DNA from: Cyanobacteria bacterium J06627_28 | Lineage (GTDB): Bacteria; Cyanobacteriota; Cyanobacteriia; Phormidesmidales; Phormidesmidaceae | Length of the DNA stretch: 64,000 nucleotides | NCBI GenBank assembly: GCA_038521595.1 | Contig: JBCBKQ010000001.1 | Location: 36,507 to 100,506, forward strand | Direction of reading: 5' to 3' | Part shown: in pieces, positions 1-64,000 of the stretch | Position numbering within the stretch: the stretch's first letter is position 1 | Layout of the letters: every line of letters starts with the position of its first letter | Made by a program: the position numbers and the translations under genes | Notes under the pieces: model-generated | What the model was told of the DNA's origin: nothing | Database searches by the model: none | The model's input: only the letters and a program-made list of their open reading frames with translations

Positions 1-57
1 TGAAATGATATGCTGAAGGCCATAGCTGAATAATTACTTAGGAGTAGGTAGGGTCTC

Positions 58-168
58 ATGGAAACTAACAAGCTTGGCTTTGTTGCCAGCGTTCTGTTCG
101 TCTTTGTTCCAACGGTGTTTTTGTTGATTCTGTACATCCAAACTGCTAGCAAAAACACAGGTACGTAA
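58..168 (+). CDS. psbM: Photosystem II protein M (36 aa, below ORF-track cutoff)
   Basis: Hand translation ATG58-TAA168 gives [36 protein letters not shown]. This matches the cyanobacterial PsbM pattern (N-x-[21 protein letters not shown]). An AGGAG lies upstream. Confidence 0.85.
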
Positions 169-202
169 GCAGCGTAGGATTAAACCCACTCTTTCTGAAG
201 CG

Positions 203-270
203 GCCTTTGAAGCATAGCTTTGAAGAACAGCTTTGAAAAATAGCTTTGAAGCATAGCCAAGTGAAGCATA
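203..270. repeat. Tandem repeat, about 13-14 bp x5 (GCTTTGAAGCATA-like)
   Basis: Direct reading: gcctttgaagcata / gctttgaagaaca / gctttgaaaaata / gctttgaagcata / gccaagtgaagcata. Confidence 0.8.
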
Positions 271-271
271 T

Positions 272-319
272 CAAACCCTCGTCGTGCCCCATCCATATTT
301 AGGGCACGACGAGGGTTTG
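272..319. terminator. Perfect 18-bp hairpin between convergent psbM and pxcA
   Basis: caaaccctcgtcgtgccc (272-289) pairs perfectly with gggcacgacgagggtttg (302-319), with a 12-nt loop. There is no clear U-tract on either strand, so its function as a terminator or RNA-stability element is inferred from position. Confidence 0.55.
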
Positions 320-347
320 CTGTAACTGTCTCCTGTCGGTGTGTTGG

Positions 348-1667
348 CTACTCGTTCATGTTCTTGTAGGTAGCAACTGCTGACGGTGAAATACGATTTA
401 GGTAGCGGAAAATCCAGTATTTGAAGACGGTATCGAGAATAACGGGGAAGGTCGCAATAAAGAGAAAGATAAAATTTCGATTGGCGGGTAATCCTAAGTG
501 ATCTGCCATGCCCTCTAGCAGAATTTCCCAACCGTGGGGTGAATGAAAGCCGACAAAGGTATCTGTAAATAGAATGATAATGAAGGCTTTGGCACTGTCG
601 CTGAGACCATAGACAATTTCGTCGATAAAAGCTTTTAGGATAGCGACTTGCTCTTTACAGGCTGTTAGTAATAGAGCAAAGCTGAGCACGGCAATGACAT
701 CAGCAAAGACGTTTTCTAGGGCGTCGGCGCTGCGCTGCCGATAGTCTTCTTCAATTTTGAAGGCTTTTTGACGAACGCGGTTTTCAATTTCGGCTTCGCT
801 CAACTCGGGCACTTTGCCAATCAGGACTTCAAAGCGAAAGCGTTCTTCGTATCGCTGTAGCTCGTGGAGGGCATCTTCCTCCATTTCTACATTTAAGAAA
901 ACCTCTGCCTGTGTGGTGTCGCGAGCATATTCGACGAGGGGCGCTACTACAAAGTTTTTGCTGAGATACTGGGCCAATAAAGGAACGATGATCAGCTGTA
1001 AGACAAAGGTGATGGCAACGGTCGTTTGCGTTTTTGAGCTGCGAAAATTTCGCACCACTTCGACTTCGGCATCTGGATCGAGATCTTGCTTAATGCGATC
1101 TACTGTCCGCAAAATGGAGCGCGGGAGAACACCGCTTCGACTGCTAAGTGCCTGATTGGGATTGTCTTCTCCTGGAAGGTTGGAGGCATTGTTAGAGGGC
1201 AGCGCAGACAGGGCGCCAGACTGACCAGACTGAAGCGGATTTGATGAGTTGAGGCTAAAGGTAGACGCGGGGCGATAGCGATCTAGGACAGCATCGATTA
1301 GCTGTAGCTTGCTAAAGAAAATAGCTGGGCCATTGAGCTGATCGAGCGGCGCGTCGGCAGGCAACGGGGTGTCTATTTGACCGCCTAGGCGTGCCACTGG
1401 CAGGGAGTTGCTGCTGGCTTTGAACTCTGCCATCCGGCGCTTGATTATGGAGAGATATTTGCGCCGGTCTTTGTTGAGTAGGCGTTGTGCACTGCGGCTA
1501 TAGCTGCCGTAGTTTTCGTCAATGGGGTTGCCATCGAAGTAGTTATCTTCGATTTGGCAAATTTTGAGGGCGGCTTCATAGGCTTGATCTAGCGCTCGCT
1601 CTGGCGTTTTGGAAAACCACTGGCGAACCCTGTCGAATAGCCCAAATCGCTGCGGAGAATTTGTCAT
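348..1667 (-). CDS. pxcA: Proton-extrusion / CemA-family inner membrane protein (PxcA/CotA-like)
   Basis: 439-aa ORF. The C-terminal membrane region (FHSPHGWEILLEGMADHLGLP...IATFPVILDTVFKYWIFRYLNRISPSAVATYKNMNE) matches the CemA/PxcA signature as I recall it. Confidence 0.8.
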   Translation of the reverse strand: MTNSPQRFGLFDRVRQWFSKTPERALDQAYEAALKICQIEDNYFDGNPIDENYGSYSRSAQRLLNKDRRKYLSIIKRRMAEFKASSNSLPVARLGGQIDTPLPADAPLDQLNGPAIFFSKLQLIDAVLDRYRPASTFSLNSSNPLQSGQSGALSALPSNNASNLPGEDNPNQALSSRSGVLPRSILRTVDRIKQDLDPDAEVEVVRNFRSSKTQTTVAITFVLQLIIVPLLAQYLSKNFVVAPLVEYARDTTQAEVFLNVEMEEDALHELQRYEERFRFEVLIGKVPELSEAEIENRVRQKAFKIEEDYRQRSADALENVFADVIAVLSFALLLTACKEQVAILKAFIDEIVYGLSDSAKAFIIILFTDTFVGFHSPHGWEILLEGMADHLGLPANRNFIFLFIATFPVILDTVFKYWIFRYLNRISPSAVATYKNMNE

Positions 1668-1731
1668 AGCTTACTTAGTAAAGCTGCAACCTATAGAAAG
1701 AGCAATTCTATAGTAAGCGAGTAGCACAAAC

Positions 1732-2223
1732 TTAAGACGTGGGCGGCATTAACTGATTGGCTAGAGAGTCTACGTCGGACTGCAGGCGGCGCACTTGCTC
1801 ACCGAGTTCGCAAAAGGCTGCTGACTCAGCTGACTCATCTACTGACTGACGCAGTAAATGAGTCGCGCTGGATGGGGCAGAAAGATCAGAGACCGCAGTC
1901 AACGGATGGGGTAGATTAATCAGCTCGCTCACTTTACGCTGTAGTCTCTGTGCATCTGCGATCGCATCTCGAATCTCAGCCATCCAGTTTTCCAGGGAAC
2001 CTTTATCTAAGGATCTAAAAGAAGTAACCGCTCTCTCGTCATCTGCGCTGGTCACTAAAGCCATACAGCTCATCCAGACCTGAGACAGCCACGTTATGAG
2101 ACGGTTTGCGGTTTGCGACATAAGGGCTTGAGCGTTTTTTATAAGAAGATAAGTCATGGAAAGGGATGTGGGCGCGGCGATGGCTGAGCAGTGGGCAAAG
2201 TAGCGGTAGCGAGTGTCTACCAA
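1732..2223 (-). CDS. Hypothetical protein (coiled-coil-like); start uncertain (an internal MTYLL start is possible)
   Basis: 163-aa ORF with no competing frame. I recognised no family motif. Confidence 0.4.
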   Translation of the reverse strand: MVDTRYRYFAHCSAIAAPTSLSMTYLLIKNAQALMSQTANRLITWLSQVWMSCMALVTSADDERAVTSFRSLDKGSLENWMAEIRDAIADAQRLQRKVSELINLPHPLTAVSDLSAPSSATHLLRQSVDESAESAAFCELGEQVRRLQSDVDSLANQLMPPTS

Positions 2224-2361
2224 GAGGCTGATGTCTGAATTATCAGTAGATCTAGGGCACTTTGCAGAAGAGACGGCAAACTTTTAAGTCACCATCTCTG
2301 TGTATTTCCTTGGTTGTATTAATTTTCCCTAGGGCGAAAGAGCGGTAACTTAAGCTAATTT

Positions 2362-3105
2362 TTGTCACTAATTTTCATGGCTAATGCGGTTGAAGTTTGG
2401 AAAATTCCACTGACGGTCTCTGAGGAGCTCTTGGAAACGTATGTGAATTGTCTATCGGTGGATGAGCGATCGCGTGCCGACCGCTTTCGCTTTCCAGATG
2501 ACCGCCGAAAATTCATTGTTGCCAGGGGAACCCTCAGATACCTTCTAAGTGAGCAATTTGACCAGCCGCCTGCTGCCATTGAGTTTTGCTACGGCGAGTA
2601 CGGAAAGCCAAGCGTCAACCCAGCCTCCCAAGCAGAGACGGCACAATCTAGATCTGGCAGCTGCAACTTTCACTTCAATATTTCGCACTCTGGTGAGCTG
2701 GCACTTTGCGCATTTGGGCATCGTCGCCGCGTGGGCATAGACCTCGAAAAGCTTAAAGACATTCAGCGATTGGACGGCATGATGGAACGCTGCCTGTCTA
2801 CTCACGAGCGATATGAGGTAGCCGCTGCCTCTAATTCCCTACAGGCGTTTTTACAAAGGTGGACATGTAAAGAAGCCTATTTGAAAGCTATTGGTACGGG
2901 CTTAGTTCAACCGATGACCACAGTAGAAGTCGCCCTCAATCCACCAAGGCTAATATCTGTGCCCAATGACCGTGAACTCGACTGGCAGCTACATCTGATT
3001 GAAGTCCCCAGTGATTATGTCAGTGCACTGGTGGTAGAGGGCAAGGCTGAAATCAAGCTGAGTCGGTGGCAGCACTCGCTCGGTCATTTGAGTTCAAGGC
3101 CTTGA
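2362..3105 (+). CDS. 4'-phosphopantetheinyl transferase, Sfp/HetI type
   Basis: Motifs ERSRADRF, FNISHSGELAL, VGIDLE and WTCKEAYLKAIGTG are typical of Sfp-type PPTases. Confidence 0.85.
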   Translation: MSLIFMANAVEVWKIPLTVSEELLETYVNCLSVDERSRADRFRFPDDRRKFIVARGTLRYLLSEQFDQPPAAIEFCYGEYGKPSVNPASQAETAQSRSGSCNFHFNISHSGELALCAFGHRRRVGIDLEKLKDIQRLDGMMERCLSTHERYEVAAASNSLQAFLQRWTCKEAYLKAIGTGLVQPMTTVEVALNPPRLISVPNDRELDWQLHLIEVPSDYVSALVVEGKAEIKLSRWQHSLGHLSSRP

Positions 3106-3118
3106 GAGTGGGCTAAGC

Positions 3119-3205
3119 CAAAACATTAGTCAATCAAAATATTAGTTAATCAAAATATTAGTCAACCGAAATATTAGTCATCCAAAATATTAGTCAACCG
3201 AAATA
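3119..3205. repeat. Tandem repeat, 16 bp x5 (CAAAATATTAGTCAAY)
   Basis: Direct reading. The last unit overlaps the stop codon and the final residues (ISVD*) of the minus-strand gene ending at 3190. Confidence 0.85.
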
Positions 3206-4158
3206 ACAGACTTGACTGCACGCTGAATTGGCACATTATCCGCATCGGAGCGCCCAAAGTAGGTGTCTTCAAGGAATTGAAGCGAGGAAGAACTGCCACC
3301 ATCTAAATTCAGCAGCTGCGTGAGGCCCAAAGAATCGCCAAAGTCAGCTAGCGCGGTCAGGGTCAGCCCTGCAGAGTCTGCATTTTTTTCGACCATGAGT
3401 AGGTACACAAGGCCATTTTCATCTATGCCAACAGCGCTGCGGGCATTGGGCTGCATACCGCCAATGGCATCACGGACAAGTTCGCCATTTTCGTAGTCTG
3501 TGAACGCTTCGACGTCTGAGGTGTCTACGGGCAAAAGCTGCGGGCCTGCACCGACGGCGTGCTCTACTTGGCAGTCGATAGGCAAAGGCGCATCGTGAAA
3601 AACAATGTCGTAGCGAGTCATAGCGTCAGGGCCACAGCGATAAACCCGAAATTCTGAGCGATTGAGAATTTGGGGGAGATATTGCTGCAAGCTTGGATTA
3701 TCGACGAGGCGCTCATTGTCGGCAGGGTCGCCAGCGACTTGGCCTGAAACGGTGATATGAGAGGTTGTCTTGCCGTTTTGCGGATCGAAAAAGCCTGCGT
3801 TGAGACGGACAAGCCCCACCTCATCAGCCGTAAAATTGGAAAGTGGTGCTAGATCATCAGCAACGGCGACGAACACCGTAGCATCTGGAGCGATTTGCAC
3901 AACGTGAACCTTTGCACCAAAAACGTCATGGGTAGCGTATTGAGCTAGCGCCACACCCGAGTTTTCTTTGATTGTTCGTACCACAGACACCTCTGATGGC
4001 GTCGAAACAGATGCTTTTGTAGCCGTTGAGAGGGACGAATTTGTATCGGCAAACGCCGAGAATACTGTGCCAGCCAGCTTTGCCAAGACAACACATCCTG
4101 CACTTAATAGCGCGAACCCTAACAAGAGTCGCTTAAGATATCGCTTATTTTTAGTCAT
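3190..4158 (-). CDS. Phosphodiester glycosidase family (DUF2233/NAGPA-like) secreted protein
   Basis: N-terminal signal/anchor (LLLGFALLSAGCVVLA), NAGFFDP and LNLDGGSSSSL motifs. Confidence 0.65.
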   Translation of the reverse strand: MTKNKRYLKRLLLGFALLSAGCVVLAKLAGTVFSAFADTNSSLSTATKASVSTPSEVSVVRTIKENSGVALAQYATHDVFGAKVHVVQIAPDATVFVAVADDLAPLSNFTADEVGLVRLNAGFFDPQNGKTTSHITVSGQVAGDPADNERLVDNPSLQQYLPQILNRSEFRVYRCGPDAMTRYDIVFHDAPLPIDCQVEHAVGAGPQLLPVDTSDVEAFTDYENGELVRDAIGGMQPNARSAVGIDENGLVYLLMVEKNADSAGLTLTALADFGDSLGLTQLLNLDGGSSSSLQFLEDTYFGRSDADNVPIQRAVKSVISVD

Positions 4159-4322
4159 CTTCGGAAATTACATAGGCCAATATGTGTAGCTCAGATTAAG
4201 TGTCCACAAAGGTCGTAGATACCGAGGGCTCAGTTATTGCCACTTTCTTGGGCGGTATTGTACGTTTCAGTTAGGACATTTCTCGTTCATTTCATTCATC
4301 TTTTCAGTGGCATCTCATTCCT

Positions 4323-5390
4323 ATGGTATTAGGCATTGATTCAGCGCCAACTCCAAATCCAACCCCGGAGCCGACCTCAAATCCAACCCCGGAGCCAACA
4401 TTCGCTCCCACTGTCTCGGTCATTGTGCCAATTTACAACGGCGAGCAGGATATACCCAGGCTATTGCAGGCGCTGAAGGCTCAGACCTACCCGGCTGGCA
4501 AAGCTGAGTATCTCTTGGTCGATAACGGCAGTACTGACAAAACACCGCAGCTTTTAGCGGATGCGATCGCACACTTTACAGCAGCAGGCCTCACCCTCAG
4601 AGTACTCAACGAAACAGACATTCAAAGCTCCTATGCAGCTCGAAACACCGGCATCCGTGCAGCCAATGGAGATTTTTTGGCCTTTACCGATGCAGACTGT
4701 ATACCCAGTGCTGACTGGCTAAGGGCACTGATACAACCCTTTATCGATCCCCAAATTGGTTTGGTCGCGGGCGACATTCAGGCACTGCCAGGCAATAGCC
4801 TGCTAGAAAAATATGCTGAGTATAAGGAAACTTTGAGCCAGAAACACACCCTGGCGCATCCTTTTTGCCCCTACGGACAAACGGCAAATTTGGGCATTCG
4901 GGTAAGCGCGATCGCCCAGACCGGCCTCTTCCGTCCCTATCTCACCACAGGCGGCGATGCGGATATGTGCTGGCGCATTATAAAAGAAGGGAAAGGGCCC
5001 ACAGGCGACCAATGGCAGATCAAAAGCGCCCCTGACGCCATCATCCAACACAGACATCGACAAACAACTAAAGAGCTTTATAGCCAGTGGTATCGCTACG
5101 GCAAGTCAAATCGATATCTCCATGAGCTGCATGGGGTCGCCCTGACGCGTAGCGTCAATAAAAAAGAACAGCGGCGAACACTGTTAAAGTGGCTACTCAA
5201 AGATTTACCCAACGCTGCCGTCATTATGCTTTTCCAAAGGCGAATTGCCATTGATAAGCTCATTGGGCCAGTAGCTGATGTGTATTGCAATCGCGCCCGC
5301 GATAAGGGTCAAAAAGAATCGACGCTTCCCGAAACCGCCAGGCAAAAAGCACCCTACCCGGCGACGCCCTCCACGGTCTCTCCGCAGTAA
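4323..5390 (+). CDS. Glycosyltransferase family 2, with a Pro/Thr-rich repeat at the N-terminus
   Basis: VSVIVPIYNGEQDIPRLL...LLVDNGSTDKT...FTDADC are GT2 (GT-A fold) hallmarks. The N-terminal PTPNPTPEPTSNPTPEPT is encoded by a 24-bp x2 repeat at 4351-4398. Confidence 0.85.
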   Translation: MVLGIDSAPTPNPTPEPTSNPTPEPTFAPTVSVIVPIYNGEQDIPRLLQALKAQTYPAGKAEYLLVDNGSTDKTPQLLADAIAHFTAAGLTLRVLNETDIQSSYAARNTGIRAANGDFLAFTDADCIPSADWLRALIQPFIDPQIGLVAGDIQALPGNSLLEKYAEYKETLSQKHTLAHPFCPYGQTANLGIRVSAIAQTGLFRPYLTTGGDADMCWRIIKEGKGPTGDQWQIKSAPDAIIQHRHRQTTKELYSQWYRYGKSNRYLHELHGVALTRSVNKKEQRRTLLKWLLKDLPNAAVIMLFQRRIAIDKLIGPVADVYCNRARDKGQKESTLPETARQKAPYPATPSTVSPQ

Positions 5391-5435
5391 CCATTGACCA
5401 TAAAGCAATTGACCATAGAGCAATTGACCATAAAG
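5391..5435. repeat. Tandem repeat, 15 bp x3 (CAATTGACCATAAAG)
   Basis: Direct reading. It begins immediately after the GT2 stop codon. Confidence 0.8.
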
Positions 5436-5499
5436 CCACGCCAGAATCAGCCACACAAGAATCAGCTACTCAAGAATATAGACGAGCCACCCAAGACAT

Positions 5500-6756
5500 A
5501 TGAACATTTTGATGCTCTCAGCGACGTTCCCCTACCCACCAACGGGTGGAACGCCCGTGCGCACCTTTAATTTCCTTAAGTATCTAAAGGAGCAGGGCCA
5601 CACTATCAGTCTGGGGACCCTACGGACAGGCGGCGTCAGCGATGCAGACATCGCGAACCTCAAAGAGTGGGTAGACGATCTGGGCGTTTTTCCTCGCGGT
5701 GGCAATGCACAGGCAGGTAACACTGTTGTTAAAGCCTTGGGCAAGGCGCAACGGCTGGCTGATTTTGCAATTAATGGAACACCGCCGAGTGTCCGAGACA
5801 CCCACTCAGAAGCATTGCAAACCTGGGTGACGGAAAGAATCACCAGCGGCAAGTTTGACGCACTCACCTGTGAGCACAGCGTCAACGAAGTGTATGTACC
5901 TGACGATGTTCAGCGCCATATTCCAGTCGTCGTGGTCAATATTCATAGCTCCGTATACGGCAGCTGTGCCCACCAGCTAGACGCAGGAATTGCAGAAAAG
6001 CCTCTGCGCGATCGCCTGAATTTGCCCTTACTCAAGCGCTACGAACAGCGCTACTGCCAAAAGTTTTCTGACCTGGTGGTAACAACCACTGATGATGAGG
6101 ATCAAATGCATGAACTCAGCGGCAAAGACGCCATTCACGTCATTCCCAACGGCGTTGACTTAGAGGCCTTCCCCATGCGCAATGAGGATCCGGGTGGCCA
6201 TAGCTTAGTCTTTAACGGTGCGATGGACATTTTGGCGAATATAGACGCCGCAACCTTTCTGGCCAAGGACATTTTGCCACGGGTGCAGCAAACCTATCCA
6301 GATGCGACGCTGTATCTGGTAGGTACGAGACCGACGGCGGCGGTTGAGGCACTGGGTGACCTGCCAAATGTGACAGTGACAGGGCGAGTGCCAGAAATGA
6401 GGCCCTATCTTCACGGGTCAACCGTCTGCGTGATTCCGATGCGTACAGGCTACGGCATTAAAAATAAGACAATTGAGGCGATGGCAGCAGGTGTGCCAGT
6501 AGTAGCCAGTGATCGCGGGCTAGAGGGGCTAGCCGTCGATGGTGACAGCACGCCTTTACGAGCGCTAAGGGCGAATACGCCAGATGAGTATGCCGCTGAG
6601 ATTGGGCGACTTTTTGAATCCCCGGAGCTGCGTCAAACGCTTTCACAAAATGGGCGGGCGTTGATTGAGCAGGTGTATACGTGGGCGATCGCAGGGCAGC
6701 AATACGAGCAGGTTCTCAAGGCAGCGACGGTCACAGTATCTGCTGCACACAGTTAA
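5500..6756 (+). CDS. Glycosyltransferase family 4 (GT-B, GT1/GT4 type)
   Basis: N-terminal MNILMLSATFPYPPTGG and a C-terminal E-x7-E-like region (GYGIKNKTIEAMAAGVPVVAS) are typical of GT4 enzymes. Confidence 0.85.
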   Translation: MNILMLSATFPYPPTGGTPVRTFNFLKYLKEQGHTISLGTLRTGGVSDADIANLKEWVDDLGVFPRGGNAQAGNTVVKALGKAQRLADFAINGTPPSVRDTHSEALQTWVTERITSGKFDALTCEHSVNEVYVPDDVQRHIPVVVVNIHSSVYGSCAHQLDAGIAEKPLRDRLNLPLLKRYEQRYCQKFSDLVVTTTDDEDQMHELSGKDAIHVIPNGVDLEAFPMRNEDPGGHSLVFNGAMDILANIDAATFLAKDILPRVQQTYPDATLYLVGTRPTAAVEALGDLPNVTVTGRVPEMRPYLHGSTVCVIPMRTGYGIKNKTIEAMAAGVPVVASDRGLEGLAVDGDSTPLRALRANTPDEYAAEIGRLFESPELRQTLSQNGRALIEQVYTWAIAGQQYEQVLKAATVTVSAAHS

Positions 6757-6760
6757 GTCT

Positions 6761-6820
6761 GAGCGATCCTAAACTGGGCGATCCTAAACTGGGCGATCCT
6801 AAACTGAGCGATTCTAGATA
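6761..6820. repeat. Tandem repeat, 15 bp x4 (GGGCGATCCTAAACT)
   Basis: Direct reading. It starts 5 nt after the GT4 stop codon. Confidence 0.85.
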
Positions 6821-6889
6821 TTGACCTTTAGGTACTGATTATTCGTCGTAGGGAAGCGGTAGGTTCGAAAAGAGCACGCAACCTATCTT

Positions 6890-7534
6890 ATGAATAAATT
6901 TAGAATTTATTGGCTGGCCTACGCTCTATCAGCAGCTTTATTACTGAGCCTGTCTGCTGCTGTTTTACTAGGGCAGGTATTTCCATTAGATACTGCCATT
7001 TTGCAGGCAGTGCATCAGCTGAGCAATCGACCGTTGGATTACGTCATGCTGGTGGTCACTCGCACAGTCAATCCACATTTCACGGTTCCGGTCGTTTTCG
7101 TAGTGTTTTCGATACTCTGGCTCAAGCGATACCGACTAGAAGCGTACGTCTTTGCGCTGAACTGCTTGGGAGGTGTAGTGCTGAGCAACGGACTTAAAGC
7201 CTTTTTTGGAAAAGCTAGACCTGCCTTTTGGGAATCGTCGGTGATAGAAACAACATATAGCTATCCCAGTGGTCATGCGCTGGGGTCTGTGGTGCTGTAC
7301 GGATTTTTGGCATATTTGGTGGGTGCGCGATGGCCGCAGCATCGAGTCTGGGGGTATGGAAGTGCGATCGCACTGTGCCTGGCCATTGGCTTCAGCCGTC
7401 TGTACTTAGGCGTCCATTGGCCAACTGACCTCATTGGTGGGTATCTAATTGGCCTTTTATGGACGAGCAGCTGCCTTTTTTTGCTCAAACATTTGCTCAA
7501 ACAAAAGAGGCTCCGCAAAAGCGAAGCCTCTTAA
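6890..7534 (+). CDS. PAP2-family (phosphatidic acid / undecaprenyl-diphosphate type) phosphatase
   Basis: The three PAP2 motifs are present: KAFFGKARP, YPSGHA, SRLYLGVHWPTD. The protein has multiple TM segments. Confidence 0.85.
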   Translation: MNKFRIYWLAYALSAALLLSLSAAVLLGQVFPLDTAILQAVHQLSNRPLDYVMLVVTRTVNPHFTVPVVFVVFSILWLKRYRLEAYVFALNCLGGVVLSNGLKAFFGKARPAFWESSVIETTYSYPSGHALGSVVLYGFLAYLVGARWPQHRVWGYGSAIALCLAIGFSRLYLGVHWPTDLIGGYLIGLLWTSSCLFLLKHLLKQKRLRKSEAS

Positions 7535-7623
7535 ATCAAAACGGTTAAGATTAAAGCGATTGAAATTAAATCAATCGAGAATTAAAGCAACTGAACTACA
7601 GTTAGCCGAGCCTCACCGAGCAG

Positions 7624-8163
7624 CTAGTAAGCATCCTGCAACTCATAAAAATCAGGTGAGATGTAATCCTTACGCAGGGGCCAACCCTCCCAATCTTCTG
7701 GCATGAGTAGTCGCTTCAGGTTTGGATGTCCTTCGTAAACAATGCCGTACATGTCATAGCATTCACGCTCCTGCCAGTCGGCTGCTTTCCAAATCCAGTA
7801 GACCGATGGCAGCTTAGGATTTTCTCTGGGCAAGAAGCATTTGATACGCACCTCGGCAGGGGCATCGGCATCGTCGCTGAGCTTCGTTAGATCGTACACG
7901 CTCACTAGCTCTTTACCAGGGCCAGCATCGTAAGCGCTTTGGCAGCGCAGATAGTTAAACCCGTAGGCATAGAGTGCGGTCGCAAAAGGCAATAAGAACT
8001 GAGGATCAACCTTCAGAACCTCGACGCCTGAGTGGTCGCGCTCCATGATCTCGTGGCCAAAGCCCTGCTCAGTCAGCCAAGCAGACACTTCGCCAGCTTC
8101 TACAATGGCTGCGGACTCTTCCGCTTCAGCATTTGCTGCTTTTTTCTCTTCTTGGTCTGCCAT
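7624..8163 (-). CDS. ndhJ: NAD(P)H-quinone oxidoreductase subunit J
   Basis: The sequence (SAWLTEQGF...CQSAYD...[38 protein letters not shown]) matches the NdhJ/NuoC family. It is the last gene of the ndhC-K-J order. Confidence 0.95.
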
Positions 8164-8166
8164 GGC

Positions 8167-8934
8167 TTACGCGTTGCCTCCTTCGACCTGATCCTTATCA
8201 ACTGCTGCTGCTTCTAGCTGGGCATCAGCCGCTGTAGACGCATCCACAGGCGCACCCATTGCAGCCATGAGCTCCTTGGGTGGCATATCGCGAGTCCCAG
8301 AGGCCAAGTATTGGCCCGTCAAAATAGGCGCTACAGTCTTTAGGCTATGCTCGCGAGTGTAGAAACGATGAGTCTCTTGAAACTCTCCGCGCTCCTGCAT
8401 GGATTCGTTGGCAATCTTTTTGCGCAGCTTAATGACGGCATCAAAGATCGCCTCGGGTCTGGGTGGACAGCCAGGAATGTAGACATCGACTGGAATGATT
8501 TTGTCCACGCCGCGCAGTGCGGTTGGCGAATCAGCACTAAACATGCCGCCTGTAATCGTGCAGGCACCCATAGCCATGACGTAGGCAGGTTTTGGCATTT
8601 GCTCGTATAGCCGAACCAAGGCAGGAGCCATCTTCATGGTGACCGTACCCGCAACGATGATGAGATCGGCCTGACGGGGGCTGGCCCGAGGCGCCAGACC
8701 AAATCGGTCAAAGTCAAAGCGAGAGCCGAGCAAAGCGGCAAACTCAATGAAACAACAGGCCGTTCCATACAGTAATGGAAACAGGCTAGATAGCCTAGTC
8801 CAGTTGTAGAGATCGTCAACCGTTGTCAAAATGACGTTTTCTGACAGATCTTGAGTGATGCCTGTTTTGGCGGCGGGGTTCATAATCCGCTCACCAGGGT
8901 TGACCAATGAATCTAGGTTCATTCCTTTGGCCAT
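8167..8934 (-). CDS. ndhK: NAD(P)H-quinone oxidoreductase subunit K (start chosen at MAKGMNLD; the ORF extends to 8967)
   Basis: [18 protein letters not shown]...[13 protein letters not shown]...[10 protein letters not shown]...PGCPPRPE are the NuoB/NdhK Fe-S ligand motifs. Confidence 0.93.
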
Positions 8935-8957
8935 GCCACCTGTTTTTGTACCTGATC

Positions 8958-9320
8958 CTATGACCACTCCAAAGCTCCTTTACGCCATGCGTACACTAAA
9001 CCAACGACCAAAATAGCAATAAATATAAGTGCCTCTACAAAGGCAAGCAAACCCAACGTGTGAAACGCAACTGCCCAGGGATATAGAAAGACCGTTTCAA
9101 CGTCAAAAATGACAAATACCAGGGCAAACATGTAGTAGCGGATGTTGAACTGAATCCAGGCACCGCCAATAGGCTCACAGCCAGATTCGTAGGTTGTGCG
9201 ACTCGCTGGGCCTGCACTGGCCGGCCGCAAGAGCTTCGATGCGCTCAACGCAACCACCGGCACCAGGCTACTGATAATCAGAAAGCCTAGAAAGTATTCG
9301 TATCCACTTAAGACAAACAC
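8958..9320 (-). CDS. ndhC: NAD(P)H-quinone oxidoreductase subunit 3
   Basis: 120-aa membrane protein ([40 protein letters not shown]) matching the NdhC/NuoA family. Confidence 0.95.
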
Positions 9321-9526
9321 AGCGTACGCCTTGAACTCTTAACAAATCTTCCTCATTGTAGCGGCCTAGGTCTCTCGGTGCGATCTTTATATAGGGGGAA
9401 ATAAGGACACACGGGGAAGAAATAGGAGCAGACCTGTGGGCGATCGCAACAAGGAGCACACTAATTGATGCAAGGCGAACCCTAGCGTATGCAATAATAG
9501 TTAACAATTATTTTCATATTCCTCAG

Positions 9527-10051
9527 GTGCCCTCTCGAATGTCCTTCGAAGCGCCAGTAATGATGGACGCCCTAGCCATGACGACCGAGCAAACTTCAAA
9601 CCTTGACCCAGAGCAGTCATCGCCCGTTGTAGAAACCGTTCCGCTGGTAGAGCCAGAGAGCATCAATGCGACAGCTAGTGACGACACAGCAGAGGGTGAT
9701 ACAGCGGCCGAGCCCGAAGCGGAAAAGCCGCTAACCCCTGCTGAAATGGATCGCTATGAGTGCCGCTCTTGCGGCAACACGTACGAGCCTGCAAAAGGGG
9801 ATAGTCGAGCCGATATTCCCGCAGGCGTTCCTTTTAGGGAGCTGCCAACTGACTGGCGATGTAGCGTCTGTGGCGCCAGTCAAACGCAGTTTAGCAACAT
9901 TGGCCCGGCTGGACAGGCCTCTGGATTTAAGGAAAATCTGAGCTACGGCTTTGGCGTCAATACGCTCACACCCGGCCAAAAAAACGTGCTCATTTTTGGG
10001 GCCATGGGTGTGGCGGTCTTGTTTTTCTTGAGCCTCTATGGACTGAGATAG
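9527..10051 (+). CDS. rubA: Membrane-anchored rubredoxin RubA; the longest ORF carries an acidic ~75-aa N-terminal extension and the true start is uncertain
   Basis: CRSCGNTYEP...WRCSVCGA rubredoxin Cys pairs, followed by FKENLSYGFGVNTLTPGQKNVLIFGAMGVAVLFFLSLYGLR, the characteristic C-terminal anchor. It sits directly upstream of ycf48-psbEFLJ. Confidence 0.9.
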   Translation: MPSRMSFEAPVMMDALAMTTEQTSNLDPEQSSPVVETVPLVEPESINATASDDTAEGDTAAEPEAEKPLTPAEMDRYECRSCGNTYEPAKGDSRADIPAGVPFRELPTDWRCSVCGASQTQFSNIGPAGQASGFKENLSYGFGVNTLTPGQKNVLIFGAMGVAVLFFLSLYGLR

Positions 10052-10080
10052 GGGACTGAGATAGGTGGGCTGAGATAGGG
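10040..10080. repeat. Tandem repeat, about 13 bp x3 (GGACTGAGATAGG)
   Basis: Direct reading. The first unit contains the rubA stop codon (10049-10051). Confidence 0.75.
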
Positions 10081-10198
10081 CTTGCGTTTTTCTCAGGGGC
10101 CCCTGCTTAAGGCACTTACGCCGAAAGGCTGATGGTTAGACCGATAGCCAGTGAGTGAACAAATTGTTTTTTATAGATTGATTTTTGCTGGAGATGTC

Positions 10199-11248
10199 AT
10201 GCAAACGGTTTTAAACGCTTTTCTACTGCCCGTGCTTGCGGCGGTGAGGGGTGCTTGGAAAAAAGGAATCACCTTAGCGGTCGTTATGCTGTTTGCGACT
10301 AGCTGTAGCAGCGCCTTTTTGGCGGAAACAGAAACTAACCCTTGGGAAGTCATTGCACTCCCAACGGAGGCCGCCATCTCGGATGTGTCTTTTGCCAAGG
10401 GTGGTGACCATGGCTGGCTAGTGGGCAGCCGCACAACGCTGCTCGAATCGACCGACGCGGGAAAAACCTGGGAGCCGAGAATCCTAGAGCTCGGCGAGCA
10501 GAATTATACCTTTACCTCCATTGACTTTAACGGCGATGAAGGCTGGCTGATAGGGCAGCCCAATATTATGCTGCACACCACTGATGGCGGCACGTCCTGG
10601 TCAAACATTCCCCTAGATCCTAAGCTTCCGGGCCAGCCACTGCTGGTGACTGCTGTTGGAAAAGACTCTGCGGAGTTGGCGACTGACATTGGCGCTATTT
10701 ACATTACAGAAGATGGCGGTCAGCAGTGGAAGGGTTTGGTGCAGTCGGCTGTTGGTGTTGTTCGCAACATGACGCGCAACGCAGAAGGGCGCTATGTGGC
10801 AGTCTCTTCGCGCGGTAACTTTTACTCTACTTGGCTCCCTGGCCAAGAAGCTTGGCAGCCGCACAAACGAGAGAACTCTAAGCGACTGCAAAATATGGGC
10901 TTTACCAAGGATGGCTTGCTCTGGCTGATTGCTAGAGGGGGGCAAATGCAGTTTGGCATGGAGCAGACCGAGTACGAAGAGTGGAGCGAGCCGGTTAATC
11001 CTGAGTTTGCCTCTAGCTGGGGTCTGCTGGACATTGCCTACAGAACGCCCAAAGAGCTATGGGTCACTGGTGGCAGTGGCAATCTGCTCAAGAGTGATGA
11101 CGGTGGCGAGACCTGGAAAAAAGATAAGGCCGTTGAAAACGTACCTACTAACTTCTATCGCATTAAGTTTTTGGATACGGATACTGGCTACATTCTGGGT
11201 CAACGGGGCTATTTGCTGCGCTATGAGGAGGAGCCTCAAACGGCCTAG
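10199..11248 (+). CDS. ycf48: Photosystem II assembly factor Ycf48 (HCF136 homolog); lipoprotein-type signal
   Basis: Beta-propeller repeats (GWLVGS..LLESTDAGKTW; GWLIGQ..MLHTTDGGTSW; WVTGGSGNLLKSDDGGETW) and a LFATSC lipobox. Synteny is rubA-ycf48-psbE. The start is set at MQTVLNAF; the ORF extends to 10151. Confidence 0.93.
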   Translation: MQTVLNAFLLPVLAAVRGAWKKGITLAVVMLFATSCSSAFLAETETNPWEVIALPTEAAISDVSFAKGGDHGWLVGSRTTLLESTDAGKTWEPRILELGEQNYTFTSIDFNGDEGWLIGQPNIMLHTTDGGTSWSNIPLDPKLPGQPLLVTAVGKDSAELATDIGAIYITEDGGQQWKGLVQSAVGVVRNMTRNAEGRYVAVSSRGNFYSTWLPGQEAWQPHKRENSKRLQNMGFTKDGLLWLIARGGQMQFGMEQTEYEEWSEPVNPEFASSWGLLDIAYRTPKELWVTGGSGNLLKSDDGGETWKKDKAVENVPTNFYRIKFLDTDTGYILGQRGYLLRYEEEPQTA

Positions 11249-11461
11249 GGATAAGCGCTTAATCTGTGCTGCTAGTCTTTATTGAACGTGAGCTGGCAGC
11301 GCACATTAACCAGGGGATCGAAACCGACAATGGTTGCGGCGCAGATGCCTCTGATGACTGAAATTTTTAGGAGATTCGCGAGAGTTGCTTGTGAGGAGGC
11401 CTAAGAGTTTCGTATGATAAGTATACGTTCTGACATGCTTTAGTTAGGAGATTTAAGAAAT

Positions 11462-11704
11462 ATGGCTGGCGTTACCGGCGAAAGACCTTTTGGTGACATT
11501 GTCACTAGCATCCGCTACTGGATTATTCACAGCATCACAATTCCTGCGTTGTTCATTGCAGGCTGGCTATTTGTTTCGACAGGCCTAGCGTATGACGCTT
11601 TTGGTACGCCTCGTCCTAACGAGTACTACCCTAGCAACGAAATGGAGCTGCCCATTGTGGACAGCCGTTACAACCCTGATCGCACGCTCAACTACAACGA
11701 CTAG
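11462..11704 (+). CDS. psbE: Cytochrome b559 alpha subunit
   Basis: [56 protein letters not shown] is a canonical PsbE sequence. Confidence 0.97.
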
Positions 11705-11802
11705 CATCAGCAAACTATGGCCTAACTCACATCGCAGCTTTGACCAGCCCGGTTTGGCGTTAGGCACGCTTTTTTTAGATACGACCCTTTCGGAGAATTT
11801 CC

Positions 11803-11937
11803 ATGACTAGTGGCAACCCCAACGAGCCTATTGTTTATCCCATTTTTACTGTGCGCTGGCTGTCTGTCCACGCGCTAGCTGTACCGTCTGTTTTCTTTTT
11901 GGGCGCGATCGCAGCCATGCAGTTCATCCAACGCTAG
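11803..11937 (+). CDS. psbF: Cytochrome b559 beta subunit (44 aa, hand-called)
   Basis: Hand translation: [44 protein letters not shown]. This is canonical PsbF. Confidence 0.95.
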
Positions 11938-11998
11938 AGTCTAGCCTTAGCGCTAGCCTCTAATCTACCGGCCCCCAAAATACAGGAGACCCATCCCC

Positions 11999-12121
11999 AT
12001 GGCAGATAGACCCACTAATCCAAATAAGCAGCCAGTTGAGCTAAACCGAACGTCTTTGTTTCTTGGCTTGCTTGTTGTATTTGTAACTGGCTTACTGTTT
12101 TCTAGCTATTTCTTCAACTAA
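11999..12121 (+). CDS. psbL: Photosystem II protein L (40 aa, hand-called)
   Basis: Hand translation: [40 protein letters not shown]. This is canonical PsbL. Confidence 0.95.
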
Positions 12122-12231
12122 ATAGCTGCGACTGAGCTGGATAATTTTCGTCAATCGGTTGGGCTGTACCGATGCTTGAATGAGTCAAGCCAATAATCAG
12201 CCCCGTTATGTTGTGAGTAGGAGCGCGTTCC

Positions 12232-12351
12232 ATGTTTCAAAATGGCAAAATACCCCTTTGGATTGTAGCGACCGTCGCCGGCATCGGCGTGTTGGGTGTC
12301 GTTGGCATCTTTTTCTACGGATCTTATGTGGGTACTGGGTCTGCGATGTAA
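12232..12351 (+). CDS. psbJ: Photosystem II protein J (39 aa, hand-called)
   Basis: Hand translation: [39 protein letters not shown]. This is canonical PsbJ. Confidence 0.95.
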
Positions 12352-12373
12352 ACGCAAGCTATTACCCGTCTTA

Positions 12374-12430
12374 CGAAAGAAAAGCGACTGGGTTGAACCA
12401 GTCGCTTTTCTTTCGTAATTTTTTCTTTTG
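12374..12430 (+). terminator. Rho-independent terminator of the psbEFLJ operon
   Basis: Perfect 18-bp stem (cgaaagaaaagcgactgg / ccagtcgcttttctttcg) with a 6-nt loop, followed by taattttttctttt. Confidence 0.85.
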
Positions 12431-12437
12431 GGAGTTG

Positions 12438-12485
12438 TTGCTCTGTTTACTGCTATGTGGGCTGCTCTGTTTACTGCTCTGTGGG
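12438..12485. repeat. Tandem repeat, 24 bp x2 (TGCTCTGTTTACTGCTMTGTGGG)
   Basis: Direct reading. Confidence 0.7.
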
Positions 12486-12528
12486 CAGCAGACAGCGAAT
12501 GGCTAGTTATGCCGAATGCTAGTTAGGC

Positions 12529-12630
12529 TTAGTCACGCTCGATGTAGAGGAAGAGGGCAGCCATCGCAACTGCGGGAAAAACCAACCCTACGGTGGGAAC
12601 AAGAAGCGTAGGTAAGAAAGAAGCTGTCAT
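12529..12630 (-). CDS. psaI: Photosystem I subunit VIII (33 aa, hand-called)
   Basis: The reverse-strand translation [33 protein letters not shown] matches the PsaI core (LP..FVPLVGLVFPAIAMA.LFL...). Confidence 0.8.
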
Positions 12631-13013
12631 AGTGATATCCTTCCGTAACAGAATGAATGAATGTGGCAATTGTCACTTTACGCTGTGACCAAGCACCTGA
12701 GGCGACCTATGGGGTCTGCCCTGCATTAAAACATTACTCTGATTTGGGTTCAAAATTATCATTTTGTATCTGAAGTTAAAGATCGCCTTAGCAGCTGCCA
12801 TTCATTTGAGATTCTTAATGGATTTTTATAGCTTTGCTGAAGCTGGGATAGCGGCTAGGATCACGGACTTTCTGTAATAGGGAACAGGCCCGTACATTCC
12901 CACAGATAGAGCAACTCCCCTAACAACTTCCGGTAAAGTGTGACCACGAAGAAAGAAAAATCAGTTCTTTCATTTTATTTACAGCATTTCACTTCACTGG
13001 AGATTTTTGGATT

Positions 13014-13271
13014 ATGGGCATTCTTGCTTGGATCGTTTTAGGTTTATTGGCTGGCGCGATCGCACGTGCTATCTATCCGGGTCGTCAGGGTCTAGGTATC
13101 CTAGGCACTATGGTACTCGGCATCATCGGCGCAGTTGTCGGTGGCTTTGTCGCTAGCATATTTGTGCCGGGCGCGGCAGCTGGCTTGACTATCCCCGGCG
13201 TTATCGTTGCAGTTTTGGGTGCGATTATCACACTCTTTGTTTACTACGCCATCACTAAGCGCACTGCATAG
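13014..13271 (+). CDS. GlsB/YeaQ/YmgE family (transglycosylase-associated) stress membrane protein
   Basis: 85 aa. MGILAWIVLGLLAGAIARAI.PG and the Gly-rich TM helices are typical of this family. Confidence 0.85.
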   Translation: MGILAWIVLGLLAGAIARAIYPGRQGLGILGTMVLGIIGAVVGGFVASIFVPGAAAGLTIPGVIVAVLGAIITLFVYYAITKRTA

Positions 13272-13433
13272 GCATAAACATTGCAAGCAGGTAACTGCAA
13301 ATAAGTAATTGCAAGGACTGTAACTGCAAAAAGGTGGCTGCAAAAGTAGCCAGGACTTATGCATAAAGCTTTCAAGAAAAGCTCTCAAGATCAGAGCATT
13401 AATCTGCTTTATCCTGGGTCCTTTTATTCAAAG

Positions 13434-13470
13434 AAGACCAGCCAGACAAGATGTTTAGCTGGTCTTTTTT
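13434..13470 (+). terminator. Putative Rho-independent terminator
   Basis: aagaccagc / gctggtctt 9-bp stem with a 15-nt loop, followed by a T6 run. Confidence 0.55.
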
Positions 13471-13524
13471 ATATCTAGCCATACAAGACATACGCCCTAT
13501 TTCAAAGAATACGTCCCAACGTTA

Positions 13525-14985
13525 ATGGCAAAAAAACAAGCATCGCTGAACGCCTCCGTTGAGGCTGGAAACATGTCTACATCCGCGCAGGGAGCTGCGA
13601 TTACAAAACAGCTCCAGCAGTACGAAACACTCAAAGAAGGCACCATTGACTTCATTTTTGATGCAGAAGGTGAACTGGCTACCGCATTTGAGAGATTTTC
13701 AGCAAAACAGCTGCTGCGCTGGTCTAATCCAAAGCTGTCTGGATTGGATCGTAATAGCCTCACGATGGATCTGTTTATCACAGAAGGAAGCGTAGCTGGA
13801 GAAAGCGTTATCCAGCACTACTTGCAAGCAAACGGCAGCAACCTAGAGCCCATTGCGCAAGATCAAATCAGCCAGTGGACAAAAGGATTCATGGGTTTGT
13901 TTGAAGTGCAGGCGACGATAGATAGTGAAAATGCCCCAAAGGAATACACCTTAAAAAATTGGCTGACGGAGAAGTCCTACAGCACCTATGCCAACACCCT
14001 ACAGTCGGCAGAGATTACGAAGCGAGTTAAAAAAGGAGAGATTGTTCTTGCGTTGTTAATGCCTCTGAGCGAGCAAGCATGGACATTTTCTGGGCCCATT
14101 ACTGTGTTGGGCAAGCTGGGCAAACCTAAACTGGCTGTGGCTATCGGCAACTTTAAGAAATGGTTTCCTGAGCAGCTCTATGGCAATGCGCCAGACCTCA
14201 AAGAGGCAGCATGGAAATCTGTAAAGCAGCAGTATGACGACTTTATTGAGATTTTTGGTGAGACGCCCGTGACCCTCCCAGGGCGCGAACTCAATGAAAA
14301 GCTACAGGCCTACCAGCAAGAATCTACGGCTAAGCAGCTGGCAGCAGCTGGCATAGATAGCAATCAGTCTTTGCAGGATATGGCAAAGGAGGCCGGGCTT
14401 TCAGCAGAGGAGGTCAGTGATGCGATCGCAGCTGTCGGCGAAGAAAATAAAGTTGCTCAAGCCCTGCTCAGCAGCAAACAGTCACTCAAAATGGTGATGC
14501 CTAAGGTGCAACTACCTGACGACTTGCGCCAGGCCAATGCCGTAACGGTGTTTTCACATCCCCGTTGGGGACAGACGTTTTTGGCAGATTATCAAAAGTT
14601 TGATGGGCTTTTGCAAACTGCGCAGGCTGAGCGGACTGAGGAAATTTTGAATGAATTGCAGGCCTATACGCTCAAGTATCTGGAAAATGAACAGGCGAAT
14701 GCCCATGTGTGGCAGCACATCCGCACAGTGCACGGCAAAGCCATTGAGCCGCTTATCCGCACGGTTGCCAATCAGCCAAATTTTGACATTGATCAAGATT
14801 TAGCAGCGCTGCTCATGGGCTATGACAAACCGATGGAGCCAACGCTGCCGGAGAGCGCAAGCGTACCGATTCACCTACATAATTTATTCCAAGAAGCGAT
14901 GAAGGCCGTTGGGAAAACAGCGGGTGAGCCTAGCAATAAGAAAAAAAAGAAGGCGAAAAAGAAATCATCTGGGTTTGGGAGCTAA
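13525..14985 (+). CDS. Hypothetical protein, 486 aa, with a poly-lysine C-terminal tail
   Basis: Long clean ORF with no competing frame. I recognised no family. It ends in EPSNKKKKKAKKKSSGFGS. Confidence 0.6.
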   Translation: MAKKQASLNASVEAGNMSTSAQGAAITKQLQQYETLKEGTIDFIFDAEGELATAFERFSAKQLLRWSNPKLSGLDRNSLTMDLFITEGSVAGESVIQHYLQANGSNLEPIAQDQISQWTKGFMGLFEVQATIDSENAPKEYTLKNWLTEKSYSTYANTLQSAEITKRVKKGEIVLALLMPLSEQAWTFSGPITVLGKLGKPKLAVAIGNFKKWFPEQLYGNAPDLKEAAWKSVKQQYDDFIEIFGETPVTLPGRELNEKLQAYQQESTAKQLAAAGIDSNQSLQDMAKEAGLSAEEVSDAIAAVGEENKVAQALLSSKQSLKMVMPKVQLPDDLRQANAVTVFSHPRWGQTFLADYQKFDGLLQTAQAERTEEILNELQAYTLKYLENEQANAHVWQHIRTVHGKAIEPLIRTVANQPNFDIDQDLAALLMGYDKPMEPTLPESASVPIHLHNLFQEAMKAVGKTAGEPSNKKKKKAKKKSSGFGS

Positions 14986-15010
14986 AAGGATTGGAGCTAA
15001 ACGCAGCGAA

Positions 15011-16450
15011 TCACTTTTTCTGTGCTTTGTAGCGCTCTTTGAAGATTGCCTGCTGTTCTTTGTGATCGACGATTTTTGTGGGGTAGCCCGTGCCTTCTAA
15101 GGCGCGTGGGTCAATGTCACCACTGACTAGCAGCGAAGTATTGAGATGCCGAATTTCTGGCAACCATTGCCGAATGTATTCGGCATCGGGATCATATTTT
15201 TTGGCCTGACTAGCTGGATTAAAAATGCGCAGAGGCTTGGGATCCATGCCGCTAGAGGCGCTCCACTGCCAGCCGCCATTGTTAGAAGAGAGATCGCCAT
15301 CGACCAGCTTTTGCATAAAGTACTTTTCGCCCCAGCGCCAGTCAATGATGAGGTCTTTGGTCAAAAAGCTGGCGACAATCATGCGGCAGCGATTGTGCAT
15401 CCAGCCGGTTTCGTTGAGCTGACGCATGGCCGCATCTACGATAGGGTAGCCGGTTTTACCATCGCACCAAGCCTGAAATAAATCCTTGTCATTGTCCCAG
15501 GGAAAGTCTTTAAGCGGGTCACGGTAGGGGCCTTCTGCCAGCTCTGGGAAATGGAACATTACGGACTGATAAAATTCGCGCCAGGCAATTTCTTTTTGCC
15601 AGGTTTGAATATTGGTGTGGGTTTCTTCGCTGCGAGCACGGCTGTAGGCATCGGCAGCATATTGCCAGACGGTGCGGATGCCAAGGGTACCAAACTTGAG
15701 CGCGGCGCTTAAGGCAGAGGTGCCTGGATTCGCTGGATAGTTTCTTTGCTCATCGTATTCTGCGATAGCCCTCTGGTCATCGCAGAAGGTTTCTAATTGG
15801 GCAAGGGCAGCGGCTTCGCCGGGCTCTAGTAAAAAGCCATTTTCCCACTCGTAGCCGAGGTCTTTGGCACTGGGCAGCTCGATATTGCCAGCGTTGTTAG
15901 CGACTGCTTTTTCATGAGGGCTCAATCCAGTAACATCGGCCAGGATCGCCACAGGTTCTTGCTTTGGCTGCTGGTTCCACTTGCGCCAGAAGGGCGTATA
16001 CACCTTATAAGGATCGCCGCCGCCCGTTTTGAGTGCATCGGGTGGGTGGAGCAGCTGATCCCAGTATTGGGTAGAGCGCTCAATGTCTTTTTCCTTTAGT
16101 GCATTTGCGACGTCGGTATCGCGGGCTCGGGAGTAGGGTTCTACATCTCGATTCCAATAGACGGCGACGGCCTCTAGGGCGCTGGCTAGTTTGGGGATCG
16201 CCTGAACGGGATCGCCTTTCAAGATGAGGAGCTCACTCCCCGCACTTTTGTAGCTGTCTTGCAGCTCTGCCAAGGAGCCGATCATGTAGGCGACGCGGGC
16301 CGGAGCGATGGCGTCGGTGTCAAGGATGCCAGGATCTAGGCAGAAAACGCCGATGACTTTTGAAGTGCGATCGCGCGCCGCAGACAAGCCCAAGTTATCT
16401 CGAATTCGTAAGTCCCGACGATGCCAAAACAGCACCAAATCATCTGCCAT
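15011..16450 (-). CDS. phr: Deoxyribodipyrimidine (CPD) photolyase, class I
   Basis: LVLFWHRRDLRIRDN at the N-terminus. The FAD-binding region is TGYPIVDAAMRQLNETGWMHNRCRMIVASFLTKDL...GGWQW. Confidence 0.95.
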   Translation of the reverse strand: MADDLVLFWHRRDLRIRDNLGLSAARDRTSKVIGVFCLDPGILDTDAIAPARVAYMIGSLAELQDSYKSAGSELLILKGDPVQAIPKLASALEAVAVYWNRDVEPYSRARDTDVANALKEKDIERSTQYWDQLLHPPDALKTGGGDPYKVYTPFWRKWNQQPKQEPVAILADVTGLSPHEKAVANNAGNIELPSAKDLGYEWENGFLLEPGEAAALAQLETFCDDQRAIAEYDEQRNYPANPGTSALSAALKFGTLGIRTVWQYAADAYSRARSEETHTNIQTWQKEIAWREFYQSVMFHFPELAEGPYRDPLKDFPWDNDKDLFQAWCDGKTGYPIVDAAMRQLNETGWMHNRCRMIVASFLTKDLIIDWRWGEKYFMQKLVDGDLSSNNGGWQWSASSGMDPKPLRIFNPASQAKKYDPDAEYIRQWLPEIRHLNTSLLVSGDIDPRALEGTGYPTKIVDHKEQQAIFKERYKAQKK

Positions 16451-16575
16451 AGCTACCCAACCTAACCGTCATTTACAAAAGGTTATCGGGCCTCAGTATA
16501 GCGAGCCTTTTGAGATAGGGATAGGGACTAAAGGTTGAAAGTGCTACCAGCACTCCTAGCATTAGAGATACAACG

Positions 16576-17121
16576 TCAAAGGTGCGACCTAGCCATGTAA
16601 AAAGCTGCAATCGTCTTGGCATCCATCGGCACGCCGTCTAAAATCGCCTTCTCTAGCGTAGCGGCATCCATCAGCACCACTTCTAAGTCCTCGTCTTCTT
16701 CGAGCTGCGGCCCATCCGGCAGCTTCTCTAAATCTGTCGCCAAGTAGGCGTAGATAATCTCGTCAGAATAGCCCGGCGCGTTGGGAAACTGGCCCAGCGT
16801 TTTCCAGGTTGAGGCGCGGTACCCCGTCTCCTCTTCAATTTCCCTTTTGATAGTGGTGAGCGGTTCTTCACCAATTTCGACGGTACCGGCAGGAAACTCT
16901 AACAATCGGCCCTGCATGGCAAATCGATACTGACGCACCAGCACAAACTGCCCGTCTGCGGTGACGGGGACAGCCATTGAACCGCCGGGGTGGCGAATCC
17001 ATTCCCAGTCGCCAATGGACTTATTGGGCAGCTCAAAGCGGGAGACTTCAAAGTTAAACTTTCTACCTTCAAAAAATAGACGGTGTTTGATTAACTTTGG
17101 CGGTTCTTGGCCGAAGGTCAT
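16576..17121 (-). CDS. NUDIX hydrolase (ADP-ribose pyrophosphatase-like)
   Basis: Nudix box: GTVEIGEEPLTTIKREIEEETGY. Confidence 0.85.
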   Translation of the reverse strand: MTFGQEPPKLIKHRLFFEGRKFNFEVSRFELPNKSIGDWEWIRHPGGSMAVPVTADGQFVLVRQYRFAMQGRLLEFPAGTVEIGEEPLTTIKREIEEETGYRASTWKTLGQFPNAPGYSDEIIYAYLATDLEKLPDGPQLEEDEDLEVVLMDAATLEKAILDGVPMDAKTIAAFYMARSHL

Positions 17122-17127
17122 GGGAGA

Positions 17128-17766
17128 TTATTTTCCTTGTGACACGGTTTGTGACTCATACGAGGTGGATTCATGGCATGTGAGCCTTTTGACGCCGGTC
17201 ATCAGCCCCTGAGCGACCAGCTGATGATGCAGCTGCTCCACGGTTTTATGCAGTGTAGGGTGCTGCCACTGAGAGGCGATATCCATCAGCGGAATGAGCA
17301 CAAAAGGACGCTCGTGCAGGCGGGGATGAGGCACGCTTAGCTGTGGAAGATCGATGGTGCGATCGCCATAAAAAAGCAGATCTAAGTCTAGCGATCTGGC
17401 CCCCCAGCGCTCTTTACGAACGCGGCCAAACTGATTTTCGATAGAGAGTAACCGATACAGCAATTCCCAGGCGCTGAGGCTCGTTGTCACGGTAATGCAG
17501 GCGTTGATATAGTCGGGCTGAGGGGGGCCAACGGGGGCCGTTTTGTAGAGGTGCGATCGCGCTGTTACTGAGATTTGCGCCGAGGTATCTATTGCCTGTA
17601 TTGCATCCAGCAGGATTTGCCGCGAATCGCCTAAGTTACTACCCAGTGCGATCGCGGCACCCATGGGATCAAGTGCCCCTGGAAAGTCAAACTGGCTCTC
17701 AAAAAGTTGTGACATCAAAGCTGGGCATCCCTGTGGTGGGATGCCCTCATAAAAAGCGCTTGCCAA
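17128..17766 (-). CDS. folK: 2-amino-4-hydroxy-6-hydroxymethyldihydropteridine diphosphokinase (start may be internal)
   Basis: AIALGSNLGDS...YKTAPVGPPQPDYINA...WGARSLDLDLLFYGD...VPHPRLHERPFVLIPL are HPPK motifs. Confidence 0.9.
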   Translation of the reverse strand: MASAFYEGIPPQGCPALMSQLFESQFDFPGALDPMGAAIALGSNLGDSRQILLDAIQAIDTSAQISVTARSHLYKTAPVGPPQPDYINACITVTTSLSAWELLYRLLSIENQFGRVRKERWGARSLDLDLLFYGDRTIDLPQLSVPHPRLHERPFVLIPLMDIASQWQHPTLHKTVEQLHHQLVAQGLMTGVKRLTCHESTSYESQTVSQGK

Positions 17767-17820
17767 AGAAATGCTAGCCGAAAAGGCCTGGCCTCGAAAG
17801 GCGCTAGCCTAAGCGCTCAA

Positions 17821-18144
17821 TTAAGCGCTCAATGCACCGCGCACTCGGCTGACCAACTGGTCTGCAGTTAACACGCCTTCGATGCGATCTACAGCCTGGC
17901 CCTCGTTAAAGAGCACGAGGGTTGGCAGCGCGTGAATTTGATGCTGGGAGGCGATTTCGGGATAACGCTCTGTGTCGATTTTGACGACTTGGATTTCGTC
18001 TCTCATTTCAGCGCCTACCTGCACCAAAATTTTGGACATCATTTGGCAAGGGCCGCACCAGTCTGCGTAAAAGTCTACTAAGATTGGCTGCTGTGAACCG
18101 CTAACCAAATCATCGAAACTTTTGAATTCTTGTTTGACTGCCAT
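17821..18144 (-). CDS. Thioredoxin (start set at MAVKQEF; the ORF extends to 18192)
   Basis: WCGPCQ active site in a 107-aa thioredoxin fold (ILVDFYADWCGPCQMM...LPTLVLF). Confidence 0.9.
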   Translation of the reverse strand: MAVKQEFKSFDDLVSGSQQPILVDFYADWCGPCQMMSKILVQVGAEMRDEIQVVKIDTERYPEIASQHQIHALPTLVLFNEGQAVDRIEGVLTADQLVSRVRGALSA

Positions 18145-18376
18145 AGATCTTGTAAAAGTACGAGGGAAGAAGAGTACGAGGAAAGACAACACATACAGCC
18201 AAGCACCCTAATGCGTTAGGACGCTTGCTTTTGAAGCATTGCCTATTTTACGAGGACTGTCGCCTTTAGTCGTGTCTTAGGCAACGCTTCAAAAGCCATA
18301 TACGTTAAGTGCCTACTTTAGCGGCTATGGCCAAAACTTGTGTACTTGCAACGCAATATTTTAAGACTATGCAACA

Positions 18377-18430
18377 AAATTCACCGTTAAATCCACAGCG
18401 AAATTCACCGTTAAATCCACAGCGAAATTT
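18377..18430. repeat. Tandem repeat, 24 bp x2.3 (AAATTCACCGTTAAATCCACAGCG)
   Basis: Direct reading: two perfect units plus a partial third. Confidence 0.85.
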
Positions 18431-18442
18431 TACAGCCAAATT

Positions 18443-19150
18443 CTAGAGCCAAACACTAACTGGCTGGGGCCGAGACTGCAATCCACTCGTGAACTGCTTA
18501 ACAAAAGCACAGAACGTTTCCATCAGCACCGGGTTATACCAGCCTCTATCGGCCTCAGCAACCATAATGCGTAACGTTTCAGCAGGTGAGTAAGCGGATT
18601 TGTAGGGGCGTTTACTCGTCAGGGCATCGTAGACGTCTACGAGCTGAAAGACCTGCACTAAAAAAGGAATTTCATAACCGGCCAAACCGTCTGGGTAGCC
18701 AGAGCCGTTCCATCGTTCATGGTGATGACGGATGATGGGTAATACCGCGCTGAGGGTGCTGAGGGGCTGACAAAGTTGCTCTCCAGCGATGACGTGCTCT
18801 CGCATGATGTCAAACTCAGCGGCAGATAGCTTGCCCCGCTTGAGCAAAATATGATCTGGCGTAGTGACTTTGCCAATGTCATGGAGGTACGCCCCCCAAA
18901 CCAATACACGAATATCTCGATCCGAGAGATCTAGATATGTACCCAGGGCCTGAACCAGCTTGGCAACGCGATCGCAATGGTCAATCGTATGTGTGTCTTG
19001 CCGAGCTAATATCGGCATAAGCTGACATAGTATCTGCTCATCAGAAACCGAATCACCAGAAACCGAATCACCAGAAACCGAATCATTAAATCTGAGATGT
19101 TCAGATCCCGCCCACCCCAATAGATAATTTTTAGCAGGCTTAATTAACAT
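18443..19150 (-). CDS. HD-GYP domain protein (putative c-di-GMP phosphodiesterase)
   Basis: H..HCDRVA, LHDIGK, HHERWNGSGYPDGL. The N-terminal SGDSVSGDSVSD is encoded by a 15-bp x3 repeat at 19042-19086. Confidence 0.85.
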   Translation of the reverse strand: MLIKPAKNYLLGWAGSEHLRFNDSVSGDSVSGDSVSDEQILCQLMPILARQDTHTIDHCDRVAKLVQALGTYLDLSDRDIRVLVWGAYLHDIGKVTTPDHILLKRGKLSAAEFDIMREHVIAGEQLCQPLSTLSAVLPIIRHHHERWNGSGYPDGLAGYEIPFLVQVFQLVDVYDALTSKRPYKSAYSPAETLRIMVAEADRGWYNPVLMETFCAFVKQFTSGLQSRPQPVSVWL

Positions 19151-19754
19151 TGAGCGCCTTCACCATAGGAGTTAAGCCCCGTCCCTAAACGTAACTAGAC
19201 TGATTAAAAATCACTGGAAAGCAGCATCTGAAAGTAATAAGGCTTTCAGCATGCGACAACGACTTCTGGCTAAATAAAATGGCTAAATAAACTAGCTAAA
19301 TAAAATAAACTGATAATCTCGATTAAATGCCGTTACTTTTCAAAACTCTATTTGAAAATTACAGCTCACTTCATGGGCTCACAACAGGTAAAAGTAGAGA
19401 ATGAGAAGAGGCTTGCAGTAGAGAAAGTAGGTAGACTTTAGACTACAAGTAGGTAAGTAGAGCCTTTAAGCGACAAGCTGACAAAATGGTAATAGCATTT
19501 AAGTATCCCTTGGAGTAGCGACAAGGTAGCAACTTTGCAAATCATAATCGCCTACTGACCTATGGCAACTATGCTCTGTAGTCAGAAGTAAATCCAGCAC
19601 TCTCGCCGGTCACGTTTAGCTTTATTGCAATGCAATAACAGATCCAGAACTCGTATGGCTGTTATCAATAGTTTCGCAAAGAAGTCCTGCTGAGAGAAGG
19701 CTGCTGTATCAGGAAATTGTCAAATACTCATGGAATGACGAAACCTACGACTAC

Positions 19755-20699
19755 ATGAGTGAACGGGTAGGCTACGCCCTTAACACCATTAAGCAAGAGC
19801 ATGCGATCGCCATTTGGCGAATGCTCTCCGAATACTTTGAGACCCGCATCACCAAGAAAAACCTAAAGCTCACGGTTAGAACACTCTACAGAGATACCTA
19901 CGGCATCGCTGAACCTGCAGGGCCATGTCCAGAGGTGCCCTCGGCTAACGCAGCAACAGAAAATAGCCAGCTCACCATCGATCCATCACCCGATCCATCA
20001 CCCTTTTGTGACGTAGGACAAATCCAGAGCGACAATCACTTTTTTAATCGTCAAGAGATTCTCCAAGACATTATCTACCATCTAAAAAGTCACTGGAACA
20101 TTTCTCTCGTGGGCGAGCAAAAAATTGGGAAATCCTCTCTGCTGCTTAAGATCTGTCGAGCAGCACCAGCACTGCTAGGCCTCAACTCCGCTCAATTTAT
20201 TTATCTCAATATGGAACTCATCCATAACGAGAACATTTTGTTTCAACAGATTTGCAAAGCCATCGGCATCGAAACCTGCCGAGGCTATGACCTGCTAGAG
20301 GCCACTCAAAACAAAAAATACATCTTGTGCATCGACGAAATTGAGAAAATGGCCAAATTTAGCGGTGATGAACGCGGTGAACTGCGTGGCCTATCTGACG
20401 GCGAAGAAATGCCCTTCACGCTGATTACCGCCAGCCGCATCCCGCTAGAAAAACTCTTTCCAGACGATGCCTACTCCCCGTCTCCCTTTTTCAATATTTT
20501 TCAAACATTTACAGTCACCGGCTTCTCAGAAGCAACCACAAGCGCATTTATCAAACACCGACTCGAAGGCTGTCCGCTTCAGTTTACCGACATTCAAATT
20601 CGAGACCTGTTCCAAGAAAGTCGAGGTCATCCGGCCAAAATTCAGCAGTTAGCCCACGCACTCTATAGAAATCTGCTAGAGGGCGCACAGCAGTCATAA
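19755..20699 (+). CDS. AAA/STAND-like P-loop ATPase (AAA_35 / Arch_ATPase-like) with a small N-terminal helical domain
   Basis: Walker A GEQKIGKSS, Walker B YILCIDEIEK, and a distal SRGHPAKIQQLA signature related to the HGQPYLVQLIG motif of the neighbouring large protein. Confidence 0.7.
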   Translation: MSERVGYALNTIKQEHAIAIWRMLSEYFETRITKKNLKLTVRTLYRDTYGIAEPAGPCPEVPSANAATENSQLTIDPSPDPSPFCDVGQIQSDNHFFNRQEILQDIIYHLKSHWNISLVGEQKIGKSSLLLKICRAAPALLGLNSAQFIYLNMELIHNENILFQQICKAIGIETCRGYDLLEATQNKKYILCIDEIEKMAKFSGDERGELRGLSDGEEMPFTLITASRIPLEKLFPDDAYSPSPFFNIFQTFTVTGFSEATTSAFIKHRLEGCPLQFTDIQIRDLFQESRGHPAKIQQLAHALYRNLLEGAQQS

Positions 20700-20721
20700 C
20701 GAGGTCGACAACCTAGTGCAC

Positions 20722-20978
20722 AAAAAGCCCCTGATCAAGAATCCGTATGTCAGATGTGCTACGACTTTTGGCATCCGTTTTTTACGAGTATTCCAATTTG
20801 CGTTAGCTTTTTGTCACCAGAAAATACAAAATGACTGACCTTGAAGACAGGTGAGGTTGCTTATACTAATGGCTAATGGTGCGATCGCAAAAATCATTCA
20901 GCGCACCTATGGGCAGGCGTATTTAGTCCAGCTGATTGGCTCAAAAAATGTTCTAGGAGAACAGCTCGTGCACTCTTA
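20722..20978 (+). pseudogene. Decayed fragment of a paralogous ATPase gene
   Basis: The 20868-20978 reading frame gives MANGAIAKIIQRTYGQAYLVQLIGSKNVLGEQLVHS*. Its KIIQRTYGQAYLVQLIG aligns with KVVELTHGQPYLVQLIG of the 1049-aa protein. At 20722-20750 another frame reads KKPLIKNPYV, compared with KPLPLLNNPYI just before that protein's P-loop; this is a weak match. Confidence 0.5.
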
Positions 20979-21078
20979 GATTTGAAGAGACGCTAGCTCA
21001 AAAGCAAACAGCGCAAGGACATATAGTGACCGTATAGCGTTCAAAAGATAGCGCTTTAATCATCCATAGGCCAAGCAC

Positions 21079-24000
21079 TTGACGCTGCATAGGCTAAGCG
21101 CCAAGCGCCCCACATTAGGTGAGCTGTCGGCATTTCTGTCGGCATTGCTTGAGCCAGATAGACTATCCATACTCCAGTCCCTAATGCCCACATTTCCTGT
21201 CCCTCGCCATGAGATTCCAGCCTGTCTCAACCCTTTCAATTTGAGGCATTGGTGGCTATTGGCATATTGGGTCTACTGCTGTCCGAGCGAGCTTAAATAC
21301 TATCTGTATCGGGCAGACCCTGCATTTTATAGGGCCAAAACCAAACCATTCCTACTTCAAGCATGGCAAATCAAAGCCTACCGCAATCTCTGCCTCTGTA
21401 TTGTGCCGACGGCAGTGCTTTGCTTTGCTGCTTTTAGTCTGCCGATCTTATGGAAAACCCAGGGCCTCAACAACATTGCTTGGCAATCTTGCGTCTTAGG
21501 GTTTTTGATAGCGCTCTTTATGGGCTTCTTGCACTTACTCACCTATGGACCTGCGTTTGCCGCTTCTATGAGCAATGGTGCTGGCATGGCCAATGGCGTA
21601 ACCCTTGGGATGGCCGTCTCAGGGGCTCAGACCGTTATGCTCACCATACTGTTGGGCACATCTTTTGATTGGGACATTGGCACCTTAGTCAACGCCTCCA
21701 ATCTAAACAATAATACTGGGCTTGAGTTTATCCCACTGTTTAGCCTTGCCGTCGGGGTGGGCACTTTTCTGAGCATGGATAAAGTCGTCGGCGGGTTGGC
21801 TAGCCTACTCGTCGGGCTGACCTCTGGTGCGGGTACTTGGCTCTTACTAAAAGTTGTTGTTACCACAGTGCCCTCCATAGGGCTAACTTGCCTAGCGCTA
21901 GCTGCCATGGTGGGGCTATGCCTAAGTGGCAGCTATGGTAGCGCACCTACCATGGGGAGCCTACTGGTCGGCGCATCGATGACCGGGGCCATTATGGGCA
22001 TTGCTATTGTCGCCGGACTATCGCGCTCAGGCATTCCGATTGAGATCAGCATTCTATATGGAATTGCAGCTCTGCTTATTATTTGGGCTGGGATGTCGCG
22101 GTTCTTTCCTTTGTATGTGTTCTACGGGCTTTATCTCTCACTGGGGTCTATGCTCGCTTCTGTGTTTGGCGTGCAGATTATTCGCCGCCATCCCATCGAA
22201 TGGGATGAGCTGCTGATTTTACCGCTGCCAGGCGCTCAGCGGTATCTAGAACAAGTCTTAAACAAAAATGAAGCTCAGGGCATGGGCTTAATGGTAAGGC
22301 TGGCCAAAAACCCAATGCAAAGACCGATGGTGCAGCGCGTTTTTAAGAAATATCTATTGCAAAAAAATGAATTTATTCAAGCGCTCTATCTCTTTTTGCA
22401 AAATCCGATAGGAGATGACTACATTACGCCACCAAACTCCCCTGAAGATTGGGATCTTCTGCCAACGGGTAAACAGGTGTTGCTAGGCGAACTCAGCAGT
22501 AAGTGGGTAAATTGTGCAATTCAACCCTCTAGCTTGCAAGTAGAAAAATTTTTGGGCAGTCTTACTTGGTTTCAGCGAAATCATAAAGAACACGCCTATA
22601 TTGATTTTGCCAAGTTGCTCTATAGGCTGAGCTTTACTTTTAAAACCTATACACATACCTCAAATCTAGAAGAGCTAACGCCTAAATACAGTGATATCTT
22701 CTATCGCCCAGGGGGACAAGAAATCATCGAGTCTTTTAAGGCCGTTGTGACCTTTTCAAGCTACGAGCATCTGCATCAGCTAGCAACAGCAGAGCAGGCA
22801 GTTGTTAACCTACCGCCCGTACAGTCGGCGATTCGCCCGCAAATTATCGACACGCTCAATGCGCTAGCAGACATTGCCCAAGACATTACCATCGCTGAAA
22901 GCAGCCGTAGTTTGCTGTTGCAGCAATCGTCTTTACTACGGGCAAATAACGCCCTCGATAAACTGCGTCAAAAGATTGTGACTGACATCGTCTTACCAGA
23001 GACTAAGCTACTAGAGATTGTGATAGGGCGGTGGCTGAGGCTAGTCACAGAAACAGGCGGACAGGTCGGACGTTTGACGAAGCCGCTTCCGCTCTTGAAC
23101 AATCCATACATTATCGGCACTCCCGTTAAGGGAGAAGACTTTATTGGTCGAGATGACATCTTACGCTACATCACCGATGAGCTATTGGCAGGCACAAAGC
23201 AATGTCCGCCTATTGTGCTCTATGGTCATCGCCGTATGGGGAAAACGTCTATCCTTAAAAATCTCTCGACAAGATTAAAGTCAACTAACATTCGAGTCGT
23301 TGACTTTAATATGCAAATTGTGGGACATATTTCGAGTACAAACGAGCTTTTATATGCGCTTGCACGCCAGATAGCACGAGCTATACAAAGTTCTGACATT
23401 CTTTCGAAGATAGCCATAGACCGAACAACTTTTATAGAGCAAAATCCCTATCATGCCTTTAACAACTTTTTTCAGCGGCTAGAAAGTGCTTTAGCGTGCG
23501 CACAGTGTAACTATCGGTTTGTAATTGCGGTAGATGAGTTTGAAAAGATAGAAGAGAAAATTATTAATCAGCAGCTTTCAAAAGATTTGCTCGAATTTTT
23601 GCGAGGGCTCACCCAAACCTACTCGTGGTTTAGCATTATCTTTGCGGGCTTGCACACTATAGAAGAAATGTGTTTTGACTATTGGAGTCCTTTCTTTACC
23701 AGCATTCCTATCCGCGTTAGCTTTCTATCTGCACAATCAACAGAGCGGCTACTTCTGCAAGCGGGCGACATTGGCTACGACAGTAATGTCATTCCCAAGG
23801 TTGTTGAGCTTACCCACGGGCAGCCTTATCTTGTGCAGCTGATTGGCTATACGCTGATTCGTTTTTTTAATCGCAACCGATTAGAAAAACCAATAACTAC
23901 GTCCAAATATCCAGTGTTTAATGCGGATGATCTAGACGTTCTGATTTGTTCTCCAGAGTTTTACACCATTGGCAATGCTTACTTTCAAGGGGTCTGGCTA

Positions 24001-24228
24001 CAGGCGCAGCACGGCCAGCCAAGCGGCCAGACAGAAATCTTAAAGCAGTTGACCCTTCGACCTAGGTCTGAGGCGGAGCTTATAGAGGCGATCGCACTCC
24101 CACCAAAAATCATCATAGAAGCCCTCAGAACCCTACAGAGCCACGACGTTGTCCAGCAAAAAGAGAACCAGTTTAGTTACCAAGTAGAGCTGATGCGTCG
24201 ATGGGTCAAAGACTATCAGCTGGAATAG
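21079..24228 (+). CDS. Polytopic-membrane / helical linker / AAA-STAND-like ATPase / winged-helix fusion protein (1049 aa; TTG start uncertain)
   Basis: Residues ~95-370 hold at least seven Gly/Ala/Ser-rich hydrophobic segments. Walker A is GHRRMGKTS, Walker B FVIAVDEFEK, and the signature THGQPYLVQLIG. The C-terminal LTLRPRSEAELIEAIALPPKIIIEALRTLQSHDVV looks like a winged helix. Confidence 0.75.
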   Translation: MTLHRLSAKRPTLGELSAFLSALLEPDRLSILQSLMPTFPVPRHEIPACLNPFNLRHWWLLAYWVYCCPSELKYYLYRADPAFYRAKTKPFLLQAWQIKAYRNLCLCIVPTAVLCFAAFSLPILWKTQGLNNIAWQSCVLGFLIALFMGFLHLLTYGPAFAASMSNGAGMANGVTLGMAVSGAQTVMLTILLGTSFDWDIGTLVNASNLNNNTGLEFIPLFSLAVGVGTFLSMDKVVGGLASLLVGLTSGAGTWLLLKVVVTTVPSIGLTCLALAAMVGLCLSGSYGSAPTMGSLLVGASMTGAIMGIAIVAGLSRSGIPIEISILYGIAALLIIWAGMSRFFPLYVFYGLYLSLGSMLASVFGVQIIRRHPIEWDELLILPLPGAQRYLEQVLNKNEAQGMGLMVRLAKNPMQRPMVQRVFKKYLLQKNEFIQALYLFLQNPIGDDYITPPNSPEDWDLLPTGKQVLLGELSSKWVNCAIQPSSLQVEKFLGSLTWFQRNHKEHAYIDFAKLLYRLSFTFKTYTHTSNLEELTPKYSDIFYRPGGQEIIESFKAVVTFSSYEHLHQLATAEQAVVNLPPVQSAIRPQIIDTLNALADIAQDITIAESSRSLLLQQSSLLRANNALDKLRQKIVTDIVLPETKLLEIVIGRWLRLVTETGGQVGRLTKPLPLLNNPYIIGTPVKGEDFIGRDDILRYITDELLAGTKQCPPIVLYGHRRMGKTSILKNLSTRLKSTNIRVVDFNMQIVGHISSTNELLYALARQIARAIQSSDILSKIAIDRTTFIEQNPYHAFNNFFQRLESALACAQCNYRFVIAVDEFEKIEEKIINQQLSKDLLEFLRGLTQTYSWFSIIFAGLHTIEEMCFDYWSPFFTSIPIRVSFLSAQSTERLLLQAGDIGYDSNVIPKVVELTHGQPYLVQLIGYTLIRFFNRNRLEKPITTSKYPVFNADDLDVLICSPEFYTIGNAYFQGVWLQAQHGQPSGQTEILKQLTLRPRSEAELIEAIALPPKIIIEALRTLQSHDVVQQKENQFSYQVELMRRWVKDYQLE

Positions 24229-24272
24229 CGCTCTTTCTTATGCCTTCAATTTTGGTGCTTCATGCCAAGGCT

Positions 24273-26330
24273 TCAATTGGACGCTTCGTACACCGGATTC
24301 GCTAAGAAAACGTCCATTTTTTGATGTGAGATGGGGCGGCCCAAGTAGTAGCCTTGCAAAATATCTACGCCACAGTATCGGGCCTGCTTCAGCTGAGCTT
24401 CGGTTTCAATGCCTTCTGCAATGACCAGGTAGTCAAAAGAATGACAGAGCTGCGTGGTTTTTTGGAGCAGCTGCCTGCCTTTTTCTGCATTCTCTCTGGA
24501 GAACGCAACAATTTGACGATCTAGCTTGATTTCATGAGCGGGAATATCGATCAGCGATCGCAAACAGGCATACCCCGTACCAAAATTATCAATGGTAATG
24601 CGATGACCTGCCGCACGTAGCTGCTGAAGAGCCAGTGCGATCGCCGCTGTCTCTTTGACATAGGTTTGTTCACTAACTTCGATATTCAACAAAATTTGAG
24701 ACTGCTCTGCCTGCTGCACCAAAGACTGAACCGCACTAGCATCCGCCAAAAAATCGCTATCGAAGTTGATAGAAACAACCGGCACCGCCAGTCCAAGCTC
24801 ACGCCAGCGCAAAATATGCTCAAACACGAGAATAACTACTTTGCTATCAATAAACTTAGATAGTCCTTGCTGAGAAAGCAAAGGTAAGAACGTCGGCTCA
24901 AATACGTTTCCCTGCCGGTCTTGTAAGCGTAACAACGCCTCCAGCCCGATTACCTCTAGGGTTTTAGCATCCACTTTAGGCTGATAGTAAACGAGCAGCT
25001 GACCGTCGCGCAGCCGCTTGCGCAGCGTCTGAATCAGCGTCATTTCACGCAAACTATTTTGCTGCTGCCGGGTAAAAGAGCGCTGCTGTTGACTGTTTAA
25101 TACACGGTCTAAAAAACCATATGTTTGATCGACAAATAGCCGCTTCAGGCTCAGAGGTGCCCTGTGTTGACGAACAGCAAGACATAGAAACGGCCAGTAA
25201 ATTAAACCATCTAAAAAGATACAGCTCAGCTGTGTCAACACCGCCCACAGAGAGCCTTTGCTCACAATATACGCGTTATATAAAGGCATGGTCATCCAGT
25301 GCACAGTAGTGTCTTGAAACACCGCAAAAAATCCATGGTTTACCATAAACAACACAATGGACATGTTGACAAAAGGTACCAGGAAAAAAGGCACTAGAAA
25401 GATAGGGTTAAACAGAATAGGTAGGCCATAAAACAAGACTTCGTTGATATCGAACAACGCATATACGATACTGAGCTGACCAATAGACTTCAGCGGACTT
25501 AAACGCTTACTCGCTAAGAGCAAAAACGGAATCACAAACGTAGAGCCCGTTCCCCCAATATTCATAAACACATTGTGAAAATCAGCCATCGGTATGCCTG
25601 TATAGCCTGTCTTGGCCGGCAAATTATAAAAGACATGCAGCAAGCCTTCTGAGAAATGCTCACCGTGCACGCCGACAAACCAAGCACTCGACGCAATCAC
25701 CCTAAACAAAATGAGTTCTTGCAGCTCACTGAGATCAGCAAATGTTGGAGCCAGCGCAGTTAATACCGAGGTAGACATCTGCGCTAAAGTGGCAAACAGC
25801 AGATGCCCTAACACTTCGAACGACAAAATCGTCAGCAAACTAGGCAGCAGTAGCTTGAATGTCTGCTTCAGACGAGGGCTGATATCAGTAACATTTTGTA
25901 AAAGCCAGAGCGACGGAATATTAGATAAATACTGCCATAGCCTAACGGCACTCCAGGTAAAAATAATACTGGTAAAAACAGAACCGTTAATCGAGCCCAG
26001 CACCGAGCCATCTACACTGCTAAAGAGCCCTGAGCCTCGAATAAAGCAAACCATTGAGATCAAAATGGTGCTGATAGGAGCGAGCCCCTTGGCACTGGCG
26101 AGCAAGCTACTAAATGCCAGATTAAAAAATAGCGGGATTAAAAAGATGTAAACGTCATTAATCTCATTTCCATTGATTAGCTCAACGCCCAGCCAACCTT
26201 CTGCTTGTAAAAACCAGCTCACCCCAGAGAGCAAAACGATTGTGTTAATCGTTAAGGCGACAGGCAATAGAGAGAGAAAAGCCTCCCAGATGATGTGGAT
26301 ATCTTCAGGGATGGCGAACTTTTTGAGCAT
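24273..26330 (-). CDS. Membrane protein with a PTS-EIIC-like N-terminal permease domain fused to an EAL (c-di-GMP phosphodiesterase) domain
   Basis: About 400 aa of polytopic membrane domain, then EAL motifs: GLEALLRL, DNFGTGYA, IKLDRQ, VIAEGIET, QGYYLGRP. Confidence 0.8.
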   Translation of the reverse strand: MLKKFAIPEDIHIIWEAFLSLLPVALTINTIVLLSGVSWFLQAEGWLGVELINGNEINDVYIFLIPLFFNLAFSSLLASAKGLAPISTILISMVCFIRGSGLFSSVDGSVLGSINGSVFTSIIFTWSAVRLWQYLSNIPSLWLLQNVTDISPRLKQTFKLLLPSLLTILSFEVLGHLLFATLAQMSTSVLTALAPTFADLSELQELILFRVIASSAWFVGVHGEHFSEGLLHVFYNLPAKTGYTGIPMADFHNVFMNIGGTGSTFVIPFLLLASKRLSPLKSIGQLSIVYALFDINEVLFYGLPILFNPIFLVPFFLVPFVNMSIVLFMVNHGFFAVFQDTTVHWMTMPLYNAYIVSKGSLWAVLTQLSCIFLDGLIYWPFLCLAVRQHRAPLSLKRLFVDQTYGFLDRVLNSQQQRSFTRQQQNSLREMTLIQTLRKRLRDGQLLVYYQPKVDAKTLEVIGLEALLRLQDRQGNVFEPTFLPLLSQQGLSKFIDSKVVILVFEHILRWRELGLAVPVVSINFDSDFLADASAVQSLVQQAEQSQILLNIEVSEQTYVKETAAIALALQQLRAAGHRITIDNFGTGYACLRSLIDIPAHEIKLDRQIVAFSRENAEKGRQLLQKTTQLCHSFDYLVIAEGIETEAQLKQARYCGVDILQGYYLGRPISHQKMDVFLANPVYEASN

Positions 26331-26468
26331 CCGAAGTCAGTTGGTAGGTACGAAAGTAACAGCACCAAACCCCGACGATGTAGTCAGAAAAAGTAGTGCT
26401 AGTTCGCAGCTAAAGAGGCAAAAGTGAAGAGAAATCACCATAATTGACACACAAGGTGTGTATGGATA

Positions 26469-26510
26469 CTACTTTACTCCCTCCGTTCTAAAACGGAGGG
26501 AGTAAAGTAG
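26469..26510. promoter_or_regulatory. Perfect 19-bp inverted repeat in the divergent EAL / fabG intergenic region
   Basis: ctactttactccctccgtt (26469-26487), loop ctaa, aacggagggagtaaagtag (26492-26510). Confidence 0.5.
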
Positions 26511-27422
<912 letters not shown>

Positions 27423-27460
27423 GCATCAAATGCTGACTTGAACACAAAAGGTAGAAGACA

Positions 27461-27787
27461 TTGCGAAGGTCGTGGGAAATTCGAGGCTACGAGAATGACA
27501 AAGGGATACGGCCTTTTGAAGCCTGGATCTCAACGCTGAGTGAAGCAACGCGCATTAGAGTGGAAGAGCGTCTCGATAGATTAACCTACGGAAATTTTGG
27601 TGACCATAAGGCAGTTGGCAAAGGGGTATACGAGCCAAGATTATTTTTTGGCCCTGGCTACCGCATTTACTATGCAATTTCAGGTAAACGGATCGTTTTG
27701 CTGTTAGCGGGTGGAGACAAAAAGAGTCAGTCCAAAGATATTAGGAAAGCACAAAGCTACTGGAATCAATACCAATCGGAGCAATAA
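27461..27787 (+). CDS. RelE/ParE-superfamily toxin ('addiction module killer', HigB/Gp49-like); TTG start
   Basis: The pattern W...L......RIRVEERLDRLTYGNFGDHKAVGKGVYEPRLFFGPGYRIYY...GKRIVLLLAGGDKKSQSKDI matches the family as I recall it. Confidence 0.75.
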   Translation: MRRSWEIRGYENDKGIRPFEAWISTLSEATRIRVEERLDRLTYGNFGDHKAVGKGVYEPRLFFGPGYRIYYAISGKRIVLLLAGGDKKSQSKDIRKAQSYWNQYQSEQ

Positions 27788-27800
27788 GGACTCTTTAAGG

Positions 27801-28121
27801 ATGCCATCGTATAGCTATCGCAAAGCCCAGGTAGAAAAGTTGATCGCAGATGCTGACTATACCTCGCTGTACTTAGAGGTCTCCTTTAGCGAAGCGCTGA
27901 AAGACGGGTTTGTAGGTGGTTTCTTAATCGCCCTAGAAAATGCCGTGGAGGCCTCCAATCGCAGGGAAAGCAAACCGACTAAAGCAGATATTTTGAGACA
28001 ACAACTTTATGATGAGCTCAACCCCCAAGAAGATCTCACAATTGAGACGGTGAAGAGTGTCTTAAAAAAGGTTGGTCTCACTCACAAACTCAAACCAGAA
28101 AGCACCCCAGTCTTTAGCTAA
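27801..28121 (+). CDS. Putative cognate antitoxin (addiction module antidote-like), 106 aa from ATG 27801
   Basis: It sits immediately downstream of the toxin. The N-terminal pattern (SYRKAQVEKLIADADYTSLYLEVSFSEALKDGFVGGFLIALENAVEA) resembles antidote proteins paired with this toxin family. I did not clearly see an HTH. Confidence 0.55.
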   Translation: MPSYSYRKAQVEKLIADADYTSLYLEVSFSEALKDGFVGGFLIALENAVEASNRRESKPTKADILRQQLYDELNPQEDLTIETVKSVLKKVGLTHKLKPESTPVFS

Positions 28122-28141
28122 AGAGTTAATAGCCACCTACA

Positions 28142-29308
28142 CTACGTTTTGCCCATGGCTGCTTTAACGGCGGCGCGCTGATCGCGGCGGGTAATCCAAC
28201 GGTGGTAGGTGCGATTATGCACGGCGACAGAATGACCCATCATGCGAGCTGAGACGGTGTCGGGGAGGCCGACGCCAATGGTACGCACGGCCCAAGCGTG
28301 GCGAAGGTCGTAGGGCGAGAAGGGAACTTTGTAGCGTTTGAACTGTTTAGAGACCTGCTGACCAATGAGCTGGAGGGTCGTTTTGCTCAGGTCGGTGTTG
28401 ACTTTAGGTAAGCGAATGTCTCTAAGCTCAAAGGCGTCTACCCATTCCGGGTGGAAGGGCCAGACATCATGGAGGCCGGTTTTGGTAGATTCTAAAACTT
28501 CGATGGCGGCTTCTTCATCGCCGCTGGCGAGCATGGCGTAGTCACTGAAAAATACTTCGTGGTTGCGCAGGCCATAGGTGGCCATAATGCCGTAGACGAA
28601 CTGCCACTGTGGGTTTGGAATTGCCTTGTAAGTAGAGAGGATTTCTTCGTCGGTGGGAAGCTGGCGAAGCTGAGTTTTGCTATTGCCGTAGTTGCCCCAT
28701 AGGGATTTGAGGGGGGTGGGCAGGGGCGTGTTGAGAAAGGTGGCAAGGGCATCTAGGGCGGTGCAGCACACCTGACGGCTGCGGGAGTTGGCTTTGGTGC
28801 TTTGGACGGTGGCGTAGATGGCTTCGGGGAGGGAGAAGCTGGGGTGTTTGAGTGCGATCGCATTTAATTTGCGCAGGTAAGGCACATAGGCTTTTTCCCA
28901 CGTTGTCCGCAGAGAAGATGGCTTACCCAACCCCTCACGACTCTGAAAAAAATGTACTTCAAAGGCCGCTATCTGCTCAGATACGTCAGCTCCAGCTCGC
29001 TTTAATCCGGCAACTGGCCCCAGATAGTCCTGCCAGTCGAACGTGTTTTCAATCAGCTGAGCTGCAATCACTTTTGCTGTCTTTTCAATTTGCTTGAGAC
29101 CGGCTTTATTGGCGGGCAGCCCCAGCGGAATACGCTGCTGATAGGCTTTGAGCCTAGGACTATTGGGTCTGGGGGGGAGCGTACCGCGCAGACTCAACTT
29201 GTCGCCTCGGCGCTCTATTTTGAGGCCTAGCTTGGCAGCTTTGAAGCGGGTATTGACGGCGGTCAGGGACACATCAAGCGGATGAGTCGTCATAGGGCAG
29301 CAAGTCAC
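28142..29308 (-). CDS. Tyrosine-type site-specific recombinase/integrase
   Basis: C-terminal catalytic region YDLRHAWAVRTIGVGLPDTVSARMMGHSVAVHNRTYHRW, which contains the R, H-x-x-R and Y elements. Confidence 0.85.
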   Translation of the reverse strand: MTCCPMTTHPLDVSLTAVNTRFKAAKLGLKIERRGDKLSLRGTLPPRPNSPRLKAYQQRIPLGLPANKAGLKQIEKTAKVIAAQLIENTFDWQDYLGPVAGLKRAGADVSEQIAAFEVHFFQSREGLGKPSSLRTTWEKAYVPYLRKLNAIALKHPSFSLPEAIYATVQSTKANSRSRQVCCTALDALATFLNTPLPTPLKSLWGNYGNSKTQLRQLPTDEEILSTYKAIPNPQWQFVYGIMATYGLRNHEVFFSDYAMLASGDEEAAIEVLESTKTGLHDVWPFHPEWVDAFELRDIRLPKVNTDLSKTTLQLIGQQVSKQFKRYKVPFSPYDLRHAWAVRTIGVGLPDTVSARMMGHSVAVHNRTYHRWITRRDQRAAVKAAMGKT

Positions 29309-29487
29309 CTTATCAGTCAGGCCAAAGAATGAAATCGTCGTGTGTTTGTCAGTATATAGACATTTTTTAAGGCATTTTTGGTTGCTGTCGATTAGTCTCC
29401 GTCAAAGGAAATGTCTCATCCATAACGTTAGTTGTTACGATAGGCAAAGATAATCAAAATATTAAGCGAAAGGGCACGCAATTCACT

Positions 29488-30651
29488 ATGGGCCGTGTGG
29501 GAGTTCTGTTACTAAATTTGGGTGGACCAGAAAAACCGGAGGACGTGCAGCCTTTCCTGTTCAACCTGTTTTCTGATCCGGAAATTATTCGGATTCCCTT
29601 TCCTGCACTGCAAAAACCGCTGGCCTGGTTTATTTCTAGCCGCCGGGCCAAGTCTTCCCAAGAAAACTATCAGCAGATTGGCGGCGGCTCCCCCTTGCGG
29701 CGCATCACCGAAGAACAGGGCGCAGCGCTAAAAACCGCGCTTAAGGAAAAAGGTGAAGACGCTGAAGTGTACATCGGTATGCGCTACTGGCATCCGTTTA
29801 CCGAAGAAGCCATTGCCAGAATTAAGCGCGACGGCGTTGAAAAGCTAGTCGTGCTGCCCCTGTATCCTCAATATTCTATTAGCACCAGCGGCTCTAGCTT
29901 TCGGCTGCTAGAGCAAATCTGGAAAGAAGACCCAGCGCTCAAACCCATTGAGTACACACTAATTGAGTCTTGGTATTCGCGCCCCGGCTACGTCAACGCC
30001 ATGGCCGACCTGATTCGCATGGAGCTAGACAAGCTACCTGAGCCTAACGGAGCGCATATTTTCTTTAGTGCCCATGGCGTGCCGGTGAGCTATGTAGAAG
30101 AATTTGGCGATCCGTATCAAAAAGAAATTGAGCACTGTACCGATTTGATCATGCAGGCGCTGGGGCGGCCTAATAACTTTACGCTGGCCTATCAGAGCCG
30201 CGTTGGCCCAATTGAGTGGCTGCAGCCCTATACAGAAGATGCGATCGCCAATTTGGCCGCTCAAGGGGTGAACGATCTGGTTGTTGTGCCCATTAGCTTT
30301 GTCTCTGAGCATATTGAAACGCTGCAAGAGATTGACATTGAGTATCGCGAAATTGCAGAAGAGGAAGGTATTGAGGGCTTTCACCGAGTGCCTGCGCTAG
30401 ATACCTACGGTGGATTTATTGCTGATTTGGCGGCGATGGTAGAGGAGGCTCTTGGCAATCAGCCAGTCCTCTTTTCGGATTTGATGAAGCCTGAGAAGAA
30501 GGTCAAAATTTACCCGCAAGACAAGTCTGCCTGGGGCATGACGCCGGTTGCGGAGGTCTGGAATGGCCGACTGGCAATGCTAGGATTTTTGGCGCTACTA
30601 GCTGAAATTTTGACAGGCCAAGGGCCACTGCATCTAATCGGGCTGCTGTGA
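29488..30651 (+). CDS. hemH: Ferrochelatase with a C-terminal CAB/LHC-type membrane helix
   Basis: [15 protein letters not shown]...YPQYS.STSGSS...H-containing core. The C-terminal [23 protein letters not shown] is the chlorophyll a/b-binding motif known for cyanobacterial and plastid type II ferrochelatases. Confidence 0.95.
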
Positions 30652-30740
30652 TCCACTCAACCCATCGACAGGGTCGGCTGTCTGGAATTTGTAAATGTTA
30701 GGGTGTAGCTTAAGCGATATCTAAATTCTTTATTTGGATG

Positions 30741-30785
30741 TGTTTTGCCCCTGATGTTTTGCCCCTGATGTTTTGCCCCTGATGA
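30741..30785. repeat. Tandem repeat, 14 bp x3 (TGTTTTGCCCCTGA)
   Basis: Direct reading. It lies just upstream of the rhomboid gene start. Confidence 0.85.
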
Positions 30786-30795
30786 GGAGAACCAG

Positions 30796-31386
30796 ATGGA
30801 CACTAAGCGCTCTGTGATGGGTGAATTTCGGCTGCAGGTGAAAACTTTGGCCATCATTGTGGTGGGCCTGTGGCTGATTGAAATTGTTGATCAATCGGTC
30901 TTTTCTGGTGGGCTCGATGGGCTGGGCATTCGTCCGAGAGACCCGTCTGGACTGTGGGGTATTTTGTTCGCGCCGTTTTTACATGGCAACTTTGCCCATT
31001 TAATTTCTAATACGGTGCCGTTTGTGACGCTGAGCTGGTTGATTATGCTGCGGGCCACAGAAGACTGGCTGGTGGTAACGCTGATTTCGGCGGTTGTCGG
31101 CGGGCTAGGCACTTGGCTACTGGGCGCACCGAGTTCTGTACATATCGGTGCGAGCGGCGTTATTTTCGGCTATTTTGGCTTTTTGCTGTTGCGGGGCTAC
31201 TTTGAGCGAAGCTTGGTTGCGATCGCATTCTCCGTCCTTGTTTTCTTCCTGTACGGCAGCATTCTCTGGGGCGTACTCCCGCCACTGGACGGTGCGCCGA
31301 TTTCCTGGGAAGGTCACCTTTTTGGATTCATCGGTGGCGTCTTGGCAGCCAAGTTCATGGCGAAACCTCGCAAAGAGATTAGCTAG
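30796..31386 (+). CDS. Rhomboid-family intramembrane serine protease
   Basis: HGNFAHLISN, the GASGVIFG catalytic Ser motif and a downstream H in GHLFGFIGG. Confidence 0.85.
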   Translation: MDTKRSVMGEFRLQVKTLAIIVVGLWLIEIVDQSVFSGGLDGLGIRPRDPSGLWGILFAPFLHGNFAHLISNTVPFVTLSWLIMLRATEDWLVVTLISAVVGGLGTWLLGAPSSVHIGASGVIFGYFGFLLLRGYFERSLVAIAFSVLVFFLYGSILWGVLPPLDGAPISWEGHLFGFIGGVLAAKFMAKPRKEIS

Positions 31387-31453
31387 TTTTCTGGCTAGCT
31401 CTCTGGCTAGTTTTCTGGCTAGTTTTCTGGCTAGTTTTCTGGCTAGTTTTCTG
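31382..31453. repeat. Tandem repeat, 12 bp x6 (GCTAGTTTTCTG)
   Basis: Direct reading. The first unit contains the rhomboid stop codon (31384-31386). The last unit encodes the final residues and stop (PEN*) of minus-strand hrcA. Confidence 0.9.
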
Positions 31454-32567
31454 GGGACAACTGACTTTGCCCAGCGACGGCATCCGTTAGGTAGTTAGCG
31501 GCTGCCTCGACAGCGGCGACCGCATTTTCATACAGCATCCGAGTCGGACCAAGAACGCCCAGACTGCCCACAGGGCCAGGCGCATGACCGTATTTTGCAG
31601 TCACTAAAGCGCAGGCCTGCATAGGTTCTACCGGATTTTCTGCACCAATCCAGATACGTAGGCCTTGGGAGGAGAGCAGGGACGCTTCGGTGCGCTCCTC
31701 TTGGGTTTGACTAGCCTCAGAGATCAGGGGCCACAGCTGATCGCGTCCGTCTTCTAAAAGCTGCACAATTTGACGTATCTGTTCGCGCTCAGCAAACTCT
31801 GGCTGGTCTAGGGCTTCGGCCACACCGCTCACCAAGAGCTGTGTGGTGGAGATCGATTGGGTCTTGCGGGAGATGGCTGCGATCGCAGACTGCACCCCAT
31901 CCGCATACTGCGCAAATGCCTGATCTAGGGCCGACCAATCTAGCTCAGCCTCGTGCAAAGATCGACCCTGTAGCTGATCTGTCAAAAAGTTAGACAAAAT
32001 TTGTAGCTCTCGGTCAATCACATCATCACTACGGTTACTCAGCAGCTGAGTCGGCAGCCGCAATAAAACCGAGTGGTTATTGTAAACGTCTATAACGACC
32101 AGCAAAATCTCCGTATTGCTCACGCGCACCAGCTGTAAATGCTTGATCGTAGAAGCGGTCGTCTGGGGCAGGGAGACCAGCGCAATATATCCACTCAGCC
32201 GCGACAAAATCTGCGCAGATTCTTGAAACAGCGCGTCCATAGCGGGGCCAGCCCAGTCGGCGCCATCGCCGTCTAACCGCTGGCTTAGCATGGTTTCCAT
32301 CTGTCGCGTGAGGGGTTGCGACGGCAGCATTAGCTCATTGACGTAGGTGCGATAGCCAGAATCCGAAGGAATGCGGCCCGCAGAGGTGTGGGGCTGATAC
32401 AGCAGGCCAGAGGTTTCTAGCAAACTCATGACATTGCGAATCGTGGCAGCGCTGACCTGTAGGTCATACCCAGTTGCCAGAGATTTGGAGCCAACGGGTT
32501 CGGCAGTCGTAATGTAGTGACGGACGGTCGCACGAAGAACGTTTTGCTGCCGGGGGTTGAGCTTCAT
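31443..32567 (-). CDS. hrcA: Heat-inducible transcription repressor HrcA
   Basis: The N-terminal winged helix LNPRQQNVLRATVRHYITTAEPVGSKSL is canonical HrcA, and the length is typical (374 aa). Confidence 0.93.
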   Translation of the reverse strand: MKLNPRQQNVLRATVRHYITTAEPVGSKSLATGYDLQVSAATIRNVMSLLETSGLLYQPHTSAGRIPSDSGYRTYVNELMLPSQPLTRQMETMLSQRLDGDGADWAGPAMDALFQESAQILSRLSGYIALVSLPQTTASTIKHLQLVRVSNTEILLVVIDVYNNHSVLLRLPTQLLSNRSDDVIDRELQILSNFLTDQLQGRSLHEAELDWSALDQAFAQYADGVQSAIAAISRKTQSISTTQLLVSGVAEALDQPEFAEREQIRQIVQLLEDGRDQLWPLISEASQTQEERTEASLLSSQGLRIWIGAENPVEPMQACALVTAKYGHAPGPVGSLGVLGPTRMLYENAVAAVEAAANYLTDAVAGQSQLSPEN

Positions 32568-32936
32568 CGCACAGATTACCAGTACTACATTGTCGCGAGG
32601 GCTGCATACTCAGCCATACCCAATCATAAAGGATTGCTTAAAGTCGCAGCTGTTCGCAGCGGGCAAATGTGCATTCTTTACCGGCGCACATTTGCTCAAG
32701 TCAGCTGAATATACTCACTGTGCTAAGCCGCTGATCGATAGGCGATCGCAGCGATCTTCAGCAATGTTATCGATATCCTGGTAAATTCAGAGAGTCACTG
32801 TAAGCATTCCTTGGTCTATCTAGCTGGTATACAGGGATTACACATAAAGACGCTTTGGCTTAGAGGCTCGTTGGTTTAGAGTTTCACAAGAGGCCATACT
32901 CTCCTTTGGATACCTGCCCTGTCAGGGAACGCCACC

Positions 32937-34136
32937 ATGTCTGATCTTCCCTTTACCCTTGACCAACTGCGCATACTAAAAGCCATTGCCGCTGAGGGTA
33001 GCTTTAAACGCGCTGCCGACAGTCTGTACGTTTCACAGCCTGCGGTCAGCCTACAGGTACAAAATTTGGAGCGACAGCTGGATGTACCGCTGTTTGACCG
33101 GGGTGGACGCCGGGCACAGCTGACTGAGGCCGGACATCTACTGTTGGAATATGGCGATCGCATCCTTAGCCTGTGCCAAGAGACCTGCCGGGCCATAGAA
33201 GATTTGCAAAATCTGCAGGGCGGCACGCTGATTATCGGCGCGAGCCAAACAACAGGCACTTACCTGCTGCCTCGAATGATTGGGCAGTTTCGCCAGAAAT
33301 ATCCAGAAGTCGCCGTACAGCTACATGTGCACTCCACACGCCGTACCTCTTGGAGTGTGGCCAACGGTCAAATAGATCTCGCTATCATCGGCGGCGAAAT
33401 TCCCCCTGAGCTTCAAGACTCGTTAGAGGTTGCCCCCTACGCCGAAGATGAGCTGGCGCTCATCATGCCGGTCTTCCACCCGCTGGCGAGCAATGAAATG
33501 ATTGCCCGCAGCGACCTGTACAAGCTGAAATTTATTACCCTCGACTCACAGTCTACGATTCGTAAGGTGATCGATCAGGTGCTGACGAGAGGTGGCATCG
33601 AGACCCGTCGCCTGCGAGTAGAGATGGAGCTGAACTCCATTGAGGCGATTAAAAACGCGGTACAGTCTGGCCTGGGCGTGGCGTTTGCGTCGACCTCTTC
33701 GATTGAAAAAGAGCTGCAAATGGGCGTCATTCACCGAGCGCGAATTGAGTCTGTGGAGGTGAAACGGACGCTGTCTGTCATCTTCAATCCGAATCGCTAT
33801 CGGTCTAAGGCGGCTGAGGCCTTTACCAAAGAGATTTTGCCGCAGTTTACCAACCGCGAGCTGGAGTTTAAAAAAGCCAGCGCCAAGACTAATGGCACTA
33901 AGACCAATGGCACCAAGACCAATGGCACCAAAACGAATGGCACCAAGACCAATGGCACCAAGACCAATGGCACCAAGACCAATGGCAAGAGTGCCGGAAA
34001 ATCAGACACCAAAGCTGATGGAAAACACAATGGCAGCGGCCAGGCTGCTGCGACAAAAGACGTTTCATCTCAGGGGCCATCTGCTAAAGTGCCTGATAAG
34101 ACACAAGCCGCCATTGATGCTGAGTCAGGCCGTTAG
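32937..34136 (+). CDS. rbcR: LysR-type regulator RbcR/Ycf30 with an atypical ~75-aa repeat-rich C-terminal extension
   Basis: The N-terminus [66 protein letters not shown] is nearly invariant Ycf30/RbcR sequence. The tail contains (TNGTK)x7. Confidence 0.9.
33885..33988 (+). repeat. In-frame tandem repeat, 15 bp x7 (AAGACCAATGGCACC), encoding TNGTK repeats
   Basis: Direct reading, inside the 3' end of rbcR. Confidence 0.9.
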
Positions 34137-34162
34137 CGGTTGAGCTGATTGTTAGATCCCCT

Positions 34163-35740
34163 ATGCAACTGCACTGCACTCGCCCCAACTGCCCCAATCC
34201 AACCAACCATTTTTCCGATCTTGACGATCCGAGTGTTTCTCAGCCGCTGAAACAGAAGTATTGCAGCGCCTGCCGCATGGAGCTGATTTTACGGGGGCGC
34301 TATTTACCCGTAGGGTTGCTCGGGCAGGGCGGCTTTGGCACGGCATTTTTAGCCCGTGACTTTGACTCGCCCACGCAGCGCCGCTGTGTTGTCAAGCTCT
34401 TTCAGCCACCCGTAACCCTGAGTCCACCTCAGCTAGCGACCGCGCAGCGCCTCTTTGCAAAAGAGGCCATCGTACTTGAACGGTTGGGATTACAACATCC
34501 TCAGATCCCCAATCTGTACGCTTACTTTCCGCTGCTGGTTACCAATCCGCTGACTAACCAATCAGAAGAGCTGTTCTATCTGGTTCAAGAGTTCATTGAT
34601 GGCGAAGACTTAGAAAAAATCCTCAATCGCAAAGGTAGCTTTACCGAAGATGAGGTGAGCAAGGTGCTTAGGGCAATGCTAGACGTGCTGGATTTTGTCC
34701 ATGCCAATGGGGCCATTCACCGGGATGTGAAGCCTTCTAACATTATGCAGGGCAAAAATGGCAAGCTTTCGCTACTAGATTTTGGCGCGGTCAAAGAGGT
34801 GACTGCGCCGACGGGCGGGCAGCGCGGGCCCACGACGATTTGCTCACCGGAGTATGCGCCGCCTGAGCAAATTATGAATGGGACGGTGGATAAAACCTCT
34901 GATCTGTACGCATTGGCGGCGAGCTGTGTGGTGCTGCTGACAAACAAAAATTCGACTGAGCTGCGCGATAGCATTTCTAATCGGTGGAACTGGCATAGCC
35001 ACACTCAGATTTCGTCGAAGATGACGCAGATTTTGGATCGAATGCTGCAGCCAAATCCGCGCGATCGCTATCTTTCGGCCAAAGCTGTCTTAGATGACTT
35101 CCCTGGGATGCCGCCTCAGCCAGTGGCAAGACTGGTAACACCGCCAACCGTGCGACCTAGCCAACCGGCACCGCCAAAACCAACCGGGGCCGCCACAAAA
35201 GTAGTCCCGCCGAGGCCCTCTGGTTCAGGTTCTGGGCCACCCTCTGGTTCACCTGCTGGCCCGCCTGCTGGCCCGCCTGCTGGCCCGCCTGCTGGCCCAC
35301 CTAAAACGGCAATTTCTTCGCCCACACCGCCACCGCAGCAACCGGCCGTTCAGCCAGCTGCTCAGCCTGTTCGGCAGGTCGCTCAGCCATTTTCACTGGT
35401 GCGATTTTTGAGTAATGCGGCGTTTTCAGGGGTTGAGGGGGGATTGCTTGCGATCGCAACCACCAGCCTAATCGGCACCACGCTAATCGGTCATGGGCTC
35501 TGGATTGTGATGCTGGCAGGCCTGGGATTCCTCCAGTTTCGCCGCATCATTGAAGGGATGGACTTGGCCATTATTGCAGGCGTCACCATGGCAATTGTGG
35601 TCGCCTTTGAGCGGCTTCGCAGCGTCAATAACCTGGAGCGGCCGGAGGTCATCGTGATTGCGCTGATGGCCGGAGGTGCCATGATCATCGTGGCTGTGGT
35701 CTTCCGACTAATCTTCCGGCTGCTGTCTGAGATTATGTAA
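34163..35740 (+). CDS. Ser/Thr protein kinase with an N-terminal 4-Cys prefix, a Pro-rich linker and a C-terminal multi-TM region
   Basis: C-x4-C...C-x2-C prefix (CTRPNCPNP...YCSACRMEL), GQGGFGTAFLARD, HRDVKPSNIM, DFG, (PAGP)x4 encoded at 35252-35301, and about four C-terminal hydrophobic helices. Confidence 0.9.
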   Translation: MQLHCTRPNCPNPTNHFSDLDDPSVSQPLKQKYCSACRMELILRGRYLPVGLLGQGGFGTAFLARDFDSPTQRRCVVKLFQPPVTLSPPQLATAQRLFAKEAIVLERLGLQHPQIPNLYAYFPLLVTNPLTNQSEELFYLVQEFIDGEDLEKILNRKGSFTEDEVSKVLRAMLDVLDFVHANGAIHRDVKPSNIMQGKNGKLSLLDFGAVKEVTAPTGGQRGPTTICSPEYAPPEQIMNGTVDKTSDLYALAASCVVLLTNKNSTELRDSISNRWNWHSHTQISSKMTQILDRMLQPNPRDRYLSAKAVLDDFPGMPPQPVARLVTPPTVRPSQPAPPKPTGAATKVVPPRPSGSGSGPPSGSPAGPPAGPPAGPPAGPPKTAISSPTPPPQQPAVQPAAQPVRQVAQPFSLVRFLSNAAFSGVEGGLLAIATTSLIGTTLIGHGLWIVMLAGLGFLQFRRIIEGMDLAIIAGVTMAIVVAFERLRSVNNLERPEVIVIALMAGGAMIIVAVVFRLIFRLLSEIM

Positions 35741-35765
35741 GACAGCTCCATCGACATCAAACAGC

Positions 35766-35990
35766 ATGCGTCAGAAAAACAATCCGTCTCGGTCAGGAAT
35801 TGCGGATGCGCTGGCTGATGATGGATTTAAGGCGGAGGGTGCCACGGACGCAGTGAGCTTTTTTGACAACGGCGATCGCAATCAACCGGCCCAGCTGGTC
35901 ACTGTGGTACAAGGCAATCGCTGGTATGAGGCAATCGCTCTGGCAAAGGCTATGACTTTATCCCGGTCTTTCCTTAGCCTGCATTGGACT
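35766..35990 (+). pseudogene. Relic of the C-terminal ~60 codons of a PBP1 (LivK-like) substrate-binding protein paralog
   Basis: RSGIADALADDGFKAEGATDAVSFFDNGDRNQPAQLVTVVQGNR aligns with REGLAEALADGINIEGATDSIRFLPTGDRNQPSQLVEIVPGNR of the intact gene at 36159-37574. A 17-nt insert (ggtatgaggcaatcgct, an imperfect duplication of gcaatcgct) shifts the frame before the expected SGKGYDFIPV end. Confidence 0.6.
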
Positions 35991-36158
35991 ATTAGCCCGC
36001 ATTGGATTAACAGCACTAAGGCATCATCGCTATCTCATGGGGACATCACCGAGATATTACGGAAGCCCGTTATTTTTTCCATACAGAAAAAGCGGGCTTC
36101 CCGTATCATGAGATCAACCAAACACCCCTATAAACTGCACGCTTAGCTATAAACTCCC

Positions 36159-37574
36159 ATGGCAAAAAAGAACGAGCTGCCCGCTCTGATGGCATCTTTA
36201 TTAATCACTTTCGGCCTCTTGGGTGGCGGTGCCTGGTGGCTAAAAAATAATCTGTTCGAAAACACAGGCTCCAGCGGCAATAACACTGAGCAATCTGGGG
36301 GAAACAGTTCGGGCAATAGCATTAACCTGGGAGGCGCTGATGGCAGCGCGGGCAGATCTGTACTGTCAGATAAGCCGGTCTCTGAAGCCAAGCAAAATGG
36401 CCTAGATGCGCTGGCCAATGGTGACTACAGCACTGCCGAAGCCGAATTTACGGCGGCCTTAGCAGCGCAAAAGAACGATCCGGAGTCGCTAATCTATCTC
36501 AACAATGCAAAAATTGGTGATGCCAGGGCCTACACCCTGGCGGTCATCGTCCCGGCGGGCTCGTCAGAAAGCGCAGCCGAAGAGCTCATGCGCGGCGCAG
36601 CCCAGGCACAAACCGATATTAACGACTCGGGCGGTATTGCAGGGCGAGACCTGAAGCTGCTGCTGATAAATGACGATGATGACAAAGACACTGCCGCGAA
36701 CATTGCTGCCGACCTGGTCGACAACTCAGATGTCCTAGGCGTGGTAGGGCACTACTCTAGTGGCACTACGCTAGCCGCTGCGCCGGTTTATGAAGAGGGC
36801 GGCCTACCGATGATTTCGCCCACGAGTACGGCAGTAGATATTGCCAATGCAGGCGATTTTATTTTCCGCACGGTGCCGAGCGATCGCCTGGCCGCAGCCA
36901 CCCTCTCACGCTACACGCTCAACGAACTCAATAAAACCAAAGCGGCTGTCTTTTTTACCAGCGACAGCGCCTACAGCAAATCAGTAAAGTCAGAATTCAC
37001 AACCGAGCTGCTGAGTAATGGGGGTGAAGTTATTGCTGATTTTGATGTTCAAGCGTCTGGGTTTGATCCAGATGATGCGCTGCGAGAAGCCGAGGCACAA
37101 GGGGCAGACATTTTGATGCTGGCGCTCAACACTGCAACTATTGAAATCGCGAACGATGTGATTCAAGCCAATGCGCAAACGCTGCCGATGCTGGGCGGCG
37201 ATAGTCTGTACAATCCCATTATTCTGCAAGAGAGTCAGGGAGATGCTCTGGGGCTAACGGTGGCGGTGCCTTGGCATATTCTCAGTCATGAGCAAACGCC
37301 CTTTGTACAAGCGTCTCGCCAGCTATGGGGCGGTGATGTGAACTGGCGAACGGCGACAGCCTACGATGCGGTGCGCACGCTGGCAGCGGGCCTGGAAGAA
37401 AAACAGAATAGAGAAGGGCTGGCTGAAGCGTTAGCCGATGGCATCAACATTGAAGGGGCGACGGATTCGATTCGGTTCTTGCCAACGGGCGATCGCAACC
37501 AACCGTCTCAGCTGGTGGAAATTGTGCCCGGCAATCGCTCTGGTAGTGGCTATGACTATGTGCCCGTGAGATAA
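36159..37574 (+). CDS. ABC-transporter-type periplasmic substrate-binding protein (PBP type 1, branched-chain amino acid-binding-like) with an N-terminal anchor
   Basis: TM anchor, low-complexity linker, then a PBP1 pattern (VIVPAGS...GVVGHYSSGTTLAAAPVYEEGGLPMISPTST...FFTSDSAYS). Confidence 0.8.
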   Translation: MAKKNELPALMASLLITFGLLGGGAWWLKNNLFENTGSSGNNTEQSGGNSSGNSINLGGADGSAGRSVLSDKPVSEAKQNGLDALANGDYSTAEAEFTAALAAQKNDPESLIYLNNAKIGDARAYTLAVIVPAGSSESAAEELMRGAAQAQTDINDSGGIAGRDLKLLLINDDDDKDTAANIAADLVDNSDVLGVVGHYSSGTTLAAAPVYEEGGLPMISPTSTAVDIANAGDFIFRTVPSDRLAAATLSRYTLNELNKTKAAVFFTSDSAYSKSVKSEFTTELLSNGGEVIADFDVQASGFDPDDALREAEAQGADILMLALNTATIEIANDVIQANAQTLPMLGGDSLYNPIILQESQGDALGLTVAVPWHILSHEQTPFVQASRQLWGGDVNWRTATAYDAVRTLAAGLEEKQNREGLAEALADGINIEGATDSIRFLPTGDRNQPSQLVEIVPGNRSGSGYDYVPVR

Positions 37575-37579
37575 CAGCT

Positions 37580-38243
37580 GTGAGCCAGTTGGTGTGTGCC
37601 AAAGAGTGTCATGAACATCTGTTGACGGTGGCGAGATCGCTTTCACCTGCGCTGACCAATGCCATTAAACAAAACGGAATTCTCACATTATCCCCACAAG
37701 CAAAAACGCCCTTTGCAGAAAGGCTATGCCGAGCAGTGGCGGGACAACAGCTCTCGGTGAAGGCCGCAGCGTCTATCTGGGGGCGCGTGGTTGCAAGTAA
37801 GCCTGATGAGATGGATCTGAATAACGCATTTGCATGGGATGGAGCCGTTGGTATTGAAGAGGTGTGGATTGTCTGGGGCGAAGGTAAAGGCGATGGGTGC
37901 GATCACTCAAGCATCTCAGTTCGGTCAGCTAAATGCAACAGATCTACAACAACTTTCCACAGTCGAACGCACCCAAAGACTCACCGCACTCTGGGGCATT
38001 GGTCAGTGGACAGCAGACATGATGAATCTCTTCTACTTTGGGGAGCCAGACATTTGGCCAGAGGGCGACGTCACCGCTCGCAAAACGCTAGAAGCATTGA
38101 CAAGCAAACGCCGAAAAACGATCCGAACCGCTGAGCGATTTGAGCCCTATCGCTCTTATCTGGCCCTTCATATGTGGCGGCATGTCGATGCTACGCCAGA
38201 CAACACACCAGACAACACACCAGACAAATCTCCCGACAAATGA
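37580..38243 (+). pseudogene. DNA-3-methyladenine glycosylase II (AlkA / HhH-GPD family) split by a +1 frameshift near 37821-37850
   Basis: Frame A (37580-) reads ...ERLCRAVAGQQLSVKAAASIWGRV.... Frame B (37821-38243) reads ...LKRCGLSGAKVKAMGAI...LTALWGIGQWTADMMNLFYFGEPDIWPEGDVTARK (HhH-GPD). Together they make about 220 aa, a normal length for the family. Confidence 0.7.
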
Positions 38244-38425
38244 AACAGTTAAACCGTTGACTCTCTCTACAACATCGCCCAAATAGTCACTACGGTAGAA
38301 TAGACACAACAATCGCACAACATCTCTGCTCAAGCTCAAAACCGAGGGTTCAAACAAAGCCGCAGAGTGTTGACGATTAACCAATTTACACACATCCCGC
38401 TTCTTAACCCACTAGGGTAATCGCA

Positions 38426-38929
38426 ATGAGAGCCATTCACATTCCCCAAATTATCAATGCGCCTGATAAGACCATTGCGCTTGATGTCGCAGAGCATTTG
38501 CCGGCGCTAGAGACGCTGACGCCTATAAAAGGAGAACTGCAGGTCGCGCATAGAGGTACTTTTTTAGATGTAAAAGCTCAGGCCAGTGCGATCATGACGC
38601 TGGAGTGCGATCGCTGCTTGCAAAGCTACAACACCCGCGTGCAGGTAGACGCCTCAGAAATCCTATGGCTGGAGGAGCCTATCTCTTCTATCGAAGAGGC
38701 TGGCGTCGAAAAAGAAGTCGAGCTAGAAGATTTGGTCGAGTCTTTGCCGCCACAGGGCTATTTTAAGCCCGATGAGTGGCTATATGAGCAAATGTGCCTA
38801 GCGATTCCGCAAAAGCAAATTTGTAACGAAGACTGCCAGGGCATTGAAATCAAAAGTAATCCGCCCGAGCAAGCAATCGATCATCGCTGGGCGGCGCTAT
38901 CGAGCTTAAAGCAGCAGCTATCAGATTAG
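38426..38929 (+). CDS. YceD/DUF177 family protein
   Basis: 167-aa acidic protein with CDRCLQSY...C..DC Cys pairs, typical of DUF177. Confidence 0.8.
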   Translation: MRAIHIPQIINAPDKTIALDVAEHLPALETLTPIKGELQVAHRGTFLDVKAQASAIMTLECDRCLQSYNTRVQVDASEILWLEEPISSIEEAGVEKEVELEDLVESLPPQGYFKPDEWLYEQMCLAIPQKQICNEDCQGIEIKSNPPEQAIDHRWAALSSLKQQLSD

Positions 38930-38951
38930 TTGTTAACGGCTTTGTCAGATG

Positions 38952-38992
38952 ACTAAATACCAGACCTAAATGCCAGACCTAAATGCCAGACA
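38952..38992. repeat. Tandem repeat, 13 bp x3 (CAGACCTAAATGC)
   Basis: Direct reading. It overlaps the stop codon and last residues of the minus-strand GST gene. Confidence 0.8.
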
Positions 38993-39587
38993 TGGATACA
39001 AACTTTGGCAGTTGCTTAACGCGGTTTATCCAGGCGACAACCTGTGGATAGAGGCCCAAGTCAATCTGACCATCTGCGGCAAGTGCAATGTATGGAAAAA
39101 CGGCAATATCGGCAATGGTCGGCCTGCCACAGGCAAGCCAGCTGTGTTGAGTTAAGTGCAGATCTAGCTGTTTGAGAATAAAGGCTGACTTTTTCTCAGT
39201 GTCTTTAATATCAATAGAGGTCACCTTAAACAGATGGTAAAGTCGAGCAAATTCTGGCCCCTGGCGCACTTCGCCTGCGGTGGTAGAGAGCCATTTCATG
39301 ACCGCCGCCATGGGCAAGGGCTCCGTCGGCAGCCAGCTGTCTGCCTGGTCCCCGCCATACTGACGGGCAAGATAAACCAAAATGGCCTGGGCATCGGCTA
39401 AAACATGTTCCCCATCGACGAGGACCGGAATCTGAGCGAAGGGATTGAGGGCTAAGAAGGGCGGCTGTAAGTGCTCGCCCTGCTCTAAGGCGACGTCTAT
39501 ATTTTCGTAATTGAGTCCTAGAAAAGCGAGCATGAGCTTTACTTTGTAGGCATTGCCAGACAAAGGGTGGCCGTATAGCTTCAACAT
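38979..39587 (-). CDS. Glutathione S-transferase (start at MLKLYGHP; the ORF extends to 39662)
   Basis: MLKLYGHPLSGNAYKVKLMLAFLG...NPFAQIPVLVDG is the N-terminal thioredoxin-like GST domain. Confidence 0.85.
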   Translation of the reverse strand: MLKLYGHPLSGNAYKVKLMLAFLGLNYENIDVALEQGEHLQPPFLALNPFAQIPVLVDGEHVLADAQAILVYLARQYGGDQADSWLPTEPLPMAAVMKWLSTTAGEVRQGPEFARLYHLFKVTSIDIKDTEKKSAFILKQLDLHLTQHSWLACGRPTIADIAVFPYIALAADGQIDLGLYPQVVAWINRVKQLPKFVSMSGI

Positions 39588-39781
39588 GGGGAGACCTCGT
39601 GGCTGTAAGGGAAACCAGATAAAAACGAAAGCGTAACTTGTCGATGTGAACCGAATGAGCACTGTAGGTACAGTGCTGGATTATAGCTGTCGATGGCTAG
39701 AAGAGACTCTCTGGTTGCTTTGGTTTGATGGCATGCGATCGCGTGATTACCCTGCGTAATTGATAAAAGCCCCTGTAAAGA

Positions 39782-39862
39782 CCTTGAGAAAAACGCCTTG
39801 AGAAAAACGCCTTGAGAAGAAAAGCCTTGAGAAGAAAAGCCTTGAGAAAAAACGCCTTGAGG
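39782..39862. repeat. Tandem repeat, 14-15 bp x5.5 (CCTTGAGAAAAACG / CCTTGAGAAGAAAAG)
   Basis: Direct reading. Confidence 0.85.
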
Positions 39863-40797
39863 GGTGATACCCATTATTTTTAATATCCGGATCTTTCTAT
39901 AGCAAAAAGGATTTTTATTTCTTATTTCGATGCTGGCTTTTACATTTGTATTCGTGATACGAACACTATTTTTATTTTCTTAGTTGAGGCTTATTTTCCA
40001 GCTGTTCCCAACTAAGTATAAAGCTTGAAACCCATATATTGGGAGGGGTTCAAGGATTTTAATTAGCCCAAAAAGACAAAAGCCAAATAAGCGGCCAAAA
40101 GTAGTTAAAGCTACATTCCAAAGCCCGTTTAGAAACCTAAATATGGGGTGACTCCCACGTATCAAAAGGGCTTGATGGGTTTTGATAAAGTATCGGAAAA
40201 TGTGTTTTTAATCCCTGTAATTATAAAGTTGACATGAACGTGTTGTCGGGGGTTGAATAGAGACAGTTCAATCAAGGCACCGTGTAGCAAGCGCTATATT
40301 TTGCCAACTCAATCGTCGTCACTGATTGAGTGCATCTCCCGAAGCTGTCCTGTTAAATATCGCTAAGGTAGCGACCCACTGTTGAAATAGACCTCAGTAG
40401 CGGCTAGTTAAAGGTCGCCCACAATGCTCAGCTTTTGAAAATATTTAAGTCGTCGCCTAGTAGCCATTCGAGACTGTTCACTGTCTCTCTCTAGGCGCTC
40501 TTATTGAGTACTTCGTATTAGTGCCCCGTTGCACCACTTATCTCTGAACTGGTCGCTGAATGCTCCCAGCGACAACGTTTCTATGCAGCCATATTTTCTA
40601 TACGGCCATATGTTGTTCTTTTCTACGCAGTTAGCAAAAAGGAGAGATTTAAATGGTCTCCTTTTTAGATTGACAGCCGTGCAGAGAGCATTTTTTCGTG
40701 GTTGCAAAACTCAACTTTAAATAGTTCTGCGGTAGGTGTTCATATGGTCGCAGCACAGGCTTTTGGGTCTATGCGTTGCGCCTGTATGCCGCATCTA

Positions 40798-40844
40798 TAG
40801 CCTTCCGTACCTGTAGCCTTCCGCACCTGTAGCCTTTCGCACTC
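40798..40844. repeat. Tandem repeat, 16 bp x3 (TAGCCTTCCGYACCTG)
   Basis: Direct reading. Confidence 0.8.
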
Positions 40845-41007
40845 AGCTTTAGACACGACGATCAGCCGAACCGTTGATTCTAGAAGGCGCTAAGTGCATG
40901 GCAATCCACTAATGAATCAGCGGATTGCTGTATTTTGTTTTTCGCAAATCAGGTTTACATCATCACATAAGCGGTTTATCCGCGACCATCAGGAGAATTC
41001 AGGCAAT

Positions 41008-44000
41008 ATGCAAACTGCATCCATGTCCGGTCATAGCACTGGCAATCCCCATTCAATGGGTGACGACCCTATCCGCCACAAGGAGTACAACGATCTAAAA
41101 AAACTAATTGATTCTGTCAGGCCTACTCACACAGCGGTGCGTAGTGGCGCTTGGTCTGATCCTCGTACATGGGGCGGCACTGTACCCGGCAACAATGCCA
41201 AGGTTTTGATCAAAAGCGGCACGACGGTCACCTACGATCTAGATGAAAAGGAAGGCAGTGCTCGTATTCAGACGATTACTATTAAGGGAAATCTCAAGTT
41301 TGCGACGAATCAAAATACTAAGCTGCTAGTAGAAACCATCATCAATGGTGCCGATGGCCAGCTAGATATTGGCTCGGCGGGTCGTACGGTGGCTGCGGAT
41401 AAGAAGACGCAGATTATCTTTACGAGCGATCGCGCCATCAACAAGCAATGGGATCCTAAACAGCTGTCAAAGGGCCTGATTAGTCACGGCACTGTAAACA
41501 TCTACGGCGCGGGCAAACAAGACAAAGTCGCGCTAGCAGGTGACGTGAAAGCTGGCAGCAATGTCTTGCGGTTTAAAGAGCCACTGACAGGCTGGCGGGT
41601 AGGCGATCGCATTGTGCTGGGCGGCACCAACTATAGATATGGCGGCAAAGACGCTGATAACTCTCGATTTCAGGATGAAGTGCTCACCATCACGAAAATT
41701 CGTGGAAAAGAGATTAGCTTTCTCAATGAGAACATTACGTCAGGCGATCGCACCGTTCTAAAATATGACCACACCCGCAGCACCCTAGCCGACACAAATA
41801 AGCTAAACCTATACGCTGGTAACCTGACTCGAAACGTCACCTTTGAAACTGAGAACGGCAAGCAGGTGCCCATCAACAGACGTGCCCACGTCATGCTGAT
41901 GCACAATCCCAACGTAACGGTGATGAATGCGGGATTCCGTAACCTGGGCCGTACGGACAAAAGTCGCATCATTGATGATGTTGGTAAAAATGTAGACGGA
42001 TCTAACGGCCGTGGCAGTAACATTAGAGGTCGCTATGGACTGCATCTCCATCGCTTAGGAACAGAAAATAAGGCTGCGATTATTAGAGGCAACGCGGTTG
42101 AAGGTAGTCCTGGCTGGGGCATAGCACATCATGATAGTAATGCCGGTCTAGAAGACAATATTGTCTTTGACGTGACGGGTGCAGGCATCGCTGCCGAGTC
42201 AGGCAACGAAGTCGGCTGGTGGACAAATAATCTGGTTGTAAAAACAACTGGTATCCCGTACCCACAGGCCTCACGCGAGCGAAAGGCACGGGCCAAGCGC
42301 TTTGATTTTGGCATTCAGGGAGATGGCTACTGGGTGCAGGGTGCGTCTAGAATCGCCCAGCGAAACAATGCCGCGATCAGCTCCAACAATCTAGGGCTGG
42401 CGCTATTTAGTGGAGATCTAGACACCAAAAACCTATTTCGTGACGCCAAGACATTCAAGATTTCTGCTTTACCCCCCGAGCTGAGAAAGCTATTTCCGGC
42501 TGACCAAAAGGAAGTAGACGTACGTGATGTGCCCATGGCACAGGTGACAGGCTTTGAAAGCGCCAATGCCAATGTTGGCATGCAAATTTGGGGCCATATG
42601 ACCAACTTTGACGGCGAGTTAAACTTCAGCACTGATGAGCCTAAGAGCGCCCATCAAGCGCGATCGCTGGTCGATAATTTCCGAGTCTGGGGTAACCGAT
42701 TCGCAGGGGTGCGCGTTTCATACAACACCAACGTCGACTTGAGTAACGGCACCATTCTCGGTAATGACAACGGCAACTATGTCAGCGGCGGCCAGGGACT
42801 GTTCGACAACCATGCCAATTTTGGCTCTAAGTTCAACAATCTCACGATTGCAGGCTTTGAGCAGGGCGCAGAGTTTGAATCTCGAACTAACGATCAAGAT
42901 TTTTTAGCCTCTACTTTGCAAAATAGTCGTTTCCTAAAGAACAACTTCAATCTAGGGAAGCCCGGAGACAAAGGACCCGACATGGGACGCCCAGATGATT
43001 TTCCAGCTTATTTGAAATTCAAAAACAACCGCTTTGAACCGGCTAAAGGCAACCGTGCCCCAACGGCTAAGTTTGTCAGTAAAGCGGCTGGTGGCCTGGC
43101 CGTTGCCTTCGATGCTAGCGGGTCGTTTGATACCGATCCTCTAAAGAAGCCGTCTCCTAGAAAGCTCGATAGTAAAGGTATTGTTGCCTACGGTTGGGAT
43201 TTTGATGGTGATGGCGTCATTGATGACTCAGGTAGAGAAGTTACCCACAGGTTTAATAAAGCTGGAAATCGTCAGGTAACGCTCTCGGTTTTAGATTCTC
43301 AAGGGCAGATGACGAGCGTCAAGAAAACGGTCAACGTCCGGCCAACGGCCTACAACAATGCGTTTGACGGCGGTGACTTTAGTAACGGCACCAAAACAGT
43401 GCTGGAATGGCAAAACAACAGTCAGTATGCCGATGATGGCTGGTACGTCAGCAAGGGGGCGCGAATTGGTGGCGGTCAGGCGCGGCTATCTACCCCTGGC
43501 GACTACAGCAACTTTATTGGGCAGGTCACCCGAAACGAAAAACTCCATCGGGGCGAGCAAACCCTTAGCTTCCGTCTGAAAAATATAGAAGGTGCACCCG
43601 AGAAAAACTTTTGGGAAAAGAACGAAGTCTCGTTTACGCTATGGGGCGTGAATGGTCAATTTGACAATCACCCCTGGGACAAAACTGGCCCCACTAGGGT
43701 GGGCACTTTGCCGATGCAGCGTCGGGCGCTTGTCAGTAAAAGTTACGGCGGTGAAGGCGGCGCATTTTTCGATTGGAAAAATCTCTCTTTTGATGTGAAT
43801 TTGGGTCAGGGGTACGACTATCTCATGTTCCAAATGAATACCGAACGGACGAGCAATGCCAAAGATTATGTTGCCCTAGATAATCTCTCTTTGAGCGGAC
43901 GTTCAAACGCTACTGGCGGCAATCCTAACCCGCCGTCTAATCCAAATCCGACCCCGCCCAATCCAAATCCGACCCCGCCCAATCCACCGAAACCCCCTTT

Positions 44001-44703
44001 ACCCGGGCCTACCTTTCCAAAGGGGCTCTCTCCGGTTGCGCGCCTAAGCTTTGACGAGGAGAGTGGCAAGTTAGCTGTTGATACGTCTACGCAGGGCCGT
44101 GACAATAGTGGACGCTTGGTGGGCGGTGCCAAGTGGGATAAAGGTCGCTTGGGAGGCGCGGTACGCTTTGCTGGTAAGCAAGATGCTGTGAACCTAGGGA
44201 AATCTAGAGATATTGATTTGGGTACGCATAACCAGCGCACAGTTTCTATGTGGTTTAAAGCCGACAAGGCTTCAGGAAACAAAAAGCAGGTGATTTATGA
44301 GGAGGGTGGCCGCGATCGCGGCCTAAATATCTACCTCGAAGACGATCTGCTGCGTGTCGGTGGCTGGGGCGGTAAGTGGAAGGGCAATTGGATTGAATCG
44401 AGCCAGGTGAAATCTGGTAAATGGCACCATGTGGCCCTGGTGCTAGACGGTACGGGCCGCCTGCAAGACGATGCGATGACAGCCTACTTAGATGGCGAAA
44501 AAATCGATTCTGGTGAAGGCACCAAGCTTTGGAGTCACAGAGACGGTATTGGCATTGGTAATGTCAGTGGGACAACTCGTTTCCAAGATGGGACGATTGG
44601 CCGTCGTGGCCAAGGCCTTGTCGGCAGCGTAGACGAGTTCCAGGTATACAAAAGCGCCCTGAGTGACAGTCAGGTGCAACAGCTGTCCAATGGCTTTGTC
44701 TAG
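41008..44703 (+). CDS. Large G8-domain / right-handed beta-helix / PKD / LamG (concanavalin-like) protein, 1231 aa from ATG 41008
   Basis: G8 signature GAWSDPRTWGGTVPGNNAKVLIKSGTTVTYD...IKGNLKF. PKD-like FDASGSFDTDP...YGWDFDGDG...HRFNKAGNRQVTLSVLD. PNPNPTPP linker. C-terminal LamG-like region (RTVSMWFKAD...WHHVALVLDG...VDEFQVYKSALS). AGGAGA lies 12 nt upstream of ATG 41008. The ORF-track start at 40894 runs through a hairpin and was not adopted. Confidence 0.8.
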   Translation: MQTASMSGHSTGNPHSMGDDPIRHKEYNDLKKLIDSVRPTHTAVRSGAWSDPRTWGGTVPGNNAKVLIKSGTTVTYDLDEKEGSARIQTITIKGNLKFATNQNTKLLVETIINGADGQLDIGSAGRTVAADKKTQIIFTSDRAINKQWDPKQLSKGLISHGTVNIYGAGKQDKVALAGDVKAGSNVLRFKEPLTGWRVGDRIVLGGTNYRYGGKDADNSRFQDEVLTITKIRGKEISFLNENITSGDRTVLKYDHTRSTLADTNKLNLYAGNLTRNVTFETENGKQVPINRRAHVMLMHNPNVTVMNAGFRNLGRTDKSRIIDDVGKNVDGSNGRGSNIRGRYGLHLHRLGTENKAAIIRGNAVEGSPGWGIAHHDSNAGLEDNIVFDVTGAGIAAESGNEVGWWTNNLVVKTTGIPYPQASRERKARAKRFDFGIQGDGYWVQGASRIAQRNNAAISSNNLGLALFSGDLDTKNLFRDAKTFKISALPPELRKLFPADQKEVDVRDVPMAQVTGFESANANVGMQIWGHMTNFDGELNFSTDEPKSAHQARSLVDNFRVWGNRFAGVRVSYNTNVDLSNGTILGNDNGNYVSGGQGLFDNHANFGSKFNNLTIAGFEQGAEFESRTNDQDFLASTLQNSRFLKNNFNLGKPGDKGPDMGRPDDFPAYLKFKNNRFEPAKGNRAPTAKFVSKAAGGLAVAFDASGSFDTDPLKKPSPRKLDSKGIVAYGWDFDGDGVIDDSGREVTHRFNKAGNRQVTLSVLDSQGQMTSVKKTVNVRPTAYNNAFDGGDFSNGTKTVLEWQNNSQYADDGWYVSKGARIGGGQARLSTPGDYSNFIGQVTRNEKLHRGEQTLSFRLKNIEGAPEKNFWEKNEVSFTLWGVNGQFDNHPWDKTGPTRVGTLPMQRRALVSKSYGGEGGAFFDWKNLSFDVNLGQGYDYLMFQMNTERTSNAKDYVALDNLSLSGRSNATGGNPNPPSNPNPTPPNPNPTPPNPPKPPLPGPTFPKGLSPVARLSFDEESGKLAVDTSTQGRDNSGRLVGGAKWDKGRLGGAVRFAGKQDAVNLGKSRDIDLGTHNQRTVSMWFKADKASGNKKQVIYEEGGRDRGLNIYLEDDLLRVGGWGGKWKGNWIESSQVKSGKWHHVALVLDGTGRLQDDAMTAYLDGEKIDSGEGTKLWSHRDGIGIGNVSGTTRFQDGTIGRRGQGLVGSVDEFQVYKSALSDSQVQQLSNGFV

Positions 44704-45058
44704 TGGATATTGCCAGCGATAGTGCTGGCAACACTCTCTTGTCAACAGTACGGAATAACACTTGTGCGAGGGGTCTTGAGGACATTACCTTTTAGGCTCC
44801 GACAACGACCTATTTCTTGTCTTGTTTGCCTTAACGCCTTGAGGCGCTCAAGCGAAACGGTCACTCCAAGTCGTGTCAGGTCTGAAGTGCATTTTTTGCG
44901 GTAGATGTTTTCTACGGCAAGGTGCACTCAGGCCTTTTCTTCTATCGGCCGGTTTTTCTCGGTGTGTCAGGGACTGACGCTTTATTATTAAAGGGGTCTG
45001 ATATTTGGCTGCTGGAAGCCCCAAAAAAACAGCTGGATAAATTAGTTGGGATGCTGCG

Positions 45059-46597
45059 ATGAGTTTTCGTGACGAGTTGAGTTTGCTGGTGCGATCGCGC
45101 TATCCACTCATATATATTCCCACCCGCGAAGAAGAACGGGCCGAAGGTGCGATCGCCGCCTGTGCCCAAGATATTGGCTGCGATCGCAGCGTATACACCT
45201 GGGACTATGTGGACGGCTACCAAGGGAATCCCACAGACAATGGCTTTGGTCGGCGCAACCCTTTGCAGGCGCTAGAACTGATAGAAAAACTTCCCTCTAC
45301 CGCAGCGGCGCTATTTGTCCTGCGAGACTTTCACCGCTTTTTAGACGATATTTCCATCTCGCGTAAGCTGCGCAACCTAATGAAGCTGCTAAAATCGCAG
45401 CCCAAAAACATCATCATTCTCTCCGCCCAGCTCACCATTCCAGATGAGCTGAGCAATCTCATCACCGTTTTAGAGTTTCCCCTGCCCAATGCCAGCGAGA
45501 TTCGCGCGGAAGTCACTCGGCTGCTATCTGCCACCAATAGCCAGCTGTCCCCCCGCGATACCGATGAGCTAGTGCGTTCCTGTCAGGGATTAGCGCTGGC
45601 GCGAATCCGCCGGGTGCTCTCGCGGGGCATTGCCGATCATGGCACTTTTACCCCTGCTGATATCGATCTTATTCTCGAAGAAAAACGTCAGAGCATTCGT
45701 CAGACTCAGATTCTAGAGTTTTACCCAGCAGCAGAGAAAATTTCTGACATCGGCGGACTCGATAGCCTAAAAGACTGGCTAATGAAGCGCGGCGGGGCTT
45801 TTTCGGAACGGGCAAGGCAGTATGGGTTGCCCCATCCTAGGGGGCTGATGTTGGTGGGCATTCAGGGAACAGGCAAGTCTCTGACTGCGAAGGCGATCGC
45901 CCATCACTGGCATCTTCCTTTATTGCGCTTAGACGTTGGCAGACTCTTTGGCGGTCTTGTCGGCGAGTCAGAATCACGCACCAGGCAAATGATTCAGCTC
46001 GCGGAGGCCTTGGCCCCATGCATCTTGTGGATCGATGAAATCGACAAAGCCTTTGCTGGGTTTGACGGACGGGGCGACTCTGGCACCACCAGCCGCGTCT
46101 TTGGCACCTTCATCACCTGGCTAGCAGAAAAGCGCTCCCCAGTATTCGTTGTGGCGACCGCTAACAACATTCAGGCACTGCCGCCAGAAATGTTGCGCCG
46201 AGGTCGCTTTGATGAAATTTTCTTCGTCGGCCTGCCCAGCCAAGAAGAGCGAGAAGCTATTTTTTCCGTTCACCTCTCTCGCTTACGCCCGCACAATTTA
46301 GCGAGTTACGACCTGAACCGCCTAGCCTACGAAACGCCCGACTTCTCCGGGGCAGAAATTGAACAGGCCATCATTGAAGCCATGCATATTGGCTTCAGCC
46401 AAAATCGTGACTTTACCAGTGACGACATACTAGAAGCCGTCAGCCAGATTATCCCTCTGGCCCGCACGGCTCAGCAGCAGATAGAAGCACTTCAGCGCTG
46501 GGCGGCAGATGGCCGGGCTCGGTTGGCCTCTCGGCAGACCTCACTGTCTGAGCGGATTGAAAAGCAACGTCAAAATGATACTGAGGCGTCTGCGTAA
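45059..46597 (+). CDS. ycf46: AAA+ ATPase Ycf46
   Basis: N-terminus [26 protein letters not shown]; C-terminal AAA module [15 protein letters not shown] / ILWIDEIDK / [11 protein letters not shown]. The length and layout are typical of Ycf46. Confidence 0.88.
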
Positions 46598-46666
46598 TCA
46601 AGTCCTTTACCATTAGCGCTCTTCACGCTATAACCAGTAGAACTCATTCATCTTTTTTGGTTTGTC

Positions 46667-47152
46667 ATGGTGATGAAAAACTTCCTACTGGGCCTGAGCA
46701 AGTTTGTCCTAGGCATTATTTTGGCCATGCTGATCATGACATTGGCCGGTGCTTCGATGATGCGCTACTTCATGGCCCGCACCGCAGAGCCCCCCGAGCG
46801 CCCCACCTACGACAATGATTTACCAGAAGAGCGTCCGGCCACTAACGAACCAGCTGCCGAAGCGCCAGCCGCTAGCGTAGAAGAGGCGCCAGTGGCAGCA
46901 GAACCCGAACCCGAACCTGAGCCAGAACCTGAGCCAGAACCCGAGCCTTCTACGGACGGGACTTACACCGCCTACGTGACTCAGCCCGTAGGCTTAATTC
47001 TGCGTGACGGCCCCAGTACGGACTATGCCAATATTGGCGGCATTGGATACGAAGAAAGTGTCACTGTGCTTGCAGAAGAAGGTGGCTGGCTGAATGTGCA
47101 GCTCAGCAATGGTCAGCAGGGTTGGATTAAAGATGGCAACACGGCGAGATAG
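46667..47152 (+). CDS. Membrane-anchored bacterial SH3-domain protein with an (EP)n linker
   Basis: N-terminal TM, EPEPEPEPEPEPEPEP, and a C-terminal SH3b-like region (LILRDGPSTDY...GWLNVQLSNGQQGWIKDG). Confidence 0.7.
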   Translation: MVMKNFLLGLSKFVLGIILAMLIMTLAGASMMRYFMARTAEPPERPTYDNDLPEERPATNEPAAEAPAASVEEAPVAAEPEPEPEPEPEPEPEPSTDGTYTAYVTQPVGLILRDGPSTDYANIGGIGYEESVTVLAEEGGWLNVQLSNGQQGWIKDGNTAR

Positions 47153-47359
47153 CCTTTGATTTACTGGGCCTTGTCGTTTGGGTCATGTTTTCCATGATGG
47201 TTTCCCAATGAATCACCCAGAAAGCTGAGAATTTTGTTAAGAAAGCTATCTCAGTTCAACGGTTGGTTACAGGTTGGATGCGATCGCACCGTGACAGGTC
47301 ACCTACAGTGATAGCGTTAGTTAGCAGATACCAGGTGCCTATCGATTAGGCCACGCATC

Positions 47360-47527
47360 ATGCGCAACAACTTTCGCAAAGACTGGATAGGTTCTTTGGT
47401 CATCGCCGCACTCGGTGCGGGGGTCATCACGTCTTTTGCTGTAAACCAAGGTCAGAATCCCTTCACTGGTCTGGGCATTACCGCATTTGCCGCCCTGTTT
47501 GCAGTCGTTTTAGATAGTCTCCTATAG
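47360..47527 (+). CDS. Possible small membrane protein (55 aa, hand-called)
   Basis: MRNNFRKDWIGSLVIAALGAGVITSFAVNQGQNPFTGLGITAFAALFAVVLDSLL has two hydrophobic helices. I recognised no family. Confidence 0.35.
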   Translation: MRNNFRKDWIGSLVIAALGAGVITSFAVNQGQNPFTGLGITAFAALFAVVLDSLL

Positions 47528-47579
47528 GCTGTGAGCTTTAAGCCGTGAGCTTTAGGTCATGAGCTTTAGGCTGTGACGC
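47528..47579. repeat. Tandem repeat, 14 bp x3.5 (GCYGTGAGCTTTAR)
   Basis: Direct reading. It begins at the nucleotide after the small ORF's stop codon. Confidence 0.8.
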
Positions 47580-47648
47580 AGAAAAATAAGGCAGGGCGCT
47601 GATAGTTCATCAGGCGTTTTATCTGCCGTGTCCATCGATCTAATTCTT

Positions 47649-48680
47649 ATGCTGTTTGTAACCAATCGGGTGCTAGAGCAGGGCCTTACCCCGCTACCCA
47701 CCTCAGGCTCCGAATTTCGTCTTGCCCGCTCTATCAACTTCGTTTTAGAAAATAATCAGGCAGAGCAATCTTTTTACTGCTGTCGGCGGACGGGCGCTTA
47801 TGGTTATACCGAAATCGGCAGCACCAACTTTTTCGATGAGCTAAAAAGCCTAAAAGCAGATCAAATTCTCTTTTTTATTCATGGTTTTTCTACCCTGCCA
47901 GAGCAGGTCTTTGCCCAAGCAGAAAAGCTACAGAACCTATTGGACGCCCTCCACCAAGTAAATCAGCGGGGCACCGGCAAAAGTCCCAAAATTGCGGTCA
48001 TTCCACTCATTTGGCCCTGTGATAACGACTTTGGCAAAGTCCAAGACTACTTTGACGATCAAAAGGCCGCAGATGCCAGCGGCTTTGCTTACATGCGCCT
48101 GATGCAAAAGTTTCTCAGCTGGCGACAAGAAAACAGCACTCTCGAAAACCCTTGCCTCAAACGTGTCAACGTTCTGTCTTATTCCATGGGCAATCGAGTG
48201 CTACGAGAAGCCCTAAAGCTATCTGCCAAGTACTATCCCCAGAGCGGTCTGACTTTGCTCTTTAGAAATGTCTTCATGGCCTCTGCAGATGTGGTCAACG
48301 AGACCCTAGAGCCGGGTCAGTCTGGCGGCATCATTCCACCGATGAGCCGCAATGTACTGGTTTACTATGCGGCAGATGATTTGGCACTGCGAGCCAGTAA
48401 GGTCGCTAACGTAAGTGCTGCCTCTAGACGATTAGGCCATACAGGCCCAGAAAAAATGGACGCCGTGCCTAAAAATGTCTATGCCATCGATTGCGACGAT
48501 TTTAACAATGACTACGATGACCCGCTAGGGCACCAGTACTTTTTAGACGATCCGCAAACTGGCGATGCTGGTCTGCTTTTACGCCATGCTTGGATATGTA
48601 TGCGTACAGGCCGCGTACCCGTCACGTCTAGCGCTGTGCCTGAAAGTCGCGTAGAAATTTTAAACGAGCAACAGATTTGA
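47649..48680 (+). CDS. Alpha/beta hydrolase of the DUF900 type (start at MLFVTNRV; the ORF extends to 47628)
   Basis: FVTNR N-terminus, ILFFIHGF, and nucleophile-elbow-like VLSYSMGNRV. Confidence 0.65.
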   Translation: MLFVTNRVLEQGLTPLPTSGSEFRLARSINFVLENNQAEQSFYCCRRTGAYGYTEIGSTNFFDELKSLKADQILFFIHGFSTLPEQVFAQAEKLQNLLDALHQVNQRGTGKSPKIAVIPLIWPCDNDFGKVQDYFDDQKAADASGFAYMRLMQKFLSWRQENSTLENPCLKRVNVLSYSMGNRVLREALKLSAKYYPQSGLTLLFRNVFMASADVVNETLEPGQSGGIIPPMSRNVLVYYAADDLALRASKVANVSAASRRLGHTGPEKMDAVPKNVYAIDCDDFNNDYDDPLGHQYFLDDPQTGDAGLLLRHAWICMRTGRVPVTSSAVPESRVEILNEQQI

Positions 48681-48917
48681 GCAGCTCTGCACAGTTGTGA
48701 GCAGAGTTGTAAGCAGAGTTGTTTGCAATGTGATAAGTCGTGCAAGCAGTAAAAAGACTCTACAAAGAAAGCGACAGTTCTTCTGGAATAGTAATTTTGA
48801 GGCCTGTGTGTCTCAGAAGAGAAATCGTCATAGGGCAAGGCACTTCAGTGCTTATGCGGTTTATGGACGTATCTTTTAGAACCAAAAGCATCCTGATGCA
48901 GTAAAGCATTTTCTACA

Positions 48918-49445
48918 TTGGGTATTCTCTTTTTAGCTATTCCGGGAATTTTTATGATGTTGAAGAAGATTTTTGTTGGTTTAGGGTTGTCTGTTGCGGC
49001 GCTTACGGTGTTGCCTACTATGGCGTCTGCCAATACGCTGCTAGAGCGCACCTGTCGCCTAGAGCTAAATGACAACACACTGCAAGATGGTAGTCGCTAT
49101 GACGATCACTACTTTGCAGGCATCGAAGGCCAGACGGTAACGGTCTTATTAGAAAGTGAAGACTTTGATCCTTACCTCATCCTCGAAGATCCTGACGGCA
49201 ATCGCATTGGCGAAAACGACGACATCGATCTTGAAGGCGGTAATTTGAACGCACTTGTCGCTGTCACCCTCAGACGCAACGGCATGTACAGAGTGCTTAC
49301 GAATAGTTACCAAGACGGTGAGTACGGCACTTATACCCTGCTGGTGAGCAGTCCTACTCGCTCCCCGCAGCCCATCACAGACAGAGCCGCTGACTGTGGC
49401 AACGGTGGCCGCAGCCTACAGGAGCTACAGCAGGGCGCTAGCTAA
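48918..49445 (+). CDS. Secreted protein with a pre-peptidase C-terminal (PPC)-like domain
   Basis: Signal peptide (LSVAALTVLPTMASA). YDDHYFAGIEGQTVTVLLESEDFDPYLILEDPDGNRIGENDD is typical of cyanobacterial PPC-domain proteins. Confidence 0.6.
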   Translation: MGILFLAIPGIFMMLKKIFVGLGLSVAALTVLPTMASANTLLERTCRLELNDNTLQDGSRYDDHYFAGIEGQTVTVLLESEDFDPYLILEDPDGNRIGENDDIDLEGGNLNALVAVTLRRNGMYRVLTNSYQDGEYGTYTLLVSSPTRSPQPITDRAADCGNGGRSLQELQQGAS

Positions 49446-50033
49446 GCGATAATTTACTCTCTTCGTTTTCAATAGCTGCATTGTTCGCAGGCTCTAAACA
49501 TGATGAGTCCTGCAAACTCTTTTTTTCATGAAGCCGCTTTAGTCATATACAGCAAGCTGCTTAATGTATTGAGTAGCTTGTCTTGGTGAGCGCTCCCTAG
49601 CGCCGCGAGGCGACGCGGGGTCTCACCGCTGCTGAGCACTAAGCTTTATAGGACAAGGGTTGTAGCTGTACTAGGTGCAACAAGCTTAGTGCAGATTGCT
49701 ATAGCAATCCGCTGATGCATTCGTGGATTGCTATGCACTTAGCGTTTATAAAATAAGGGTTATACCCGTTCGTGGTGGCTGAAGCTAAGCGCGGAAAGCC
49801 ATATGTTTTTAGATGATATTTTCTGTTCTAGTTGTATTGGTTATTGTGTTTGCTATTTTCGTAGTCGCAACGGCTTCTCAGTCTTGAAATAGCCCAATCT
49901 GTAGGAGTTGCAATCTGTAGGAGTTATAGTAAAGCGCGGATGCATAACGCTACGCGAGGCTACGCCAACGTACTTCGCTATGGCACTTTGCTGTGGCCCT
50001 TTGCTGTGGCACTTTGCTATGCATTTAGCTCTA

Positions 50034-50096
50034 CAGAACAAACCCCCTCTTTTGGTCAACTTCTCTGCAGATAGAGAGGTAATCAAAAAGGGGGCT
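50034..50096 (-). terminator. Putative sigA terminator
   Basis: On the minus strand, CCCCCTTTTTG...CAAAAGAGGGGG forms a long stem with an inner hairpin, followed by tttgttctg. It starts 44 nt after the sigA stop. Confidence 0.6.
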
Positions 50097-50139
50097 TTGC
50101 TTGTCTTGATCGACTTTAGAGCTTTAGAGATTTGAAGCC

Positions 50140-51423
50140 CTAGTGCAATGCTTCTAAGTAGTCACGAACCCGGTTACGACGCTTGGGCTGACGTAGCTTT
50201 TGTAGTGCTTTGGACTCGATTTGGCGAACGCGCTCGCGAGATAGCTCTAGGGTCCGACCAATCTCTGCCAGGGAGTAAGGAACGCCATCGCCGAGGCCGA
50301 AGCGCAGGGTGATGACTTCTTGTTCGCGGGTGGTGAGGTCGGTGAGCAGCTGCTGCAAGTCGCGCTTGAGTGATTCGCGCATGAGGCGATCTTCGGGAGA
50401 GATGTCCTCGGTCTCTAGCAAATCGCCGAGTTCGGTGTCGCGGTCTTTTCCGACCTTAGTATCTAGGGACACGGAGCGGGGCACTTTTTGCAGGACTTCG
50501 CGAACCTGAGCGACGGTCATGTCTAGCTCCTGGGCAATGTCTTCCATTTTGGCGGTGCGGCCTTGGGTCTGGGAGATTTTGCGCTGGGCTTTTTTGATTT
50601 TGTTGAGCTTTTCGGTGATGTGAACCGGGAGGCGGATAGTGCGGCTTTGGGTTGCGATCGCCCGCGTAATGCCCTGGCGAATCCACCAATAAGCATAGGT
50701 ACTAAAGCGATAGCCCTTGGTTGGGTCAAACTTTTCAACGGCTCGCTCTAGACCTAGCGTACCTTCCTGAATCAAGTCCAGCAGTTCGAGTCCTCGGTTT
50801 TGATACTTTTTAGCAACGGAAACGACCAAGCGTAGGTTGGCCTTAATCATGTGCTCCTTTGCACGCACACCCTCTGACTGAATCTCCATCAGTGCTTCGA
50901 CAGTTAGGTCTGCAAGCTTGGCCCACTGCTGCTTACCCTCTGAGAGGGTTGGCTTCAGCGCGCTCACTTCAATGTCTGCAGTAGAGGCCCACCGTTCTAA
51001 AGAGGGGCGGTGACCCAACTGCGCAGTGAGCTGGTCGCGGGTATTGAGCAAGTGTACGTAGACTGTTAGCGTGCCTTCTGTTTCCTCAGCGGCCTTATTA
51101 CGCAGGTTTAGCAGCTCCATATGCTGCTGTACTCGCTGTGCTTCGGCAACTTCTTCGTCACGCTCTAGTAGACTGACACGACCAATTTCTTGGAGGTATA
51201 GGCGTACCAGGTCTGTGGTGCGAGCAGCACGGCGCTTGCTATGTGTCTCTACGTCCAATCCTTCAATATGAACGTCTGCTGGCGCATCGTCATCAGCCAT
51301 GGACAGATCAATTTCAGTAGGCTCTCTCAACATATCAACACCGCTTTCTGGAGACTCATTCACGCCCTTCTCGGGGGAATGGTTCACAGTGCGCTGTTCG
51401 ACGTAGTCGGATGGTGCTTTCAT
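50140..51423 (-). CDS. sigA: Principal (group 1) RNA polymerase sigma factor
   Basis: DLVRLYLQEIGRVSLL, the region 2 motif LIQEGTLGLERAVEKFDPTKGYRFSTYAYWWIRQGITRAI, and the region 4 motif LSRERVRQIESKALQKLR. Confidence 0.95.
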   Translation of the reverse strand: MKAPSDYVEQRTVNHSPEKGVNESPESGVDMLREPTEIDLSMADDDAPADVHIEGLDVETHSKRRAARTTDLVRLYLQEIGRVSLLERDEEVAEAQRVQQHMELLNLRNKAAEETEGTLTVYVHLLNTRDQLTAQLGHRPSLERWASTADIEVSALKPTLSEGKQQWAKLADLTVEALMEIQSEGVRAKEHMIKANLRLVVSVAKKYQNRGLELLDLIQEGTLGLERAVEKFDPTKGYRFSTYAYWWIRQGITRAIATQSRTIRLPVHITEKLNKIKKAQRKISQTQGRTAKMEDIAQELDMTVAQVREVLQKVPRSVSLDTKVGKDRDTELGDLLETEDISPEDRLMRESLKRDLQQLLTDLTTREQEVITLRFGLGDGVPYSLAEIGRTLELSRERVRQIESKALQKLRQPKRRNRVRDYLEALH

Positions 51424-52054
51424 GATGGTGTGAAATAGCGAGTACAGGTGAAGGATCGGCGAGGTTCACCCTATGTGATAAGTATTCCCAGCCGACGGGA
51501 GCAGGCAGCCAAAGAGGCTCAGGAGAAGACGTATCTTTATGCAGCTATCAGTGGATTTCATCTGTTCTCTGCGGACAAAGTGAGATAAAAAACGATGGTT
51601 AGCGGCTTAGTCTTGCTGGGGCTTTTGCTGCGTAGAGCGTTAAAAACGCTACGTTATAAATTCAGCAAAACTACGGTCTATTCCTGAAAAAATAAAAAGT
51701 TCTCTCAGAGTACTTTCTATCTATTAAAAGGGGCGTTAATCGGGACTCTTGAGGCCATTGGTATCGGACATCATCGATAAATAAACATTAGCGAACAAGC
51801 ACTGTTGGATGGATAGAATTCGGTGTGTTTACCACAAAGAACCCTCTCCATACAACAAATATCAGGTTTGTTTTTACACCTTCGTTTCAGTATTCCAGGT
51901 TCTAACAGTGGCACAGTCTTCATAGTGAAGCCGTACTTTCGCCCTTAGCAGTAGGTAACAACATTTCTGCAAGCGCATAGTGCAAACGGTTCTTTTTCCT
52001 AAAAAGACCGTAATACTACTGTTGTCACGCCTTTATAAAGAGTCCCCTGAGGTG

Positions 52055-54307
52055 CTATTTTCCGGGCTGTCGTACCGGAATTTGAATCGTGAATGTGGTG
52101 CCTTCGCCGACTGCGGAGGCAATTTGTAAAGAACCACCATGGCGCTCTGTCACAATCTGGTAGCTGATGGATAGTCCCATGCCGGTGCCCTGACCGATGG
52201 GCTTTGTAGTAAAGAAGGGATTGCAAATTTGCGATCGCACCTCGTCCGTCATACCCATCCCGTTATCGCCTATTTTCACTGCGAGATTGCCATCAGTGAC
52301 TTCTGTACTGATAGTGATTTCAGGCGCGTCAACACCATCGAGCGCATCAATGGCATTGCTCAAAATATTCATAAAGACCTGGTTTAGCTGCCCGGCATAG
52401 CAATGTACAGAAGGTAGCTCGGCGTAGTGTTTTGTGATTTTGATTTTGGGGCGATTGGGCTGCCCCTTAAACCGATGGGCCAAAATCATCAGCGTGCTAT
52501 CAATACCCTGATGGATATCGACTGACTTTTTCTCAGCTTCGTCCTTGCGAGAAAAGGTACGCAAAGACGCCACAATTTGCCGAATGCGCTCGGCACCCAC
52601 TTTCATCGACGAGAGTAGCTTGAGCAAATCTTCGATCATAAACTCGTAGTCTAGATCTTCTAGCTCGTCGGCAATCTCATCTGGTGGATCCGGATAGTGC
52701 GCTTGATATAGCTTGAGCAGCTCAATCAGGCTGAGCGCGTAGCGATTGGCCGGATTGACATTGCCATAGATAAAGCTCACGGGATTATTAATTTCGTGGG
52801 CAACACCTGCCACAAGCTGACCAAGGCTCGACATTTTTTCCGTCTGAACCAGTTGGGTCTGCGCCTGCTGAAGTTCTGAGAAGGCTTGTTCTAGGTCTTC
52901 GGCCTGCTGTACGAGGCACATCTCTGCGCGTTTTCGTTCGGTAATGTCGTTGCGGATAGCAACGTATTGATAAGGGCAGCCTTCCTTGTCTAAAAACGGC
53001 ACGATGGTGCAGTCCACCCAATAGTGCTGGCCATCTTTCGCTTGGTTGCGCACTTCACCTAGCCACACGTGACCGTTGCTGATGGTGTACCACATGTCTT
53101 CAAAAAATTCGCGCGGATGATAGTCGGAGTTGACGATGCGATGGGTTTGACCCATGAGTTCTGCGCGGCTGTATTTAGAGATTTCGCAGAATTTATCGTT
53201 GACGTAGGTGATACAGCCTCGGTGGTCTGTAATGGCGACGTTGCTAGAGCAGTCGAGGGCAAACTTAACGTCGGCCAGTTCTTTGAGGGAGTCGTTGAGC
53301 TTGGCTTCTATTTGTTTGCGATCGCCAATGTCGCTAAGGCAGCCGTACCAAATAATAGAGCCATCTGCCTGGGCCTGCGGTTTGGCAACGGTTCTGACCC
53401 AGCGCTGACGACCAGACGGTAAGACCACTCGGCACTCATAGTTACAGACCTTTAGGGTCAGCGCAGAGTCACGAATGGCCTGCTTCAGTCCGGCTTGCTC
53501 GTCAGGATGGACGAAGGAGAGAACAGATTTGCCCCGCAGCTGAAATTGTTCTGGCGATAGATTAATCAGCCGATGACAGGCGGTAGAGACATAGGGAAAA
53601 GAGACCTCTGACTGCGCGTCTAGGCGCATTTCGTAGAGCATGTCTGGCACGTTATCGGCCAGCTTTTGGAGGCGGTTTTGGGTGACGGCGAGTTCTGCGG
53701 TGCGGGCATCGAGTCTGGTAGAGAGGGCCTGATGAAGCTTTTTGGCGTCTATTTCGTCTTGTTTGCGTGAGGTGATGTCTTGGGCCAATGCATTCCACAC
53801 AATGGACCCGGCGTTGGCCTGTGGGGTAACGGGCTGCATGGCAAGCGTGATCCACTTGGTCTTGCCATTGGGTAAGACGATGCGGCCCTCCCATTCCCAA
53901 AGGTTGAGCTGCTTGGCAGCGCGGCCGAGGGCCAGGGTGAAGCGATCGCTCTCGTCAGGATGAATGGCGTCTAGCAAGCAGTGATATACCCTATCGGTCA
54001 GCGCAGCATCATTGCGCGCTACATGCTCTGCCACTGAGGCTGACACCGGAATTTCGAGGAGTCGATAACACCCTGCACTAACGTATGGGCAGGCGGTAAC
54101 GATACCTTTTGTCGTGGTGATGACTTGAGAGATAGCGCCTGGAATGTTGTCTATCCACTGATGTCTGTCATCGGTGCGATCATCAGTTCGAGCAGCGTCT
54201 TTTTTCTCCTGCGAGTTCACGACGTTGTGCGTGTCCAAGCCTGATTTGGTAGGTGATTGGCTTTTGGGTAGATTGTCTGCCGCTGGGCTGGGAAGAGACG
54301 CTGTCAT
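52055..54307 (-). CDS. Multi-PAS sensor histidine kinase
   Basis: Repeated PAS/PAC patterns (DIT.RKQ.E / DITERKRAE), H-box VAGVAHEINNP, N-box FMNILSNAIDA, G-boxes GDNGMGM and GQGTGMGL. Confidence 0.9.
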   Translation of the reverse strand: MTASLPSPAADNLPKSQSPTKSGLDTHNVVNSQEKKDAARTDDRTDDRHQWIDNIPGAISQVITTTKGIVTACPYVSAGCYRLLEIPVSASVAEHVARNDAALTDRVYHCLLDAIHPDESDRFTLALGRAAKQLNLWEWEGRIVLPNGKTKWITLAMQPVTPQANAGSIVWNALAQDITSRKQDEIDAKKLHQALSTRLDARTAELAVTQNRLQKLADNVPDMLYEMRLDAQSEVSFPYVSTACHRLINLSPEQFQLRGKSVLSFVHPDEQAGLKQAIRDSALTLKVCNYECRVVLPSGRQRWVRTVAKPQAQADGSIIWYGCLSDIGDRKQIEAKLNDSLKELADVKFALDCSSNVAITDHRGCITYVNDKFCEISKYSRAELMGQTHRIVNSDYHPREFFEDMWYTISNGHVWLGEVRNQAKDGQHYWVDCTIVPFLDKEGCPYQYVAIRNDITERKRAEMCLVQQAEDLEQAFSELQQAQTQLVQTEKMSSLGQLVAGVAHEINNPVSFIYGNVNPANRYALSLIELLKLYQAHYPDPPDEIADELEDLDYEFMIEDLLKLLSSMKVGAERIRQIVASLRTFSRKDEAEKKSVDIHQGIDSTLMILAHRFKGQPNRPKIKITKHYAELPSVHCYAGQLNQVFMNILSNAIDALDGVDAPEITISTEVTDGNLAVKIGDNGMGMTDEVRSQICNPFFTTKPIGQGTGMGLSISYQIVTERHGGSLQIASAVGEGTTFTIQIPVRQPGK

Positions 54308-54548
54308 TCAACTCATGCTGTGAGGGAGCCAGTATAGTTAGCATTCCCGGCACAGTCACCCTAGCCGAGGCCGTGTTCCTACAGAAGCAAACTGTGAGCA
54401 AAGTCACTGAGTTATTAGTTTGTATCCGTATATTTGACGGGCATTCTGACGTTTGGAATAAAGCTATTCATCTTCGTTCCCTGTTGACTGTTGTTTCTGT
54501 TGCTTATCGCTGATAGTTCTCTTTACGGTGACTAAGGAAAAGTCTTTC

Positions 54549-54809
54549 TTAGGCTGCCAACACCAAGTCGTATTTGAGGGCTAGTACTTCACTTTTCCGC
54601 AAAATAGCCATGGCATATTCTCTACCTTGTGAATCTGAAAACTCAACCAAATAGTTAAGGGTTTCCCCGCCATAGACTTCTAGAATTGTCCCTACCTGAC
54701 CAGCCGGGAAGATTTGGATAGACGCACAGCTTTCATCTAACAGAGTTAATCGCTCTGTCGGAATCGGGGCTATGTTTGCGACAATGTCTAAAGGCTGGAG
54801 TGATTTCAT
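54549..54809 (-). CDS. DUF4926-family small protein
   Basis: The pattern ...GQVGTILEVYGGETLNYLVEFSDSQGREYAMAIL... matches DUF4926 as I recall it. It lies 9 nt downstream of the DUF6883 remnant. Confidence 0.7.
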   Translation of the reverse strand: MKSLQPLDIVANIAPIPTERLTLLDESCASIQIFPAGQVGTILEVYGGETLNYLVEFSDSQGREYAMAILRKSEVLALKYDLVLAA

Positions 54810-54817
54810 GGCGTTAC

Positions 54818-55253
54818 TTATTTGATGAATGCAGAAACTAGGCGCGGTGTAGTTGAGAGTGATCTAATTTTCCATATCGTTCTGAGAATAGTTTTCTCTT
54901 TTTTCTCGGGGATGAGCCAGTCAACCTTAAATTGTTGACCGAAAGGCGTGCTGCTAGTTTGAACAATTTCTCCTTCTATAGCTTTGGTCACTTAGCTTAC
55001 GGCATAGTTATCGGCTGAAACCGTTGCCTTACAACGGGCTAAGTGACTAGCAAAGAGCGAATGCATCCGCTCTTTGCTATACTGCGGCTCTTTTAATGAG
55101 AGTTTTTAAGACTTCAGCATTTTTAGTCGTAATGCCCAGGGCTGACTTAAAGACTCTAGCTTTGTGTTTGCCAGAAGGATGATTTGGATTGAGACAATAG
55201 CCATTGAGCTTATCCATCGGAATAACGGCCTGAGAAGCGTTGGGTAGCTTCAT
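54818..55253 (-). pseudogene. DUF6883-like gene interrupted by a ~85-nt hairpin-bearing insert
   Basis: N-terminal half (55253-55077): MKLPNASQAVIPMDKLNGYCLNPNHPSGKHKARVFKSALGITTKNAEVLKTLIKRAAV*. C-terminal half in another frame (54991-54818): ...GEIVQTSSTPFGQQFKVDWLIPEKKEKTILRTIWKIRSLSTTPRLVSAFIK*. The stop of the first half lies inside the hairpin at 55048-55079. Confidence 0.55.
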
Positions 55254-55318
55254 AATGCTTGCTTTATGATTCTAAACCTGACCAATGCTAAATTCTGAGT
55301 TATTTTTAGCTTGCAAAA

Positions 55319-58300
55319 TTAACTTTCGTCGATGACGGCATCGCGATCTAAGAGTAATAAATTACGTAGCTGGTCGGTGTCGAGTTCAGTGAGCCACTGT
55401 TCGCCTGCGCCGACGACTTGTTCTGCAAGTGCTTTTTTGCTGTTGATCATGTCGTTGATGCGTTCTTCTAAGGTGCCGGTGGTGACGAATTTGTGTACCT
55501 GGACGTTTTTCTTTTGGCCGATGCGGAAGGCACGGTCGGTGGCTTGGTTTTCGACGGCGGGATTCCACCAGCGGTCGAAGTGGAAGACGTGGTTGGCGCG
55601 GGTGAGGTTGAGGCCGACACCGCCTGCTTTGAGAGAGAGGATGAAGATTTTGGGGCCGTTCGGGTCGAGCTGGAAACGGTCTACCATTTCTTCTCTTTTG
55701 GGTTGGGAGGTGCTGCCGTAGAGGAATTGGGTTTTGGTGCCAAGGCGGTGCTCTAAGTGGCTGCTGAGGAGTTTTCCCCACTCGGCAAACTGGGTGAAGA
55801 CAAGTGCGCGATCGCCCTCGGCAACGACCTCTTCTAACATCTCATCAAGACGCTGCAATTTGCCAGATCGCTTGGCTCTACCAAGAGAATCTTGTTTGAG
55901 AAACTGAGCAGGATGATTACAGATTTGCTTGAGCTTGACGAGAAGCGCCAAAATCATGCCGCGTCGCTTTACCCCTTCGGCATCGTCAATGTCTTCTAGG
56001 GTGGTGTCTACTAGCTTTTGATAGAGTCTTGCTTGCTCTGTGGAGAGTCCACAGAAGACGGTCATCTCTTGTTTGTCTGGCAGGTCTTGGATGATGGTGC
56101 GGTCTGTTTTTAGGCGGCGGAGAATGAAGGGCTGGACGAGCGATCGCAATGTTTTGAGCGAGTCGGTATCACCATATTTTTCAATGGGGGTGGCAAAGCG
56201 TCGCTTGAAAAAGTTGAGCGGGCCCAGGTAGCCTGGATTGAGAAAATCCATGATGGCCCACAGCTCGGAGAGGCGGTTTTCGACGGGGGTACCTGTGAGG
56301 GCAATGCGAAACTCACTTTCGATTTCGCGGACGGCGAGGGATTGTTTGGCGGCGGGGTTTTTAATGTTTTGCGCTTCGTCTAGCACCATGCCGCGCCACT
56401 CAATGCGTTTGAGATCTTTTAGGTCTCGCTGGACAAGGGCGTAGCTAGTAATGATCAGATCTAGCTTTTCGGCTGCTTTGACTAATGCGGAGCCTTTGGG
56501 GCGTTTGTCTCCGTGATAGAGCAGCGTGGTGACTTGGTTTGGTGCAAATTTGCTGACTTCTCGCTTCCAGTTGGTCAGTACCGAGGTAGGGCACACGAGG
56601 AGTACTGGGCCGCCGAGGGCCTGTTCCTGCTTGAGGTAGAGCAAAAAGGCGATGAGCTGGACGGTTTTACCGAGGCCCATGTCGTCAGCGAGGCAAGCGC
56701 CTAGACCCCAATTTTCTAAGAAGGAGAGCCAGGAAACGCCTTTGGCCTGATATGGTCGCAGCTGTCCGGCAAAGCCGTTGGGCTCTTCTATGGGCTCTAG
56801 GCTTTGGTTGCCTGTGGTCATGGTGGTCATGAGTTCGTCGAGTTTGCCAGAGGCATCGAACTTGACGACGGGAAGTTTGTCGATGAGCTGGTTGTCGCCT
56901 GTGCTGATGCGCAGGGCTTCTTCGACGGAGAGCTTGGTTTGGCCTTTGCGCTTCTCAAAAAAGTCTTTGGCGGCGCGAACATCTTGGGGACGCAATTCTA
57001 TCCACTGGCCATTGATTTCGACGAGGGGGGTGCCCTGGGTAATCAGTTCATCAAATTCAGCCTTGGTCAGCACTTGCCCGCCGACTGATAAATCCCATTT
57101 GAAATTCAGCAGACTTTTAAGACCGAGACGTTGATTTTTGGGTGGGGCGGTGGCGCTAATCTGTAGGCCTAATCGGCTCGCGCCCACTTTGCTGGGGTCG
57201 ACTAGGTTGTCTGGCAAGATAACGCCAAAGCCACTGTCTTGCAGACGCCAGGCGGACATTTTGAGGAACTGAAAGGCTTCGATAGGGCCGAGCACACATT
57301 CTGTGGGGCTTTGTTCAATGAGGGTTTGCTTGATGGGTTCGTAGAGGCGAGTGGCGCGGCCTAGGCCTGCGAGCAGGGTTTCTTGGGGGGCGTCTACGGT
57401 GCGGCCTGCGTGGGTGAGTTCGTCGGTGGGATGCTGCCAAATAAGATCGGCGCTAACCTGATAGTCGCTATCGTCTATGGCCTGTAATCCGTAGCGGAGG
57501 TGCCAATCTTGGCTACCCGTCTCTGGCGGGGTGAGGCGAAAGCAAGTGCGGAAGCCTTCTACGGTGTCGGCCAAGTTTTGGAGCGGCGCGGTCCAGGTGT
57601 TGATGGCATCGTTCAGGCGAACAACGCCTGCGGGGGTGCTTTCAAAGTGAGCGTCGCTTTGACCGAGAGCGTCTAGCCATTCGCGCAGAGGGATTTCTTT
57701 GTTTAGCGGGGCGGAGGCGGTGAGGGTGTTGTCTTCCGCAATGCTGCGAACTTGGGCGTCTACGAGGGTTTCGAGAAAACTGCGCACGAGGGTATCGGCA
57801 GAAACGGGGAGGTTTACTCTCAGGGGAGAGGTTTTGTCAGATTTCTTTTGATTTTTTTTCGGGGCAGTGGGCGGCGCGCTGTAGCTGTGGCAGATGAAGG
57901 GGAGGCGATCGCAGAAATCTTTGAGTCTTGCTTGGTCGGTGGCGCTGTCTAGCAGGAGTTGCCAGGATGCGATCGCACCTTTTTTATCACCACTGACCAC
58001 TGGCACAAACTTACCTCGCGCCAGCAAATCTAAACACCACCGCGTTAGATGAGACCAATAGCGCAAATCATCTCCGACAAAAGCACTCGCTTCTGATTGA
58101 CCTAGGGGTAAAGCGCTCAAAAATTTGATGGTCGTTGCCGCGTCTAAGACGCCTCCCGAAAGCTGCCACGGATATAGGGCCAGATCGTCATTTTCTTCGG
58201 AGGGTTGATCCGTATTGTCGCTCTGCTGAGCAAATTCACTAGAGAGAACGGGCAATATGTTTAGCGGCTTGTCCGAGGCTTGAAATCTAGTTGGCAATAC

Positions 58301-58633
58301 AACTACTCGAGCCTGCCACTGTTTGCTCTTTCGGGTTTTACGGCCTGCAGCTTTCTTTTTATCAGCAGCCTCTACTTTTTTAGCAGCGCTGACTTTTTTC
58401 CCTAGTGCGGCCTGCATCCAAGACAGATCTAGCTCTTCGGTTTTTTCAAAGCTAGCGATGAGTTCTTTTTGAGTCAGCTGATAGGGCTGCTCATGGGGCA
58501 AAAGCACATCACTCTCTTCGCCGTCTGCGGCCTGTAAATCAGCGACGGCAGCGGGCGCTACTCTGCGCCAGGTTTCGCCCCACAGAAAAAACTGCTGTAA
58601 GTCGGGTAGCCAGTTGCCGTGTAAAGTCGCCAT
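55319..58633 (-). CDS. SNF2/SWI2-family helicase with an N-terminal SNF2-helicase-associated region
   Basis: LRPYQAKGVSWL, ACLADDMGLGKT (motif I), VLDEAQNIKN (DEAQ box), LTGTPVEN, and the C-terminal helicase motifs LSLKAGGVGLNLT / WNPAVENQATDRAFRIGQ. Confidence 0.92.
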   Translation of the reverse strand: MATLHGNWLPDLQQFFLWGETWRRVAPAAVADLQAADGEESDVLLPHEQPYQLTQKELIASFEKTEELDLSWMQAALGKKVSAAKKVEAADKKKAAGRKTRKSKQWQARVVVLPTRFQASDKPLNILPVLSSEFAQQSDNTDQPSEENDDLALYPWQLSGGVLDAATTIKFLSALPLGQSEASAFVGDDLRYWSHLTRWCLDLLARGKFVPVVSGDKKGAIASWQLLLDSATDQARLKDFCDRLPFICHSYSAPPTAPKKNQKKSDKTSPLRVNLPVSADTLVRSFLETLVDAQVRSIAEDNTLTASAPLNKEIPLREWLDALGQSDAHFESTPAGVVRLNDAINTWTAPLQNLADTVEGFRTCFRLTPPETGSQDWHLRYGLQAIDDSDYQVSADLIWQHPTDELTHAGRTVDAPQETLLAGLGRATRLYEPIKQTLIEQSPTECVLGPIEAFQFLKMSAWRLQDSGFGVILPDNLVDPSKVGASRLGLQISATAPPKNQRLGLKSLLNFKWDLSVGGQVLTKAEFDELITQGTPLVEINGQWIELRPQDVRAAKDFFEKRKGQTKLSVEEALRISTGDNQLIDKLPVVKFDASGKLDELMTTMTTGNQSLEPIEEPNGFAGQLRPYQAKGVSWLSFLENWGLGACLADDMGLGKTVQLIAFLLYLKQEQALGGPVLLVCPTSVLTNWKREVSKFAPNQVTTLLYHGDKRPKGSALVKAAEKLDLIITSYALVQRDLKDLKRIEWRGMVLDEAQNIKNPAAKQSLAVREIESEFRIALTGTPVENRLSELWAIMDFLNPGYLGPLNFFKRRFATPIEKYGDTDSLKTLRSLVQPFILRRLKTDRTIIQDLPDKQEMTVFCGLSTEQARLYQKLVDTTLEDIDDAEGVKRRGMILALLVKLKQICNHPAQFLKQDSLGRAKRSGKLQRLDEMLEEVVAEGDRALVFTQFAEWGKLLSSHLEHRLGTKTQFLYGSTSQPKREEMVDRFQLDPNGPKIFILSLKAGGVGLNLTRANHVFHFDRWWNPAVENQATDRAFRIGQKKNVQVHKFVTTGTLEERINDMINSKKALAEQVVGAGEQWLTELDTDQLRNLLLLDRDAVIDES

Positions 58634-58703
58634 GGGGCAAAAATGCTCTTACCAATGAATAATGTTTTATTTTTCCGCTTCTCATTTTAGAGAGCAATGA
58701 GCC

Positions 58704-59672
58704 TTACGATTCGAACTGCTCGTAGGCTGCAACAATTCGCTGCACTAGGGCGTGACGCACAACATCCGCCTTGGTTAGCTCACAAAACTCGATGCCTTCT
58801 ACCTTGCGCAAAATTTTGGTGGCTTTGGCCAGGCCCGACTCTTGATACTGAGGCAGGTCAGTCTGGGTGACATCGCCAGTGACGACCATGCGAGAATTGA
58901 ACCCCAGTCGGGTGAGCACCATTTTCATTTGGGCTGGGGTCGTGTTTTGCGCTTCGTCCAAGATGACGAAGGCATTACTGAGGGTGCGGCCGCGCATGTA
59001 GGCCAAGGGAGCAACTTCAATGACGCCGCGCTCCATGAGATGTGGAATACGTTCAGGATCTAGCAGCTCGTGGAGGGCATCGTACAGCGGCCGCAGATAA
59101 GGATTTACCTTTTGCTGGAGGTCGCCAGGAAGAAAACCAAGTCGTTCGCCCGCTTCTACCGCAGGGCGGGTAAGAATGAGCCGTTCGTATTCCTCGTTCA
59201 TGAGCGCTTTGACGGCGACCATGGCGGCCAGGAAGGTTTTGCCAGTACCTGCCGGACCTGTGCAAAAGGTGAGATCGCTGCTACGTAGGGCGTTGATGTA
59301 CTGCTGCTGGCGAAAGGTTTTGGCGCGGATGATTTGACCGCGACGGGTTTTGGCGATGACGTCTTTTTGGATGCTTTGCAGCTCGCCTTCGCGGTGGGTG
59401 TCTAGGGCATGGATGGCGGTAAGGACATCTGTAATGGCAATAGCTTGCCCTTCGCTCCAGGTGGGCTCTAGCGTTTCGACAATGCGTCTAACTCGCGTCA
59501 CCTGATTGTCTGTACCGGCAATGCTGAGCTCGCTGCCGCGCAAGACAACAGTTGCGCCAGTTTGCTGGGCAATGCGTTTAATATTTTCTTCCCGAGGCCC
59601 TGCCAAGGCAATGGCATTCTCGGCACTCATCAAGCCAAGCTTGTAAGTATTTCCCATGCAGTTTTCTATCAA
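58704..59672 (-). CDS. phoH: PhoH-family ATPase
   Basis: Walker A GPAGTGKTFLA, VILDEAQN, and GD.TQ.DLP. The length and N-terminal region are as in PhoH-like proteins. Confidence 0.9.
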   Translation of the reverse strand: MIENCMGNTYKLGLMSAENAIALAGPREENIKRIAQQTGATVVLRGSELSIAGTDNQVTRVRRIVETLEPTWSEGQAIAITDVLTAIHALDTHREGELQSIQKDVIAKTRRGQIIRAKTFRQQQYINALRSSDLTFCTGPAGTGKTFLAAMVAVKALMNEEYERLILTRPAVEAGERLGFLPGDLQQKVNPYLRPLYDALHELLDPERIPHLMERGVIEVAPLAYMRGRTLSNAFVILDEAQNTTPAQMKMVLTRLGFNSRMVVTGDVTQTDLPQYQESGLAKATKILRKVEGIEFCELTKADVVRHALVQRIVAAYEQFES

Positions 59673-59757
59673 ATAACGAACGGTTCCCAGACGTAGTCTA
59701 GGAACCGCGCTAATAATGAGGCCTAAGTAATCTACGCTAATACTCTAAAGTAGCGAA

Positions 59758-60180
59758 TTATTCAGGCTTTGGCTTTTTCTTGGGAGGGGCAGGGTTCGTG
59801 CTGACTCGCTGAGGCGGTCTGCGATCGCCCCCTCTACCACGTCCACCAGAACGAGAGCCTCTGCCACCGCGATCGCCGCGCTCAGCTCTCTCGGGCTGAG
59901 GCTCTCCAAAGACGCTGAGGTTGACCGTCATTTCAGCGAGCCGACCGGCCGCCATGATGGTGGTGCGAATAGCTTTAATATTGCGTCCACCACGACCAAA
60001 TACGCGGCCTTTGTCTTCATCCTCATCGAAGGCTGCTCTTAGCCATAGCTTTTTGCCACCGGCTAAGGATTCGGAATGAAATTTTAGGGCCTCGGGCTTG
60101 TCTAGAAAGGGCTCCATCAGGAAACGTGCGATCGCTTCATAATCAGCCACTTCTGTAATGCCTTGATCGTGGGAAGCCAT
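59758..60180 (-). CDS. KH-domain RNA-binding protein (KhpA/YlqC-like) with an Arg/Gly-rich tail
   Basis: KH GXXG loop in GRVFGRGGRNIKAIRT. It sits immediately downstream of rpsP, the conserved position. The tail is RGDRGGRGSRSGGRGRGGDRR. Confidence 0.8.
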   Translation of the reverse strand: MASHDQGITEVADYEAIARFLMEPFLDKPEALKFHSESLAGGKKLWLRAAFDEDEDKGRVFGRGGRNIKAIRTTIMAAGRLAEMTVNLSVFGEPQPERAERGDRGGRGSRSGGRGRGGDRRPPQRVSTNPAPPKKKPKPE

Positions 60181-60181
60181 A

Positions 60182-60430
60182 CTACTTACCTAGCTGTTCG
60201 TATACGTTCGCTTTCTTTAGAATGCTTGCTACTGTAGCGGTGGGCTGGGCGCCAGTCTTGAGCCATTTAACGATGGCAGGAACCTCCAGACGAGTCTCCT
60301 TAGTTCTAGGGTTATAGAAACCTAGCTCTTCGAGAGGGCGACCATCGCGGCGAGCCTCAGAAGGCATGGCAACGATACGGTAGCTGACTTCGCGCTTTTT
60401 TCCGTAGCGCTTTAGGCGAATCTTGATCAT
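60182..60430 (-). CDS. rpsP: 30S ribosomal protein S16 (start at MIKIRL; the ORF extends to 60502)
   Basis: [22 protein letters not shown]...LGFYNP is canonical S16. Confidence 0.95.
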
Positions 60431-60590
60431 TAGAAGTTGGGTAACGGCTGAGCCGGACAGATAATTGAGCCAAAAATTAATTAGAGCAATCGATTTTAGC
60501 ACTCACCGAGAAGCTGAGGCAAAGCATTCTTTTTGATGACTGCATTCTTTAGACTTCGATTTTCTCATAAATGATTACGCTAGCTTAACT

Positions 60591-60637
60591 AGAAGCGTCC
60601 GCAGCTCCCTTAAAAAGGCTACGGACGCTTCTTTTTT
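60591..60637 (+). terminator. Plus-strand intrinsic terminator with no annotated plus-strand gene upstream
   Basis: agaagcgtccg (60591-60601) pairs with cggacgcttct (60622-60632), followed by a T6 run. The flanking genes rpsP and psbN are both on the minus strand. Confidence 0.55.
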
Positions 60638-60660
60638 AGTGATGCCCTAGGGCAGCGCTG

Positions 60661-60801
60661 TTAATCTTCGTGGTCTTCGAAGGGATCGCTGAGCTGCTTT
60701 GCGGGTGGGCCGAACGCTGTGTAAACGGCGTATAACGTAAACGCACCAACGATTGTAGCGACCGAAACAATAAGAACTGTTGCAGAATCTAAGCTATCCA
60801 T
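60661..60801 (-). CDS. psbN: Photosystem II assembly protein PsbN (46 aa, hand-called)
   Basis: Reverse-strand translation: MDSLDSATVLIVSVATIVGAFTLYAVYTAFGPPAKQLSDPFEDHED. This is canonical PsbN (..Y.AFGPPSK.L.DPF..HED), divergent from psbH. Confidence 0.9.
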   Translation of the reverse strand: MDSLDSATVLIVSVATIVGAFTLYAVYTAFGPPAKQLSDPFEDHED

Positions 60802-60867
60802 TTAGTTTTTTCCTTGATTTCCTTTATGATATTACAGAATATAAAGTAAGTTTACCTCGGTCTCCCC

Positions 60868-61071
60868 ATGGCGCAGCAAACGAAGCTAGGCAACCTCCTC
60901 AAGCCCTTGAACTCTGAATACGGTAAGGTTTCCCCTGGTTGGGGTACAACCCCAGTAATGGGCGTATTTATGGTGCTTTTCCTGGTATTTTTGCTAATTA
61001 TCTTTCAGCTGTACAACTCTTCTCTCATTTTGGACGGTGTAGATGTTGACTGGAGAAGCCTGGGTAACTAG
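60868..61071 (+). CDS. psbH: Photosystem II protein H
   Basis: [46 protein letters not shown] is canonical PsbH. Confidence 0.95.
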
Positions 61072-61132
61072 GGCAATTATTATGAGACGAATCGCATAGA
61101 TGTATTGAGTAATTGCGGTTGAGGTCTTGGTG

Positions 61133-61170
61133 AGGGCAGGTGTGTTTGGCACCTGCCCTTTATACTTTTA
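61133..61170 (+). terminator. psbH Rho-independent terminator
   Basis: agggcaggtg / cacctgccct perfect 10-bp stem with a 7-nt loop, then a T-rich tail (ttatactttta). Confidence 0.7.
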
Positions 61171-61197
61171 AGCAGTATTAATAGACGTGTGTGGACG

Positions 61198-61521
61198 ATG
61201 AACATCTTTGGAATTGGCCTGCCTGAGATGGGCCTGATTATGATTGTGGCGCTATTGGTGTTTGGCCCCAAAAAGCTGCCAGAGATTGGCCGCAGCCTGG
61301 GTAAGGCGATGAAGGGCTTTCAAGATGCCTCAAAAGAATTTGAAAATGAATTTAAAAAAGAGGCCGAGCGCATCGAAAAAACGGTGGCTGAGCCGATGAA
61401 AGCAACGCTAGAAAAGCCTAGAGCTTTGGCTGCTGACAAAGATGAGACGACTACAGAAGCTGAGATTGTCGATGAGCCAGTGGCTAATGCGCCTATGACT
61501 GAAGAGGAGTCGGCGGTATAG
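61198..61521 (+). CDS. tatA: Twin-arginine translocase subunit TatA/E
   Basis: MNIFGIGLPEMGLIMIVALLVFGPKKLPEIGRSLGKAMKGFQ is canonical TatA. Confidence 0.9.
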   Translation: MNIFGIGLPEMGLIMIVALLVFGPKKLPEIGRSLGKAMKGFQDASKEFENEFKKEAERIEKTVAEPMKATLEKPRALAADKDETTTEAEIVDEPVANAPMTEEESAV

Positions 61522-61587
61522 CACTGGGGCGATATTGATCTAGAAAGGCGCCTGTAAAAATCGCCTGTAAAAATTAAGTGAGAGACG

Positions 61588-62226
61588 ATGGTAGGGACAG
61601 CGCCAGCAGCACAGGAACCCGTAATTGTGCTGCCACGGCTAATTGTTGGGCTGGGTAATCCGGGTGCTAAGTACGACCGGACGCGGCACAATATTGGCTT
61701 TGAAATTGTGGATGCGCTGGCAAAAAGTTTGCCGGACGTGTCGTTAGATCCGAACAAGCGGTTTCAAGGGGCAACAGGCGAGTTTCGCAGTGCAGGTGAG
61801 CGGACGGTGCTGCTAAAGCCGACAACCTACATGAATAAGTCAGGTCAGTCTGTGCGGGCAGTTTTGGACTGGTACAAGCTGAATCCAGCGGATGTGCTGG
61901 TGGTGTACGACGATATGGATTTGCCGGTAGGCAAGCTGCGGATGCGCCTATCTGGCGGGGCCGGTGGTCACAATGGCATGAAGTCAATTATTTCTCACTT
62001 GGGTACGAAGGAATTTCCCCGCCTGCGCGTGGGCGTGGGTAGTGCGAATAAAAGTGGTGACCCGGATGGGGCAGTGGTTTCTCACGTGCTGGGCCGCTTT
62101 GCTCCAGAAGATAGAAAAATAGTCGATGCGGCAATTCCGATGGCAGTCGATGCGATTGACTTTAGCCTGCGCAAAGGTGTGGAGCGCTCAATGAGTCTCT
62201 ACAATGGGCGAGAAGTAGAACTGTAG
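61588..62226 (+). CDS. pth: Peptidyl-tRNA hydrolase
   Basis: LIVGLGNPGAKYDRTRHNIGF...KPTTYMNKSG...VVYDDMDLPVGKLR...GGHNG are Pth motifs. Confidence 0.95.
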   Translation: MVGTAPAAQEPVIVLPRLIVGLGNPGAKYDRTRHNIGFEIVDALAKSLPDVSLDPNKRFQGATGEFRSAGERTVLLKPTTYMNKSGQSVRAVLDWYKLNPADVLVVYDDMDLPVGKLRMRLSGGAGGHNGMKSIISHLGTKEFPRLRVGVGSANKSGDPDGAVVSHVLGRFAPEDRKIVDAAIPMAVDAIDFSLRKGVERSMSLYNGREVEL

Positions 62227-62243
62227 GTGTTTTGCTGTGTGAT

Positions 62244-62582
62244 TTATGCTGTTGCCCTTTGATAGAACGTGATGCCCACTCGATGGATATGCTCCACAAC
62301 GTTTGGATTTTCTATATGGCTCAGGATAGAGATATCGAATAGATAAGGGAGCAGAAGCTCGTCTATTTCGTCGTCGATGCGAGTCATTTGACGATAGGTG
62401 AGTGATTCGCCCGTCAGGGTGAGATCTATATCTGAGCCCTCGCGAAAATTTCCTTTGGCTCTAGAGCCATACAAGATAGCCGACTCGACTGCTGGGTGTG
62501 CATTAAGGACACTTCTAATCTGCTCAATGACGTGAGTTTTGAGCCCGCAATGTACTGATAACTCTTCCTTATCCATGGTCAT
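62244..62582 (-). CDS. Nucleotidyltransferase-domain protein (MNT / HI0073-like)
   Basis: The minimal NTase motif ILYGSRAKGNFREGSDIDL is present. Confidence 0.85.
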   Translation of the reverse strand: MTMDKEELSVHCGLKTHVIEQIRSVLNAHPAVESAILYGSRAKGNFREGSDIDLTLTGESLTYRQMTRIDDEIDELLLPYLFDISILSHIENPNVVEHIHRVGITFYQRATA

Positions 62583-62985
62583 TTTTCATCGTTTTCATTT
62601 TGGCTTCTAATGCGACAAACTTATCAAAGAATTTTGTCCTGACATCACCTGAAATCTTCTGAGCGATTTCCTTGTTATAAGTGTGACTGGTTTGATTTCG
62701 ATCTTTAATCATGTCCATCCACATATGGCCTTCATCAATTAAACCGAGGTTGAATGCTTTACGGGTAACATCTCGTGAGCCATATAGTTTTGCCTGCGGA
62801 TTTTGGTCTTCTAGAAATGCCTTAAGTAGCTTCCACGCTAGCTCGTGCGTATATTCGAAGGCCTGAATGAATCCTTGCTCCTCCAACTCATTCAGCTCGC
62901 CTTTATCTATAAACTTAGTCAGCATGGCCAATGCCTTTTGGTAGCTATCAAATCTTTGTTTCCAGCGAATGTCTAAATCAGTCAT
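62569..62985 (-). CDS. Nucleotidyltransferase substrate-binding protein, HI0074 family (HEPN-related)
   Basis: The 138-aa helical protein with WKQRF..Y.KAL..L and R.Q.SHTYN patterns matches the HI0074 family. It overlaps the downstream MNT gene by 14 nt. Confidence 0.8.
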   Translation of the reverse strand: MTDLDIRWKQRFDSYQKALAMLTKFIDKGELNELEEQGFIQAFEYTHELAWKLLKAFLEDQNPQAKLYGSRDVTRKAFNLGLIDEGHMWMDMIKDRNQTSHTYNKEIAQKISGDVRTKFFDKFVALEAKMKTMKNDHG

Positions 62986-63123
62986 GTGGTGTCTTGTTCG
63001 CAGACGTCGGATGTGTTTTTAATACTGTCTCAGACTGTGGCCTATGATTTCATGCCTGTCGAACGATAATGCGCTGACTTAGAATTGAGCTTGTACGAGT
63101 AGGAAGTCCTTGAGGGAGCTAAC

Positions 63124-64000
63124 GTGGAGAGTGCAATTATTCGCCAGGGTGAGCTGGTAGGCCAGGGACTGATGGCCTATGAAACGACTGAGGAAATGGG
63201 CTCGGTGGCGCATTTGCTGGTGGATGTGAAGCAGGCTCAAGTGACGGGGTTAGCGTATAAGACGACTGGGCTGGTAGGGCGTAAGCAGGATTTGGGGTGG
63301 GCGCAGGTTGTGAAGATTGGGGGCGATCGCATCATTATCCAGTCAGAAGCTCCTGACGCAGTAGAGTCTCAACTAGCGGCCGCCCAAGACATTACGAACC
63401 TAGAAATATGGACAGATGGCGGTGACCATATTGGCCGAGTCGTGGACGTTTGCTTTGATCAGCGCTCGGGCGCGATCGCACATTACCTCTTCATCCTAAA
63501 AGTCCAAGAAGCCATCACAGAAAACGAACCGACAGCAGCCTTATTTGGCGAAGAACCTGCCGAAGACTCAGCCGCCGATGAAAGCGAAACAGAGGCACCT
63601 CAAACGTTGACGGGCTACATGATTGCACCATCGGCAATTATCAGTGCAGGGCGCAAGCGAATGATGATTGCGGAGGAAGATGCGAAAAGGGCGCAGCCCT
63701 ATGGCAAACCATTGACGATTGCCAAGGATAAATCTGCTAGGTTGCCCGTCGCGAATTGGCGACCCGAGCAGCTGCCTGAGATGCCTGCTGAGCTAGGAGG
63801 ATTGTTGGAAAAAGGGCAGGCTTTAGCAGGGCAGGTGAGCGATCGCGTGCGACAGCAGGCAAAGCGATTTACCGATGAACAGTTTGTCGATAGAGACGTT
63901 GATGCTGAAGGGCAGCCGGATATTTCGGAGCAGCTGCAAGAGAAAACGGCGCAGGTGAAAGACCAGATGCAGCAACAGCTTCAGCGGGCGAGAGAGAGGG
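63124..64000 (+). CDS. PRC-barrel-domain protein, 3'-truncated by the window end (GTG start provisional)
   Basis: Hand translation stays open from 63124 to the end of the window. PRC-like segments are GSVAHLLVDVKQAQVTGLAYK and GDHIGRVVDVCFDQRSGAIAHYLF. Confidence 0.55.
   Translation, partial: MESAIIRQGELVGQGLMAYETTEEMGSVAHLLVDVKQAQVTGLAYKTTGLVGRKQDLGWAQVVKIGGDRIIIQSEAPDAVESQLAAAQDITNLEIWTDGGDHIGRVVDVCFDQRSGAIAHYLFILKVQEAITENEPTAALFGEEPAEDSAADESETEAPQTLTGYMIAPSAIISAGRKRMMIAEEDAKRAQPYGKPLTIAKDKSARLPVANWRPEQLPEMPAELGGLLEKGQALAGQVSDRVRQQAKRFTDEQFVDRDVDAEGQPDISEQLQEKTAQVKDQMQQQLQRARER

Follow-up and report, generated by a model that had tools for sequence, protein, structure and literature searches.

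The open reading frames listed for the window, the whole 64,000-nucleotide stretch of DNA that we analyzed, include two on the same strand, 19755-20699 and 21079-24228 (+), which a preliminary description interpreted as a two-gene NTPase module. Both genes are real and their boundaries were corrected as follows. The frame of the small gene extends to codon 19635 and is open back to a stop at 19617-19619. Codon 19635 is ATA in the window and ATG in a 99 %-identical sister strain, where this ATG sits 40 codons 5' of the window's ATG 19755 and the encoded protein has 354 aa, not the 314 aa previously counted from the internal ATG. The 40 upstream codons carry one other substitution besides the ATG to ATA change. 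The open frame and the ATG of the sister strain indicate that 19635-19754 is no spacer but codes for the first half of an HTH domain. The large gene starts at ATG 21184, as shown by the invariant MPTFP start of all 20 large-protein homologues, and thus encodes 1014 aa and not the 1049 aa counted from 21079; P0001, which is 100 % identical, is likewise 1014 aa long. The spacer between the two genes (small gene end to ATG 21184) measures 484 nt. The features of the locus are listed below, with residues of the small protein in 354-aa numbering and those of the large protein in 1014-aa numbering.

19635..20699, + strand: small partner gene (ORF, open upstream frame, ATA/ATG comparison with the sister strain)
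19635..19904, + strand: N-terminal helical HTH of the small protein, residues 1-90 (predicted helices and HTH HMM)
20001..20696, + strand: NTPase core of the small protein (motifs and conservation across 36 homologues)
20001-20063, + strand: PFxDxGxI...FFxR lead-in of the small protein
20112-20138, + strand: Walker A of the small protein, GEQKIGKSS, residues 160-168
20319-20348, + strand: Walker B of the small protein, YILCIDEIEK, residues 229-238
20619-20654, + strand: GHP lid motif of the small protein, SRGHPAKIQQLA, residues 329-340
20701..20940, + strand: pseudogene remnant of a large-type NTPase (tblastn and HMM)
21184..24228, + strand: large gene for the membrane-embedded STAND NTPase of 1014 aa (invariant MPTFP start)
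21184..21399, + strand: N-terminal head, residues 1-72 (conserved, net basic)
21400..22167, + strand: polytopic membrane region, residues 73-328 (~9 hydrophobic helices, 2-3-residue loops)
22168..23091, + strand: junction motif and all-helical region, ~300 aa (AF2 model)
22189-22233, + strand: junction motif HPxEWDELxxLPLPG
23092..24225, + strand: complete STAND module, NBD-HD-WHD (Pfam, Foldseek, secondary structure)
23098-23163, + strand: NPY lead-in of the large protein
23224-23250, + strand: Walker A of the large protein, GHRRMGKTS, residues 681-689
23518-23547, + strand: Walker B of the large protein, FVIAVDEFEK, residues 779-788
23812-23847, + strand: GQP lid motif of the large protein, THGQPYLVQLIG, residues 877-888
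24019-24225, + strand: WHD of the large protein

The small protein is composed of an HTH_VMAP-M9 domain, a disordered linker and a short nSTAND1-like NTPase core (NBD and helical lid), which lacks a WHD because the chain stops directly after the GHP lid helix. In the AF2 model (pLDDT 88.9) the HTH helices span residues 4-16, 19-33, 38-45, 49-68 and 77-89. The first 40 HTH codons (19635-19754) lie upstream of the window's first canonical start codon, and the domain was previously missed because of this ATA start. The HTH HMM matched the window at 19620-20696 (7e-37) and PF26355 (HTH_VMAP-M9) is assigned to orthologues of the small protein, while Pfam HTH families match the domain only weakly (E ~0.01). 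The HTH profile search returned 1398 representative clusters, mostly N-termini of NB-ARC, NACHT or WD40 proteins, and members of this family usually form the N-terminus, where effectors sit, of NB-ARC and NACHT proteins. Foldseek related the small protein to ORC/Cdc6/RFC, 2qen and 2fna. Across 36 homologues there is no variation at G165, K166, S167, S168 or D234 and hardly any at E235.

The large protein (AF2 pLDDT 81.3) begins with a 72-aa head, probably cytoplasmic, with M1, F4, P5, P12, W29, Y40 and L41 invariant. The polytopic N-terminal domain that follows, recognized from the outset, contains 14 % Gly, 11 % Ala and 10 % Ser, is poorly kept in sequence and variable in length among homologues, and in some of them has a WD40 propeller inserted after its first membrane helix. 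That it might belong to a known transporter family had been raised, and comparison with Pfam, NCBIfam and the PDB gave neither a transporter nor any other family match. Next comes the ~300-aa helical linker of the preliminary description, for which no relatives were detectable in the same three collections. Head, membrane and helical regions together form an N-module that is also found as stand-alone proteins; without NTPase or partner it is a syntenically stable gene in Oscillatoriales and in Moduliflexus, and may therefore have an independent, possibly non-immune role. The STAND module matches AAA_16 (7.6e-10), AAA_35 (5e-9) and ATPase_2 (9.5e-9), so the AAA_35/Arch-ATPase family named earlier was the right one for this protein. 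The nearest folds are PAB2304 (2qen, 8.7e-6) and SSO1545 (2fna, 9e-5), followed by the plant and animal NLRs NRC3, Sr35, RPP1, Roq1 and Apaf-1, and the AF2 model has no C-terminal repeat sensor. The C-terminal winged helix exists, but as the WHD intrinsic to the STAND/Arch-ATPase module; it is neither the additional DNA-binding-type wHTH of the preliminary description nor a separate DNA-binding output, and the actual HTH is the N-terminus of the small protein.

All six motifs quoted in the preliminary description were found in the two proteins, and the distance from P-loop to GxP (~171 aa in the small protein, ~198 aa in the large one) agrees with the 170-200 aa estimated there. Both ATPase families keep their Walker A and B residues invariant or almost invariant. 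The two cores are detectably related, by BLASTP over the Walker B to GxP stretch (E=1e-4) and by matches of each to the other's family HMM (1e-5 to 1e-10), but they fall into different clades, nSTAND1-like for the small and AAA_16/AAA_35/ATPase_2-like for the large. They are consequently not close paralogues, and describing them as paralogs of one family was an overstatement.

The stretches 19151-19754 and 20700-21078 had been taken as unusually long and non-coding. This view does not hold for 19635-19754, which codes for half of the HTH, nor does it account for 20700-21078, which holds a decayed NTPase. In this remnant an internal deletion has fused the NPY lead-in to a part matching residues 825-888, and the sequence carries an in-frame stop and a frameshift (tblastn: 20742-20864 and 20875-20940, 54-55 % identity, E=3e-13; HMM: 1e-7 and 8e-6). 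Presence of a decayed large-type fragment in the spacer indicates gene turnover at the locus. Remnant and spacer are common to the sister strain, and the remnant was absent from the spacers of the other loci searched. The locus is A/T-richer than its surroundings to a moderate degree, as had been noticed: the two genes have a GC of 0.468 and 0.470, some 1.9 sd under the mean of the window's ORFs (0.521, sd 0.027), and GC3 is 0.50 versus 0.554. This is a weak sign of foreign origin since the adjoining EAL gene is as low in GC. The immediate flanks within the window are housekeeping and c-di-GMP genes without a defence island, and neither a phage match nor a full-length plasmid copy was found for the locus.

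The small-ATPase gene lies directly upstream of the large gene, on the same strand, in 31 of 34 distinct loci, counting those where the large gene is full-length and 1.5 kb or more of sequence precedes it, and this answers positively whether the two ATPases co-occur elsewhere. The genes thus make up a conserved pair with an operon-like layout. The upstream partner was recognized at E 1e-60 to 1e-160, the intergenic gap is mostly at most 20 nt or the genes overlap, and gene order is identical in six further contig-truncated loci; the partner is missing from the remaining three. The identity matrix of the small core correlates with that of the large NTPase (r=0.69; 0 of 2000 permutations as high), which speaks for co-inheritance, and the two halves of the large protein itself reach r 0.75. 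Shared ancestry alone could also produce such correlated divergence. Hosts are mostly filamentous cyanobacteria, Chloroflexota and Parabeggiatoa/Thiotrichaceae, some are unicellular (e.g. Cyanobium), and transposases or recombinases flank some loci.

Across these loci the ATPase core of the small partner is constant while its N-terminus changes, being HTH_VMAP-M9, EAD4, EAD7 with caspase, caspase, CHAT, Trypsin_2, TIR_2, HNH or none. A swapped effector position is the mark by which conflict systems were recognized, and the building blocks nSTAND1, EADs and HTH_VMAP-M9 have been described computationally in PMC7159879 and PMC8195603. The comparative data point to a swappable effector at the N-terminus of the small partner, and not to the membrane perturbation or transport that had been proposed as output. 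No description of the gene pair was found in the literature searched, and no PADLOC model matches it (weak partial P-loop hits only), in line with the earlier statement that no named defence system fits.

The pair has the look of a two-protein switch for immunity or signalling that has not been described before, and not of a transporter. Our preferred reading, to which we give about an even chance, is an NLR-like (STAND) switch with the membrane STAND as sensor or scaffold and the mini-STAND as the source of the output. The large protein would be the constant, membrane-anchored part, with head, Gly-rich polytopic and helical regions acting as sensor or scaffold joined to a complete STAND module that appears catalytically competent, and the small protein would be a WHD-less mini-STAND with an exchangeable N-terminal output. 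A membrane or envelope cue (e.g. infection or damage) might free the large protein from an ADP-locked state; it would then oligomerize, recruit or template the small ATPase through shared NBD and lid surfaces, and thereby cluster the N-terminal domains of the small protein. In sister systems such clustering could activate proteases, TIR or HNH and lead to cell suicide or immunity, and at the present locus clustered HTH domains may elicit a transcriptional or putative DNA-binding response or recruit other HTH_VMAP-M9 proteins.

A non-immune transcription regulator resembling MalT, AfsR or GutR, in which the membrane STAND senses and the HTH mini-STAND switches genes, is rather unlikely. The output domain is indeed an HTH in the window and its closest relatives, many STAND proteins carry this HTH family at their N-termini, genes for c-di-GMP signalling proteins lie on the flanks, and NTP-dependent transcription regulators were the first bacterial STANDs to be characterized (work cited in PMC7159879). 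However, regulators do not typically show the exchange seen in orthologous pairs, where TIR, caspase, CHAT, trypsin or HNH stands at the HTH position; the Pfam HTH hits are weak and any DNA binding by HTH_VMAP-M9 is putative, and no conserved target genes adjoin the pair among the loci inspected. In CBASS, Pycsar and some Avs systems transmembrane effectors perforate or depolarize membranes, and oligomerized Gly-rich helices of the large protein could do likewise with the small ATPase as sensor or regulator, a possibility we consider unlikely. The N-terminus is the classical effector position in STAND proteins, the region is low-complexity, Gly/Ala/Ser-rich and poorly conserved, with 36 small-xxx-small motifs and uncharged loops of very few residues, and a C-terminal repeat sensor is missing from the large protein. 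Against this, bona fide effectors are already on the partner, a stable stand-alone N-module in several lineages ill fits a latent pore-former without a regulator, nine helices with a conserved 72-aa head and a 300-aa helical domain go far beyond the known 2-4-TM effectors in complexity, and the WD40 insertions suggest ligand binding.

Decay or silence of the module in the present strain (start codon lost, operon disrupted, no current function) is improbable. Absence of an ATG start and the 484-nt spacer do make coupling and expression uncertain in this strain, this spacer with its pseudogene compares with 0-20 nt gaps at most loci, and no promoter signal at the locus was convincing above background. 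Both long ORFs are however intact with every catalytic motif kept, the upstream codons have stayed open with a single further substitution, initiation may occur at a non-canonical codon such as ATA, and the sister strain combines a normal ATG with the same spacer and remnant. Finally, a housekeeping membrane ATPase or transporter-like machine (energized transporter or assembly factor) is very improbable, although transport was suggested earlier and a polytopic membrane domain is fused to an ATPase: the domain resembles no transporter family in the collections searched, the ATPase is of the STAND/ORC switch type and unlike the motors of ABC, P-type or AAA unfoldase proteins, the distribution is patchy, and partners carry TIR, caspase or HNH.

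Paired or helper NLRs of plants and animals include sensor NLRs with NRC helpers and NAIP with NLRC4. As we propose for the NLR-like switch, one STAND senses and a related one would execute after templated oligomerization; the genes are adjacent, and the plant resistosomes NRC3, Sr35, RPP1 and Roq1 are among the top structural matches. The likeness is an analogy of organization only; the bacterial "helper" has no WHD or sensor and the "sensor" is an integral membrane protein. PAB2304 and SSO1545, which with ATPase_2 and AAA_35 best match the large NBD-HD-WHD as Arch-ATPase/MNS-type STANDs, are soluble proteins of ~350 aa, whereas the module of the large protein follows a 636-aa N-module of membrane and helical parts and has a second ATPase as partner. 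The small core resembles nSTAND1 conflict systems (PF20703): orthologous partners score 1e-7 to 1e-10, the window's protein gives 16.0 bits, under the Pfam cutoff of 27.1, and the partner N-termini TIR, caspase, trypsin and EAD7 recur there (Kaur, Iyer, Burroughs & Aravind 2021, PMC8195603). The nSTAND1 proteins described there consist of one polypeptide that ends in an FGS/lectin sensor, whereas the small protein stops after the lid (model positions ~11-230 of 379) and has a membrane STAND as its separate partner. The mobile two-gene nSTAND2 operon of PMC8195603 (Figure 6C) also encodes two STAND NTPases predicted to hetero-multimerize; its STAND clade is another one, and as presented there it lacks a membrane module and uses GT4 fusions as effectors. 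Avs, bNACHT and EACC1 (PMC7159879) are likewise effector-swapping NTP-dependent conflict systems, and in EACC1, which is enriched in multicellular bacteria, a conserved TM component rich in Gly likewise has an effector-bearing protein as its partner. PADLOC models for the three match neither protein; Avs is single-chain with C-terminal TPR or other sensors, and EACC1 combines a single TM helix with a caspase partner and contains no NTPase pair (PMC7159879). MalT-type regulators similarly couple a STAND ATPase to an HTH, which here resembles the LuxR/sigma-70 region 4 type. In contrast to them, the HTH of our pair is N-terminal on a separate mini-ATPase without sensor repeats and with a membrane partner, and enzymes replace it in orthologous pairs.

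The two ATPase genes first proposed in the preliminary description do lie on the same strand (+), and the six motifs quoted there were all found in the two proteins. For the large gene the mechanical ORF start is the TTG at 21079. Because all 20 aligned homologues of the large protein begin with an invariant M-P-T-F-P and the database copy is 1014 aa long, the gene starts at ATG 21184. The M-P-T-F-P peptide (window 21184-21198) is invariant or nearly so among homologues that are otherwise 30-50 % identical, which suggests that this peptide has a function, for instance in docking, as a cleavage site or through a processed N-terminal proline. The frame of the small gene is open upstream as far as a stop at 19617-19619. 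In the sister strain 'Cyanobacteria bacterium J06631_9', which is 99 % identical, the small protein has 354 aa and begins MTDPELVW, and its start codon is ATG where the window has ATA (19635-19637). The 40 extra upstream codons contain one further substitution relative to the sister strain and code for the N-terminal half of an HTH domain, which initiation at the internal ATG 19755 would halve. An out-of-frame mini-ORF (ATG-CAA-TAA, 19630-19638) overlaps the ATA site.

19635-20699, + strand: small gene (354 aa from codon 19635, or 314 aa from ATG 19755)
20701-20940: pseudogene remnant of a large-type STAND NTPase, 54-55 % identical to the current gene
21184-24228, + strand: large gene, 1014 aa

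The spacer between the two genes (20700-21183), previously taken to be non-coding at 20700-21078, is not empty, as it includes this decayed piece of a large-type NTPase. In the remnant an NPY lead-in is joined via an internal deletion to a region matching residues 825-888; a single in-frame stop and a single frameshift interrupt it. The remnant is common to the window and the sister strain, and a search of the spacers of other related loci found none. It lies at about equal distance from every member of the subclade whose small partner carries the HTH domain, which points to an old gene turnover or replacement at the locus.

An AF2 model of the large protein (mean pLDDT 81), together with hydropathy and the family alignment, delimits the following parts.

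Residues 1-72: head, strongly conserved and net-basic
Residues 73-328: membrane region of about nine hydrophobic helices with uncharged loops of 2-3 residues
Residues 336-350: invariant junction HPxEWDELxxLPLPG
About residues 351-631: all-helical region
Residues 637-1014: complete module of nucleotide-binding domain (NBD), GxP lid and winged-helix domain (WHD)

The last of these contains the three elements that define a STAND protein, namely a P-loop NBD, a GxP lid and a WHD. Walker A (GHRRMGKTS) is at 681-689 and Walker B (FVIAVDEFEK) at 779-788; across the large family G686 is invariant, and K687, S689, D784 and E787 are conserved at 90 % or more. The lid, modelled as helices between 869 and 943, carries GQP at 879-881, and the WHD is modelled as a helical segment (949-986) followed by strands 990-993 and 996-999. 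Three Pfam families were matched above their cutoffs (given in brackets): AAA_16 with 40.0 bits (32.6), AAA_35 with 35.8 bits (27) and ATPase_2 with 35.8 bits (33.2). Foldseek was queried with the full-length model, so that the NTPase dominates the matches; the best were the archaeal Arch-ATPases PAB2304 (2qen, 8.7e-6) and SSO1545 (2fna, 9e-5), followed by the plant NLRs NRC3, Sr35, RPP1 and Roq1 and then by Apaf-1. The C-terminal winged helix had been described as an added segment of DNA-binding type. A WHD is present in every STAND module, and in view of the STAND-type Pfam and fold matches the winged helix of the large protein is therefore the STAND WHD, a part of the module itself and no appended DNA-binding output. 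Classical NLR/AP-ATPase architectures typically carry a C-terminal repeat sensor (WD40, TPR or LRR). The large protein has none, its chain ending 12 residues past the WHD strands, and where WD40 repeats are present in homologues they are inserted in the N-terminal membrane region.

The head, membrane and helical regions together (residues 1-636, hereafter the N-module) gave no match to Pfam, NCBIfam, PADLOC or to PDB sequences, profile searches included. Neither whole protein gave anything significant against PDB sequences, and an eIF3b match in the PDB sequence searches (E=0.014) was regarded as chance. The viral structure library contained no match at E<=0.001. The N-module also occurs without the NTPase and without a partner gene, in two forms (loci L041-L065).

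About 575 aa: Moduliflexus and Anaerolineae, e.g. L041:5992-7722
About 935 aa: Laspinema, Oscillatoria, Phormidium and Microcoleus (Oscillatoriales), e.g. L046:6001-8817

In the longer form a WD40 propeller follows the first TM helix as an insert, and Moduliflexus/KSB3 has the NTPase-less form only. Synteny of the stand-alone N-module is stable inside each lineage, and no neighbours conserved between lineages were found. Two further database homologues, P0016 (1473 aa) and P0021 (614 aa), carry a second N-terminal head motif, FPxYRGxLPQCLxPLN...YWVYFRPTALNCYLYQA, downstream of the helical region (alignment A1), and look like tandem fusions of N-modules.

The AF2 model of the small protein (pLDDT 89) is simpler.

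Residues 4-89: five-helix N-terminal domain
Residues 94-117: disordered linker
Remainder: AAA+ NBD and lid, ending directly after the GHP helix, without a WHD

With this model Foldseek returned ORC, Cdc6 and RFC, and 2qen and 2fna again. The two ATPases share an NP[FY]..G...F.[GD]R lead-in and their relatedness is detectable by BLASTP (1e-4) and by cross-HMM matches; they belong to different clades, the small one grouping with nSTAND1 proteins. The small protein of the window scores 16.0 bits against nSTAND1 (PF20703; E=0.0099), below the Pfam cutoff of 27.1, and its orthologues at 40-45 % identity score 31-40 bits, above that cutoff. Because the orthologues pass the cutoff over part of the model only (positions about 11-240 of 379), the small protein is best classified as an nSTAND1-related, C-terminally truncated subfamily. 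The nSTAND1 conflict system as described (effector-nSTAND1-FGS/lectin) has its sensor on one polypeptide. In contrast, a C-terminal FGS/C-type-lectin sensor is absent from the small protein and from 36 aligned homologues, all of which end no more than about 15 residues past the GHP helix.

The N-terminal domain is annotated as HTH_VMAP-M9 (PF26355) in the precomputed Pfam annotation of the 99 %-identical database homologue P0029 and of orthologues. An HMM built from this domain matched the window at 19620-20696 (7e-37), and half of the domain precedes the first canonical start codon. The HTH profile gave five short proteins only in a word-indexed search, and 1398 representative clusters in an exhaustive one. 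Here the domain is nearly always at the extreme N-terminus, and the 76 multi-domain examples include NB-ARC (48/76), NACHT (34/76) and WD40 (16/76); it is thus common in the effector position at the N-terminus of cyanobacterial STAND proteins. The HTH profile gave weak HTH-type matches in Pfam (Sigma70_r4, HTH_Mga and HTH_28, E about 0.01) and only weak HTH-type matches in PDB, and DNA binding by the domain is weakly suggested at this level.

One genome per species was scanned, which led to 64 related loci, and the loci were compared by ORF-level HMM searches and neighbourhood look-ups. Thirty-four distinct loci encode a full-length, NTPase-bearing large protein and have enough upstream sequence; in 31 of the 34 a small-ATPase gene lies directly upstream on the same strand, bearing out the suggestion that the two genes form a co-occurring module. 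The same order is seen in six more loci that are truncated by contig ends. Paired genes are usually separated by 20 nt or less, or overlap. The large gene is solo in three loci, of which two are WD40-insert variants. The small core diverges in step with the large NTPase (r=0.69; 0/2000 permutations), nearly as closely as one half of the large protein does with the other (0.75). Most of the hosts are filamentous cyanobacteria, Chloroflexota or Parabeggiatoa/Thiotrichaceae; the few others include unicellular Cyanobium. Transposases and recombinases lie beside some of the loci.

Across these loci the partner carries EAD4, EAD7 plus caspase, caspase, CHAT, Trypsin_2, TIR_2, HNH or nothing in front of the constant small-ATPase core, and in the subclade of the window it carries HTH_VMAP-M9. 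NTP-dependent conflict systems are recognised by a core that stays constant while its effector slot is hyper-variable (PMC7159879, PMC8195603), and eight N-terminal domain types on one small-ATPase core correspond to this criterion of Kaur et al. In the literature no experimental report of protection against invaders or of triggered cell death was found. As the preliminary description had supposed, no named defence system was recognized when the two proteins and their orthologues were scanned against PADLOC, NCBIfam and Pfam, and PADLOC-DB v2 gave partial P-loop matches only (PDC-S01, with 28 bits across some 100 residues, and mad8). The VMAP ternary system (MoxR-vWA-VMAP), which has adjacent MoxR AAA+ and vWA genes and a VMAP-C domain, was rejected, as no such MoxR or vWA genes occur within several kb or in the related loci. 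Several components, namely nSTAND1, EADs, HTH_VMAP-M9 and two-STAND operons such as nSTAND2, have already been described computationally (PMC8195603). Neither the pair nor the membrane N-module was found described in PMC7159879, PMC8195603, the 2026 STAND survey, full-text searches and the part of the supplementary tables that was covered, and the supplement text of PMC7159879 that was covered contains no pair-related terms. The parts are known, and the combination may be listed in the remaining supplementary tables.

Because the effector slot is on the small protein, this protein most likely carries the output, and the large one is the constant membrane component. Self-regulation by the small protein appears unlikely because it has no WHD and no sensor. 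In the simplest model an activated, oligomerising large STAND would recruit or template the small protein, an organisation resembling sensor/helper NLR pairs; this interaction is inferred, and so are the cue, the signalling direction and a role of the pair in immunity. In the window the HTH output would lead to a transcriptional response or to recruitment of other HTH_VMAP-M9 proteins. Tentatively, and as a possibility that we hold to be rather doubtful, the integral-membrane STAND might detect an envelope event, in some variants perhaps through a periplasmic WD40 propeller, and nucleate a hetero-oligomer with an effector-swapping, WHD-less mini-STAND.

Several other explanations compete with the model of a large STAND that recruits the small one. 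The Gly-rich membrane region could itself be a pore-forming effector; Gly, Ala and Ser make up about 34 % of residues 73-328, and sequence and length are poorly conserved there. The pair might also be a non-immune, MalT-like regulator. A transporter can effectively be excluded, as residues 1-636 have no similarity to transporter families in Pfam, NCBIfam or PDB by single-sequence or profile search. The copy in J06627_28 may be decaying and impaired, as the ATA start of the small gene and the long spacer between the genes (484 nt) would suggest. If the envelope-sensing model is correct, the pair would be the first prokaryotic counterpart of templated activation of the NAIP/NLRC4 or sensor/NRC type and the first membrane-embedded STAND receptor, and the 636-aa N-module would represent a novel fold of membrane sensor, able to work alone too. 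With sensing or scaffolding split from effector delivery over two related ATPases, one of them membrane-anchored, the pair would extend the helper-NLR principle to bacteria and point to cell-envelope surveillance. The pair is a defined and testable two-gene unit, found mainly in filamentous bacteria, whose TIR, caspase and HNH variants should offer easy read-outs, and a membrane module of roughly 600 aa without annotation is flagged.

The following features surround the pair.

18443-19150, - strand: HD_5 (HD-GYP-like) gene, putative c-di-GMP phosphodiesterase-type, flanking the pair
24273-26330, - strand: gene for an EAL domain with a PTS_EIIC-like membrane domain, putative c-di-GMP phosphodiesterase-type, flanking the pair
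27461-28121: Gp49/HigB-like toxin ORF overlapping a putative antitoxin ORF
Within 27461-29308, opposite strand, adjoining the toxin-antitoxin ORFs: 388-aa tyrosine-recombinase-like ORF, no Pfam match

Both phosphodiesterase-type genes lie on the strand opposite to the pair, and the fusion of EAL to a PTS_EIIC-like membrane domain is an unusual architecture. The locus had been called AT-rich relative to its surroundings. Its GC content (0.47) is indeed lower than that of the long ORFs of the window (0.521 ± 0.027); the difference is modest and the adjacent EAL gene is equally low. The window has no tRNA genes and hence no tRNA-linked island, an Rfam search of 18900-24600 gave no match, and the promoter and terminator scan did no better than on shuffled sequence. 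The phage collection gave no match at all, and the plasmid collection gave only partial NTPase matches, on two Acinetobacter plasmids, with no full-length copy. The border of a mobile region may lie at 27461-29308, 3-5 kb downstream of the pair. The upstream spacer is AT-rich (GC 0.40) and contains, at 19253-19330, short direct repeats of the type GGCTAAATAAA / CTAAATAAAATAAA.
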